Assembly (NCBI GenBank): GCA_963514005.1
Contig: OY740783.1
Coordinates: 99,324,001 to 99,388,000 of the forward strand
Length of the DNA stretch: 64,000 bases
Reading direction: 5' to 3'
Source: Raja brachyura
Lineage: Eukaryota
Shown here: piece after piece, positions 1-64,000 of the stretch
Layout of the letters: every line of letters begins with the position of its first letter
How positions within the stretch are numbered: position 1 is the stretch's first letter
Made by a program: the position numbers and the translations under genes
Notes under the pieces: generated by a model
What the model saw: only the letters and a program-made list of their open reading frames with translations
The model's database searches: none
Told to the model about the DNA's origin: nothing

Positions 1-114
1 CTGATCTGTTTTGTAGTAAATACCTTCAATGTTCTGTGTGGTGAAGCAAAGCAAGAATTTCATTGTCCTATCAGGGACACATGACAATAAACTCACTTGA
101 ACTTGAACTTGAAC
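1..114 (+). mobile_element. 3' tail of Rex1/Babar-type LINE (truncated by window edge)
   Basis: GAATTTCATTG...ATGACAATAAAC followed by (CTTGAA)n, same style as the Rex1 3' ends at 35890-35912 and 36570-36610. Confidence 0.55.
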
Positions 115-294
115 AATAGCAAGAATGTCCTTCCTCAAATTAGGGAACCAAAACTGCACACAATACTCCAGGTGCGGTCTACTAGGGCCCTGTACAACTG
201 CAGAAGGGCCGCTTTGCTCCTATACTCGACTCCTCTTGTTATAAAGGCCAACATGCCATTTGCTTTCTTCACTGCCTGCTGTCCCTGCATGCTT
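115..294 (-). mobile_element. CR1/HER1-type LINE fragment
   Basis: Minus-strand translation QAVKKANGMLAFITRGVEYRSK..LLQLYRALV matches the CR1 ORF2 C-terminal region seen at 52756-53499. Confidence 0.85.
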
Positions 295-1163
295 AATACA
301 ATACAATACAATACAATACCGTTTATTGTCATTTGAACCTAATTGAGGTTCAAACGAAATTTAGTTTCTGCAGTCATACAAACAAGAAAAGAACCAAGAC
401 ACAACACAATTTACACAAACATCCATCAAAGCAAATCTCCTCCTCACTGTGATGGAAGGCAAAGTCTTATCTCTCCCCTGCACTTCCCATTCTCCTCCCG
501 ATGTCAGAGTCAAAGCCCCCGGCGGACGATGATAAATAAATCCCGTGCCCATTCGGGCCGCGCCGGGCGATGCAAGGCTGCGCTCCGGGTCTTAATGTTG
601 GAGCCCTGGCGAGCGCTAGCAAGTCCCGCGGCCATTAAAGCCTCGCCGGGCGATGTAAGGCCCCGCTCCAGGTCATTTTCAACCCCGCAACTGGGGCGGG
701 AGAAGTTGCCGCCGCAGGAGCTTCGAAAAGCGGTCTCCCACCAGGGACCCGCGAGCTCCCGGTGTCACCGTCCACCGGCCTGCAGCTGGAGCCTCCGAAT
801 CTCCAGGGTCGGGCAGCAGCAGCGCGCCACCACAGCTCCTCCAGTTCCTAACTCGGCCAGCCCCACGATGGTAAGTAGCCCGCAGCTGCGCGACTGGAGC
901 CCCAGGTCCGGTTGGAGGCCGCTCCACGGTGCTAGGCCCCAACGACAACGGAGACCCGACAGAGAAAAGGTCGGGTCCCCCGTACAGGGAAAAGATTTTA
1001 AAAGTTTTCCCCACCCCGCCCCCCACCTCCCACCCCCCACCCCCCCGCACACACATACCCAGCTAAAAAGAAAACACTAACTACACTCAAAACGAGACAA
1101 AAAATAAAAAAAGACAGACAGACTGCAGAGGCCGCTGCGACGAGAGTCGCGCCGCCCACCGCA
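295..1163 (-). mobile_element. CpG-rich non-coding retroposon with Rex1-like tail
   Basis: Minus strand ends ATGACAATAAACGG(TATTG)n; body is GC/CpG-rich with no recognisable protein motif. Confidence 0.55.
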
Positions 1164-2669
1164 TACCCCTGTGGAATGAAGGGGTACATTGGCCAAGTCA
1201 AAGAATGGAGGTGTACATTGGCCAAGAGGAACTTGTTATAAGATAGCGTGGGGGAGTGTAGGGAGGGGGCAGCAATTCAGCAGTATAGAATGTTAATGCA
1301 CTCCGACTGTTCGCCATGCCTGCCTGATGGTGAGTGACAGTAATTTCAGCTTCAGGCTTCATTGGGAAAGTGATACTGTGGCATTAACTACATCTGGTGG
1401 CAGGCATTTATTTACAGCTGTCTCACGTTGTCACAATCCTATCAAACAATAATTTAAAACTGTCAGTTTGTTTCCTATTTCCAACACACCACCTGCAGCT
1501 GTTGGCACTTAATCTGCCATGCACCAAATAACAGAATTGATTGAAAGTAAGGGGCAGCAGTGGATGCAGACAAGGTCTGCTTTATATACGCAAAGCAACT
1601 AACGTGCTGGTGAGTGACCGAGGGATGGGAAAGGAATAAATATCAGAACGGTGATGACTCCTGAGAAGGACACCCCAGTTTAGCTTCAAAGAAATAGGAG
1701 GGATCATGTTCCAAACCTGCACTCTTGGTGAGGCTATGGAAATTATGGTGAGCAAATGTGTCCGAATTCTTGATCCACCGACAAAACAAATCCCCCCAGC
1801 AAATTAATATTTTCTCGATAAAAAGTTCATTTTTGATAATAAGACAACTGTATCACATATGTGTCATACACGGTATCTTGAGATCAAGGAGGAACTGCTT
1901 TTACTCTGTGTTGCATCCGAAGTGGTTGAGTGTGTGTTTGTTTCTGTGTGTTGTCTGTGTCTATGTGCCTGTGATGCTGCTATAAGCAAGATTTTCATTG
2001 TTCCTCTCCCTCATTGTACTTGCGCACATGAAAATAAACATGACTTGAGTTTGTGGTTGAGGCCCAAACTCAAAAGCAGAACAAAACTATATGACTAGCA
2101 GAAGTGGGCTCCGACACATGCCCAACACTAGTTGATTCACTGGAACAACATGAAGCAGTTGATGAAGTGGTCAAAAATGTAAAGACACATCTCAACCTAG
2201 CAACATTTTAAACATTTAAAAACTACAAATGCAGTGCACATAATTGGGTGTCAGGAAGGGTGACTACGATTACATTGTGAATTTGAGACTAGTGATGATA
2301 ATTTGGGAACTTTTCTGCACAAATCCTCGAGGGACCGATTAGTGTGTGTTAGGTGATGTGTGAATACAAACTGAATCTTTTAAATGTCCAGACCTTGCTT
2401 TTCAAAAGGCAATGCCACTGCACTGGAAACAGCACTGAATAACGTAAGTTGCATTCATCTTAAGACCCAGTTTTAGTAGCACTGGACAATGTTACAGGTA
2501 GAATAAATGGGTTACAGGTCACCGGAGGAGTGACTCGTATATCACAGAAGTAAATGTAGACATGGAATAAATGTCTGCTAAGTGGTATTTACGCCACATG
2601 TGGTAACAGAGGGGAAGACCGCTGTGAATTTTAAGAACAATCATGAAGAAATGGTTGACCATTGCAATT

Positions 2670-2945
2670 AGAACATAGAAAAGTACAGCACAGGAACAGG
2701 CCCTTTGGCCCACTATGTTGTGCGAACATGATGCAAAGATAAACTAATCTCATCTGCCTCCACATGATCCATATCCCTCCATTACCTGCATATCCATGTG
2801 TCCCTCCAAAAGCCTCTTGAATGCCACTGCCGTATCTGCCTCAACCACCACCACTCATGGTAGCGCATTCCAAGCATTGACCACATTCGCATTAAAGCTA
2901 TGACTTCTAATCTTTGACATTTCCACCCTGGGAAAAAGGATTTAA
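2670..2945 (-). mobile_element. CR1/HER1 3' end, degenerate
   Basis: Reverse complement of the GGGCCTGTTCCTGTGCTGTAC..TTCTATGTTCTA 3' terminus shared with other CR1 copies. Confidence 0.7.
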
Positions 2946-3243
2946 CTTAATGTTAAACAGCAGTTCACTCAGTAATGAGGAAAGACATCGACAGACACAA
3001 GCTTCGCTATGTCCCACTAAGGGCAATGTCCTACTGCACACTTACTCTGGAGGGTTCGTGAGAGTTGAGGTACATGGTTCTCGGCGAAAGTGTTGAGTAG
3101 AGACTGGATTAGATGACTCCGATATTATACTTATTATACTTTTGCTCTACATTTGTTGGAATGGAATTCAACAAGAGTTAGAACCATCTGGTCAGCCACT
3201 CAGTCATCAAAATGAAGTAGAGAAAGGAGGGAGAAACCCAAGA

Positions 3244-3534
3244 GCATCATCGTGGCGCAGCCATAGAGATGCAGCCTTACAGCGCCAGAGACCCCGGTTC
3301 GATCCTACCTGTGGGTGCTGTCAGTATGGAGTTTGTACAGTCTCCCTTTGACCGCGTGGGTTTTCTCCAGGTGCTCCAGCTTCCTCCCACATTCCAAAGA
3401 CATGCAGGTTTGTAGGTTAATAGGCTTTTGTAAATTACCCCTAATGTGTAGGATGCAAAACTGGGATAACTTAAAACTAGTGCATGGACCCGGTGGAAAG
3501 AAGGCCTGTTTTCATGCTGTATCATTAAACTAAA
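3244..3534 (+). mobile_element. HE1-type tRNA-derived V-SINE
   Basis: A-box-like GTGGCGCAG, B-box GGTTCGATCC, core GTGGGTTTTCTCCAGGTGCTCCAGCTTCCTCCCACATTCCAAAGACATGCAGGT, LINE-like tail ending AAACTAAAC. Confidence 0.8.
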
Positions 3535-4208
3535 CAGTAGGACCTGGGGTGAAAAGTTCCTGGGAAATCCAGAAGCTAAACCATGAGCAAGTATGCCTGT
3601 GGGAAAGGTGCTTAAGAAAGGCACGGTGAAAAACTTTGCATGGATAAAGGAAGTCAGTAATGTGGAAATTATTGCACAATTTGAACAGGGTGGCTCACTT
3701 GTTCCAGAGAGTAGACTGTAATAACTATGAATACTCAGTTAATGCAGTGTAAAATGGTAATGTCTAAAGGGACAATTGGAGCTAATGTTGTGGGATTTTC
3801 CAATACTGGCAGAGAATGCAAATGAGGGGAAAAGGTTCCAGGATTAAAAGGCTGCTTTGGGAACTTTTGGCTTGAACAAAGGATTTGCATTCAGAAGGTG
3901 CATACTTTGGGTTTGATAGATAAAACTTTCAGACTGAAAATAATTTGGAAAAAGCACTTGGGTTGACCAAAACATTAGGATGCATAGGTCAGCACAACTA
4001 AGGCATCAACTGAAGAGATCCAAGAGCACGACTGAAGAATGTGAAGTAAGAGGAGATTTCAGGAAGTCCAGCAAAAAAAAATGGCCTTCCTTCAGATCGA
4101 TCCGACCCAAATCATTGTTTATCCATCTCCTTATGCAGATGAAACCTGACCTGCTGAGTTCTTCCAACACTTTGCAGATGCTAGAATCTTGAGCAAACAA
4201 CATCTCTC

Positions 4209-4271
4209 ATTTTACTTCGGAGTCACGTGAGTGACTACGTGAAGAAGCCCCACCTGGCGCTTGATCGGCAT
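4209..4271 (+). repeat. DIRS left inverted terminal repeat
   Basis: 4209-4243 is the exact reverse complement of 8793-8827; 4236-4271 is the reverse complement of 9021-9056 with one mismatch. Confidence 0.92.
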
Positions 4272-4652
4272 TACGTCGACGCTGTCGGTAGAGGAAAGAG
4301 CAGCAGAGCGCAGCTCCAACACAGCGGTAAGGAAACGGCCCCCAGGTAAGTGAAATTATTTTACTTCCAGGGCGTTTCAAAACTCCGTAGGCTGGTGGGT
4401 AAACCAGGAGGAGTAAAATTAAAATGGAGAAAGTTAAAAAATCGCGGGTAAAATGTGTGTCCTGGGGTGGAGAAGAGTCGGGACAGCAGATTATTGCGGA
4501 GCCGGTTCCGATACCGGTGGCCGTTGAAATGCCCGTTAGTGAGCCTTTGGTTGCTCCACAAACAGAAACTTTGGAGCAAAACCCAGTGCCTTAAAAAATA
4601 AATAAATAAATAAATAAAAGCTGAAAGGCCTGAGGTTTCTGATGAATCCGAT

Positions 4653-6716
4653 TTGGAAGATCCTCCAGAAAGGAAAGTCTTATGCCTCAGAATGGATCAA
4701 ATGGAGAAAATGCTCCAAACTATAATCAACCAAGGGTCTAAGAACCCAGAATATTCCCAGGCAGCCCCTGAGGGGGTTCCATATCATGAATATGGTGCCA
4801 GTTTGAATTGGGAATATGAAACTCCAGTGCCCGGGATTGGGCTGGAGGAAGTCTCCTTTGAACAAGTTTCAGGAGTACCAGGGCTGTATGAGACTGACCC
4901 TGAAAGTGGTGATTGCGGTCAGGAGTACCCACCACAATACAAATATGTTGATCCAGGTGTGCCTGATGTGGCACAAAGTTTTGCTATACCTGGAGGAGGC
5001 GGTGAGGCCATGGAAGAAAACCTGGCGGGCAATATTAATTATATGGTCTCTCACCCGCTTCAAGAAGCTGTTATGGTTGAGACAGCAGATTTGTATAAAA
5101 CACCTATCAATTGTACCTCACTGAAGGTACCTACGGTGAATCCGGTTATTTGGGCGCCAATGTCATCAATGATGTGGGCGCAGGAAATACGATTTCAAAG
5201 AATCCTCAAACTAATTTCGGCTGGCATCACTGCCTTTGGAAGACAAGTGGAAGGTTGTGGAATGACCAAAGTTCAGAAGCATATGTTGGCATTATTCTGC
5301 AACTCATTTTTTGAGATAAATTGTATGAGGAAGATTGCCATTCAGCCCATTTTACATCCAAGATTTGCAGGGTTGTGCAGATCAAGCAATGTTCAAGCTC
5401 CTGGTTATTTGATCGGAGAAAATCTGTCTAAACAAATTAAAGAAATTGATGAAGAGGCAAAAACTATTGGCCTTATGAAACCCTTCAATTTTGGCCAGAG
5501 AAGGGCCGGTCAAATGAGAAGGGGATTTGATTTTGGAGCTGGAACAAGCCGACGCAGGAGTATGGCAAGGAAGAATTACCAACCAGCACAGCCGAATGTT
5601 CACCCATTTGTTGGGAGAAGGAGATCACTACGTCCGGTTGGAGAGGTACAAAAACTTTATCCTATTAAAGAAGAATGTTTGGATGAACCTCAGATTGGTG
5701 GTAGACTCCGAATGTTTTATAATGAATGGGACAGTATAACATCTGACCGTGTTATATTAGAAACTGTTTTAGGATCTACCATTGATTTTGTAGAAGGTAT
5801 GGATCCACTGGGACAGAATAAGCCTTATCATAATTTGATGTTTTCTGTTCTTGAAAAAAATCAAATTGATAAAGAGGTTAAGAATTTGTGTAGGATAGGA
5901 GTTATCGAGAAAACAGGAGAGGATCCACAACAATTTGTGTCAAATATTTTCCCCAGACCAAAGAAAGATGGGGGTTGTAGAATCATTTTAGATCTCACAC
6001 AATTGAATACATTTGTCCAGTATAAACATTTTAAAACGGACACCTTCAACACTGCAATGCAGCTGGTATCAACAGGTTGTTATATGGCTACAATAGATTT
6101 GAAGGATGCATATTATTCAGTTCTAATTCATAATCACTTTCGCAGGTATTTAAAGTTTAAGTGGATGGGACAGCTGTGGCAATACAAAGCATTACCTAAT
6201 GGATTAAGCTCAGCACCTAGACTATTCACTAAATTGTTGAAGCCAGCACTTGCATTGCTAAGGGCACAAAAACACATTGTTATGGCTTATCTAGATGACA
6301 TTTTAATTGTCAATGCTAAGCAGGAGTCAGCTGAAAAATCAGTCTCAGCAACTACAAGTCTGTTTGAAAGGCTGGGGTTCCTGATTCATCCAACAAAATC
6401 TAAGTTACAGCCATCCCAAACCATTGAATATCTGGGGTTTGTGATTAATTCAGTTACCATGTTAGTAACTTTACCAAGAGATAAGGTTATTGATTTGACA
6501 AATGTGTGTCAGAGCCTGATTAACAAACCTTATCCCTCCATCCGAGAAGTTGCTAAGGTTATTGGGAAGTTAGTAGCAGCATTCCCAGCAGTGGAATTTG
6601 GTCCATTGCATTATCAAAATCTTAAAAGGGCACAAACTCAAGCGCTTATACAGCGAGCAGGCCATTTTGATAGGCCTATGCAATTGCCAAAGGAAGCCTT
6701 ATCAGAATTGCATTAG
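4653..6716 (+). CDS. DIRS gag-like plus reverse transcriptase ORF (N-terminus probably from ATG 4424, broken at a TAA/(AAAT)n tract; premature TAG at 6714-6716)
   Basis: gag-like KVPTVNPVIW..RKIAIQPILHPRFAGLC; pol start GGRLRMFYNEW; RT motifs PKKDGGCRIILDL, IDLKDAYY, LPNGLSSAP, YLDD, YLGFVI. Confidence 0.9.
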   Translation: MEDPPERKVLCLRMDQMEKMLQTIINQGSKNPEYSQAAPEGVPYHEYGASLNWEYETPVPGIGLEEVSFEQVSGVPGLYETDPESGDCGQEYPPQYKYVDPGVPDVAQSFAIPGGGGEAMEENLAGNINYMVSHPLQEAVMVETADLYKTPINCTSLKVPTVNPVIWAPMSSMMWAQEIRFQRILKLISAGITAFGRQVEGCGMTKVQKHMLALFCNSFFEINCMRKIAIQPILHPRFAGLCRSSNVQAPGYLIGENLSKQIKEIDEEAKTIGLMKPFNFGQRRAGQMRRGFDFGAGTSRRRSMARKNYQPAQPNVHPFVGRRRSLRPVGEVQKLYPIKEECLDEPQIGGRLRMFYNEWDSITSDRVILETVLGSTIDFVEGMDPLGQNKPYHNLMFSVLEKNQIDKEVKNLCRIGVIEKTGEDPQQFVSNIFPRPKKDGGCRIILDLTQLNTFVQYKHFKTDTFNTAMQLVSTGCYMATIDLKDAYYSVLIHNHFRRYLKFKWMGQLWQYKALPNGLSSAPRLFTKLLKPALALLRAQKHIVMAYLDDILIVNAKQESAEKSVSATTSLFERLGFLIHPTKSKLQPSQTIEYLGFVINSVTMLVTLPRDKVIDLTNVCQSLINKPYPSIREVAKVIGKLVAAFPAVEFGPLHYQNLKRAQTQALIQRAGHFDRPMQLPKEALSELH

Positions 6717-7572
6717 TCGATTGAGAATGTTCCACAAGCTGTTAAGAACATTCTAGTTTAGCAGCCAGTAGTGTTTTTGCAAACTGATGCAAGTTCTCTC
6801 GGATGGGGGGGCTACGGATAATGAGACCAGCTGTGGGGGCAGATGGTCTGTTCAAGAGGATTTATTGCTCCAAATATATGGTATAAATTATTTGGAGTTA
6901 CTGGGAGCATTTTATGGATTAAAAGCTTATTGTTCTACTATGAAGGATTTGCATGTCCAAATACAAATAGACAATACCACAGCTGTGGCATATATCAATC
7001 ACATGGGTGGAATAAGATCAATATCATGTGATCATCTGGTAAACCAGATGTGGCATTGGTGTATTGGTAAAAATATTTGGCTTTCAGCTATTTATCCCCA
7101 AGGGAGTGACAATGTTGTGGCAGACAAAAGATCACGAATATTTAAAGACAATACAGAATGGATGTTCAATCTACAAATTTTCAAAAATATAGTCAGTCGG
7201 TATGGAGTGCCAGACATTGATCTGTTTGCACCTAGATTGAATCACCAATTGCCCAAGTACGTGTCTTGGGAACAAGATCCAGGGGCAGTAGCGGTGGATG
7301 CTTTCTCGCTACACTGGGGGAATACGTTCTTTTATGCTTTTCCCCCATTTTGTCTGATTGGGCAATGTCTCAAGAAAATAGCGCAAGACGCTGCCAAAGG
7401 CATTTTGGTGGTACCAAATTTGCGTACGCAGTCATGGTTCCCATTGATGCTAAAAATGATTATTGAACCATGTGTGACAATTCCTAGTTGCAACAATTTG
7501 TTGACACAACCAGTAACAAAAGAAGTTCATCCATTGCATGATCATATGAATTTGTTAATCTGCAGGTTCTGA
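6717..7572 (+). pseudogene. DIRS RNase H plus N6-adenine methyltransferase-like domain (disrupted continuation of pol)
   Basis: RT frame continues to LQTDASSLGWG, then shifts in a G run to INYLELLGAF and QIDNTTAVAYINHMGG (RNase H), then IDLFA..DAF..W..YAFPPF (MT). Confidence 0.9.
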
Positions 7573-7580
7573 CCAGACCA

Positions 7581-8537
7581 TTGCAAGAGTTTGAACTGTC
7601 GGACAGGACCATGGATGTTATAGGTACAGCTTGGAGGAATAGCACTAAAAAACAATATATGTCGCATATAAGGAAATGGGAAGCCTTTTGTAGACAGTCA
7701 AAGATATCTTATCATACTGCAAACATTTCAAATGAATTGGAGTTCCTTGCTGGGTTACATTTTGATGAGCATTTGAGTTATAGTGCCATTAATTGTGCTC
7801 GTAGTGCTTTGTCGTCCTACTTAGGACAAATTTCTGATCGAGATTCAGTTGGGTCTCGCCCATTAGTATCCCGTATCATACCGGATTTTAATAAAAATCC
7901 TCCCAAGCCCAGATATACAAAAATTGGGGATGTTAGCATTGTTCTCACTTTGCTTAAGCAATGGACTCCAATTACTTCAATGTCTTTGCAGAAGTTAACA
8001 TTCAAGGTAGTAATGTTAATGGCATTAGTATCAGCTCAAAGAGTACAAACTTTGCAACTGTTACGGTTAGATTGCATGCATGTGGCTGCAGATAACATTG
8101 TGTTTTATGTTTATGATCTGATCAAACAAAGCAGACCGGGGAGAACTGGAGCTAAGGTAATGTTTAAAGCATATCCTATCGATGAAACATTGTGTGTAGT
8201 TAAGCATTTAACTCAATACATTGAAGTAACCAAAAATCTCAGAGGTTCTGAGACAGCGTTATTGATAACGCACAAAAAACCACATACAAAAGTTTCAGTT
8301 CAAACCATTTCTAGATGGTTAAAACAGGTTTTGGATCTAGCAGGAATAGACACTGATGTGTTTAAATCTCACTCCACTAGCGTGGCAGCTACGTCCGCGG
8401 CAAAGGTACAGGACGTACCACTCAATCAAATTTTAGAGGCCTCAGGGTGGTGTAGAGAAGAAACTTTTTCAAAGTTCTACGATAAACCTGTTGTCACGGT
8501 GCCAGGATTTGGACACGCAGTACTGGGTTCTCTTTAA
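7581..8537 (+). CDS. DIRS tyrosine recombinase (first ATG 7611; HxxR Arg mutated)
   Basis: SAQRVQTL (catalytic R), IKQSR, HSTS in place of HSTR, GW..EETFSKFY (catalytic Y). Confidence 0.9.
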   Translation: MQEFELSDRTMDVIGTAWRNSTKKQYMSHIRKWEAFCRQSKISYHTANISNELEFLAGLHFDEHLSYSAINCARSALSSYLGQISDRDSVGSRPLVSRIIPDFNKNPPKPRYTKIGDVSIVLTLLKQWTPITSMSLQKLTFKVVMLMALVSAQRVQTLQLLRLDCMHVAADNIVFYVYDLIKQSRPGRTGAKVMFKAYPIDETLCVVKHLTQYIEVTKNLRGSETALLITHKKPHTKVSVQTISRWLKQVLDLAGIDTDVFKSHSTSVAATSAAKVQDVPLNQILEASGWCREETFSKFYDKPVVTVPGFGHAVLGSL

Positions 8538-8792
8538 ATGCTTGCTTTGTTTTATATTATCGATTTATATTATCGATTTATGTTATCGTTGATATCATTA
8601 TCATTTTTCTTTTGTAAAATTTTCCCCTACGATAGAGGGGTTATTATTAAAAATTATTCTTTTTATGATTAAAAGACTTATTACATAAATTGAAACAAAG
8701 TTTTAAAATACTATTTACTCACTACTGTTTTGACTAAACAGAGTGTCGTATGGAATGAATCTACGACATAAAAAACACAGAGCTTTAAAATT

Positions 8793-8893
8793 TTCACGTA
8801 GTCACTCACGTGACTCCGAAGTAAAATAGTAAGATTAAACGAGAACTTACCTTTTCGAAGTTTGATCTTTATTTTATGAGGAGTTACGATGAG
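8793..8893 (+). repeat. DIRS internal complementary region (ICR)
   Basis: 8793-8827 complementary to left end 4209-4243; 8821-8893 complementary to right end 9061-9133 (70/73). Confidence 0.92.
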
Positions 8894-9020
8894 TAGTTAC
8901 GTGCCCTCCGCTCCCAACCCTCATAATATAAATGATCATCTGGTAGTTCTAGTCTATGTTGGGCCTTACTATCTTACTCCGGCTATTGGTTCTGTGTTTT
9001 TCATGCCGCCGCTTTGAAGT

Positions 9021-9133
9021 ATGCCGATCAAGCGCCAGGCGGGGCTTCTTCACGTAATCCCTCATCGTAACTCCTCATAAAATAAAGATCAAACTTCGAA
9101 CTGGTAAGTTCTCATTTAATCTTACTATTTTAC
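9021..9133 (+). repeat. DIRS right ITR plus right extension
   Basis: 9021-9056 inverted to left ITR; 9061-9133 inverted to ICR; ends in ATTTTAC like the left end. Confidence 0.9.
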
Positions 9134-9529
9134 GGGAAGTCCAGCTTGGCTCCTTGGCCGTAGATAGTGATTTTGCCATATCTAACTTACTAGCGTGCAA
9201 GTTAAGGTGAATGCTGTGACCTCTCTGTACGACTATTTAACTTTCCTTTTTATTAAATAAGGAAAAAATAAATTGATCTACATTGTTTTGTGGATCATAT
9301 ACTGTATCGTAGTTGTTTTCTAAATTTCCGAAACTTTCTAAAGTTGGCAAGTTCGCCACTAACTTGAGATGCCATGTCATAACAACGCGTATTCCATGGT
9401 TTCACAGTCTAGTGTCAATTACCACCATAAATATGGTCCCTTGTTGTTCCATCCAAGTAAGTGTGTCATACATCAGAGCATAAAGAATCATATAGCTATA
9501 TCAGAATGGAGGAATAGACCAACTAAAGA

Positions 9530-10540
9530 TGGACTCAAAATGCTGGAGTAACTTCGCAGTTCAGGTAGCATTTCTGGAGAAAATGAATAGGTTACATTTT
9601 GGGTTGGCACCCTGCTTCAGACTGAAAGATAGAGGTGGGGTGATAAAAAATAGGCAATAGACAATAGGTGCAGGAGTAGGCCGTACGACCGTTCAACCCA
9701 GCACCGCCATTGAATGTGATCATGGCTGATCACCCACAATCAGTACCCCATTCCTGCCTTCTCCCCATATGCCCAGACTCCGCTATTTTTAAGAGCCCCA
9801 TCTAGCTCTCTCTTGAAAGTATCCAGAGAACTGGCCTCCACCGCCCTCTGAGGCAGAGAATTCCACAGATTCACAACTCTCTGTGTGAAAAAGTGTTTCT
9901 TCCTCTCCGTTCTAAATGACTCACCCCTTATTCTTAAACTGTGGCCCCTGGTCCTGAACTCCCCCAACATCGGGAACATGTTTCCTGCCTCTAGCATGTC
10001 CAAACCCTTAATAATCTTATATGTTTTTATAAGTTTCCTCTCATCCTTCTAAATTCCAGAGTATACAAGCCCAGCCGCTCCATTCTCTCAGTCCCGCCAT
10101 CCCGGGAATTAACCTTGTGAACCTACGCTGCACTCCCTCAATAGCAAGAATGTCCTTCCTCAAATTTGGAGATCAAAACTGCACACAATTCCAGGTGTGG
10201 TCTCACTGGGGCCCTGTACAACTGCAGAAGGACCTCTTTGCACCTATACGCAACTCCTCTTGTTATGAAAGGGGGTGGGGTGGTAACTGCAGGTGAGAAA
10301 AAGCCAGAATAAATCAGGGCTGGCAACAGATGATCTCAGTAAGGGTGGAGTCCATAATGGCCCATTGTTGGCTGGGGAAGATGTGTGAACAAGAGGGGTA
10401 CAAGGATGCGATCATTGGAATTGGTAGAATGACTGGGGTGGTGTAGGGGAGCGGAGAGAGTGGAATGCAGGAGTTACTTGAAATTAGAGAAATCAACATT
10501 CATAATGCTGGGTTATAAACTGCCCAAGTGCAATATGAGC
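9530..10540 (-). mobile_element. Penelope-like element 3' region and pseudo-LTR, interrupted by CR1
   Basis: 10480-10540 resembles 56940-57000 (end of GIY-YIG ORF); 9530-9625 is a minus-strand pLTR copy. Confidence 0.65.
9651..10267 (-). mobile_element. CR1/HER1 3' fragment
   Basis: FPMLGEFRTRGHSLRIRG..FFTQRVVNLWNSLP and tail CTCCTGCACCTATTGTCTATTG on the minus strand. Confidence 0.9.
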
Positions 10541-10573
10541 AAAATAGACAAGACACTTGCTTCAATTCTACCT

Positions 10574-10587
10574 CCAGCAGGTGGCGC
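10574..10587 (+). promoter_or_regulatory. Candidate CTCF site
   Basis: CCAGCAGGTGGCGC matches the CTCF core consensus, in apparently non-repetitive sequence. Confidence 0.45.
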
Positions 10588-10977
10588 CACGCCACAATAT
10601 TTCACCAAATGGTACCAAAGTCTCCACCTCCGAAATGTGAAAGCTGAACCACCACTTCCAAGCTCCAGGGATATCTTTCCCTAAATCCTCTAGTGATAAC
10701 CATCTCTAAAACATAACCTTTACTGCACACAAGCAAAATATCAGCAACTGTTCAAGGGACAACGGGCTTTCTCATGGGATAGTATATTATAACTACTTTA
10801 TTGTCAATTAAAGCTTTGTTTTGCATATAATCTGGTAAAATCATATTATACTTAAGCACTATCATACAGAGGAAAGGAGTGCAACAATTGTAATTTATTT
10901 GTAGTGGATCATTTATCAGCCACAGTTAACAGAAGTTATCTCAGAACATACAGGGCATGATTTGCAAGTTTTTTGAT

Positions 10978-11855
10978 ACAAAGTTAGTGGTTTTGCAGAT
11001 AGTGAAGATGGTTGTGAACGACTGCAGCAGGATCTGGACCGATTGGCCAGATGGACGGAGGAATGGTTGATGGAATTTAATACAGAGAAGCGTGAGGTGA
11101 CATTTTGGGACGTCGAACAAGGGCAGGACCTATACAGTAAATGGGTAGTGTTGTAGAGCAGAGGGATCTAGGGGTACAGGTGCATGGTTGGTTCCTTGTA
11201 GGTCGATGCGCAGGTAGATGAGGTGGACAAAAAGGCTTTTGGCACTTTGGCCTTCATTAGTCAGAGTATTGAGTATAGAAGTTGGGAGGTCATGCTGCAG
11301 CTGTATGAGACGTTGGTGAGACCGCATTTAGAATATTGTGTTCAGTCCTGGGCACCATGTTATAGGAAAGATATTGTCAAGCATGAAAGGGTTCAGAAAT
11401 GATTTACAAGGATGTTGCCAGCACTCGTGGCTGTGAGCTATAGGTAGAGGTTGAGTAGTTTGGGTCTATTCCATGGAGCACAGGAGGATGAGGGGAGATA
11501 CAAAATCATGAGCGGAATAGATCGGGTAGATGCACAGTCTTTTGTCCAGAATGGGGGAATCGAGGACCAGAGGACATAAGTTTAAGGTGAAGGGGGAAAG
11601 ATTTTAATAGGAATCCGAGGGGTAACTTTTTCACACAAAGGCTGGTGGGTGTATGAAACAAGCTGCCAGAGGAGGTAGTTGAGGCTGGGAATATCCCATT
11701 GTTTAAGAAACAGTTAAACAGGTACATGGATAGGACAGGTTTGGAGGGATATGGACCAAGCGCAGGCAAGTGGGACTAGTGTAGCTGGGACATTGTTGGC
11801 TGGTGTGGACGAGTTGGGCCTAAGAGCCTGTTTCCACACTGTATTACTCTATGAC
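10978..11855 (+). mobile_element. CR1/HER1 3' fragment, degenerate ORF2
   Basis: LQQDLDRLARW.., YETLVRPHLEYCVQ, 3' end GCCTGTTTCCACACTGTAT..CTCTATGA. Confidence 0.85.
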
Positions 11856-12407
11856 CATGCGGGTTGATATAAAGACTTGTGAGACAGAATGCTGGAGTAA
11901 GTAGCTTAGGCAGCATCTCAGGAGAACATGGATAGGTGACCTTTTGGGTCTGGACCCTTCTTCAGATTGATTGTAGGAAGGTGGGTGGAAAGAAAGCTGG
12001 AGAAGAGAAGGGGCAGGATAAAGTCTGGCAATTAATAGGCCAAAGAAGCCTTCTCTCCAGAGATGCTGCCTGTCCCGCTGAGTTACTCCAGCTTTTTGTG
12101 TCTATCTTCAGTTTAAACCAGCATCTGCAGTTCCTTCCTACACAATTAGCAGGTTAAGACAACAAAAAAGACAGACTTCTCTACAATTCTCTAGCATCTT
12201 TCACACAACATTTCAGGACATCTTTACAGCCACATCTTTACAATATCATTTTGAAGTCTCGCCACTGTTATAATTTTGAAAACACCGCAAACAGACTCCC
12301 ATAGTGAGCAGTGACAATATGATTCTTGAACCTTTCTGGAAGAAGCCTTATGATTAACTTTACTTAGGGTTTGGACATACTAGAGGCAGGAAACATGTTC
12401 CCGATAT

Positions 12408-13532
12408 GAGCGTGGAAACAGGCCCATCGGACCACTGAGTCTGAGCCGATCGTCGTCGTGGCTTTCCCTTGATAGTTCCGTTGTTTTAATGGACTCTCAG
12501 GTGGCTTACGAGTCCAATCCTAGCTTTGAAAGTTCTATGGCATTCAGGACAGGAAATTCCAGATGGCAGATCGGGCTTTGGTTGTTGCTGCCTCTCTTTC
12601 CGTTTTCTTCTCTTTTCTTCTAATTCTGCAAATCTGTTGGCTTTGAAGGTCGCTGTTCCTTCTTAGATGATGGTTTGCCAGAGTTTCCTGTCCTTGGCAT
12701 TGGTTTCCCAATTGTCGATGTTGATTTCACATTTCTTCAGGCTGGCTTTTAAGGCATCTTTGAATCGCTTCTTTTGTCCGCCTCTTTTACGTTTGCCTTT
12801 TTTAAGCTGGGAGTAGAAGGTTTGCTTTGATAGACGCTTGTCTTCCATCCGAACAACATGACCGACCCATCTTAGTTGGTTCTTGATGATGAAGGCTTCG
12901 ATGCTAGATGTTTTTGCTTCATTCAGACGCTGACGTTAGTTCTTCTGTCTTCCCAGCTGATATTTAAGCTGCTTCGAAGACATCGTTGATGGAACTTTTC
13001 AAGTGTTTTCAGATGGCGTTGGGATGTTGTCCAGGTTCCTGATGCATACAGGAACGTTGGAATCACCACTGCCTTGTATACTAACATTTAGGTTTCTGTT
13101 TGGATGTCATGATTTTGAAAGGCTCTCGTTCGAAGATGTCCAAAAGCTGTTCCAGCACACTTAAGACAATGTAGGATCTCGTCATCAAGGTCGACATTGG
13201 AAGAGAGGTGACTTCCAAGGGACAGAAAGTGATCCACATTTTCCAGGGTAGTTTCACCCAGTTGAATTGATGGTTCTTTCCGATTTGTCTCATTTGTTTC
13301 AGCAATAACCCCATACATTAGCACGATCCTACACACTAGGGACAATTTACAATTAACTGAAGCCATTTAACATACAAACCTGTATTTCTTTGGAGCACCT
13401 GGGGAGAATCCTATGCGATCACCAGGAGAACATACAAACTGTGCAGAGACAGCACATATAGTCAGAATCAAACCTGGGTCTCTGGTGCACAGTTGTCTCT
13501 GGCAACTCTACCGCTACGCCACCATGCTACCC
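12408..13532 (-). mobile_element. HE1-type SINE split by an RTE insertion
   Basis: Tail at 12408-12448, body and tRNA-like head at 13306-13532 on the minus strand. Confidence 0.65.
12449..13305 (-). mobile_element. RTE-clade LINE 3' fragment
   Basis: LENVDHFLSLGS..AFGHL and RLSKQTFYSQLKKGKRKRGGQKKRFKDALKASLK; (ACG)n tail. Confidence 0.88.
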
Positions 13533-15035
13533 TAAATTAACTGCTCTAGATTGGATCACGTGAACCATTCTTATCAGTGGGTGCAGCTCAGAGCCTTTGC
13601 CTCATGATTCCAGTGATCCACTTATGATCTCTGTTTCACTCTGCTTGGAGGTTTCACATTCGGCCGTGACCACATGGGCTTATTCCAGGTGCTCACGCTT
13701 TCTTCAGCATCCTAAAGATCTGTGCGTAATAGAGTGATTGGTGGCTGTAAACTTCTCTTAAGTGTGTAGATGACTGATAGAATCTGATTGGGAGTTGACG
13801 CAAATGGAGGGCGAACAAAATGAGAATGGGTGCTTGATGGTAAGCATGGAGTCGGTGGGCTGAAGGGCCTGTATCTTTGCTGAATAACAATAGGTCTTGG
13901 CAATTATGACCACTGCTCAGAATACAGACAAACTGTGTTGGCTACCTTACCACATCCTTAACTGTGCAAATCCTTTGGCTTGGTTGGGCTACACTCTTGC
14001 CTCCCACTTCCTACCTCTGTAATCTCTTCCATCTTTGTAATGCTCTGAGAGACATGTGTTAATCCTGTTCTAATTTATTGTCAATCTTAGATCACAGGTT
14101 CATATGTGATACGAGCAGAATTAGGCCATTGGGCCCATCAAGTCTACTATTCCATTCAATCATGGCTAGATCTTTCTCCTCAATCCTATTATCCTGCCTT
14201 CTCCCCATAACCCCTGACATCCATACTAATCAAGAATCTGTTAATCTCCACCTTGAAAATATGTATTGACTTGGCCTCCAAAGCCTTCTGTGGCAGTGAA
14301 TTCCACAAATTCACAACCCTTTGACTAAAGCACTGTTACTCCATTGACAACTGAACATAGACACAAGGAAGAACCTAGACAATAGGAGCAGCAAGTATGC
14401 TGTGTAATCCTTCATGCATGCCCCACCTTTCAATATGATCATGGCTGATCTGCCCCAGGCCTCAACTCCTCCTCTGTGTCAGCTCCCCTCAATTCCCCGA
14501 TCTTTCAAAAAATGAACAGCTTCCTCTTTAAAATACACCTAAAGATCCAGCCTCCACACCCCTCTGTGAGAAGAAATTCTTGTGCCTCTCAGTTTTAAGT
14601 ATCTGCCCCTTTATTTCATGCTGTGCCCACAGAAATACTATCGTTCAGATGAGGTATTAAGCTGGGGCCTCATCTGCCCTCTTTGAATATTAAACATCTT
14701 AAGAGCACTATTTTGATTTTTTTTTTACCATATTATTGCTGTGATCAATAATTATCCATAGACCCATTACATTTTGCTGTTGGTGGGATCATTCTATACT
14801 CGTAATCACTGGCACTTATCAGGAGATAACATTGGCTGTCAGTAGGTTGGGAAATATCAGCAATAATAGTTTTTTTTAAAGTTTGTGCAAGAAGTGGTGA
14901 TACTATGAGTGTTCATCCAGATCTAGTGGGAACCTTTTGTTGAACCCAATGGATAAACGTACATATTAAAAATAATGGCATACACTGAGTTGCACATGTT
15001 TAACTGTGATTGTTTTCAACTAGTGTAAAATATTT

Positions 15036-15690
15036 TGTGGCACAGTGGAAGAGTTGCTGCCTCAAAGCACCAGAAACCAGAGAGATGGAGCGGCTGGGCT
15101 TGTATACTCTGGAATTTACAAGGATGATAGGGTATCTTATTGAAACATAAGATTATTAAGTGTTTGGACACGCTAGAGGCAGGAAACATGTTCCCGATGT
15201 TGGGGGGAGTCCAGAACCAGGGGCCACAGTTTAGAACAGAGATGAGGAAACACCTTTTCACACAGAGAGTTGTGAGTCTGTGGAATTCTCCGCCTCAGAT
15301 GGCAGTGGAGTCCGGTTCTCTGGATACTTTCAAGAGAGAGCTAGATAGGGCTCTTAAAGATAGTGGAGTTAGGGGATATGGGGAGAAGGCAGGAACGGGG
15401 TAGTGATTGGGGATGATGAGCCATGAACACATTGAATGGCAGTGTTGGCTCGAAGGGCCGAATGGCCTACTCCTGCACCTATTGTCTATTGTCTATTGAT
15501 TACGGATGCTGGCTGTACGGAGTTTATACATTCTCCCTCTGACTGCATGAGTTTTCTCTGAGTGCTCCGGTTTCCTCCCACATTCCAAAGATGTGCAGGT
15601 TTGTAGGTGGTAACTAGTGTACGGGTTCACAGGTCAGCACGGACTCGGTGGGCTGAAGGCCCTATTTCCATGTTGTATCTCTAAACTAAT
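15036..15690 (+). mobile_element. HE1-type SINE interrupted by CR1 3' fragment (about 15083-15499)
   Basis: SINE head GTGGCACAGTGGAAGAGTTGCTGCC, CR1 piece ending CTATTGTCTATTG, SINE core resumes near 15500. Confidence 0.8.
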
Positions 15691-15899
15691 TATATAGGAG
15701 GAAATAAATAATTTATTTGCTACATTTCAGGTCTGCGCTTTGAGTGTGCTTTATTTGATTATTAAGCTCAAGGGGTGTAAAATAAATTAGATTGACCTGG
15801 GATATACAGATAGAAATAGACCATTCAGGTTAACCAGTCCGCCTTGGCTTGTATTGCCTCCTCCCATCTTATCCAAATCTGTCAGAGTAACTGGAGACA

Positions 15900-16632
15900 C
15901 ACTGCACAGTGTCACAGCTGGTAGAGCTGCTACCTCACAGCACAAATGACCTGGGTTTGATCTCGGCTACTGTCTGCATGGATCATAAGATCATAAGATA
16001 TGAGCAAAATTGGACTACTCTGTCATTCAATCATGGCTGATCTATCTCTCCCTCCTAACCCAATTTTCCTGCCTTCTCCCCATAACCTCTGACACCCGTA
16101 CTAATCAAAAATCTATCTCTGCCTTAAATATATCCACTGACTGCCTCCACAGGCACCTGTGGCAAAGAATTCCACAGATTCACCACCCTCTGACTAAAGA
16201 AATTCCTCCTCATCTCCTTCCTTAATTCTGAGGCTATGATCGCTAATCCTAGACTCTACCACTGGTGGAAATATCCTCCCCACATCCACTCTATTCAAGC
16301 CTTTCACTATTCTGTACATTTCAATGAGATTTCCCCTCATTCTTCTAAACTCCAGCGAGTACAGGCCCAGTGCCGTCAAACGTGGAGTTTGCACGTTCTC
16401 CCTGTGATCATGCGAGTTTCCTCTGGGTGCTCCAGCATCCCCCCAAAACATGTGGTTTTGTAAGTTAATTGGCCTCTGTAAATTGTCCCCAATGTGTACA
16501 GAGTTGATGAGAAAGTGGGATATCATGGTACCAGTGTGAACTGGTGATCAATGATCAGTGAGACTTGGTGGGCTTATGGGCCTAATTTCATGCTGTATAT
16601 CTAAAGTAAAACTAAACTAAACCTAAACTAAA
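15900..16632 (+). mobile_element. HE1-type SINE interrupted by minus-strand CR1 3' fragment (about 15983-16380)
   Basis: Head GGTAGAGCTGCTACCTCACAGC, core resumes GTGGAGTTTGCACGTTCTCC, tail (AAACT)n. Confidence 0.75.
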
Positions 16633-17329
16633 GATGCTGGACAGTGGAAGGAATAGACAGATAGTGTTTTGAGTCGGGACCCATCTTCAGATTGAGCTGT
16701 TTAGTTCCTTCGGCACTTTGTATTTTGCTTCATCAGAGTAACCCCTTGAGAAAGGAGCCTCGAGGAAAAAACATTGTCTATTCAAGCCAGTGATGATAGA
16801 GGTATAAAGCAGTGGCCGTCAGGCAGTGTTCCTGGCCACTTCAGCTCGCCCACACATGTCTCACAATGTGTGCTCACCTGTAACAAGTCAGGATCAAAAT
16901 CATCTCCAATGTTAACCAGCCTCCCACGCTCAATTTCCAAAGAAAAGTCTAGCAAAACGGTAACAAGTAATTATTGAAGTCTGCACATTGTTTAAGTCAA
17001 TGATTCATGAATCGTAATGTTTCCTTTACAGAGAGCACAAGTCCTTCCTATTCTACCCAGACCATGACCAAGACCTAATCTTACAGATCTGTCAAACTAC
17101 GCATTGCAGCAATGGTACTCCACTTGAGTGATTGTTTTCACAAAACAAAATAGCAGAAAATCAGAAGAAATACTCAGCATCTTCGACTTCTTCAATGGTT
17201 AGAAAAGCAGTGTTAGCATATGCATTGTTGAATCTATATTGAAACTGGGAAGGAATTGATTTCCTATTGTGGTTGGGCTGAGCCTGGGGAATTATGCAGT
17301 GTGAAGTAAAGAATAAGAGGGGGTAGGAA

Positions 17330-17490
17330 AGGGTGAGAGTTCTCCCCACTATCCAGGACAATATTCACTAACAATCTGCATACAAAAAAAAGCTTTTCAT
17401 TATTACATGGCCTTAGATAGCTTTGTGTGCGCAAATTGACTGCTGGGATTTTTACATTAAAAAGTGGATTGCATTTCCAACGTTCCCCGA
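17330..17490 (+). mobile_element. Deu-domain SINE remnant (similar remnants near 12170-12330 minus and 14640-14800)
   Basis: GAGTTCTCCCC..TCCAGGACAATATT..TGTGCGCAAATTGACTGC resembles the DeuSINE core as I recall it. Confidence 0.45.
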
Positions 17491-17779
17491 TGAATGTTGT
17501 GACTTGCAGTGGCATGAAAGTGAATTACTTGAACTCTGTCCATGTTTTTAAAATTCAATAATAATTTGGCACCATCCCATTTACAAATCAAATCCTATCG
17601 GCCGCCAAATATCTAAGGTAATTCTGTATAAATGCTGTACAAACAAGAAAAGGTAGGGACTCTAAAGTTCGATGTGATTTAAAAAAATGCCATCCATATA
17701 TCTTGGCTTCGACAAATGGAACCAGAACCTTTCCTACCCACAGAATATCTTTTATATCTAGAAGCAATATTCCTGAAAG

Positions 17780-18137
17780 TGTATAAAATCATGAGAGGAA
17801 TAAATCGGGTAGATGCCCAGAATCTCTTGCCCAGAGTGGGGGAATCAAGGAAAAGATGGACATAGGTTCAAGGTGAAGGGGAAAAGATTTAGTAGGAATC
17901 TGAGGGGTAACTTTTTCACACAAAGGGTGGTGGGTGTATGGAACAAGCTGCCAGAGGAGGTAGTTGAGGCTGGGAATATCCCAACATTTAAGAAACAGTT
18001 AAACAGGTACATGGATAGGACAAGTTTGGAGGGGTATGGACCAAATGCAGGCAGGTGGGACAAGTGCAGCTGGGACATGTTGACCGATGTGGGCAAATTG
18101 GGCTGAAGGGCCTGTTTCCACACTGTATCGCTCTATG
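17780..18137 (+). mobile_element. CR1/HER1 3' fragment
   Basis: GHRFKVKG..FFTQRVVGVWNKLPEEVVEA; close to 11505-11855. Confidence 0.88.
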
Positions 18138-18355
18138 AAAGTCAGAAAGTCTGTCCACTTATTCACATCCTATTTCCTCAAAATGCTATTTTTTCAAAAC
18201 ACCAAAATGAGTCAGTAAACCAGGGAGACCCTGCATATTTGCATCACATTTCACATTCCTTTCAAGTAATGCCAAAGCAGTTTACACCAATAAATTGTTT
18301 TCCAATTCAAAGCATTATCAATGCAGTGTATAATACAAGCTTTGCACTATTTAGC

Positions 18356-18541
18356 CATTGGTAGGTCCAGGTGGACTGAGCGGGAGTATTCAGCGACGAT
18401 GTCGCCCAGTCTGCGTTTAATCTCGCCGATGTATAAGAGATGTGAAGGGTCTCGACCCCAAACGTCACCTATTCCTTCTCTCCAGAGATGCTGTCTGACC
18501 CACTGAGTTACTCCACCTTTTTGTGTCCATCTTTAACCATT
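18356..18541. mobile_element. Penelope fragment: inverted GIY-YIG piece joined to a pLTR
   Basis: Minus strand 18360-18442 reads HLLYIGEIKRRLGD; plus strand continues GAAGGGTCTCGACCCAAAACGTCACC..; flanks TTTAGCCATT / TTTAACCATT. Confidence 0.75.
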
Positions 18542-18866
18542 ATTCATCCCTGTTCTCAGTCATACAGCAGGGATACTGGCCTTTTGGCCCAACCTGTCCA
18601 TGCTAACCAAGCTACCCCATCCAAGCAAGTTCCACTTGCCTACGCTTGGCCCATATCTCTCCAAATCTTTCCTTTCCTCATACCTGTTCAAATGTTTCTT
18701 AAATGTTGTTTATGTATTTGCATGAAACAACTTTCTCTCGCAAAATGTTCTATATATACCCATAACCTTCTGTGTAAAAAAAATCCCCCTCTGATTCCTA
18801 TTAAATCTTTCCCATTCACATTAAACCCACGTCCTCAATTTGTGCCTTTCACGGAATGATGGCCAC

Positions 18867-19483
18867 CACCAACCCCGCACCAACCCCGCACCAGCCCCGC
18901 ACCAGCCCCGCACCAATCCGCCACCAACCCCACCCGCACCAGCCCCGCACCAGCCCCACACCAGCCTCACACCAACCCCACCCACACCAGCCCCACACCA
19001 ACCCCACCCACACCAGCCCCGCACCAGCCCCACACCAACCCCACCCACACCAGCCCCGCACCAGCCCCACACCAGCCCCACCCGCACCAGCCCCACACCA
19101 ACCCCACACCAACCCCACACCCACACCAACCCCGCACCCACACCACACCAGCCCCACACCCACACCAACCCCGCACCCACACCACACCAGCCCCACACCC
19201 ACACCAACCCCGCACCCACACCACACCAGCCCCACACCCACACCAACCCCGCACCCACACCACACCAGCCCCGCACCAGCCCCACACCAGCCCCACACCA
19301 GCCCCACACCCACACCAGCCCCGCACCAACCCCGCACCAACCCCGCACCAACCCCGCACCCACACCACACCCACACCACACCCACACCAGCCCCGCACCC
19401 ACACCAGCCCCACACCAGCCCGGTACCAGCCCCGCACCAGCCCCACACCAGCCCGGCATCAGCCCTGCACCGGCCCCGCACAG
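18867..19483. repeat. C-rich compound minisatellite
   Basis: 11-mers ACCA(G/A)CCCC(G/A)C mixed with ACCCAC/ACCAC; 39-bp higher-order unit repeated in about 19123-19265; almost no T on the plus strand. Confidence 0.95.
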
Positions 19484-20453
19484 CATGACCACAATTAAAA
19501 CCCCAGCCATGAGGGGGCCAAGGCTCAGGCACAACTCCACAAATTCCACCTGGTTCTTGTGTACAGCCTGACCAAGCTGCAATGGGGAGAAGGCAGAAGA
19601 ATGGGGTTAGGAGGGAGATTTAGATCAGCCATGATTGAATGGCGGAGTAGACGTGATGGGCCGGATGGCCGAATTCTGCTCCCATCTCTTAGGCGCTTAT
19701 GATAAAACAGCACAAAGAATACTGCTTATCAACTCAACAGCCTGCAAGTGATGCATGCCTGAAAATCATTCCTCAGCTGCACCCCTGCCTGAGGATAGCC
19801 TGTACATTCTAATGCATGTTTTCATTGAATTTATTGGCCATTGTATGCAAAGGTAATCCTTGAGTAAATAAACCAAGAATATCAGACACTGCTCCACAAT
19901 TTGGAAGATGCAATCACCTCTGGAATTGGACTTCTTTGTTCAGGTTTATACCTAGGGTATAATGTTGTCTGGGGAAAGGTAATCCAGGCCAAACTTCGGC
20001 TAAACATGACTAGAATGCTGCCTGAACACTTGACACTTGATAGGCGTGTAAGTGTTGCTTAATCATCAGCACAATGGCCAAAGGTAGAATGTGAAAGGAC
20101 AGCAATTAGCTGGGTTGGACATGGTTCTTTGTTGCGGCCAGGCAAATCTGGGCCATAAGTAGCTGCCAGTATTACATTACATTGCTGCTAGATCTTGCAC
20201 AGTCGTGGGAGCTCTGCTTGTGCTCTTCATTTATTCAAAAACAAAATGTTTTTTTTTAAAAGGCGAAGGAAATGAACTGGATAAGTGAACCTTTTCCTCA
20301 GTAGCAGAATAAGTAATGCCAGGATTACACTTGGGTGACTTGTATTATCTTTAGATGGACCTAAAAGCTGCAATTGATAGCTCAGCTAACATTGTAGCAT
20401 CATCTCTCTAGTCTGGATTTTTCCTTTGTCTCTTATAAAAGTGCTTAAACTTA

Positions 20454-20914
20454 AGGGCCTGTCCCACTTACGCGACTTTGGCTCGCAAATTACGCGACCT
20501 CGTGGTCGCTTGGGGCGTACGGGCACCGTATGGTCGCACGGGGCCGGTCCCACTTAGAAGTTGTGCGGGGCTGGTCCCGACATCAACTCCGAAAATCTGA
20601 CAGTGTCCGAAATCTTCCTGTGCCAATGGCCTGTCAGCACGCAGGCGCATTACAGTCGTATGCAGTGTCTTGACAGCGTACGCCTAGCACGTGGCATTGC
20701 ACGATGACGTCACCGCCCGGCGTGGCTTTGCGTGATGACGTCACCGCCCGATGCCGTGCGACGCCCAAATTCAGTTGGCCTGCCTCCTGCCCAGCTGATT
20801 GGTAAGTATGACGCAAATGACGTCACACGTGTACTTAGCGCGAACTTCGCGTGAACTCCGCTTCCGTTTGGTCGGCCCAAACGCATGCAATCGCATGCAA
20901 GTGGGACAGGCCCT
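20454..20914. mobile_element. MITE, PIF/Harbinger-like (copy 1)
   Basis: TIR AGGGCCTGTCCCACTT / AAGTGGGACAGGCCCT, flanks TTA and TAA; non-coding CpG-rich interior. Confidence 0.85.
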
Positions 20915-21384
20915 TAACTTCTAATGAAGGTTTGACTACACGTCCCAACCAGAAAGTCTGGTCAATGTTATGCAGACAAGATAGAGAATCACTACCTCTA
21001 ATATTACTGTCAGTAGATGTTGCTTGACAGTGGGGAACTGGCACAGCAATTCCCAAGGGCTGTCTCTCACTACTGGCACTGGACAGTCTATGTTACACAC
21101 ACATACTGCTGCCTCTCTAACTGTCCAGCACTCCTTACCACTGGGCCTCGAATAGTGCAGCAACCTTTCAGAACCACTCATCAAGCACACAAGCACCCTT
21201 TCCAAAAGCGAGCACCTCTTAGGACTGACTATCCCAGAGCCCAACACTCCTTCAGATATTGCCCTTCCAGCAGTGTGGCATCCACCCAGAACTTCTCCCC
21301 AACAGATCAGCATTGTGCAGTTGTGCCCTTCCAACAGTGTGACGCTGCCTCAGTACCAATCCCCTTACTGTGAAGGACCCTTGA

Positions 21385-22530
21385 TTCAGGACCTTGCAGA
21401 GATACCTGTACTCAGGGTGTCCACCCAGGTGGCACGTGCTGGCGACGCACTTTTTCCAACGGGGCCATTGCCTTCAAGGAGGTACGCGGATCCCGATGGT
21501 GGGCGTCAGCCGTGCGGTCCTGCTGGGGATGCCCGGCTTCTACAGGGACTTGTTGAGAGTCTGGAACCTGGTCGCCGTCGACTGGGCCCCCCCTCCGCCG
21601 GCGGCGGGCGACGGCCCGGGCGTGAGTGCAGCCGGCCCTTATCCCGCCCCACCGGGTGTCGGGGGGCTGAAACGTGTGGAGTACTTGTGGTTGAGCAAAC
21701 CCCGGGGAGGCGGTCCCACACAATTTGAGCCACCTTTCCTCGACACCCTTCACCTCCCTCCGTGACGCAGGGAGGCGTGTCCTGGACGAGCTCCTCCTCC
21801 ACACCCTGCACTTCCTCGCCCTGGTCGACCGTCCCGACACCAAGTGGCGGTCGGTGTTGCCTTCCGGTCGTGAGGGGGGCCCCAGGTGAGGGTCCCTCTA
21901 CGCAGGGATTCTCCCCCACTACATTGGGGACCTGGGGTGGAGGGTATTGCGCCGAGGAGTTCCCCGCAACCTGTTTCTCTCGCGGTTCACAGACTCGCCA
22001 GCCGCCCGCCACTACTGCGGGCTGGAAGAGTCTGTGTACCACGTGTATGTGGAGTGCGTGAGGCTGCAGCCACTGTTTGAATACCTGAAGGGGCTGCTCC
22101 TTGCCTTCTGGCTGCATTTTTCACCCACCATCCTCACCTTTGGACACCCTGTGCGTAGGGGAGAGGGTAGGGCTGAAGATATCCTGGTTGGGTTGCTCCT
22201 GGGCCTGGCCAAGCTGGCCATCTGCGAGTCACGGCACCAGGCGGTGGAGGGCTTTACCCGAACCAGCTGCCTGCCCCTTTTCCGGGGTTACGCCCACGCC
22301 CGGGTGGGGTTAGAAAGAGACTATGCCCTGTCCACGGGCACCATGAGGGATTTCAGGTACTGCTGGGCACGGTGTTGAATGTATCCTCAATAAGGATTGT
22401 AACACGATTGCATAGTAGTTTATTTAGGTTATCTGTTTGTATTGTATTATGGTGGTGGGTTCTGGTTTGTTTTATTGTAGTGTAAATATTATTTTTAAAT
22501 AATTGAATACATTTTTTCATTAAAAAAAAA
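21385..22530 (+). mobile_element. Tx1-clade LINE 3' fragment
   Basis: LQRYLY..PPRW, GDLGWRVL, zinc-knuckle CGLEESVYHVYVEC, LGLAKLAI; T-rich 3' UTR and poly(A) at 22522-22530. Confidence 0.85.
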
Positions 22531-22839
22531 CTGTAATGCACTCCCTATGTGATTTTATGAAACATGATGGAGGCCATGGCCATTGGAATCCCAGACACCC
22601 AGGTCAGTCATTATTACAGACATGGGTCACAGCTGGCATGACAGGGTCACAGGGTGGCGAGGACATTAAAAGGCACAACGTGGTTTCATAGAAACAAGGA
22701 ACTGCAGATGCTTATCTACAAAAAAAGTCACAAAGTGCTGGAGTAACTGAGCAGGTCATACAGTATCTCTGGTGAACATGATAAGTGATGTTTCAGATCG
22801 GGGCCGTTTGTCGGATTCATAGATGTGGTAACATTTTCC

Positions 22840-23641
22840 AAGCCAAAGAAGATCTTCATCCAGAAAAATGCTGGTCTATCCACAGCCAAGTCACCAGACA
22901 GGGGGCCAACAGGGTAGTGTCAGATACGGCAAGCATTGAGGCAGGGGTATCTCGGCAAGCTGCGGCCAGGCACGCCAGCAGGCCCAGCTCTCCCACCATG
23001 AACAGAGGATTCACCTGGAAGGCCTGGTTCACCCATCGTTGACCGGGGACCCATCCGCTAGGGACCACAGATGGAGGACCAGCCCGGAAGCCCCGGCTCG
23101 CCCACCACGGACCAAAGACATGGATCATGGACCGGGAACCCGCCTGGAATTCCCGGATTGCCTGCCCAGAGTGGAAGGAGTTGGACGGACGGCCGGTAAG
23201 CAGACCAGCAGTGGGAGAGAGTGTAGTGCATCAACAATGGAGTGGGCCGCTAGAGGCCCCACAACAGCCTGGGACTCAGCTGGACCAGGTGCCACTCCAA
23301 GAGGCCCAGATCGTGGACTGAACATGGCCTACAGCAGTGAAGCAACAGTGGAGCTGCAATGCCACCAGAACAATGGACCTTCATGGTCAGGTCAAAAAAC
23401 CTATACTTACAAACCTTACATTCGAAAATAGTGCCAAAAACTAGTGACTCAACATACTGTCTCAGTGTACTACTGTTACACACTTGCAATGTATCTGAGA
23501 TGCTTATCTAAGGTGTATCTAGGTGTTTATGTATAATGATATTTGTACTGAACTGCATTCTAAAGTGAATGTCACTGTACTTCAGTGCACGTGACAAATA
23601 AAGTACCATTGTACCAAATAAAGTACCATTGCACCATTGTA
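22840..23641 (+). mobile_element. GC-rich non-coding element with Rex1-like tail
   Basis: Ends GAATGTCACTGTAC..GTGACAAATAAAGTACCATTG with the tail duplicated; 5' boundary uncertain. Confidence 0.45.
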
Positions 23642-24712
23642 CAATATAACACGGAGCTTGTCAATCTACCAACTAACAGAGATGTTTTCCAACACAGCCA
23701 TTGAGAACCGATTGCGTGTTTCCTTTTGAGGAAAATTATAATTAAGTAAAATGAAAATTATTATGATCTGTTAGTCTGTTCATTCAATTAACACTTCCAA
23801 TTGAAAAATAAAACAATTTGTTAATTTCCATTCTGCCGTGTCCATTTCAATTCCTTGTGTTGGCTTCTGATGTTATCACTCCAGCCGACTTAGCTAAAAA
23901 ATTCATAATAAACAACTACATTGACAGTGTATCGCTAATGTAGGAAACATCACCCTTTATTCAATACATCATTAATTTAGCAAAATAAAGTAAGAGAGTT
24001 TGGATTTTGCACGCTAGTCTCATTAACTTCAGGGTGATCTGGTTGAGGTCTGCAAGAGGTAATTGCTTCAGGGTGATTGCAACAATGTTTGCTATTTTGC
24101 ATGGTACGAGGTGAGATTGAGTTTATATATCAGAAATTCCCCTCTGGAGAATGGAAAATATCTGGGGAAAGCTGCTGTGTAACAAAGTGAACACACTATG
24201 GCTCAGAATCCTTTTGTTCTAGAGTTGGCCCTTTTCCAGACTTGGATAACACTCCCCCCCCCCCCCCCCCCCCCCCATAAAAGGGTAGCTACCCAAATAA
24301 ATACATGGCCAAGCAATTATCCTCACAAGTTTAGACTATATCTAGGCAAGAAGGACAGAGAAGAATTTCCTAAATTCTGATCTGAAATTTGTGCTGGATC
24401 TTTAACCAGCATTTCACCTCTCCAGAGGTCAAACAGTTCTGGTGAACTTGGGTGCCTGCTCATCATGATGCACAGGTTATCACAATTGTGTTGGGAGGTT
24501 GGTACATCCAATGCTCTTGCATGCGCCATCATTATTACTTTATTCAGAATGCGACCTAAACTGATGAGATGGGATATTTCCACAATCGTTGCTAAACACA
24601 ATGTCATTATTTTAGAACGGACTACTGCACCTCAGAACTAGGGAAGCCATTGTATTTTGTCCCAACAACATGCTCCATTGCCATTCCAACCCTCCCACAG
24701 ACATGTCCTTCT

Positions 24713-25567
24713 CAATCTTCTTAAACTGGAGAATGGTTCACCCAAGGGCGAATGAAATTATTTTGAGGTGAATGAAACTAGAGGGGTGAATGAAGGGTGA
24801 ATGACTTAATTTATTCAGATATTGATATATATTTTTCTATACTTAAAAAAGGCATTGCCATTAAAGTGGTTAGTAAGCTCTTATTGGTTTTAATGGCAGT
24901 GGAGCTGGAAATTTGATATGTTTTTTTCTCTCTACCTATGGTGTTCTAATTTCAAAGTAGCAGGATATTTCCCAGATTTACTGTAATATAACCTTTTAGG
25001 GAAGACCAGATGAGCTAGTGCAATCATAAATTTATAAATGGCAACACTGGAGGATCGCCGTAACTCTGTGTAGCAATTTAGCTACCAAAGTAGATAATTG
25101 GTGGTATTGTGAGCTTTTGGCGGGGAGAATTATAGAAAGTTATATTAGTTGGATACTAATATATTAAATCACATACTCCATGTTTTTTTTTAGCTCATTT
25201 TCTAAGAAAAAAAACTGCAGTAATCAAAGCTCGAAAGGGTAGGATGGGGCTGAAGCCCAGTGTTTAGACGTAGGAATTGTTTTTTATCATTCTTATAGAA
25301 TGATTTTCCAATTCCAGTGGTAATTAAACTGTTTTTTTCACTCCTAGTTTTCTTTACATCTTTTTAGGATGTTCAAAAAGTTGAATAAAATAAACACTTA
25401 ATTTATGATTTTTGCTCATGACCAAATTAATTATATATAAAATTATACACAAGGGAGAATAAGATGAAAATTACCAAAAAAACATAAGAAAATTTAGTCG
25501 AGGATGAGTGAAATTTTGTTATAAAGACTCAAGGGTGAATGACACTGAAATAGTTTAAGAAGCACTG
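24713..25567. mobile_element. hAT/Charlie-like non-autonomous DNA transposon
   Basis: Right end AGTTTAAGAAGCACTG, degenerate left end CAATCTTCTTAAACT; subterminal GGTGAATGA repeats at both ends; no clear 8-bp TSD. Confidence 0.55.
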
Positions 25568-25612
25568 CTTTAGGGCACCAAGGTAGGCTTCAGGTGTCAT
25601 ATTCTTACCGGC

Positions 25613-26475
25613 ATAGAACATAGAACTTAGAACAGTACAGCAAAGGAACGGGCCCTTCAGCCCACAATGGTTGTGCCAAACATAAACTGCTCCCATTTGC
25701 CTGTACATGATGCATATCCCTCTATTCCCTGCATTTCAATGTGCCTGTCTAAAAGCTTATGAACTGTCACTATCGTTTCTGCCTCCACCACCACCCCTGG
25801 CAATGCGTTTCAGGTCGCCAACACTCTGTGCAAAAACATTGCCCCACACATCTCCATTAAACTCCCCCCCCCATCCCCCTCTCTCACCTTATAGCTATGC
25901 CCTCTAGTGTTGGACATTTTCACCATGGGAGAAGGATTCTGACTGTCTACCCTATCTATGCCTCTCATAATTTTATATACTTCGATCAAGTCTTCGCTCA
26001 AAGTCCGACACTGTAGCTGAAACCGTCTAATCCAAGCTGCAGTCTGGTAAACACCCTCTGCTACCTTTCTAAAGCCTCCCCATCTTTCCTTTAATGGGGC
26101 AACCATAACAGCACACAATACTCCAAATACAGCCTATCCAGTCCTATAGAGCTACACTATGGCATCCCGACACTTATATTCAATGCCCCTAGCAAGCATG
26201 AAAGCAAGCATACCATATGCCTTCTTTACCACCCTATCTACTTGTGCTGCCACTTTTAGTGAGCTATGAACTTAAGTCCCTCTGCCCAAAAGGGTCTTGC
26301 CATTAACTGTATACTCTCTCCTTACATTCACCTTGCCAAAGTGCAACACCTCACACTTGCTGGGATTAAACTCTAACTGCCATTTCTCCCCCCATTTCTG
26401 CAGCGGATCTATATCCCGCTGTGTTTTCTGACAGCATTCCTCACTGTCTGAAATTCCTCCAATTTTGGTGTTGTT
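25613..26475 (-). mobile_element. CR1/HER1 3' fragment
   Basis: TKIGG..WQLEFNPSKCEVLHFG, DLIEVYKIMRGIDRVD; (TTCTATG)n tail. Confidence 0.85.
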
Positions 26476-26890
26476 AAGTTCTGCCATGTTGGCTGACTCC
26501 ATTCTATCTTAGCTAATTTGCTCCTGAAACTCTCCTCCCTTGGTCCCTCTTAATGATAATCCATTCAAAATTATGCGTCATCAATCAAACCAAGTCCTCG
26601 TCAGCCATTGCTTGCTTACCCATTCTGGCTCCCTGTTAATCAATGGCACCATTTAAAAACATTTCATCCAATTTTTCCACAGCCTTCCATCACTTGAAGG
26701 AATTCCTTCCAACTTTACAATTCATAAAATCTCTGTGCACATCCTCTGTGCTCCTCCAGGCAACTTAATTCCTAATTTTAATTATTCCACTTTTGCTTAA
26801 CATGCCTTCAGCTGCTAATATGCTTTGCCCTAGAATTCCTTCCCTATTCCTTTCACTTTCAACACTGTGCCTAAAATTACCCAGTTAATA

Positions 26891-27307
26891 ATGGCCTTTG
26901 GATTTCTTCAAGAAACTTACCAAATTCTTAAGGGGTTGGACAAGCTAGATGCAGGAAGAATGTTCCCGGTGTTGGGGGAGTCCAGAACAAGGGGTCACAG
27001 TCTAAGGATAACGGGGAATTCCTTTAGGACCGAGATAAGGAAAACATTTTTTACACAGAGAGTGGTGAATCTCTGGAATTCTCTGCCACAGAAGGTCGTT
27101 GAGGCCAGTTCATTGGCTATATTCAAGAGGGAGTTGGATGTGGCTCTTGTGGCTAAAGGGATCAGGGGGTATGGAGAGAAGGCAGGTACAGGATACTGAG
27201 TTGGATGATCAGCCATGATCATATTGAATGGTGGTGCAGGCTTGAAGGGCCGAATGGCCTACTCCTGCACCTATTTTTCTATGTTTCTATGTTTCAATGT
27301 TTCAATG
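26891..27307 (+). mobile_element. CR1/HER1 3' fragment, young subfamily
   Basis: Nearly identical to 43952-44436 and 51720-52147. Confidence 0.9.
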
Positions 27308-28504
27308 TCAACATTTATTTGATATCAGATTGATTGTTCTGCTATTTAAAACACACTGGTGTTTTGGTAACAGATGTTATTTCTCCCAACTTCTGTAAAA
27401 AAACGAGGTTTGGTGCAATTATGAATGTATAACAATGGTTGTTCTAAATTAAAGTGTTTGCTTTTGAGGCACACATCTCCATTAGAAAGGTTACTTTACA
27501 TTAATGAAGTGCAGCAGAAATGCGGTTCCTTTGTGGAGTGTGTAGGAAAAATGAAAGCTTAACACAGGTGCACTGAAAAACTGCAGACACGTTCTAATTT
27601 ACCTTAGTCGTGACTCATTTCAGTTGCCGCAGAAGTTCTGCAGAGGTTTTGTGCCTAGTTGCGGATTATCCCATTAGTGAGGTTTTACAAATGCGTATCA
27701 TATCCTTATTTATAATTTTTAAACTGATAAATCAGATGTTAATCGGTAGTCCAAGCTTATGCTGATGAGGTTGTTAAAATGTATGTCACAGTTTTAGTTC
27801 AAATGTTTACTTTTTGGGTCAAATGAGGCAGAATTTTATCAACTATCAAGCAAAGCTGCAAAGTCCCTATTCTGGAGTTGTACAACTCGACATTTTAAAA
27901 TATTGATAATTGGAAGCCCATTACCATCAGATGAATGTTATTAAGGGAGCTCATCAATGCTGCATCTATACTTGATGGCCTCCTCAATACGATGGTTTTC
28001 TGCCCGATTTTCAATGTCAGTTGCACCCAAATACCTCAAATCACCTTCGGGTCTAACCGAAGCATCAAGATCCAGAACCCTTTACTTGTGGGCAAAAATG
28101 GCATAGGGTGTCTACACCTCATATCAGTGCTTGGGGACCTCGGTTCCATAAAAAAAGGACAAAACCAGAAAGGGATGCCTTCTCAAGCAAAATCTCGAAA
28201 ACTCTGTCATGAGGAATTTACCCGTGCATTTTTCATAAAGTGGCCTCTGCCAGACAGGTGTCCCAAAAGAAAAGTTCACTACCCCTCATCTCATGCAACT
28301 TCTACACAGACAGGCTTGGCAATAATATTCTTTACTAGGCATGTGTTGGGTCTCAACAGCAAAGATGTGTTGGATCTTAATGTTAAAGTCATTGTAAAAT
28401 CAGATTGTCTGAAAAAGGTACAAATTCCCTTATCCAACTGCATAGACTGCAAATAAAAACTTAATCTAATATATATTCTTTGTTATAAATTCTTGGTTTG
28501 GTTT

Positions 28505-28700
28505 ATAACACAAACATAAACCCAACTATTAAACATACCAGTATCCACCTGCCAAGGAAAGAATGGACATTGCTTAATGAAATCCTAGCAGGGCAAGGGG
28601 GATGCATCTACCTCTTGAGAAAGTGGAAAAGAAATCAATCCCCACTTTCTGCTGTAGCAATATTCAAACCATCACTTTGGAATTCTGATTCAATGTTTTC
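28505..28700 (+). mobile_element. Ancient Vingi/ingi-like LINE C-terminal fossil
   Basis: NPTIKH..HLPRKEWTLLNEILAGQGGCIYLLRKW..SP then, in another frame, CCSNIQTIT. Confidence 0.5.
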
Positions 28701-29104
28701 CAGAGGGATTTGGAGAAAGGCATCACATAGCGTGGTAACTTATTCATTTTCCTTTCACTCCTGTTCTTTTTATCAGAATGCCATGTTTCTTTGTCTCTTG
28801 TGGCATAAAAACAAATCCATATATTGAAACAACTCTCAAGTTCTCTCCCAGTCAATTTTTTACTGCAAAGATTCTCCTACTGCCCCAGACCAGAGATTTT
28901 CAGATAACTGCTGTGCTTGCCCAGTTTACATTTGCTCCAGGCTCACTTTTTGTTTCATTATTATTGCCTTACCACCCACACACCATTGCACCACTTCCTT
29001 TGACTTCTAATCACTTGCCTTCCATCCTATAACAATCCTTTCCTCACTGTATGTTCCCTCCATTTTCAAACCCATTTCTATCTGATTGCTTCCTATTCTA
29101 ACTT

Positions 29105-29860
29105 AGTGCCTTGGAAAAGCACGCAACATAATCAAGGATCGCTCACACCCCTGTTATTCACCCTTCTTCCCTTTGCCATCAGGCAGAAGATACAAAAGTT
29201 ATAGGAACAGAATTAATACATTTTGACCCATCGTCTATTCTGCCATTCAATCATGGCTGATGTATCTTTCTCTCTCAACCCCATTCTCTTGCCTTCCCCC
29301 CCATAATTCTTGACATCTTTACTAGTTAAGAATTTGTCAATCTGCACCTTAAAAATATCCATTGACTTCACCTCCACAACTGTCTTTGCAGCGATTTCCA
29401 CAGATTCACCACCCTCTGATTAAAGAAATTCCTCCTAATTTCCTTTGTAAAGGTAGGTCCTTTTATTCTGAGGGAAAAGCCCCTATTTTTAGACTGCGAC
29501 TAACAGAAACATCCTCTCCACGTCCACTCTACCCTGGCATTTCACTGTTCGGCAAGTTTCAATGAGGTCTCCCCTAATCTTTCTAAACTCCAGCGAGTAC
29601 AGGCCCAGTGCCATCAAACACACATCATATGTTAACCCAATCATTCCTGTGATCTTGAAAGCATGTATCACATTCACAACAGCTTCTTCCTTGCTGTTTC
29701 CAGATACTTGAACAAACCTCGTATGCTATGGGTTCACTTCTGATTTATCTCATTGTACTTTTTTTTATATGCACCTTCTCTAAAGCTGCACCACCATATT
29801 CTGCACTTTGTGCCCTTTCTCTTTTTGCAATAGTTGTATAGCTTGACTGCACTCGTGTAT
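29105..29860 (+). mobile_element. Degenerate Rex1 3' end interrupted by minus-strand CR1 (about 29201-29654)
   Basis: CLGKARNIIKDRSHP..LPSGRRYKS resumes LKA after the CR1. Confidence 0.65.
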
Positions 29861-29978
29861 GTTATGGTCTGAGATAGACACAAAATGCTGGAGTAAATCA
29901 GCAGGACAGGCCTGAGTTACTCCAGTATTTTGTGTCTATCCTTCATTTAAACCAGCATCTGCAGGTCTTGCCGTCTTG

Positions 29979-31766
29979 CAAGGATTACTGGTCTTAATGA
30001 CTACAGGCCTGTCGCACTGTAGTCATGAAGACCCTTGAAAGGCTTGCGCTGGCCAAGCTGAAAAATATCACAAACCCCCTGCTGGACCCCCTGCAGTTGC
30101 ATACCGGGCCAATGGATCTGTGGATGAATCAGTCAACCTAGGCCTGCACTTCATCCTCCAGCACCTAGACCGCCAGGGGACCTATGTGAGGATTTTGTTT
30201 GGTGATTTTAGCTCTGCATTCAACACCATGGTGCTAGAGCTACTACACTCCAAACTTACCGAGTTGACTGTGCCTGAACCCCTCTGTTGGTGGATCACCA
30301 GCTTCCTGACAGACTGGAAGCAGCATGTGAGGCTGGGAAAGCACATCTCGGACTCGCAAACCATCAGCATATGAGCACCAGCAAGGCTGCATACACTCCC
30401 CTCTATACCAATGCCTGCACCTCCACTGACTCTTCTGTCAAGCTTCTCAAGTTTGCGGACAACACAACCGGATCCGGGTTTGGGAGAAATCTGCCTACAG
30501 ACAGGAAATGACACAGCTGGCGTCCTGGTGCCATTGCAACAACCTCGAGCTCAATGCTCTTAAGACAGTGGAATTGATAGCAGATTTTAGGAGAGCTCCC
30601 CCTCCCCTCACCCCAATCACCATCAACAACACCACAGTCACATCTGTGGAGTCTTTTAAGTTCCTGGGAACCATCGTCTCCACAGTCAAAAAGACACAAC
30701 AGAGGATGTACATCCTGTGGCAGCTGAGGAAGCACAATCTGCCACAAACAATGATGGTCCAATTCTACACGGCCATCGTAGAGTCTGTTCTCACCTTCTC
30801 CATCATAGTCTGGTTTGGGTCAGCAACTAAGCACGACACCCGGAGGCTGCAGCGAATTGTTCGATCAGCTGAGAAGGTTATTGGCTGCAACCTTCTCTCC
30901 ATTGACAAACTGTACACTGCAAGGGCCAGGAAGCGAACGGGTAAGATCATCTCTCACCCCTCTCGCCCTGGCCACAAACTCTTTGAATCACTTCCCTCTG
31001 GAAGGCGACTCCGAACTGTCAAAGCTGCCACAGCCAGACATAAAAACAGCTTTTTTTCCACGAGTAATAGCTCTACTCAATAACTAAAAATCTGTAGCTT
31101 CCTTTTGCTCTGGTATTTTATATAATTCCAATGTTTAATCAATAATGTTTTATATGTCACTAGACCAAGTGCAGACCCGTTGGGTCTGTTCCCCCAATGT
31201 GCGGTTGCAGGGGGGGGGGGCGGCATGCAGCCTCACACACACACTAACCATCCCCACACGCACACTAACTACCCCCCTTGATATTATATTAATATTATTC
31301 ATTGGCTCCTTTTACCCCATAACCGCCCTATCTACTGACACATAGCCCCCAACTTGCAGGCGCGTCTAGAGAGGGGGCGGGGTAGAGAGTGAGGGCAGAG
31401 AGAGAAGGGGCAGAGACAGAGGGAGGGGCAAGAGACAGAGGGAGAGGGGGATGGAGGAGAAGGATTTTATTAAAAAATGTGTACATAGAAATGTCTAAAT
31501 GTAAAGAGGAGTGGATTTGCGAATGTAAAAGTGAAATCGCTAGCGAAATGGAAAAAATCTCTGAGTTTTTGCGTGTGGTTTTGGCATACATACATCTGAC
31601 ATACACCCACAAACGAATAAACATACACACACACACAGAGTAAAAAGTATATAGATAGATTACTAACTGTCACTGTATGTCATGTTGTCACTTGCGGGCG
31701 GAGCACCAAGGCAAATTCCTTGTATGTGAATACTTGTCCAGAAACTTATTCCTTCATTCATTCATT
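29979..31766 (+). mobile_element. Rex1/Babar LINE, 5'-truncated RT with frameshifts
   Basis: [53 protein letters not shown]; (ATTC)n tail; Helitron inserted in 3' UTR. Confidence 0.9.
31160..31659 (-). mobile_element. Non-autonomous Helitron
   Basis: Minus strand starts TCTATCTATATA, ends with hairpin CAGACCC-AAC-GGGTCTG then CTAG; sits between A and T with no TSD. Confidence 0.85.
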
Positions 31767-32284
31767 ATATATGTTATAGTCTACCTGGATAGCATGCAAA
31801 ACTAAAAGGTTTTTTTACTGGTACATGTGACATTAATAATAAACCAATAACAAAACTAATTTAAGTTTACTCACCTGAAACTTTAGTTCTGTTTCCCTCT
31901 CCATGGCTGCTGCCTGACATACTGTGCAATTCTGCACATGCTATTTATATTGCATTAGTATTTTCTTATGGAATAAAGAAAGATTCCAAATCTCAATAAA
32001 GCCGTTAAGGAAAGCCAATCACAGGCGTATTGCATGACAGGTGATTAGCCCAAGGGTACTGACAATCAGTCCTCCCTGTTAACAATTTATTTGACTATAA
32101 GGTGAGACTGCTAACTGTGATATTAAACTTCAAAAGAGCTCCACACAAGTAACGTTGCTTCAATTTGTAATAATCAAAAAGCATCTGGTATTGCTGCAGG
32201 TAGTCTGCAGGATGGCAGAATAACTGCATTCACATTGTAGAAATAAATTGTTCATCCCAAGTGGTCGGTGCTATTGCCCAGTGA

Positions 32285-33395
32285 AAGGCCTGGATAGAGT
32301 GGATGTGGAGACGATGTTTCCACTAGTGGAAGAGTCTTGGACCAGTGGTCATACCCTCAAAATTAAAGGACATTCCTTTAAGAAGGATGAGGAATAATTT
32401 ATTTAGTCAGAGGGTGGTGAATCTGTGGAATTCATTGCAACAGAAGGCTGTGGAGGCCAAGCCAATGGATATTTTTAAGGCATAGATTGATAGATTCATG
32501 ATTAGTATGGATTAGTGTCAGGGGTTATGGGGAGTAGGCAGGAGAATGGGGTGAAGAGGGAAAGGTAGATCAGCCAGGATTGAATGGCAGGCTTGAACAA
32601 CCGAATGGCCTAATTGGGATCTTGTCACTTATGAACTATGCTTCACGTGAGTTTCTCTCCATCACTCTTTATCTCACCTCATCACCATGTCCTATTCCAT
32701 TCCTCCACGTGGATGTTAATGCAGCTTCCCCTTAAATGATTCCACTCTATTGATAAGAAAAATGAGTGGTCTGCCAGTCAGCCACTGAACTCTGTTCTGC
32801 ATTTAATAAGATGTTACAGCTGTATGGGAAGTTGGTGAGACCACACCTGGCATATTCTCCATCGTTCTGGTCATCATACTACAGGACAAATGTGATTAAA
32901 CAAGAGAGGGCGTGGAAAAGATTCACAAAGATGTTACCATCAATGGAGGGCTTGGGTTGTATGAAGTGGCTGGATAGGGTGGGGCTATTTTCCCTGGAAC
33001 AAAGGAGGCTGAAGGTTGACTTTATTGAGGTTTATAAAATCATGTGGGTTAAAAAGGTAGATGGTCATGGTCTTTCCCCCCAGGATAAGGAAGTCTAAAA
33101 CTGGAGGGCTTAAGTTTAAGGTGAGAGGTGATAGATTGAGAGGGGATGGATTATAAGAGGATCTGAGAGGTAAGTTTTAACATGAAAGATGGTGTGTAGA
33201 TGGAATGAGCTACCGGAGGAAGTGGCACAGGCAGGTACGATTTCAGTATTTAAAAGAAATTTGGGTAAGTACATGGAGAAGCAAAGTTTAGAGTGATATG
33301 GGCCAAAAGAGGAAAAAACAGGACGAATGCACTTTGGTCAGCATGGACAGGTTGGGTTGAATGGCCTGTTTCTGCGCCATATAACTCTATGATTC
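32285..33395 (+). mobile_element. Two degenerate CR1 3' fragments (about 32285-32640 and 32808-33395)
   Basis: LYGKLVRPHL..RFTKMLP..GLFSLEQRRL and CR1 3' UTR motifs. Confidence 0.75.
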
Positions 33396-34037
33396 TAAGG
33401 TATTGCTTTGGCTGTAAAGTATTTTCAAATGCTCTGAGATTGCAATAGGTTCAAGTTTTCACATAAAGATGGATTAAATGACTCATAGGCACACACCTAA
33501 GTAACACCACAGATTATTGTGCAGTGAGGCAAGTGGCTATATATGAGACAGCGCCGCTGGAATCTTGCTCTTTATAATGGAACAACAGATTGCCAACTCA
33601 GTTGGGTGTCTCCAAAAAAGCCAGATCCTTAAAGCACCATGCATCACCATCACCTCCTCCACCAGGCACCAGCACAGTGACACACAACCATAGTGAGTGG
33701 CAATGAGGAGGAGGAAGCAGGGAAAGAGGTGAGTCACAGTGCTTGGTGAGAACAGCGTAACTGGTGCTGAAACCTGCTGACTGGGAGTCATACGCAGTTA
33801 TATAAGCTGTTACACCTCTGGTGCAATGCCAATGTTATGTTGCAGAAAAGATTGCTTCTTGGACCTCAGTAGAACTGACATTAGTGTATAAGTTCCATTG
33901 CTCAGTCTGGTGGAGAGTACCAAAAGATCGCTAACTAGAGTGATAGATGGGTGCAGTCTAATCTGCAGTCCACCAGGATGGGATACCCCAATCTTCTGTG
34001 AAACCATCCTGAAGCCTCAGTACAAAAGAAACAAATA

Positions 34038-34287
34038 TCATCACAATGGTCACACAAAAAGCTGGAGAAACTCAGCGGGTGCAGCAGCATCTAAGGAGTG
34101 CAGGAGATAGGCGACGTTTCGGGTCGAGACCCTTCTTCAGTCTGAAGAAGGGTCTCGACCCGAAACGTCGCCTATCTCCTTCACTCCTTAGATGCTGCTG
34201 CACCCGCTGAGTTTCTCCAGCTTTTTGTGTAACCCTCGATTCTCCAGCATCTGCAGTTCCTTCTTTAACTCTTCATCACAATGGTCA
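34038..34287. mobile_element. Penelope-derived mini-element: inverted pLTR pair with 15-bp TSD
   Basis: Arms 34052-34140 and 34142-34230 with one mismatch; TCATCACAATGGTCA at 34038-34052 and 34273-34287. Confidence 0.9.
34142..34169 (+). ncRNA. Minimal type I hammerhead ribozyme motif (mirror copy on minus strand 34113-34140)
   Basis: CTGAAGA-A-GGGTC-TC-GACCC-GAAA-CG-TC: conserved core, helix II and palindromic ACGT mini helix III; helix I is weak. Confidence 0.7.
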
Positions 34288-34339
34288 TCTTGTACAGCTC
34301 AAATTGCAAGCACGCTATGTTGGTCATTCTCCATGTGGC

Positions 34340-35910
34340 CTATCAATCCAAGGAAGGCTACTGGACCCGACGGCGTCTCTGGAAGCGTGCTGAAGGACTG
34401 CGCAGACCACCTGGCTGGAGTCTTCACGAGGATTTTTAACCAGTCTCTGGCCCAGTCCACTCTACCACCCTGTCTGAAGTCCGCAACCATAGTCCCCTTG
34501 CCCAAAAAACCCCACATTTCGAGCTTCAATGACTACCGGCCAGTCGCACTCACACCAGTGGTGATGAATTGTTTTGAAAAACTGGTCCGGGGTCATATCA
34601 CATCACTCCTGCCCCGAAGCTTTGACCCCCACCAGTTTGCGTACAGAGCGAATAGATCTACAGAGGACGCTGTAGCCACAGCTCTCCATGCTGCACTGTC
34701 CCACCTGGATCAGCGGGGGAGCTACGTGCGGATGCTCTTTGTGGACTACAGCTCTGCTTTTAATACTATCCTTCCCCACAAACTGGTGGACAAACTGGGT
34801 ACTTGGGACTTCCACACTCCACCTGCATGTGGATAAATAGTTTCCTGTCGGGTCGCAGCCAGAGAGTCAGAGTGGGCCATCACACATCCACGGCCCTCAG
34901 CCTCAGTACCGCTCTCCACAGGGCTGCGTGCTGAGCCCCCTGCTCTACACCATCTACACACATGACTGTACCCCCACCCACCACAGCAACACCATTGTCA
35001 AATTTGCGGATGACACTACGGTGGTGGGACTCATCTCCGGGGAGGACGAGTAAACTATCGGGATGAGGTGGAGCAGCTGACAGTGTGGTGTGGAGAAAAT
35101 AACCTGCCCCTCAACACCTTAAAGACCAAGGAGATAATAATAGACTTCCGGAAGAACAAAACGGACATGCTACCACTAATCATCAGAGGGGACTGTGTGG
35201 AGAGGGTGGCGGATTTCCGCTTCCTGGGAATCCATATTGAGGAGGACCTGACGTGGAGCGTGAACACCTCTGCGCTGCTGAAAAAGGTCCAGCAGAGGCT
35301 GCACTTCCCGAGGGTGCTCAGGAAGAATAACATCACTCAGAGACTGCTGCTGTCCTTTTATCGGTGCTCAATTGAGAGCATCCTAACATACTGTGTACGC
35401 GTGTGGTACACCAGCTGCACAGCGGCTCAGAGGAAAGCGCTCCAGAGGGCCATTGACAACACCCAGAGGATTGTCGGCTGCCCTCTCCTTACCTTGGAGG
35501 ACTTACACAGTTCCCGCTGCATCAAAAAATCCCAGAATATTATAAAGGACATTTCCCACCCTGGACACTCCCTGTTTGAACTGTTGCCGTCAGGCAGACG
35601 GTACAGATCTACAAGGACAAGGACAAACAGACTTAAAAACAGTTTTTACCCCACTGCTATAAAGGTACTAAGTGTAGCCACCAAGGAACGCAGGGACTAA
35701 GGGACTGTGGTTGGTACACTGTGAAATCGACAGAAGGATGTAGGGTTGGGTGTTTATGCGTGCTATTTTCACATTTATTTTAGTTGCTCATCTTTTTTTT
35801 AATATTTTACCTTGTATGTATCGTTAGCTTTTAGAAATGTTTGAATGGTGCACTGACTGGCTGACATTTTTAAAATTTCGTTGTACATGGTTCATGTTAC
35901 AATGACAATA
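34340..35910 (+). mobile_element. Rex1/Babar LINE RT fragment
   Basis: [47 protein letters not shown]; ends ATGACAATAAA. Confidence 0.92.
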
Positions 35911-36610
35911 AAGCTCATTGTAGACTTCAGGAAGTCCAGGGGCGGCACGCACACCCCCATCCACATTAACGGTACGGAGGTGGAACATGTTTCTAGCTTC
36001 AGGTTCCTGGAAGTCAACCTCTCCGACGACCTCTCTTGGACCCACAATACCTCAACTCTGATCAAGAAGGCTCACCAGCGTCTCTTCTTCCTGAGGAGAC
36101 TGAAGAAGGTCCATCTGTCTCCTCAGATCCTGGTGAACTTCTACCGCTGCACCATCGAGAGCATCCTTACCAACTGCATCACAGTTTGGTATGGCAACTG
36201 CTCTGTCTCCGACCGGAAGGCATTGTAGAGGGTGGTGAAAATTGCCCAACGCATCACCGGTTCCTCGCTCCCCTCCATTGAGTCTGTCCAAACCAAGCGT
36301 TGTCTGCGGAGGGCGCTCAGCATCGCCAAGGACCTCTCTCACCCCAACCATGGACTGTTTACCCTCCTACCATCCGGGAGGCGCTACAGGTCTCTCCGTT
36401 GCCGAACCAGCAGGTCCAGGAACAGCTTCTTTCCGGCGGCTGTCACGCTACTCAACAACGTACCTCGGTGACTGCCAATCATCCCCCCCCGGACACTTAT
36501 TGTTATTTATTCATCATTTGCTGTGTCGCTCTTCCAGGGAGATGCTAAATGCATTTCGTTGTCTCTGTACTGTACACTGACAATGACAATTAAAATTGAA
36601 TCTGAATCTA
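35911..36610 (+). mobile_element. Second Rex1 3' fragment abutting the first
   Basis: LIVDFRK..FYRCTIESILT..LPSGRRYRS; (GAATCT)n tail. Confidence 0.9.
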
Positions 36611-37177
36611 AAGAAACTATTCTATTCTATTCCAGGTATGCAAAGTCCGTTACACAATCCCCTATAAAAACACCCTCAATCCTGTACAATCCTCATCCTA
36701 AAACCATCTAGTCTCTCTATTCATTTAAGATACCCCCAAAGCTAAAACGTTGAGCTTTTGTGTTACCTGTCTTAATATGGCTGTGGCTCAGTCAGAATTT
36801 GCTTGATAACACTCGTATGAAGTGCTTTGCAATCTTAAACGATGTTAATAGCATACTTGCATACATCTTGCTCAACCAAAAAAGACTAGCTCTAATTGCA
36901 GAATTAGGTTTCCACTGGCTGTGAGCATATATCATAGCTGCTTTGGTTACTTTAAAGAAAAAGTAACAGGAAAATATGATACAATCCTGCCTAATCTGCA
37001 CTCAAACTCCATTACCAGCTCCCTAACTTGGTTTGATGATCCCTAATAACTAGGGATAGAAAGGAGGATGTTCCACCCATCATATCTTGCCTGGTCTCGG
37101 AAAGGGTAAATCATTAAGTCCCAATCCCCTGCTCTTAGCCACTGCCCAGAAAACATTTATGCTCAACAACTGTCATG

Positions 37178-37503
37178 TACTTTCCTTAACGGGCCCGTCT
37201 GAAGAACAGTCTCGACTTGAAACGTTACCAATTCCTTTTCTTCAGAGATGCTGCCTGACCCACTGAGTTACTTCATCATTTTGTGTCTATCTTTAGTGTA
37301 AACCAGCATCTGTAGTTCCTTCCTGTGCATTTTGTCAGCTTCACAGCAAATTCTCCTCAAGCTATGCCTACTTTGAAGAAGTTCTCCTCCCCTCCCTGTG
37401 TCCGAGGAAGGGTCTCAACTCGAATCATCACCTATTCCTTTTCTCCACAGATGCTCCCTGACCCGCTGAGTTACTCCAGCATCTTGTGTCTACCTTCCTT
37501 ACG
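37178..37503 (+). mobile_element. Tandem Penelope pLTR pair
   Basis: Two pLTR copies (about 37197-37325, 37403-37492) with degenerate hammerhead boxes; imperfect flanking repeat TAC(T/C)TTCCTTA(A)CG. Confidence 0.7.
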
Positions 37504-37902
37504 AAACGGTTTATGTATTTATGTACACATTGAAGGCTAATGTATTCATAACATACCATTCATTGGCTTTGAATTGCGAGTAGTGAAATTGAGTCATGTC
37601 AGCTGATGCTCAGTACAGAGCCATCTTGCCTCTGAGGGTTGTGATTACAGTCCCACTCCCACTCCCACTCCCTGACACTTGATTATCAAGGGGAAAACTG
37701 TGACGAGCTGCTCTTTCAGATGGTCATTTAAAAAATTGTATGATAAACTGATATCTTCATTCCAGAGGAAAGATGGAGCAATTAAAAAATATGATGGACC
37801 GTTTCAAAGACCAACAGCAAATTGGGCCCTGTTCTCAGCCCACAATCACGGTTGCAAAAATACTATGTTGTCACAATCATTTAGCTGTTTACTGGAAACT
37901 AA

Positions 37903-38084
37903 CCAGTTATTCACAATGGATAGGTGACATTTCGGGCCAAGCCTGAAGAAAGGTCCCCGACCCGAAACTTCATCTATCCAGGTTCTCCAGGGATGCTGCC
38001 CGACCCGCTCAGTTACTCCAGCATTTTGTGTTATTTTTGGTAAACCAGCATCTGTGGTTCCTTGTGTCTCCAGTTATTCACAAT
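37903..38084. mobile_element. Penelope mini-element with short inverted 5' arm and 15-bp TSD
   Basis: CCAGTTATTCACAAT at 37903-37917 and 38070-38084; CTGAAGA at 37943, GAAA at 37964. Confidence 0.85.
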
Positions 38085-38975
38085 ACTGGACACTAACTAG
38101 TTATTCAACAGTGACCATATTGGCTGTAGATCCTGAAACGGTGAAAAGTGCTGTGGAAAGGCAAGTACCTTGTTATAAAAGTGAAAACATCTAATTAGAC
38201 AATTTATTTACAAAAGATGCGGAAGATTACAATGTTAATAATCTTTGGGATCTAGAATTCTCTGTAATGCTATTAGATCACTCCAATGGAAACTATTTTA
38301 ATAAGTATGTTCTTCAATAATTGTGATTGCACTGATACAAATCTTCAAACATTTAATGCATAATTGGGCAAATTAACATATTTTTCAAGGTAAGATTAAA
38401 CTTTCGTTCCCTTGAGAATACCAAGCTCAGGAATGATCTAATTAAGATGGTTAAGATGATTAAAGTAGATTTGCTGGGATTGTTAGAGAGAAACTATTTT
38501 CACATTGGGGAATGCAAAACCAGTGAGCATAAAATTAGAAACAGGCGTTTCAGGAATGATGCCACGATGTTTGTTTCATACAAAGTGTAGAGGAAATCGG
38601 AAACACTCTCCCCCAAAAGCTAAGTGAGACTAATGGGCCTGTCCCACTTAGGTGATTTTTCAGGCGACTGTCAAGTTGCCTGTAGTCGCCTGAAAAACCG
38701 GCAACTGGAACGGCGACTGTCAGAGTGGAACACGCACACACATCGCTTCCTTTCCTTCACCAGTTCATTATGCAGGCGTGGGACATGGCAAGCAGGGGGA
38801 GTGTTGTCTGAGTGAAATTCACACGGTGCAAAACCAAGATGATACAGACACACACCGCGATGAACAGGAAGGTTGGCGCTGTAATTAAGACGGCTAAAGC
38901 ACAGTGTACGGTAAGTCCTTTAAAAGAGGGGGGGAGAGGGGGGAGATGGGGTGGAGTCAACTTTTAAGAAGCCGC

Positions 38976-39336
38976 TGTGGCGGCACCTGGTGGTTGGGCC
39001 ACTAGCTACACGAACCCTCAGCAGTCGGGGGTAGGGTCACGTGACTGGGCAATGACAGGGAGGAGTTGTCACGGGGTATAGGGGTGTGTCCTGGTACATA
39101 TAACGAACCCCGGGACAACCCTCTCTCTCTCTCCCTCTCTCTGACTAGGCTGACCAGCTCTCTTCTCTATTTGGGTGAGTGTCCTTCCACCTCAGCAGGA
39201 GCTCAGCTCGAGCCCACGAGGCAACAGCCTCGCAGCAGCAACAACAACTTTGTGTTAGAGGACCAACGTGCATGTATATCTACCTATAATGCCTGAATAA
39301 AGAAACCGTTTATTCATGACGTTTGGTGCCTCTACA
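38976..39336 (+). mobile_element. Solo LTR
   Basis: TG...CA termini, 4-bp TSD CCGC (38972-38975, 39337-39340), TATA-like CATATAA near 39097, AATAAA near 39297. Confidence 0.85.
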
Positions 39337-39365
39337 CCGCGACTAGTTTCCAGAATGCTGGAACT

Positions 39366-39849
39366 ACAAGGTTAATTCCCGGGATGGCGGGATTGTCATA
39401 TGCTGAGAGAATGGAGCAGCTGGGCTTATACACTCTGGAGTTTAGAAGGATGAGATGGGGGCCACATTGAAACATATAAGATTGTTAAGGGTTTGGACAC
39501 ACTAGAGGCAGGAAACATGTTCCCGATGTTGGGGGAGTCCAGAACCAGGGGCCACAATTTAAGAATAACGTGTAAGCCATTTAGAACGGAGACGAGGAAA
39601 CACTTTTTCTCACAGAGAGTGGTGAGTCTGTGGAATTCTCTGCCTCAGAGGGCAGTGGAGGCAGGTTCTCTAGATGCTTTCAAGAGAGAGCTAGATAGGG
39701 CACTTAAAAATAGCGGAGTCAGGAGATATGGGGAGAAGGCAGGAACGGGGTACTAATTTGGGATGATCAGGCATGATCACATTGAATGGCGGCGCTGGCT
39801 CGAAGGGCCGAATGGCCTACTCCTGCACCTATTGTCTATTATCTATTGT
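39366..39849 (+). mobile_element. CR1/HER1 3' fragment nested in MITE
   Basis: FPMLGESRTRGH..RVVSLWNSLP, tail CTATTGTCTATT. Confidence 0.9.
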
Positions 39850-42429
39850 CCTCATGACTATGAAGGCGACAATCGGCATCCACCCGCGACCATGTGGCGA
39901 CCTCAGAGTCGCTGGCAGTCACCTGAAAAATCACCTATGTGGGACAGGCCCATTAGGCGGGTATATAAAATTAAGCTTTGGGTTGGGGGCTGCATATATA
40001 TTAGACCTGCAAATTATTTAATTGAACAGAAGACATGCTATATGGATAAAATAACCTCTTCCAGTTTTTACACAAACATCTGTGCAGAAACGTTTCCTAT
40101 CTGATCAAAATTAGAAATATATGCTTCCTAACTTTATATGTAGATGTATTAATGTGCAGGAAATACAGGCAAGCATCACATGATCAAATCTAAGACTAAA
40201 TGGCATCTATTCCACCTCCCTAATAATTTACTCTCAGTGACACTAATGGACTTTGGCTGTAAGTTGGACTATCTACAGAATACACCACACTCACCCACTT
40301 ACCAACAATACTTCTGCATTTAAATTATGTGATAACCAAATATCTTCCAGAGGATGCATGGGGCAAAAAAACTCATGGAACCATTTCAAAGAATACCATT
40401 TTGCAATCCCTTGTCTTTTACCACCAAGAACAAAAAGGCCAGCAGGCACATGGGAACACCACCATCTGAAAGACCCCAGATATCCTAAAGCACTTCCATC
40501 ATTATAAGGCACAAGTTAGGAACACGATGAACTGTTCTCTGCTCATTTGGATGAATGCAGATCCAAAAATGTTGAAGTAGCTCAACGTGATCTGGGATAT
40601 GACAACGTGCTTTATTGTTATCCCAGAAATTCATTCATCCAGAGCAAGAACACAGTTCCCCTTGACCACGCCTTGTACACACCAACTTCGGCCTTAATTG
40701 GATCATCCTCTGTTATTTCCACTACCTTCAATAAGATGCCACAACATCTTCTCCTCACCTCTTGGCAATCTAAAGGGACTATCCTCTTCATGGTCTATTC
40801 TTAATATCTCCAAAACCCCACTCCACTGATCATGGGACCTGCCTTCTGGTATCCAGGAAACCAATCAATCCATCCCAAGTGAAATGGCAACGCATTTGCA
40901 CTTTCTGCAGCTTCCTTCGTTCTTGAGTATTCAAGTTACTGAACCAGGCCTTGAAGCAACCAGTGAGTATGCTCTCCACCGTACACATGTAGGTGCTCGA
41001 TTGAGTATTCAGCAACATACTATATCTCTTCAAACTTCAGAGAAAGTAAAAGGGCCCTCCCTCTCCCTACCACACTTCAGGAGTCTCAAAATATCTGCCT
41101 CTTTATAAAAGATTTTCCTCATAGCATTTCCTAGTGTCAAATTTTGACAGATTTGTTGGATAATTCTCCAGTTAAATGCCTTAGATTAGAGGTGCCGCAT
41201 GAATGTAAATTGTTGCATCGCAACTCCAGCTTGGCATAGCTGCCTCTCGAACACGGCCAGAAGCAGAAGCAGAAGCATGGTGAGAACACATTTGTAGCAA
41301 TCCCTAAAACTAGAGGAACAAACCCTGGAAATTCCTGACACAGGAAAAAAAAAGGCTTTTCAGCCGTCTGTACTAATACCACCTCTAAACACCAATAAGA
41401 GGGATCCATCCTCATTCACTTCCCAACTCTTGGTCCCTGGTCCCTCTGGCAGCGATATTTCAGATGCACTCCAGGACACTGAAATGTGCTCAAGGTTTCT
41501 ACAATAATCACTTTTTCAGGTAATGAGCATCATGATCCACTTCTGCCCCACACAAAAAAATATTTTATCAAGGACCTAAAATCTATGTTCTTTGGTAAAT
41601 GACTCACCGTGCTGAGTGCGATAAATCCTTCCCATTTATTTTGTCCAGTTCTCTCATATACCTTCTATTCAACTGTTGTGATCAATGTAATGATCCCATC
41701 CTCGTCAGTCTTCCCATAGATGAAATTCTCTAGTCCTGCTAACGTTCCCAGAAATCTCCTCCACAACTTTTTCAGTCCATTCACTTCCTCCCTGTAACGT
41801 TCAACCCTACATGGCCTCACAAAGGCTATTAAGCCAAAACCTTGGGCTTTCTCTCCCTGGATGCTGCCTGCTTAGCTTAGTATGCCCAGTTTTTTTGTGC
41901 TTTTATTGGCTGCTACATTTTCTACACGCTGATTAGTACTTAATTGTTCATGAAGCATTGTGCAGTGCCCTGGGCCAAAGAGAAGTGGTTTGTGATGCAC
42001 ATTTTCTTTGACATATATCCGATGCAGACTGTAGGGATTGCTGACTCCGTGCATCAACTTCTGACACCAGGCTCTATTGCTGTCTGCCAGGAGAGTCGCC
42101 CAATGTATCAGATGAAGTAAATTGCTTCATATTCATCCAATTCATCCAATTAAGCAGCACTTCCATGTCACGCCATCCATTAGGATTGGAAGCACAAAGA
42201 CGCCATTGGTTTGTCCCCGAGACATGCTCAATATTATTCACTCATCGATTCTACTAACTCTTGAGTTTGGTAGTCACATTCTTCAACTCTACCAGCAGTC
42301 ACTGTACCTTACATGGTTGCATCACTGAGTTCTGCCTCCACTTCATTTCAGAGCTGCTAACCAAATGCATGCCCATATTTGATGGGATACCAGTCCTTCT
42401 TTTTCAAGCAATCCCCCAAGGATTACTTG

Positions 42430-43220
42430 CTTACATTTCAGTCAGTTCTGTTGGTTCCAGGGAAGACAATGAGAATGAAGTGACGTGTGAAGATTTTGCC
42501 TGCAAGTGAGAGGTGATGCACTCTATCCGCTTTTTTTGCTGAGCTTCTGAGTCTTCATGAAGAGACTCAATGTGCTCAGCGTTATCCTGGATACCCCTTC
42601 TTCATTTTGAGTTGTCATGGTCCAGAAGATCCCATAAATTGATGAGGATGTCTGTGTTTTCACACCCCGAGGTTATCAAATTTATTCAAGTTTTTTCCTC
42701 TTTCCCCTTCCTACCGGGTAATCCTCTGCCATTATGGAGCTCAGTGTAGGTATCTGTTTCAGAATTTGGTTACAGAGTTCTAGAGTAATACAGTGTGGAA
42801 ACAGGCCATTCGGCTCAACTTGCCCACACCAGCCAACATGTCCCAGCTACAATAGTCCCACCTGTGTACGTTTGATCCATATTCCTTCAAAACATGTTAT
42901 ATCCGTGTACCTGTCTGTTTCTTAAACATTGGGATAGTCCCTGCCTCAACTACTTCCTCTGACAGCTCGTTCCATACACCTACCACCCTTTGTGTGAAAA
43001 AGACCTTTTGGTGTTGAGTTATCAAAGAAAGTGGCCAATCCACGTGGCTGACTGAGTGCAAATTAAGCCTCAACACCTGGGAGAAGAAGCCCACATTGGT
43101 CCACTGCAGGTAGTTTTACAATATTTTACAGAAATTACAATAGTGGTCCTTCACCAGTGTTTTGAAGCACCTGGGTGTGGTTGTCCATGTCTCTGATACC
43201 TTTTCCTGGATATGTAAAGG
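42430..43220 (-). mobile_element. Ancient RTE LINE fossil interrupted by CR1 (about 42775-43003)
   Basis: Minus strand gives SETWTT..KTL and WDLLDHDNSK*RRGIQ..EHIESL, matching the RTE C-terminus at 12449-13305. Confidence 0.6.
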
Positions 43221-43951
43221 GTTAGGGATTTGACAGGAATTAATAATGGGTTAACAGAGATCCCATTAAATATGCTCATCTAAGAGCTGACAGTGGTGCA
43301 TTGAATTGTGCCTAAATCAAAGATGTTATCCCAGGATCTGCATCTGTGAAAGAAATGCAGAAATGTTTCATATACATTTAAAATTCTGTCCTTTTGAGTG
43401 CTCTGGGTGGTCACTGCATGACACATTTTGATGCAAAGCAGGGATACATTTGAAGAAATGGCATTATCTGTGGATTACTCAGAATACTGGACAGTCAATA
43501 CAGTCATTGAGCGAGTTCAAGGCTGAGAGGTACACATTTTGACACCAAGCAAATTGAAGGAAGTGTGTATCAAGCAGGAAAATGGATGACCACAGGATCA
43601 GCCAACGTTCAATTGAATGGGAAACAAGCAGAAGGGCTGAGTGGCCAACTGCCTCTATACATTATTCCATTAGTTTATCAGAGTGCAAGTTCGGCCAGTG
43701 TTCCTTTCATTCTGCAATATGAGATAAATTACGACACACCGGCCAGCTATTGATAATGTCAGCAATAACAAGTCTAATTATGTTCATACCCACCGTGATC
43801 ATTACAGCACATGCACTCAACTCTCCGCAGGGCAAGCAATAGGACAATCATGCAGACCACAGTTAGGTTTCAACAGCTGGTATTACAGTTAATGCTGACC
43901 ACAATTCACATGATATAGTGCTGCGTTTTGATACCATAGTGTGCTGTAAAC

Positions 43952-44436
43952 ATTACCAGACTGATTCCTGGGATGTCAGGACTTTCATATGAGGAAAGAT
44001 TGGATAGACTCGGCTTGTACTCGCTGGAATTTAGAAGATTGAGGGGGGATCTTATAGAAACTTACAAAATTCTTAAGGGGTTGGACAAGCTAGATGCTGG
44101 AAGATTGTTCCCGATGTTTGGGGAGTCCAGAACAAGGGGTCACAGTCTAAGGATAAGGGGGAATTCCTTTAGGACCGAAATGAGGAAAACATTCTTTACA
44201 CAGAGAGTGGTGAGTCTCTGGAATTCTCTGCCACAGAAGGTAGTTGAGGCTAGTTCATTGGCTATATTTAAGAGGGCGTTAGATGTGGCACTTGTGGCTA
44301 AAGGGATCAGGGGGTATGGAGAGAAGGCAGGTACGGGATACTGAGTTGGATGATCAGCCATGATCACATTGAATGGCGGTGCAGGCTCGAAGGGCCGAAT
44401 GGCCTACTCCTGCACCTATTTTCTATGTTTCTATTA
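43952..44436 (+). mobile_element. CR1/HER1 3' fragment, young subfamily
   Basis: LSYEERLDRLGLYSLEFRRLRGDLIETYKILKG; (CTATGTTT) tail. Confidence 0.92.
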
Positions 44437-45050
44437 TGGAAGAGATTCCGTCCTTAGGGGCTTGTAGCAAAAGCCATGGATGAATTCTTCAGAATCCGTG
44501 TAAATAAAAAAACTTATCATGCTACATTGCATAGAATATGCAGCATTGAAACAGCCCAACCAGTCCCAACTCTCCAGAAACTTCTTCCCACTCATACTTC
44601 AACTAAATCCACAGAAAAGCACCAGGAACTTGCATTTAATAACATGGTATAGTATATTATATAGTTAATACAATAAAATATCATTGTGGCTTCAGAGATA
44701 TGACACAATTTGTGGCCAATGCATGCAAGGGGAAATTAGGACAATTGGGACTGTTTTTAAGGAGCATCCTTATGGGAGACTTACTGAGGTTGTCAGAGGG
44801 AATTCCGGATCTATGAGCCTTGCCAGATGAAGACACAGGATCTGTGGATGAGTAATTACAATGGGGTATGCTCGGTATGACCAAATTGGAGGAACAGAGT
44901 CTTTAGAGGAGTGTGGATCTGGAGGACGATATAGGAATGAAGGGAGGAATGTTTGAAGAATGTGTACACCTTTGTCCATTTATTATTTATCTAACCTTTT
45001 AAATATTCCTCTCATATTTGGTTGCAATAATTATTAGCGATCTTAACTTG

Positions 45051-45221
45051 AAATTGAAGAACGGCACTCAAAATGTCTGGACCAGGTATCTGGAGTAAGT
45101 GGAGACCATGATAGAGAGTTAATGAAAAAGAGATCGTTCACAGAACTGGCTCTCTGTGTTGATGTCCTAAAAGAGAATGACAGAGACAAGAGATTTGAGA
45201 TCAACACTGGGTGTAACATTC
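45051..45221 (+). repeat. About 170-bp direct repeat, second copy 47733-47904
   Basis: Shared CACAGAACTGGCTCTCTGTGTTGATGTCC and AAAGAGAATGACAGAGACAAGA with colinear flanks. Confidence 0.85.
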
Positions 45222-45309
45222 GGAAATGTTCTAGTAGCTGTGAGACCGAGCTTACAGAGTATAGTATGTCACCCATCTGCTGCAAGCAGATAGGAGACAT
45301 AATATAAGG

Positions 45310-45950
45310 CAATAAGGCAATGTGCCTTAATGCCTTTCGTCCACTGGTTCTGACTTCGACCATTGTGAAGTGTTTTGAGAGACTGGTGATGGCGCACATT
45401 AACTCCAGCCCCCCCAGCCGGCCTGGATCCACTGCAGGTCGCTTACTGTTGCAGAAGGTTCACATGTTCATTGGCTTTAATATTACCAATGATCTGTCGT
45501 GGATCAAACACATTGATGCAACTGCTAAGAAAGCACACTACGCCTCTAATTCCTTGAGAGACTGAGGACATTTGGATTGTCTCCAATAACTCTCAAAAAC
45601 CTCTACAAATGCACCATAGAAAGCATACTTTCAGATTGTATCACAACTTGGTTTGGGAACAGCTCTAGCCAAGAACACAAGGAATTGCAGAGAGTTGTTG
45701 ATGTAACATAGTCCATCACCAGAGTTCATACCTTTGACTCCATCATTCACGCTGCCTCAGAAAAGCATCCAACATAATCGAAAATTTGTCCCACCCCAGT
45801 CATTCCTTCTTCTCCCTCCTGTCATCCAGCAGAAGGTACAGAAGCTTGAAAACACCATCACCTGACTCAGGACCAGCTTGTTCCTCCCCTCTGTTATCTG
45901 TTTTTTGAACAGTCCTTCCATAAGCCAGGTACTGTTCGATTCGATTGTCT
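45310..45950 (+). mobile_element. Degenerate, internally deleted Rex1 fragment
   Basis: CLNAFRPLVLTSTIVKCFERLV, NDLSW..KKAH. Confidence 0.7.
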
Positions 45951-46610
45951 ATGCAATTGGTGTGTAACAATGTTGAGAATTGTATTCTGCACTCTTTGCT
46001 CTATCTAGTGCCATGCCAAGCAGAGGTGCTTCCTGATAGGATGATTTCTATGGTGCAGCTGTAGAAAGTGTGGAGAGTCATTCCATATACAAAATTCCTG
46101 GGGAGAAATTTATGAACACTGAAAATACAAATTTACGTGATCTAAATGGCCACAATGCATGAAACGTACTGTTGAAGAAAATTGTTTACAGTCACATAAG
46201 ATAAGAGAAAATCTCTATCGAAAATAAACAAAGAGAAGGAAAATCAAACAACGGCTTTAAAAAAAGGTAAGAATAATGGGCACAACAAATGGTTCAATTG
46301 CAACATCTTGTGCTCAAATCTTTATATTGGAGGAACATTGCAAGGTACTGTCACACTTCTGTGTTGCAAACAACATTGATGATACAAATAAACAGAAGTC
46401 TATCCTAGTGTAATGGATGCCCCCAACTATAGTGAGAAAACTGCTGAGCTCAGAGAACCATAAGAATAAAAAATGTTTTAAAAGTTGGTTTATTTTATTC
46501 AAAGAATCCCTATAAACCAAGCCCAGTGCGATTGTGTAAAGGTTTCATTTTGATTCATAGCCATGAAAACCTAATAAAACAATGGATGCATTTGCAGGAT
46601 GTTATCATAA

Positions 46611-47345
46611 TGGGCCTGTCCCCCCACATAAGTGATTTTTCAGGCATCTGCTAGCGACTGTCAGAGTGAAACACACACACACACACATCGCAAAGGCGGG
46701 GGCCAGGGGAAGCGGGGGAGCGCTGTCTGAAATTCTCACGGTGCAAAGCCAAGGTGATACAGACACACACCGCGATGAACAGGAAGGTTTGCACTATAAT
46801 TAAGATGGCTAGCACAGTGTACGGTAAGTCCGTTAAAAGAGGGGGTGGGGTGAAGGGGGGAGAAGGAGGGAGAAGGAGTGGAGACAACTGTTAAGAAGTC
46901 AGACAACATTTAAGAAGCCAGAGATACACGGCTGTGAAGCTCGGCGGACATTTAACATTATCGGTTGGTTATCCTTGGTTACGTTTACGTTTTTTCCCCC
47001 AATGAGCCAATGAAATTCATCGGTCAGCACCGGCTACAGCCTACGAGAACCTAAGAGAACCTTCGACCTCGTGGCAACCCACTAGGACGTCCTGGCGACA
47101 CACCTATGGCTCGAGAATTCTCTCTATTCTCCATGGTGGCTTCATTCTAGTTGCCACTAATTTTTCTACATGTTTTAAAACTCTCAGTGACCACAATGGG
47201 GCCATGACTTGTTCCCAGAATGTGGGAACTCCTCACGACCATGAAGGCGACTCCTCGGCAACCACCAGCGAACATGTGGCGACTATGTGCTAACTGCAAA
47301 GTCTCCTGTAGTCGCCTAAAAAGTCGTCTAAGTGGGACATGCCCA
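46611..47345. mobile_element. MITE, PIF/Harbinger-like (copy 3)
   Basis: TGGGCCTGTCCC / AAGTGGGACATGCCCA ends, TAA on both sides. Confidence 0.82.
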
Positions 47346-47905
47346 TAAGGCCCTCCCTACAGTGACATTTTCACAGATGCTAAGTAACAAGTTGGTGTGT
47401 AGAATAAATAATGGCCAGTTTCAGATGCTGCTGTCACCAAATATTAATCTGACCCTTAAGAACAAGTCAAAAATTGCACAAGCAATGTAATTTGCAAGCA
47501 ACAACACACAGGATTTGCACACAATACCATGTAACAGTGAGCAGCCCAGTACGTGGCAAAACACACTGTTGGGAAGCAAACCAAATAGCATGTTAAAGCA
47601 ATAAACAAAGGCTGTAGCCACTGTGGAGGGAAATACATGCTTTCCGAAAGCTGGTTATGGCAAGTGTCATACAAGCGGTTTAAAAACTTGGAGGAATAAA
47701 TCTAAAGTAGAACAAACAAAATTGAGAATAATAAATTGAAGAAGGGCACTCAAAATGTCTGATTCTGGAGCAAGTGGAGACCATAATGGAGAGTAATCGT
47801 TAATGAAAAAGAGGTCAAGTGCACAGAACTGGCTCTCTGTGTTGATGTCCTTAAAGAGAATGACAGAGACAAGATATTTGAGATTAACACTGCTTGTAAC
47901 ATTCT

Positions 47906-49498
47906 TTTTTTTAATTTTTATTTGTTTCAATTTTTATTAGAAGCAAATACATATTATGGTAAAAAAAACATTTCATATGTATCAATCCTACATTATTAAT
48001 ATTATCAATTGTGGCTTCATTCTGCTTCTAATTTTTTTACTATATAGATAGAAAGTAAGAAAGAAAGAAAGGAAATAAAACCCCACAAATGTCAAGATAA
48101 AAAAAGAATGGAATGATTTACTAATAATACATCAATGGAGATAGGTTTGAATATTATAAAGTATAACGTTTCATCTAATCCTGAGTTCAAGTTTCATTTA
48201 GGTTCCCGTGCCGAACCAATCTACCCCTTCAAATAATCAATGAATGAAGACCATATTCTAACAAAGAGTTCTTGTTTGTCCATTAAGACAAATCTGATTC
48301 TTTCCAGGTGTAGGGTCTCCAACATTTCCATAATCCACATTTTAATTGTGGGGGTTATAGGGCCTTTCCAAAATTTTAATATTAATTTCTTCCCAGTTAT
48401 TATACTGTAGTCTAGAAAGTTTCTTTGGCTTGTTGTGAGTGTTAGACTTTGTTCTGATATTCCAAGTATTATCCGTTTTGATTCGGGGTCCAATTTAGTA
48501 TTAACAACTTCAGAGATCATTCTAAAAATATAAATCCATAAATTTTTGATTTTTATACAATTTGCAAAAGTATGTGTTAAGTTAGCCTCTAGATGCTGAC
48601 ATTTATCGCAGATAGGCGAGATATGTGGGAAAATTCTATTTAGTTTTACTTTAGAGTAGTGTAATCTGTGTAAAACTTTAAATTGTATTAAAGCATGTAT
48701 GGCATTTAGCGAACATTGATGTATATATTGTAGACTTTTGTCCCAAATATCTTTCGTTATAGGTTGGCCTAATTCATTTTCCCATGTATGTCTATATGAT
48801 TCCATCAAATCGACCTTGCTATCTAAGAGGGTATTATAAATATGTTGTTAATTTTTCTGTATTAGGATGTTTATTCAAACATTCATCAAGGATTTCTGGT
48901 TCCCTACTCCTATAATCTTGTGTATTAGATTTAACATAATCTCTAAATTGTAAATATCTAAAAAAGTTATTTGAGTGTAGTCCATAAATCTGTTGTAACT
49001 CCTGAAATGAAAGAAAAATTCCTTTCTTATAAAGATGTCCCATCTTTTAAATTCCGTGATTTTTCCATTGTGTGAAACCTTTATCCAATATGGAAGGTTT
49101 AAATAAAGGATTGTTTACAATGGGAAAACAGAGTGATATATTATCCAATTTTAAAGCCTTTTTTAATTATTTCCAGATTTGTATACCACTATGTATTATA
49201 GGGTTTTCCCTATAGGTCGTTTTGTGCAATTTTGTGGGCGCAAACATAATCGAACCAATTTCAAAAGGCAAACAATCTTCCTTTTCCATCCTTAACCAGT
49301 CTGGTTGCTGATCCATTTCTTCCAGCTAGAAATTCATATTTTTAATATGGACTGCCCAAAAATAAAAGTAAAAATTTGGTAAAGCTAAACCTCCATTAGT
49401 CTTTGATTTACATAAATGTTTTTTGCTCATTCTATGATTCTTATAATCCCAAATGAAACTTGTAACAATGGAGTCGACTTAAAAAAAAAAAAAAAAAT
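47906..49498 (-). mobile_element. L1-clade LINE 3' fragment
   Basis: DSIVTSFIW..GGLALPNF, FFRYLQ, QFKVLHRLHY, CDKC..LTHTFANC; A-rich tail; 15-bp TSD with 2 mismatches (47891-47905, 49499-49513). Confidence 0.88.
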
Positions 49499-49859
49499 TG
49501 TTTGTAACATCCTGAAGAACATTCTGGTGTAACAGTCTGAAGAGGCGGCTCGACCCGAAACCTCACCCATTCCTTCTCTCCATAGATGCTGCCTGTCCCG
49601 CTGTGTTACTCCAGCATTTTGTGTCTGTCTTCGGTGTAACATTATATTGCACCTAAACTCAAGGCACAACTAAATCTGAATCTTCAGATTTTAAAACTTT
49701 AGATAAAAATTTAGAGATGCCGCCTGACCCACTGAGTTTCTCCAGCATTTTGTATCTATCATTGGTATAAACCCGCATCTGCAGTTCCTTTTTATTAACA
49801 GGTGAAAGCATTGAAGTAGCATGGCGGCGAATTAGCACAGACAGTGAAACTATTACTAC

Positions 49860-51060
49860 TAGGCACTGATGCAGGCTTTACAGTAAACCCTTTGGAAATA
49901 GGCTGGGCAAAAGGAATTCCCCTGGACTGAATGATCATTCATCACACAGATGGGTGAAACTGGAACATGACAGGATGTGCTGGGGAAATGTGAAGACATT
50001 TTCAATCTAAGCATGTTGATGGACATCCAAGCTAAAATTCATGCTGATCCTGATGCTTTGCCAGAGTTTTTCAAAACAAATCTTATTCACGACACCCAAA
50101 TTGGAAGCAGAAATTGACAGGGTCTCGGAAAGAAAATAATTGAACCTGTGCAGCACTCTGAATGGCAGCATTCAATGTGCCATGTGAAAACATTATGGAT
50201 TCATCATCATTTGTTAAGTTTACAAGATGATCGTTAATTGAGCCTCAACCCTGCCAAACTCTCCCATTCCCAGAATAAAATATATATTTGCAGTTTTGTC
50301 TGGACAGCAGTTCACTCAATTATAAGTTCAGTTTAGTTTAAAGATACAGTGCGGAAACAGCCCCTTCAGAAAACCACGCCGACCAGCGATCCCATCACAC
50401 TACCGCTAGTTCTATACACACTGGGGACAATTTACAATGATACCATGATACCATTAACTCATAAACCGGTACGTCTTTGGAGTGTTGGAGGAAACCGGAG
50501 CATCCGGACAAAACCGACACAGGTCACGGGGAGAACATACAAACTCCATACAGACAGCACCCATAGTCAGGATCAAACCCGAGTCTCAGGTGCTATAAGG
50601 CAGCAACTCTATCACTGCACCACCGTGCCACCCATGCGCCACCGTACCGCCCATTGTTTCAATCAGATAATGTTAGAGAATCAGTTGTATGATTTTTTGA
50701 TTATCAACATAGATACTGTATATAACCGAGTACATCTGGAGTATTGTGTGCACATGCTGTCTGTCAGAGAACCATGGTTAAAATATTATTATTGCAGGGC
50801 ATTCCTATGGCCACTATATATTTGGAATGTGCTCTGAAAACCTTAAGGAAACCCCAAGGAAACTGGAGGAAGTGTCAAGCAGACTGGATAGGCCTGCTTA
50901 AAGAAAAGTATACTTTCCTGGCAAATAAGCTACAACAGCTGAGATATATGAGAATATGAGAATCTGAAGCAATTAAGTATAGTCAAGAATATAAAAAAGT
51001 CTGATGCCTGAAGGCTGCTGCATCCCAGGGAGTAATGATTTGCATGAAAGTCAGCAGGTT
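49860..51060 (+). mobile_element. Ancient Gypsy-type pol (RT) fossil interrupted by HE1 SINE
   Basis: AKIHADPDALPEFFK, IIEPVQHSEW, PIPRI..IFA.LSG, YNR..G...A..QRTM..ILLLQGIP..IYL across frameshifts. Confidence 0.7.
50325..50650 (-). mobile_element. HE1-type V-SINE
   Basis: Minus strand head GGCACGGTGGTGCAGTGATAGAGTTGCTGCCTTATAGCACC, V core and (AAACT) tail. Confidence 0.82.
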
Positions 51061-51569
51061 ACGCAGCAACTGCAGAGAGAGCCCACATTTCAGATTCTAG
51101 ATTCTACATCGAAACTGGCAAATTGTTTCAGAGCTGGATAGTTAATGTAATATCTCTGACCCAGTGATTTACATCTCAGAGTTTTGAAAGAGATGACTGA
51201 ACAGAGAGTGGATGCTCTAGCTATCATCATCCAAACTTAGATCAACTTTGAATTGAAGGGCACCAAATGTGACCCCTAATATTACAGAAAGAAAAGAAAA
51301 CAATAGCAAGGTATTGCCAACCTGTTACCCTAATGCCAGTGGTAGGGAATGTGCTGGTATCTATAATGAAGGGTTTAATAGCAGAACATCTTGAAAATAA
51401 TAATAGGATTGAACAGAGTCAACATGAATTTATGAAGCAAAAATCATGCTTGACTAATTTGCTGGAGTTCTTTGATAATGTATCCTGTAGAGTAGAGCAG
51501 GGGGAACCTGAAAAAGTTGTGTATTTTGACTTTTGGAGGACAATCAGTAAGGTATGGCATGTTGATCAA

Positions 51570-53592
51570 CAGTATATTTTGAAAAATATAAAAGTGGATA
51601 AGTCTCCAGGTCCTGACAGGATATTCCCTAGGACATTGAGGGAAGTTAGTGTAGAAATAGCCGGGGCTATGACAGAAATATTTCAAATGTCATTAGAAAC
51701 GGGAATAGTCCCCGAGGATTGTACTCGCTGGAATTTAGAAGATTGAGGGGGGATCTTATAGAAACGTACAAAATTCTTAAGGGTTTGGACAAGCTAGATG
51801 CTGGAAGATTGTTCCCGATGTTGGAGAAGTCCAGAACAAGGGGTCACAGTCTAAGGATAACGGGGAATTCCTTTAGGACCGAGATGAGGAAAACATTCTT
51901 TACACAGAGAGTGGTGAGTCTCTGGAATTCTCTGCCACAGAAGGTAGTTGAGGCCAGTTCATTGGCTATATTTAAGAGGGTGTTAGATGTGGCACTTGTG
52001 GCTAAAGGGATCAGGGGGTATGGAGAGAAGGCAGGTACGGCATACTGAGTTGGATGATCAGCCATGATCACATTGAATGGCGGTGCAGGCTCGAAGGGCC
52101 GAATGGCCTACTCTTGCACCTATTTTTCTATGTTTCTATGTTTCTATGATTGGTGTACTGCGCATGTTGTTCCATTGTTTAAAAAGGGTTCTAAAAGTAA
52201 ACCTAGCAATTATAGACCGGTTAGTTTGACTTCAGTGGTGGGCAAATTAATGGAAAAGATACTTAGAGATAATATATATAAGCATCTGGATAAACAGGGT
52301 CTAATTCGGAACAGTCAACATGGATTTATGCCTGGAAGGTCATGTTTGACTAATCTTCTTGAATTTTTTGAAGAGGTTACTAGGGAAATTGACGAGGGTA
52401 AAGCAGTGGATGGTGTCTATATGGACTTTAGTAAGGCCTTTGACAAGGTTCCTCATGGAAGGTTGGTTAAGAAGGTTCAACTGTTGGGTATAAATGCAGG
52501 AATAGCAAGATGGATTCAACAGTGGCTGAATGGGAGAAGCCAGAGGGTAATGGTGAATGGCTGTTTGTCGGGTTGGAGGCAGGTGTCTAGTGGGGTGCCT
52601 CAGGGATCTGTGTTGGGTCCTTTGTTGTTTGTCATGTACATCAATGATCTGGATGAAGGGGTGGTAAATTGGATTAGTAAGTATGCAGATGATACCAAGA
52701 TAGGGGGTGTTGTGGATAATGAAGAGGATTTCCAAAGTCTACAGATTTAGGCCAGTTGGTAAAATGGGCTGAAAGATGGCAGATGCAGTTTAATGCTGAT
52801 AAATGTGAGGTGCTACACCTTGGCAGGTCAAATCAAAATAGGACGTACATGGTAAATGGTAGGGAATTGAAGAATACAGTTGAACAGAGGGATCTGGGAA
52901 TAACCGTGCATAGTTCCTTGAAGGTGGAATATCATAAAGATAGGGTGGTAAAGAAAGCTTTTGGTATGCTAGCCTTTATAAATCAGAGCATTGAGTATAG
53001 AAGCTGGGATGTAATGTTAAAATTGTACAAGGCATTGGTGAGACCAAATCAGGAGTATGGTGTACAATTTTGGTCGCCCAATTATAGGAAGGATGTCAAC
53101 AAAATAGAGAGGGTACAGAGGAGATTTACTGGAATGTTGCCTGGGTTTCAACAGCTAAGTTACAGAGATAGGTTGAATAAGTTAGGTCTTTATTCTCTGG
53201 AGCGCAGAAGGTTAAGGGGGGACTTGATAGAGGTCTTTAAAATGATGAGAGGGATAGACGGAGTTAATGTGGACAAGCTTTTCCCTTTGAGAATAGGGAA
53301 GATTCAAACAAGAGGACATGACTTTAGAATTAAGGGACAGAGGTTTAGGGGTAACATGAGGGGGAACTTCTTTACTCAGAGAGTGGTAGTGGTGGGAATG
53401 AGTTTCCAGTGGAAGTGGTGGCGGCAGGTTCGTTGGTATCATTTAAAAATAAATTGGATAGGCATATGGATGAGAAGGGTATGGAGGGTTATGGTATGAG
53501 TGCAGGCAGGTGGGACTAGGGGAAAAAAGTTGTTTGGCATGGACTTGAAGGGCCGAGATGGCCTGTTTCCGTGCTGTAATTGTTATATGGTT
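51570..53592 (+). mobile_element. CR1 LINE with near-intact RT domain, inside an older CR1 (51200-53820)
   Basis: KSPGPD, PLFKKG..NYRPVSLTS, DFSKAFDKVPH, GVPQGSVLGP, KYADDTK; frameshift near 52745. Confidence 0.95.
51720..52147 (+). mobile_element. Young CR1 3' fragment nested in CR1 ORF2
   Basis: Splits PED/W of the host ORF; GATTG on both sides; near-identical to 43952-44436. Confidence 0.9.
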
Positions 53593-54504
53593 AAGATACA
53601 AGCACCTGTAAGTAGGGCTAATATATTCAAAGGAACTAGTGAGGACATCTTCGAAGATGGCTTGGTTAGAGAAGCTTTCCGCCGCAGAGAAGTGGTTTGA
53701 GAAACAACCTGCTCTGCTTCTGTAGAATCAAGGTTGTAGAGAGGGCTGGACAGCAGCTGGACAATAAGATTGGCTCATGGGTTCAATGTGCCTAATTTTG
53801 TTCCTGTTTCTTATGGTGCCTCATTTACTTTGTGAGACGGAAAATTCTGCATTCTTATCATTCTCCAGCTAAAGAACTAACCATTAGCTAGCTAATCCAA
53901 GTTAATATGTTCTTGCCATCCCATGGTGTCAAATAAAATTAAATGACAAGAGGCAATCCACTGGAAGGAGATGCATGGCTATATATGAAAAGAAAAGGCA
54001 AAACAATGCAATTTCATGGAACATTATTAAATGACTGGGTATGAGACAGTCTTCCAAACTTCAATTCAAGTTCAACAGTTCCAGCCACTGATTGTCAATG
54101 GAAATTTGAAGAACTGCTGAGGCTAGAATTAAAATTAGCAGGTCAGGCAGCATCTGTGGAAAAGAAACAGAGTTAATGTTTCAGGTTGAAGACTTTTCTT
54201 CAAAAATAGTCTTCCATTAATTTTGTTATACTCATTACACCTTCATTGCACCCACATTTTTGGTTTCTTTACTTGTTCCATAACCACACTTGTACCATCA
54301 GTACTTGTCAATTCAACTGTTCCAGTCTCCATGTAACAAATCTTCCCTTGTAACATCTTCCCTTCTCCATGTAACAAATCAACACTTGTATGATGTAGCA
54401 AATGATCATCAATGATCTTTTCTTAATTTCCCATCAACCTGAAATGTAATTCTTTCTCTCTCAGTAAATGCTACCTGGCCTGCTGAGTATTCCAGCGCAT
54501 GTTC

Positions 54505-54728
54505 ATAAGTTCATGTTCATAAGTGATAGGTGCAGAATTAGGCCATTCGGCCCATCAAGTCTACACTGCCATTCAATCATGGCTGATCTATCTTCTCCTC
54601 TTAACCCCATTCTCCTGCCTTCTCCCCATACATCCCTGACACCCGTACTAATCAAGAATCAATCTATCTCTGCCTTAAAAATAACCATTGACTTGGCCTC
54701 AACATCCTTCTGTGGCAATGAATACCAC
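54505..54728 (-). mobile_element. CR1/HER1 3' end
   Basis: Reverse complement of GGGCCGAATGGCCTAATTCTGCACCTATCACTTATGAAC. Confidence 0.8.
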
Positions 54729-55789
54729 ACCGGGTCCTCCATTATCTTCCCCCTCCCTCGCCGCGATCCCTCACGCTCCCGCGAGGCATCGCCACCGCTG
54801 CGACTCTTCACCACTGCCGAGGCCCCATTGCCACGAGGCTTCACCGCTTCACCACCGCCGAGGACGCACCGCTGCCGATGCCCCACTTCACGTGTCCGTC
54901 TTGTCTGTTGGTCAGCGCCATTCACTCAGCCGCTAACATGCGTCTCATTTTCAGCTCGGCATCCCACAGCAGATGCAATGAGACAACAGCATTCATTGTT
55001 TTAAAGAACCACGATTAAAGTAATTCCAGTGTCAGCTTGTGCAGACTCTGTGATATCATCAAAACTCCTACTATAATTGGATTAATCTAAAAGTGCCAAG
55101 TTATGAGGCACATTCCCCGAGAGACCAGCTCACTCACCCTTAATTGGAAGTCCTGGTGCCATTTTTCATGAAGAGTTCAGTGATCTGTCTTCTATGCCTG
55201 ATACGAGTCCTTACATTACTTTTGCTCCTCAATCTAGAGCTCATTATTTAATTTACTTTACTCAAATTTCACACAACGACTGCGGCAGGTACTGTCGCAA
55301 CGTTTAAGAAACATTTAGACAGGTACATGGATAGCACAGGTTTAGAGTGATATGGACAAATGCAGGCAGCTAGGACTAGTTTAGATGGGACATGCTGGCC
55401 GATGTGGTCAAGTTGGGGCGGAGGGCCTGATTCCATGCTGTATGACTATGACTCCATGGCTCCAGTGAGGAGATTATATTGTTAGAAGACAGCATCAAGC
55501 TTGCTTGAGTTATACAAAAATGATGCACTTCATAGTCACACAATAGAAGCAATTACAAATTTTGTTTAAGTTTTAAAGACTGACTTTTAAATAAAATGTA
55601 TAATAAAATAAAATATGGCACAGAAACAGATTATTCAACTTAAACCTATTTCATACAAACTCCTTCCTATTCTTCTTCAGCCCGTTCCTATTCCTGTCCC
55701 TGTTTCTCCTTTGTTATACGTTCTAGCATATCCACAGATCCTTCCATTCATTTCCCCCTGTGGGGTATATCCAGCCTCCTCTAAAAAAA

Positions 55790-56260
55790 ACATCTGTGCT
55801 GGCCATCTCCCATTCTCACCACTCTGCGGGTAACGTCGATAAAACTGATGCATTTTGCATGAGTGGAGAAGGCAGCAGCAATGTTGTTGATGTAGCAGAA
55901 ATAAAGTGTCAGCGAGTGGGGCTGGACTATTTTTGGAACAAGGACAGCTCCACATACCCAATCGAAAGGCAGGTGTAGCCGGGATTCATGGCTGCACCTT
56001 TGATTTGTAAAAAGAGGAATTAAGAGATTGTTTAAGGTAAGAACAAGTTCTTGTAGGTGGAAGAGAGTGGTAGTAGTTGGTAACGACTATGGCCTGTGTT
56101 CCAGAAAGAGATGGAGAGCTTTAAAGCCTTCCTGGTGGGCGTGAAAAAGTACAGGGACTGGACATTCCTGATGAAAATGAGCCAGGGAATTGGAATTTGT
56201 CAAAATAATGGCGGGCATGTGAGATGTCCCCGATGTGGGTGGGAAGGAACTGGAAAAGGG
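55790..56260 (-). mobile_element. Old Penelope RT fossil
   Basis: Minus strand HQEGFKALHLFLEHRP and PGYTCL.IGYVE..LFQ resemble PLE RT motifs. Confidence 0.6.
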
Positions 56261-56735
56261 ATGGGGTGGGGAGGTGGGAAACAAGACCAGTTCATCGGTA
56301 GAAGTCATTGTCACAGGTGCCTGTGGAGGCCATTGGGTATTTAAAAATGTATTTTTCAACCCATGGCCTCCTATCATTGCCAACTATCTCCTCACACTTC
56401 AGGCTTTAGCCCCTTGGGTTCTCAGTATCCCTGTCACTTGTTCCTATTGAAAAGCCAATTATCTGACCAAAGTTTGAATGCTTCCGCCCTCCACCATCTG
56501 ATTTGCAGAACCACACACCTTGGCAATGGCACAGAGCACGCAAATCACAACAAAAATTAACATTTCTTGGTCTTGGTGAAATATAGTGGATAGTAAAACA
56601 AACTGCTGCAAGAATTCAGCAGGTCAAGCAGCATCCGTGGCGAACACATCAGGTCTGGGAGTGTAGAGGGAAGACAGCCAGTATCTAGAAGGGGGTGCGA
56701 AAGATGAGACAGAGGCTAATAGGTGATAGGTGGAG

Positions 56736-57770
56736 GTAGACACAAAATGCTGGAGTAACTCAGCAGGTGAGGCAGCATCTCTGGAGGGAAGGAATGGGCG
56801 ACGTTTGTGGTCGAGATGCTTCTTCAGACTGATGTCAGGGGAGGGTGCGGGACAAAGATAGAATGTTGTCGGAGACAATAAGACTAGTGGGAGAACTGAG
56901 AAGGGGAAGGGGATGGAGAGAGAAAGCAAGGGCTATAAAAAGTTAGAGAAGTCAATGTTCATACTGCTGGGATGTAAACTACCCAAGCAAAATATGAGGT
57001 GATGTTCCTCCAATTTGTGCTGGGCCTGACTCTGACAACGGAGGAGGCCCAGGACAGAAAGGTCAGATTGGGAATGGGAGAGGGAGTTGAAGTGCTGAGC
57101 AACCAGGAGATCAGATAGGTTAAGATGAACTGAGCGGAGGTGTTCAGTGAAACGATCGCTGAGCCTGTGCTTGGTCTAACCCATGTAGAGAAGTAGACAC
57201 CTGGAACAGCAGATACAGTAGATGAGGTTTGAGGAGGTGCAAGTGAACCTCTGCCTCACCTGGAAAGACTACTTAGGTCCTTGGATGGAGTCGAGGGGAG
57301 AGGTAAAGGGGCAGGTGTTGCATCTCCTGTGGGTTGCTGGGGAAAGTACCTAGTTTGGTTTGGTTTGGGTGGTTTGGGTGGTTTGGGTGGGAAAGGATGA
57401 GTTGACCAGGGAGTTATGGAGGGAACGGTCTCTGTGCAAAGCAGAAAAGGGGCGGAGATGGGAAGATATGGCCAGTAGTGGGATCCCGTTGGAGGTGGCG
57501 AAAATGTTGGACGATTATACAGGGTGTGCAGTATGCGACGTCTGATGGGGTGGAAGGTGAGGACAGGGGGGACTCTGCCCTGGTTACGAATAGGGGGAGA
57601 GGGAGTAAGAGCGGAGCTGCGGGATATTGAGGAGACCGTAGTGAGAGCCTCGTCAATAATGGAAGATGGGAACCCCCGTTTCCTAAAGGACATGTCCGAT
57701 TCCCTGGTATGGAACACCTCATCCTGAGCGCAGATGTGGCATAGGCGGAGGAATTGGGCGTAGGCAGATG
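56736..57770 (-). mobile_element. Penelope-like element 3' half: linker, GIY-YIG endonuclease and pLTR
   Basis: FRKRGFP..RVPPVLTFHP, FTCTSSNLIYCICCSRC.LLYMG*TK.RL.DRF.EHLRSV, then TGACATCAGTCTGAAGAAG..AAACGTC pLTR. Confidence 0.9.
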
Positions 57771-59185
57771 TGGCGTAGATGGAATGAGGTGAGGGATGGA
57801 CAGATGGAACCCAGTGGGGGAGTGTGACGTGTCTTCATAACAAAGGGGAAGGGGGAAAGAGGGGAACAAAGGGAGAGAGATGGGTGCACTGGTGGAAGTG
57901 GGAAAGGAACCCAGGGATACCTGAAATTAGATAAATTAAGTGTTCATACCATTGGGATGCAAGCTACCCTCGAGGAATAGGAGGTAGTCATTTGTTACAT
58001 CATTACCAGGACCCATCAAATGATTAGAAAATCCTTTGGGATTGGCAAAATGCAGTTGCCTTTGCATAGTGTTGGATAACCGTGTTCATTCAGAGTAAAT
58101 TAAAATAATTTGCATAGACTTAGAACGGCCAGTTGCAGAAAAATCCCCGTCTCCAGAGCATAAACATCAAACAGCCAGTGCACAGTATTGAATGCCATCC
58201 TGCCCACTCAGAGATAAACCATGAATTCATCCTCACCACATGCACTAAATCCACAAACATCGTAGACTGCCTCCAAACGTGGTTCCATTAGTTTCAGAAA
58301 TGGCGTGCCTGCATAGCCATTTCCAGCTTCTCTTGTCCCAGTGGAAGTGATTGAAATTAATTTCTAATCTTAGGCTCTCAAGTGCATCACCAAAGCCTGA
58401 GTGAGTACAGAAGGCCCAACAATGTAATGGCGTCATTTACCTGCTCAAAACCATAGAATTAAAACAATGATTTTCCTTCAACGTCAGCCCTGCAGGATGA
58501 CCAGAAAATAGACTACCCTGAAACCAGATCCCAAAGAAAGGAGATGTTATTCTTTGATGGCTTCCAAAGGTTAAATGATGCAGCAAGATTACACAAACTG
58601 TGGGTGGTTATTTGAAGAGTAAAGAGAAGGAACTATTTCTTCTGGCAGGGGAATTAAAAAACCAGTGGGAATATTTTCAAATTTGCAGCATGCTGTTCAG
58701 AGAAGCTCAGAAACATGCCTGCAGAGAGAAGGGGAGAAGCTTGGAAATGCTTCCTTTTTTCAGAGATAAACTACGAGGACAGGTTGCACGGAAAATGTTA
58801 ATATTCTATTGTTTAAAGAGGTTTAAGGGGTGGCATAATTGAAGCGTACATTATTAAAATATGGAATAAATGGAATAAAATATGATAAATGGAAGCTTTT
58901 ATCTCTCCTGTGAGAAATACATTGAAGCACTGAGGAAATGAGTGTGGAGATTGGCAGCATGGTCTAAGAAGTGAGTACAGCGTTGTATTGCCGAGGGCTT
59001 GTAATGTCAGGTTGATCTAATCGATGGGATGTTGGGTTGACCTTACTGGGGAATTGCTAGCTTCCTGATATTAAATTTTAAACTAAACTTCCAAGGGAAG
59101 AGTCACTCGAACAACAGAACCGTTTCGGTATTTCAAGAGCAGAACTGAACCAGGGGTCAGAACAGAAGTAGAACAGAAGACCAGA

Positions 59186-59503
59186 ACAGAGAGTTGTGAG
59201 TCTGTGGAATTCTCTGCCTCAGAGGGCGGTGGAGGCCGGTTCTCTGGATACTTTCAAGACAGAGCTTGCAAGGGTTCTTAAACATAGCGGAGTCAAGGGA
59301 TATGGGGAGAAGGCAGGAATGGGGGGTTACACAAAAAGCTGGAGAAACTCAGCGGGTGCAGCAGCATCTAAGGAGCGAAGGAGATAGTCGAGACCCTAGA
59401 ATGGGGTACTGATTGGGGATGATCAGCCATGATCACATTGAATGGCGGTGCTGGCTGGAGGGGCCGAATGGCCTACTCCTGCACCTATTGTTTATTGTCT
59501 ATT
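59186..59503 (+). mobile_element. CR1 3' end with nested minus-strand pLTR piece (59325-59398)
   Basis: GAATGGGG at 59317-59324 and 59399-59406 flanks a piece of the same pLTR subfamily as 34052-34140. Confidence 0.8.
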
Positions 59504-60699
59504 GAAACAAGAACTGCAATTGCTGGTTTACAAAAAAAACAAAGTATTTCCAGCGGGTCAGATAGGATCTCTGGAGGACTTGGATCGGCAACCCTTCTTC
59601 TGACAGATTGTGGGGGAGGCTTTGCTCTGCCCTTCCCCTCTTCCAGTTTTATTAGTTTCCCCTCCCTCACCATCAGATTGAAGAAGGGTCCTGACCCAAA
59701 ATGTCACCTATCCATTTTCTCCTGAGTGGCTGCCTGACCCACTGAGTTACTCCAGCACTTTCTGCCAGAACAGAAATGCTGGACTGGGAACAAGCTGGGG
59801 CACAAAAGCAAACTAGAAGTACACCAATCTTGCCTAAGGTAATGTCAGGCCAAGTCTGGTTAGATATTTGAAGAGGTTTCAAAACATTAACGCCTGACAC
59901 ATCACTCCACCCCCACTTTTCCTGCCATTAGTCACTCAGCATATCCATCCCATATTACCCTAAATTAACAAAACTGCAGAAAGCAAATGTTGTCCAACTA
60001 GAAAAAATGACTCTCAGTTCAACAGCTTCTTCTCCAACCATCTCTTCCCAAATCCAGTATTTATGCAACTAGAAAGTGTGAAAAGGAATATTTTAAAAAA
60101 CACATATTTCAAAACACAACAACTATGCTCCTTATATTCATCTTTAACTCAAGGAAACTGGACCCATTAAGATTAGGAAAGACCAGTTCAGTTTAGTTTC
60201 AGTTCAGTTTTGTTTAATGTCACATGTACCGACTTACAGTGAAAAAACTTTGCAGTGTAGTGACCAGGAATAATGCTGTGCAGGAAGGAACTGCAGATGT
60301 TGCTTTACTCCGAAGAAAGATACAACATTCTGGAGTAACTCAACAGGCAGACAGATTTATCTCTGGAATAAAGGAATAGGTGACATTTCAGGTTGTGTCC
60401 CGACTTCAGAGTCAGGAGAGATATGGAAGGGTGAGGTGTGAAAATGACAGATCAAAACAGAATGCTGTGCTGGCTGTAGCTATTGCGCACAAGTTCATAG
60501 AGGTCTTTATAGCATGGAAAAAGAATCATAAAAAAAAACACATTTCTTTTGAATAGTCTTAAAATAGTGTCTAAAATTTCATCTCAAATGTCTCAAGGCA
60601 GGGTGGGGTAGGGGAGAGTGTTGGGAGGTGGTTACAAAGGAGCAGCAAACAAAATCTGACACTGAGCCATAAAGGACAATACCAGGCTGGTAACCAAAC

Positions 60700-61517
60700 C
60701 TAGATGAACCTACAGGCACTTGGGACCCATTGGAACCTGAGGAATGGTTCCCTGTGCAGTCTGCCCAGTTTGTCTGGCGAAATGCCTCATTGCCCAAATT
60801 GACCAACAAGCACCAAGACCCTGGTGGGCTGCCGGTGACAGGGGTCCTCCCAGCCAGATCCGTCCTATATCATTGGAGTCCTACTACTGATGCACGCTGC
60901 TCTCAGGATGACTGCTATCGAAAGGAGACAGTTGCCCATTTTTTCACTGAGTGTGGATTTGCACAGAGTGCCTGGAGAAGGATGTAAGGATCCTTGTCAC
61001 GGATCATCCTGAACAGCTCCTTAACAAAGGACACTCTGATTTACGGGCAGTTCTCAGGGCTACACTTGGAGATGGACATCGTGCTGCTGCAAGACCATCA
61101 ACTTATTCAATAAGTTATTGACAGATGCTCTTTGGTCTGTTCATAAATTGTTGGCTCCCAGCACAGTGAGATCCCCATCAAGGAATGTTGCTGACAGGCC
61201 CATTCCAGACTGCAGGATTACGTGCTGAAGGATGCACTGAAACTTGGTGCAGCCAGCGCAAAGGCTCTGTGGGAGAGGACTGTCTGAGGTCCTTTCACTG
61301 CTGGGCATTGGGGGACAAAGACCATTGGGGTCTCCCCACAAACAAAGGAAGGAACATCACCCTAGGGGTCTCAGGATTAGCAAGGGTGTTTTGTTTAAAG
61401 ATAGCTGCTGCACACCACTGACTATGACACTTTTGAATATATGAAAAGATTTTGCACAGTTTTTGTTTTGTATATATTTTTAATTCGGAATAATGTTTAT
61501 TTTTTAAATAATAAAAC
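60700..61517 (+). mobile_element. Degenerate Tx1-clade LINE 3' fragment
   Basis: VWRNASLPKLTNKHQD, C..DDC..ETVAHFFTECGFAQSAW, RLQDYVLKDALKLGA. Confidence 0.75.
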
Positions 61518-61567
61518 ACCTGATGAACTAGATAGGTTTCAATGAGAAGCAGGATGAGGAGGTGGAT

Positions 61568-61706
61568 NNNNNNNNNNNNNNNNNNNNNNNNNNNNNNNNN
61601 NNNNNNNNNNNNNNNNNNNNNNNNNNNNNNNNNNNNNNNNNNNNNNNNNNNNNNNNNNNNNNNNNNNNNNNNNNNNNNNNNNNNNNNNNNNNNNNNNNNN
61701 NNNNNN
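61568..61706. other. Assembly gap
   Basis: Run of 139 N. Confidence 0.99.
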
Positions 61707-61874
61707 GAGATAAAGAGACAAAGTTGCATGAGTTGAGAATTCCAGAGGTGAGGTCCCAGGTAACTGAAAGGACAACCACCATTGATGTAGTGATCACATT
61801 CAGTGCACGTTAGAGGCCTGAATTGGAGGAATGCAAGAACAAAAGCGTTATGCAGTGTTGTGGTGCTGGAGATA

Positions 61875-63134
61875 CAAAGGTGAAGCATGTTTAAGAAGGA
61901 ACTGCAGATGCTGGAAAAATCAACGGTTGATAAAAATGCTGGAGAAACTCAGTGGGTGAGACAGCATCTATGGAAGGAAGGAAGAGGCGGAGACAATGGG
62001 CTGTGGGAGCCTCCCCTTTCCAGCTCTCCGACTACCCACTGTCACGCCTCTTCCTTCCTTCTTCCCGCCCCACCACCCCTACATCAGTCTGATATGCGAT
62101 TGGATCCTGAGTTTTCTGATGGAGCGACCGCAGGCAGTGAGACTGGGGCCGCACCTGTCCTCCACTATCACCCTGAGCACTGGCACACCACAGGGCTGTG
62201 TACTGAGCCCCATGCTCTACTCCCTCTTCACCCACGACTGTGTCCCTGCATTTGACAACAACACCATTGTCAAATATGCAAACGCCACAACGGTGATCGG
62301 GCTGATCACCAACGGTGATGAAACAAACTATAGAGCGGAGGTGCAGAGCCTGGCGGACTGGTGTTCACAGAACAACTTGTCGCTAAACACCTCCAAGACC
62401 AAGGAGCTGATTATCGACTTCAGGAGGTCACAGAATGGTGAATACGCCCCAATCTCCATCTACGGGGACAGTGTGAAGAGAGTGTCCAGCTTCAAGGTTC
62501 TGGACACTCACATCTCAGAGGACCTCACATGGTCCACCAACACCGCTGCACTGATCAAAAAAGCACAGCAACGACTGTTCTTCCTGAGAACATTGAAACG
62601 GACTGGTCTGCCCCAACAGCTGCTGACGACCTTCTATCGCTGCACCACAGAGAGCATTCTAACGTATAGCATCTCTGTGTGGTATCTCAGCTGCACGGAG
62701 ACGGAGAGGTGAGCTCTTCAGCGCGTTGTCCACAGAGCGCAACAGCTTATTGGGACACAGCTACCAGCCTTGGAGGGCATCTACCACACATGGTGCCTCA
62801 GGAAGGCCGTCAGCATACATAAGGACTCCTCTCACCCTTGTAATGGACTGTTCAAACTACTCCCTTCCGGCAGACATTACAAGGCCTTCTACGCCCGCAC
62901 TACCAGACTCAGGAACAGCTTCATTCCCAGAGCTATAGTGGCTCTGAACCGGCCCTGCCACTTCTCGAAGTTGCAAACCAAATCTCGTTACACTTATGTG
63001 TAATGCCAATAAAAAAGATATTATTATTAAGAAGGGTCTCGACGCGAAACGTCACCTTTTCCTGTGCTCCATAGATGCTGCCTCACCCACTGAGTTTCTC
63101 CAGCATTTTTTTTGACCTTCAAAGGTGAAGCATG
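61875..63134. mobile_element. Penelope inverted-pLTR mini-element with 15-bp TSD, split by Rex1
   Basis: CAAAGGTGAAGCATG at 61875-61889 and 63120-63134; minus pLTR about 61890-61983; plus pLTR halves end at 62092 and resume at 63030. Confidence 0.85.
62093..63029 (+). mobile_element. Rex1/Babar LINE 3' fragment
   Basis: [43 protein letters not shown]; AATAAA plus (ATT)n tail. Confidence 0.92.
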
Positions 63135-63504
63135 ACCATTGCGAAATTTGAAAAGCCGAGCGAGAACCTTTAAGCTTTTAAAACATCCAAGCTCAAATGA
63201 CAACTAAATTTACAAACAATGCACTTTAGTGCACCAGTTAATAGAATCCTTGCTCATTTAAAATGTTGCCAGAATTGAGCAGTTGGGAGCTTGACTACAA
63301 TGAATTGCCTCCATTAATGGTGATTGCAATTCCCAGTGTAACAACTGGTAACAATAGATTATTTTTTTAAATGCAAAAATATAATGGCATGCATAACATG
63401 TGCCCAAAAGGTAACAAAACAAGTTTTCGTCAAAACCGATGAGCCCGGGGTCTGGCACCAGGTGATATGTGATATGAACAATTGTCATTTCAAAGCATTG
63501 CTGA

Positions 63505-64000
63505 AATTTAATGGCGGAGTAGCAAGATGGATTCAACAGTGGCTGAATGGGAGATGTCAGAGAGTAATGGAGGATGGCTGTTTGTCAGGTTGGAAGTCGG
63601 TGACCAGTGGGGTGCCGCAGGGATCTGTGTTGGGTCCACTGTTGTTTGTCATGTACATCAATGATCTAGATGACGGGGTGGAAAATTGGATAAGTAAGTA
63701 TGCAGATGATACTAAGATAGGGGGTGCTGTGGATAATGAAGTAGATTTTCAAAGCCTACAGTGAGATTTGGCCCATTTGGAAGAGTGGGCTGAAAGATGG
63801 CAGATGGAGTTTAATGCTGATAAGTGTGAAGTGCTACATCTTGGCAGGACAAATCAAAATAGGACGTACATGGTAAATGGTAGGGAATTGAGGAATGCTG
63901 TGGAACAGAGGGATCTAGGAATAACTGTGCATAGTTCCCTGAAGGTGGAATCGCATGTAGATAGGGTGAAAAGAAAACTTTTGTTGTGCTGGCCTTTATA
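63505..64000 (+). mobile_element. CR1 RT fragment continuing beyond the window
   Basis: WIQQWLNGR..GVPQGSVLGPLLF..KYADDTK; close to 52490-52980. Confidence 0.92.

What the first reader, a model, noticed from the sequence alone, without database searches (positions are those of the whole stretch)
34052..34230. Back-to-back hammerhead ribozymes forming a near-perfect palindrome
Seen: two 89-bp arms (one mismatch, 1-nt spacer at 34141) meet exactly at the CTGAAGA box, so each strand encodes CUGAAGA-A-helix II-GAAACGUC with predicted cleavage after C34169 (plus) or its mirror. The same sequence follows the GIY-YIG ORF at about 56795-56830, tying it to a Penelope pLTR. Established: Penelope-like elements carry minimal type I hammerheads with palindromic helix III thought to act as dimers. 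Inference: a protein-free ~220-bp mobile ribozyme/hairpin unit that yields dsRNA from either strand or a DNA cruciform. Caveat: helix I is only about 2 bp and the long hairpin should out-compete the ribozyme fold.
Basis: partly seen in the sequence, partly recalled or inferred. Interest (0 to 1): 0.72.

Follow-up and report, generated by a model that had tools for sequence, protein, structure and literature searches.

The report
Twin-primed Penelope retroelement mini-palindrome
This 220-base mirror-image insertion is real and is one of more than a thousand short stumps of a young Penelope-like jumping gene; it was likely built afresh at this site by copying the start of one RNA onto both cut ends of the target DNA, not spread as a self-contained ribozyme, and its ribozyme motifs are predicted to be locked shut by the hairpin.

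Summary
The palindrome is real: 89-bp arms, one mismatch, centre 34141. It is the shortest form of insertion of a young Penelope-like element (Neptune/Nematis-type RT plus GIY-YIG). The 27-bp centre occurs 1,237 times. The same one-tail, 13-17-bp-TSD layout runs from 145 to 3,872 bp. It does not behave as a unit that copies itself: the centre base is T or A relative to the tail 195:188 across three subfamilies, both arms share subfamily variants, and the tailed arm is often the more truncated. Best reading (about 0.7): both target nicks prime reverse transcription at two start sites on one RNA, and the cDNAs join at the micro-palindrome CAG-T-CTG. Minimal hammerhead cores are present but helix I is 2 bp, Rfam finds none, and the hairpin is predicted to exclude the fold. 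The architecture is published; I found no paper with the centre-base test. The scan reached the same twin-priming reading in other genomes.

The parts
34038..34052 (+). Target-site duplication, left copy (15 bp)
   Evidence: Exact repeat at 34273-34287; present once in the empty site in runs X21 and X22
34052..34140 (-). Short (tail-less) arm: inverted copy of pLTR positions 1-89; its last base is shared with the TSD
   Evidence: short arms end at 92-95 in 72 of 115 sister loci
34113..34140 (-). Minimal type I hammerhead core, minus strand (C3 at 34140, C17 at 34113)
   Evidence: motif scan; no Rfam hit; predicted not to fold
34138..34144 (.). Junction micro-palindrome CAG-T-CTG, native to the element's pLTR; centre base 34141
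   Evidence: native upstream ...CCCTGACCAGT in 12,840 copies; centre T:A 195:188
34142..34169 (+). Minimal type I hammerhead core, plus strand; predicted cut after C34169; helix I 2 bp
34142..34230 (+). Tailed arm, pLTR positions 1-89 (A42 subfamily variant in both arms)
34231..34269 (+). PLE 'tail' (positions 90-128), the stretch between the two inferred RT start sites; in full elements it runs on into the ORF
   Evidence: tail ends 125-130 in 100 of 115 loci; continuation into ORF in L309 and L304
34270..34272 (+). Three extra nucleotides not in the element or the empty site
34273..34287 (+). Target-site duplication, right copy
56740..56827 (-). pLTR end of an older subfamily, 84% identical to the arm, hammerhead core damaged
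56939..57789 (-). Decayed PLE RT-thumb, linker and GIY-YIG fragment of the older subfamily
   Evidence: tblastn with the L301 ORF, 52-64% identity, E 2e-78

Best explanation
This is a 220-bp, TSD-flanked head-to-head insertion of the hammerhead-bearing end of a young Penelope-like retrotransposon, likely built at this site by twin priming rather than copied from an earlier palindrome. Shown: the parent element, the two fixed 3' ends (about 94 and 128), the 14-15-bp TSD, one tail per inverted pair, shared arm variants, and a 50:50 centre base. Inferred: the RT-endonuclease, probably a dimer, nicks both strands 14-15 nt apart; one 3'-OH primes at position ~128 and the other at ~94 of the same RNA; both cDNAs run off the RNA 5' end at about -3 (possibly a transcription start at the Inr-like CCAGTCT); their 3' ends anneal at (C)AG-A-CT(G) with an A.A mismatch that is resolved either way; fill-in gives the palindrome. 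The ribozyme is a passenger here: uncut RNA was the template and the long hairpin is predicted to block its fold.
For: Centre base relative to the tail, exact 114-nt genome-wide counts: G42 108 T:122 A, A42 80:56, C44 7:10; total 195:188, binomial p 0.76. Arms share the subfamily base: G42 58 of 58, A42 54 of 57 full palindromes, rare non-CpG C44 15 of 16; L258 arms 0.28% apart against a 2.6% median to other copies, 13 rare shared variants. One-tail rule: 155 of 158 unique head-to-head pairs have one tail, 0 have two; 52 of 55 pairs not selected on the tail; only 36 of 116 unpaired arms are tailed. In asymmetric joins the tailed arm is the shorter in 12 and the longer in 3 (two of the 12 are duplicates of one event), by up to 1.4 kb, which fold-back cannot give. 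Same ends and TSDs from 145 to 3,872 bp. 5' ends pile up at -2 to -4 (13 of 76 incidental arms; 0 at the cut site 28-30; 6,610 and 4,464 copies). In vitro, a PLE protein cuts and extends both strands, starts at two sites bounding the tail, is predicted to be a dimer and does not need ribozyme cleavage (PMC11167929).
Against: All evidence is from fixed genomic copies; no intermediate was seen. The A42 subfamily leans to T (80:56, p 0.048) and the three subfamilies are marginally heterogeneous (p 0.064), leaving room for some inherited centres. About ten private variants are symmetric in 36 young copies, so some arm-to-arm conversion after insertion may occur. The annealing homology is only 2-3 bp on each side of the mismatch. 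Solo insertions are common, so double priming is not the only outcome. 'One RNA molecule' cannot be told from 'two RNAs of one source locus' except through the one-tail rule. The 5' end as a transcription start is untested: only contigs were available. 3 of 55 unselected pairs have no tail. The in vitro data are for a Poseidon element, a different clade.
Confidence: 0.7

Rival explanations
1. Fold-back or self-priming: one cDNA (or an antisense RNA, as proposed in PMC3846280) snaps back at the micro-palindrome and copies itself; the centre is later randomised by inversion between the arms.
For: Published reading of PLE junction palindromes (PMC3846280 Discussion). Explains shared arm variants directly. 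Some private variants are symmetric.
Against: Predicts a fixed centre base and a tailed arm never shorter at its 5' end; observed 195:188 and 12 of 15 asymmetric joins with the tailed arm shorter. Rescue by fast flipping is disfavoured: 70 one-arm differences persist in 36 young copies; mismatch-free short arms are as common with A (45 of 59) as with T (39 of 56); duplicated loci keep their centre (L005-L007, L011-L012; small n).
Confidence: 0.15
2. One reading: the palindrome is a non-autonomous mobile unit (retrozyme- or SINE-like) transcribed from palindromic masters and re-inserted whole.
For: 1,237 exact centres, stereotyped length and TSDs; A42 skew 80:56; PLE-derived non-autonomous retrozymes exist (10.64898/2026.07.22.740005).
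Against: Needs separate T and A masters in each of three subfamilies and new variants arising in both arms at once; recurrent arm mismatches fall in different subfamilies and centres; continuum with solo and ORF-bearing inverted copies; no tandem array; hairpin is predicted to block the ribozyme.
Confidence: 0.1
3. MITE-like DNA transposon with terminal inverted repeats.
For: Short, inverted, high copy number, TSD-flanked.
Against: Ends are unequal (one tail) and ragged, TSD length varies, and the sequence is the pLTR of an RT-encoding element.
Confidence: 0.02
4. Assembly or library fold-back artefact.
For: Near-perfect palindromes can be artefacts (general knowledge).
Against: Both junctions in an independent short-read contig set and the empty site in two others; TSD; one-sided tail; arm mismatch.
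Confidence: 0.01

Closest known systems
EN+ Penelope-like element insertions with head-to-head inverted pLTR, junction palindrome, one-sided 30-40-nt tail and TSD (Pen2a_Av and others, PMC3846280; general scheme PMC8557442 Fig. 2)
   Same: Inverted pLTR copy, palindromic junction, tail at one end, TSD, pLTR running into the ORF start.
   Different: Here the whole insert is only the two pLTR ends (220 bp), TSD is 14-15 bp rather than 8-10, and the junction is fixed at one micro-palindrome in over 1,200 copies; the published explanation is self-priming.
PAc (Poseidon, Anolis carolinensis) in vitro system, PMC11167929
   Same: Two RT start sites bounding the tail, near the ORF start, downstream of the hammerhead; uncut RNA as template.
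   Different: Different clade (no linker Zn finger); the main text I read does not connect both-strand extension to the inverted genomic layout; here the ORF ATG lies at about +165, outside the ribozyme.
Minimal type I hammerheads of metazoan PLEs, PMC4209133
   Same: CUGANGA and GAAA boxes, bulged base before helix II, no helix III, palindromic ACGU needing a dimer; 2-bp helix I as in the D. virilis variant.
   Different: Helix II is 4 bp, not 7-8; head-to-head copies lie on opposite strands and cannot form the cis dimer.
L1 twin priming (name and mechanism recalled; PMC2837659 seen only in a search listing)
   Same: Both target nicks prime cDNA on one RNA; cDNAs joined by microhomology; inversion with TSD.
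   Different: In L1 the two cDNAs cover non-overlapping RNA; here they overlap almost fully, giving a palindrome, and both starts are fixed.
Animal non-LTR retrozymes (10.64898/2026.07.22.740005)
   Same: Short, non-coding, type I hammerhead, PLE-derived.
   Different: Retrozymes are head-to-tail tandems with a ribozyme per unit; this is a single head-to-head pair.

Membership tests
EN+ Penelope-like elements | Single ORF with RT and C-terminal GIY-YIG endonuclease | tested here: met
   Parent ORF open for 1,208 codons in L301; Pfam RVT_1 E 9e-5 and GIY-YIG E 6e-4, both under the curated cut-offs; 1,603 homologues, many with the same domains
EN+ Penelope-like elements | CCHH motif with two Cys between GIY and YIG | tested here: met
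   NLIYCIRCSRCQLIYIG followed by His residues; definition from PMC8557442
EN+ Penelope-like elements | pLTR from partial tandem, overlapping the ORF 5' region | tested here: met
   L309: 3' part, arm and tail run into the ORF
EN+ Penelope-like elements | Inverted copy, optional 30-40-nt tail, variable TSD | tested here: met
Neptune/Nematis clades | CX2-5CxxC Zn-finger-like linker before the EN | tested here: met
   CNRKRCYTC; definition
Neptune/Nematis clades | RT phylogeny placing it in Neptune rather than Nematis | not tested
   No named reference PLE sequences were available; clade name rests on the motif
Minimal type I hammerhead (min-HHR) | Conserved core boxes, helix II, palindromic 15.2-16.2 region | tested here: met
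   descriptor features from PMC4209133
Minimal type I hammerhead (min-HHR) | Helix I of 4-5 bp and a foldable core | tested here: not met
   2 bp only; helix II probability 0.002-0.007 in native RNA and 4e-20 in the palindrome (energy model only, protein assistance not modelled)
Minimal type I hammerhead (min-HHR) | Self-cleavage (dimer or protein-assisted) | not testable with these tools
   No raw RNA reads
Non-LTR retrozyme | Head-to-tail tandem units each with an HHR | tested here: not met
   Single head-to-head pair between TSDs
MITE | Equal terminal inverted repeats, fixed ends and TSD length, transposase parent | tested here: not met

The most novel reading that the evidence does not exclude
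These mini-palindromes are fossils of the PLE integration intermediate: one RNP primes both target nicks at two fixed sites of one RNA, and the 50:50 centre base records the heteroduplex where the two cDNA ends met. That would replace antisense self-priming as the origin of PLE inverted repeats, explain the one-sided tail, and give a one-nucleotide read-out for testing the mechanism.
Probability: 0.6. Interest if true: 0.6.

Novelty: new member of a known kind. Interest (0 to 1): 0.42.

Why it matters
The locus itself is an ordinary dead insertion. The set of copies matters because reviews still call the origin of PLE tandem/inverted structures undefined (PMC8557442) and the in vitro paper leaves the later steps unvalidated (PMC11167929). 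The one-tail rule, arm identity and centre-base ratio separate twin priming from fold-back and can be tested directly. The family is young (site empty in two related data sets whose flanks differ by 3 and 7 substitutions) and has long open ORFs, so it is a practical Neptune-type test system. Over a thousand near-perfect 90-bp hairpins could also be a source of dsRNA when host transcripts read through, which is untested.

Tried and rejected
Rfam scan: no hammerhead at E<=1 in the window. Pfam on the three decayed window frames at 56936-57834: 0 families; the link came from tblastn. PDB sequence search with the parent ORF: 0 hits. Spliced-template idea (CAG|TCTG as acceptor, as for the D. virilis intron): copies starting at -2/-3 abut unrelated flank DNA with no shared exon in 60 loci; rejected. 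Ribozyme-cut RNA as template: 0 of 76 incidental arms start at 28-30; rejected. Excess conservation of the core in copies: 11 of 70 one-arm differences fall in the 8 nt of GAAACGTC, no deficit (positions 1-13 were fixed by the search). Helix II covariation across subfamilies: uninformative, one form dominates. Cap-derived G: base -4 is G 54, A 35, T 11 in the first 100 listed, suggestive only, since older subfamilies and mirror joins are mixed in. RNA evidence: only contigs, RNA status guessed; no start, end or cut site can be read. Pair counts were not de-duplicated and were redone. In one search the 'min' control includes the same locus fetched twice and was ignored; 4 of 8 long pairs gave no result. 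My early note that the insert lies inside a LINE was wrong: it lies in single-copy DNA about 50 bp before the LINE fragment (depth). Literature searches found no paper proposing twin priming for PLEs or using the centre base; Arkhipova 2006, Evgen'ev and Arkhipova 2005 and Pyatkov 2004 were not read, and supplements (notably Fig. S2 of PMC11167929) were not seen and may bear on this. No genome-wide gapped count over both arms was obtained, so arm concordance rests on the fetched loci.

Full report
Observation. The window holds two 89-bp arms (34052-34140, 34142-34230) around T34141 with one mismatch. The right arm continues for 39 nt of element sequence (to 34269) and 3 extra nt, and the 220-bp insert is flanked by a 15-bp direct repeat. 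Laying public contigs on 33700-34600 showed both junctions with no differences in run X19, and single contigs in X21 and X22 passing from 34037 to 34273, the empty site with one copy of the repeat. It is a real, recent insertion with a TSD. Each strand carries a minimal hammerhead core; Rfam finds none.

Family. The 27-bp centre occurs 1,237 times in the 2.7-Gb genome, 0 for the reversed control. The arm is the end of a much larger family: 12,840 copies carry the native upstream sequence. Following it led to an element of about 4.2 kb with an ORF open for 1,208 codons in L301, with RT, a CX4CxxC linker and a CCHH-type GIY-YIG domain. Named relatives come from cartilaginous fishes and marine invertebrates; that the host is a cartilaginous fish is inferred from them. 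In the partial tandem L309 the arm and tail run on into the ORF, whose ATG lies at about +165. By the motifs listed in PMC8557442 (passages) this is an EN+ PLE of Neptune/Nematis type. The window copy at 56740-57789 is an older, decayed subfamily.

Architecture of sister copies. I fetched 120 of the 366 exact matches (119 unique). The longest flanking repeat is 14 or 15 bp in 74 and 13-19 bp in 105. Among the 115 with a repeat of 8 bp or more, the short arm ends at 92-95 in 72 and the tail at 125-130 in 100. In the first 50 places, chosen only on the centre (47 unique), 41 have one tail and none two; the 6 scored as tail-less include rearranged or short-armed copies, and L016 has a displaced tail. 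Over all loci then held, 155 of 158 unique head-to-head pairs have one tail, 0 two, 3 none; 52 of 55 among pairs not selected on the tail, while 36 of 116 unpaired arms are tailed. Spans run from 145 to 3,872 bp with the same ends and mostly 13-17-bp TSDs. Solo arms ending at 94 or 127 also occur.

Is the palindrome copied as a unit? Exact genome-wide counts of centre plus tailed arm give T:A of 108:122, 80:56 and 7:10 in three subfamilies, 195:188 in all. The subfamily base is shared by both arms in 58 of 58, 54 of 57 and 15 of 16 full palindromes. A unit copied from palindromic masters would inherit one centre base and would carry new variants in one arm. Both arms therefore come from one template at each insertion, and the centre is set anew. 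Against a clean result: the A42 skew (p 0.048), heterogeneity p 0.064, and about ten symmetric private variants in 36 copies.

Fold-back or two cDNAs? A cDNA started at the tail that snaps back always leaves T towards the tail and can never leave the tailed arm shorter at its 5' end; the same holds for antisense self-priming, the reading in PMC3846280 (Discussion read). Observed are 50:50 centres and 12 of 15 asymmetric joins with the tailed arm shorter, by up to 1.4 kb. Later flipping of the centre could rescue fold-back for the first point but not the second, and 70 one-arm differences persist in 36 young copies. Two independently primed cDNAs joined by microhomology fit all of it. The one-tail rule suggests the two starts are used together on one RNA. 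PMC11167929 (parts 1-2 of 4 and passages read) supplies the biochemistry in another clade: both strands cut and extended, two starts bounding the tail, predicted dimer, ribozyme cleavage not required.

Why the junction sits at the CTGA box. Many copies end 2-3 nt upstream of the core: 6,610 and 4,464 copies match patterns with non-native bases there (these include older subfamilies), and 13 of 76 incidental arms end at -2 to -4, none at the cut site. The flanks share no exon. The simplest reading is an RNA 5' end at about -3; CCAGTCT fits the initiator consensus YYANWYY (recalled). Two cDNAs ending there are self-complementary over AG-A-CT, with an A.A mismatch. This step is inferred.

The ribozyme. 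The core matches the minimal PLE hammerhead of PMC4209133 (parts 1-2 of 4 read), which needs a dimer and cleaves weakly. Helix I is 2 bp. In the palindromic RNA the hairpin is -180 kcal/mol and helix II has probability about 4e-20; in the native RNA the 5' end is predicted to pair with the tail instead. Back-to-back cores lie on opposite strands and cannot form the tandem dimer. Activity in the parent, with protein help, is not excluded.

Comparison and novelty. The layout is published (PMC3846280 passages; PMC8557442 passages). Retrozymes (bioRxiv 10.64898/2026.07.22.740005, part 1 of 5 and passages) are head-to-tail and differ. Seven searches found no twin-priming model for PLEs, but older key papers and all supplements were not seen. 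I recorded my reading; the later look-up shows that other agents of this scan reached the same reading in other genomes. Those notes are unchecked and are not counted as support.

Verdict. Real; a new member of a known kind; not a self-propagating ribozyme element. Interest 0.42, for the mechanistic handle the copies give.

Noticed in passing
window 29872-29967: Second head-to-head join, older PLE subfamily, with a different junction (about positions 62/66) and a tail on one arm; it is the Rfam mir-1756 chance hit.
   Followed up: partly
window 59317-59391 (-): Short young-family copy with an internal deletion through the GAAACGTC box, inserted in a LINE 3' end.
   Followed up: partly
window 4614-8537 (-): Three consecutive long frames with RT (YLDD), RNase H-like and tyrosine-recombinase-like sequence: looks like a fairly intact DIRS-type retrotransposon (by eye).
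   Followed up: no
window 34320-35700 (+): 5'-truncated decayed LINE RT fragment starting about 50 bp right of the insertion (RVT_1 E 7.6e-11; depth).
   Followed up: partly
window 18852-19500: 11/15/17-bp period tandem repeat of about 650 bp.
   Followed up: no
L256 542-4287; L258; L306: Long inverted insertions; L256 is a 3.9-kb near-perfect palindrome with RT-EN frames open in both arms and a 16-bp TSD.
   Followed up: yes
L265 6454-6696: Two family copies tail to tail about 20 bp apart, one tailed and one not; unexplained (two hits at one site, or flanking duplication).
   Followed up: no
L037, L202 junctions: 60 and 109 nt of foreign sequence captured between the two arms; the L202 filler resembles a 5S rRNA-derived repeat (by eye, recalled).
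   Followed up: no
L309 arm region: An upstream ATG at arm position 51 opens about 37 codons out of frame with the main ORF, and the RNA 5' end is predicted to pair with the tail.
   Followed up: no
window 8821-9133: Another inverted repeat, 83-nt arms, 93% complementary, 147 nt apart.
   Followed up: no
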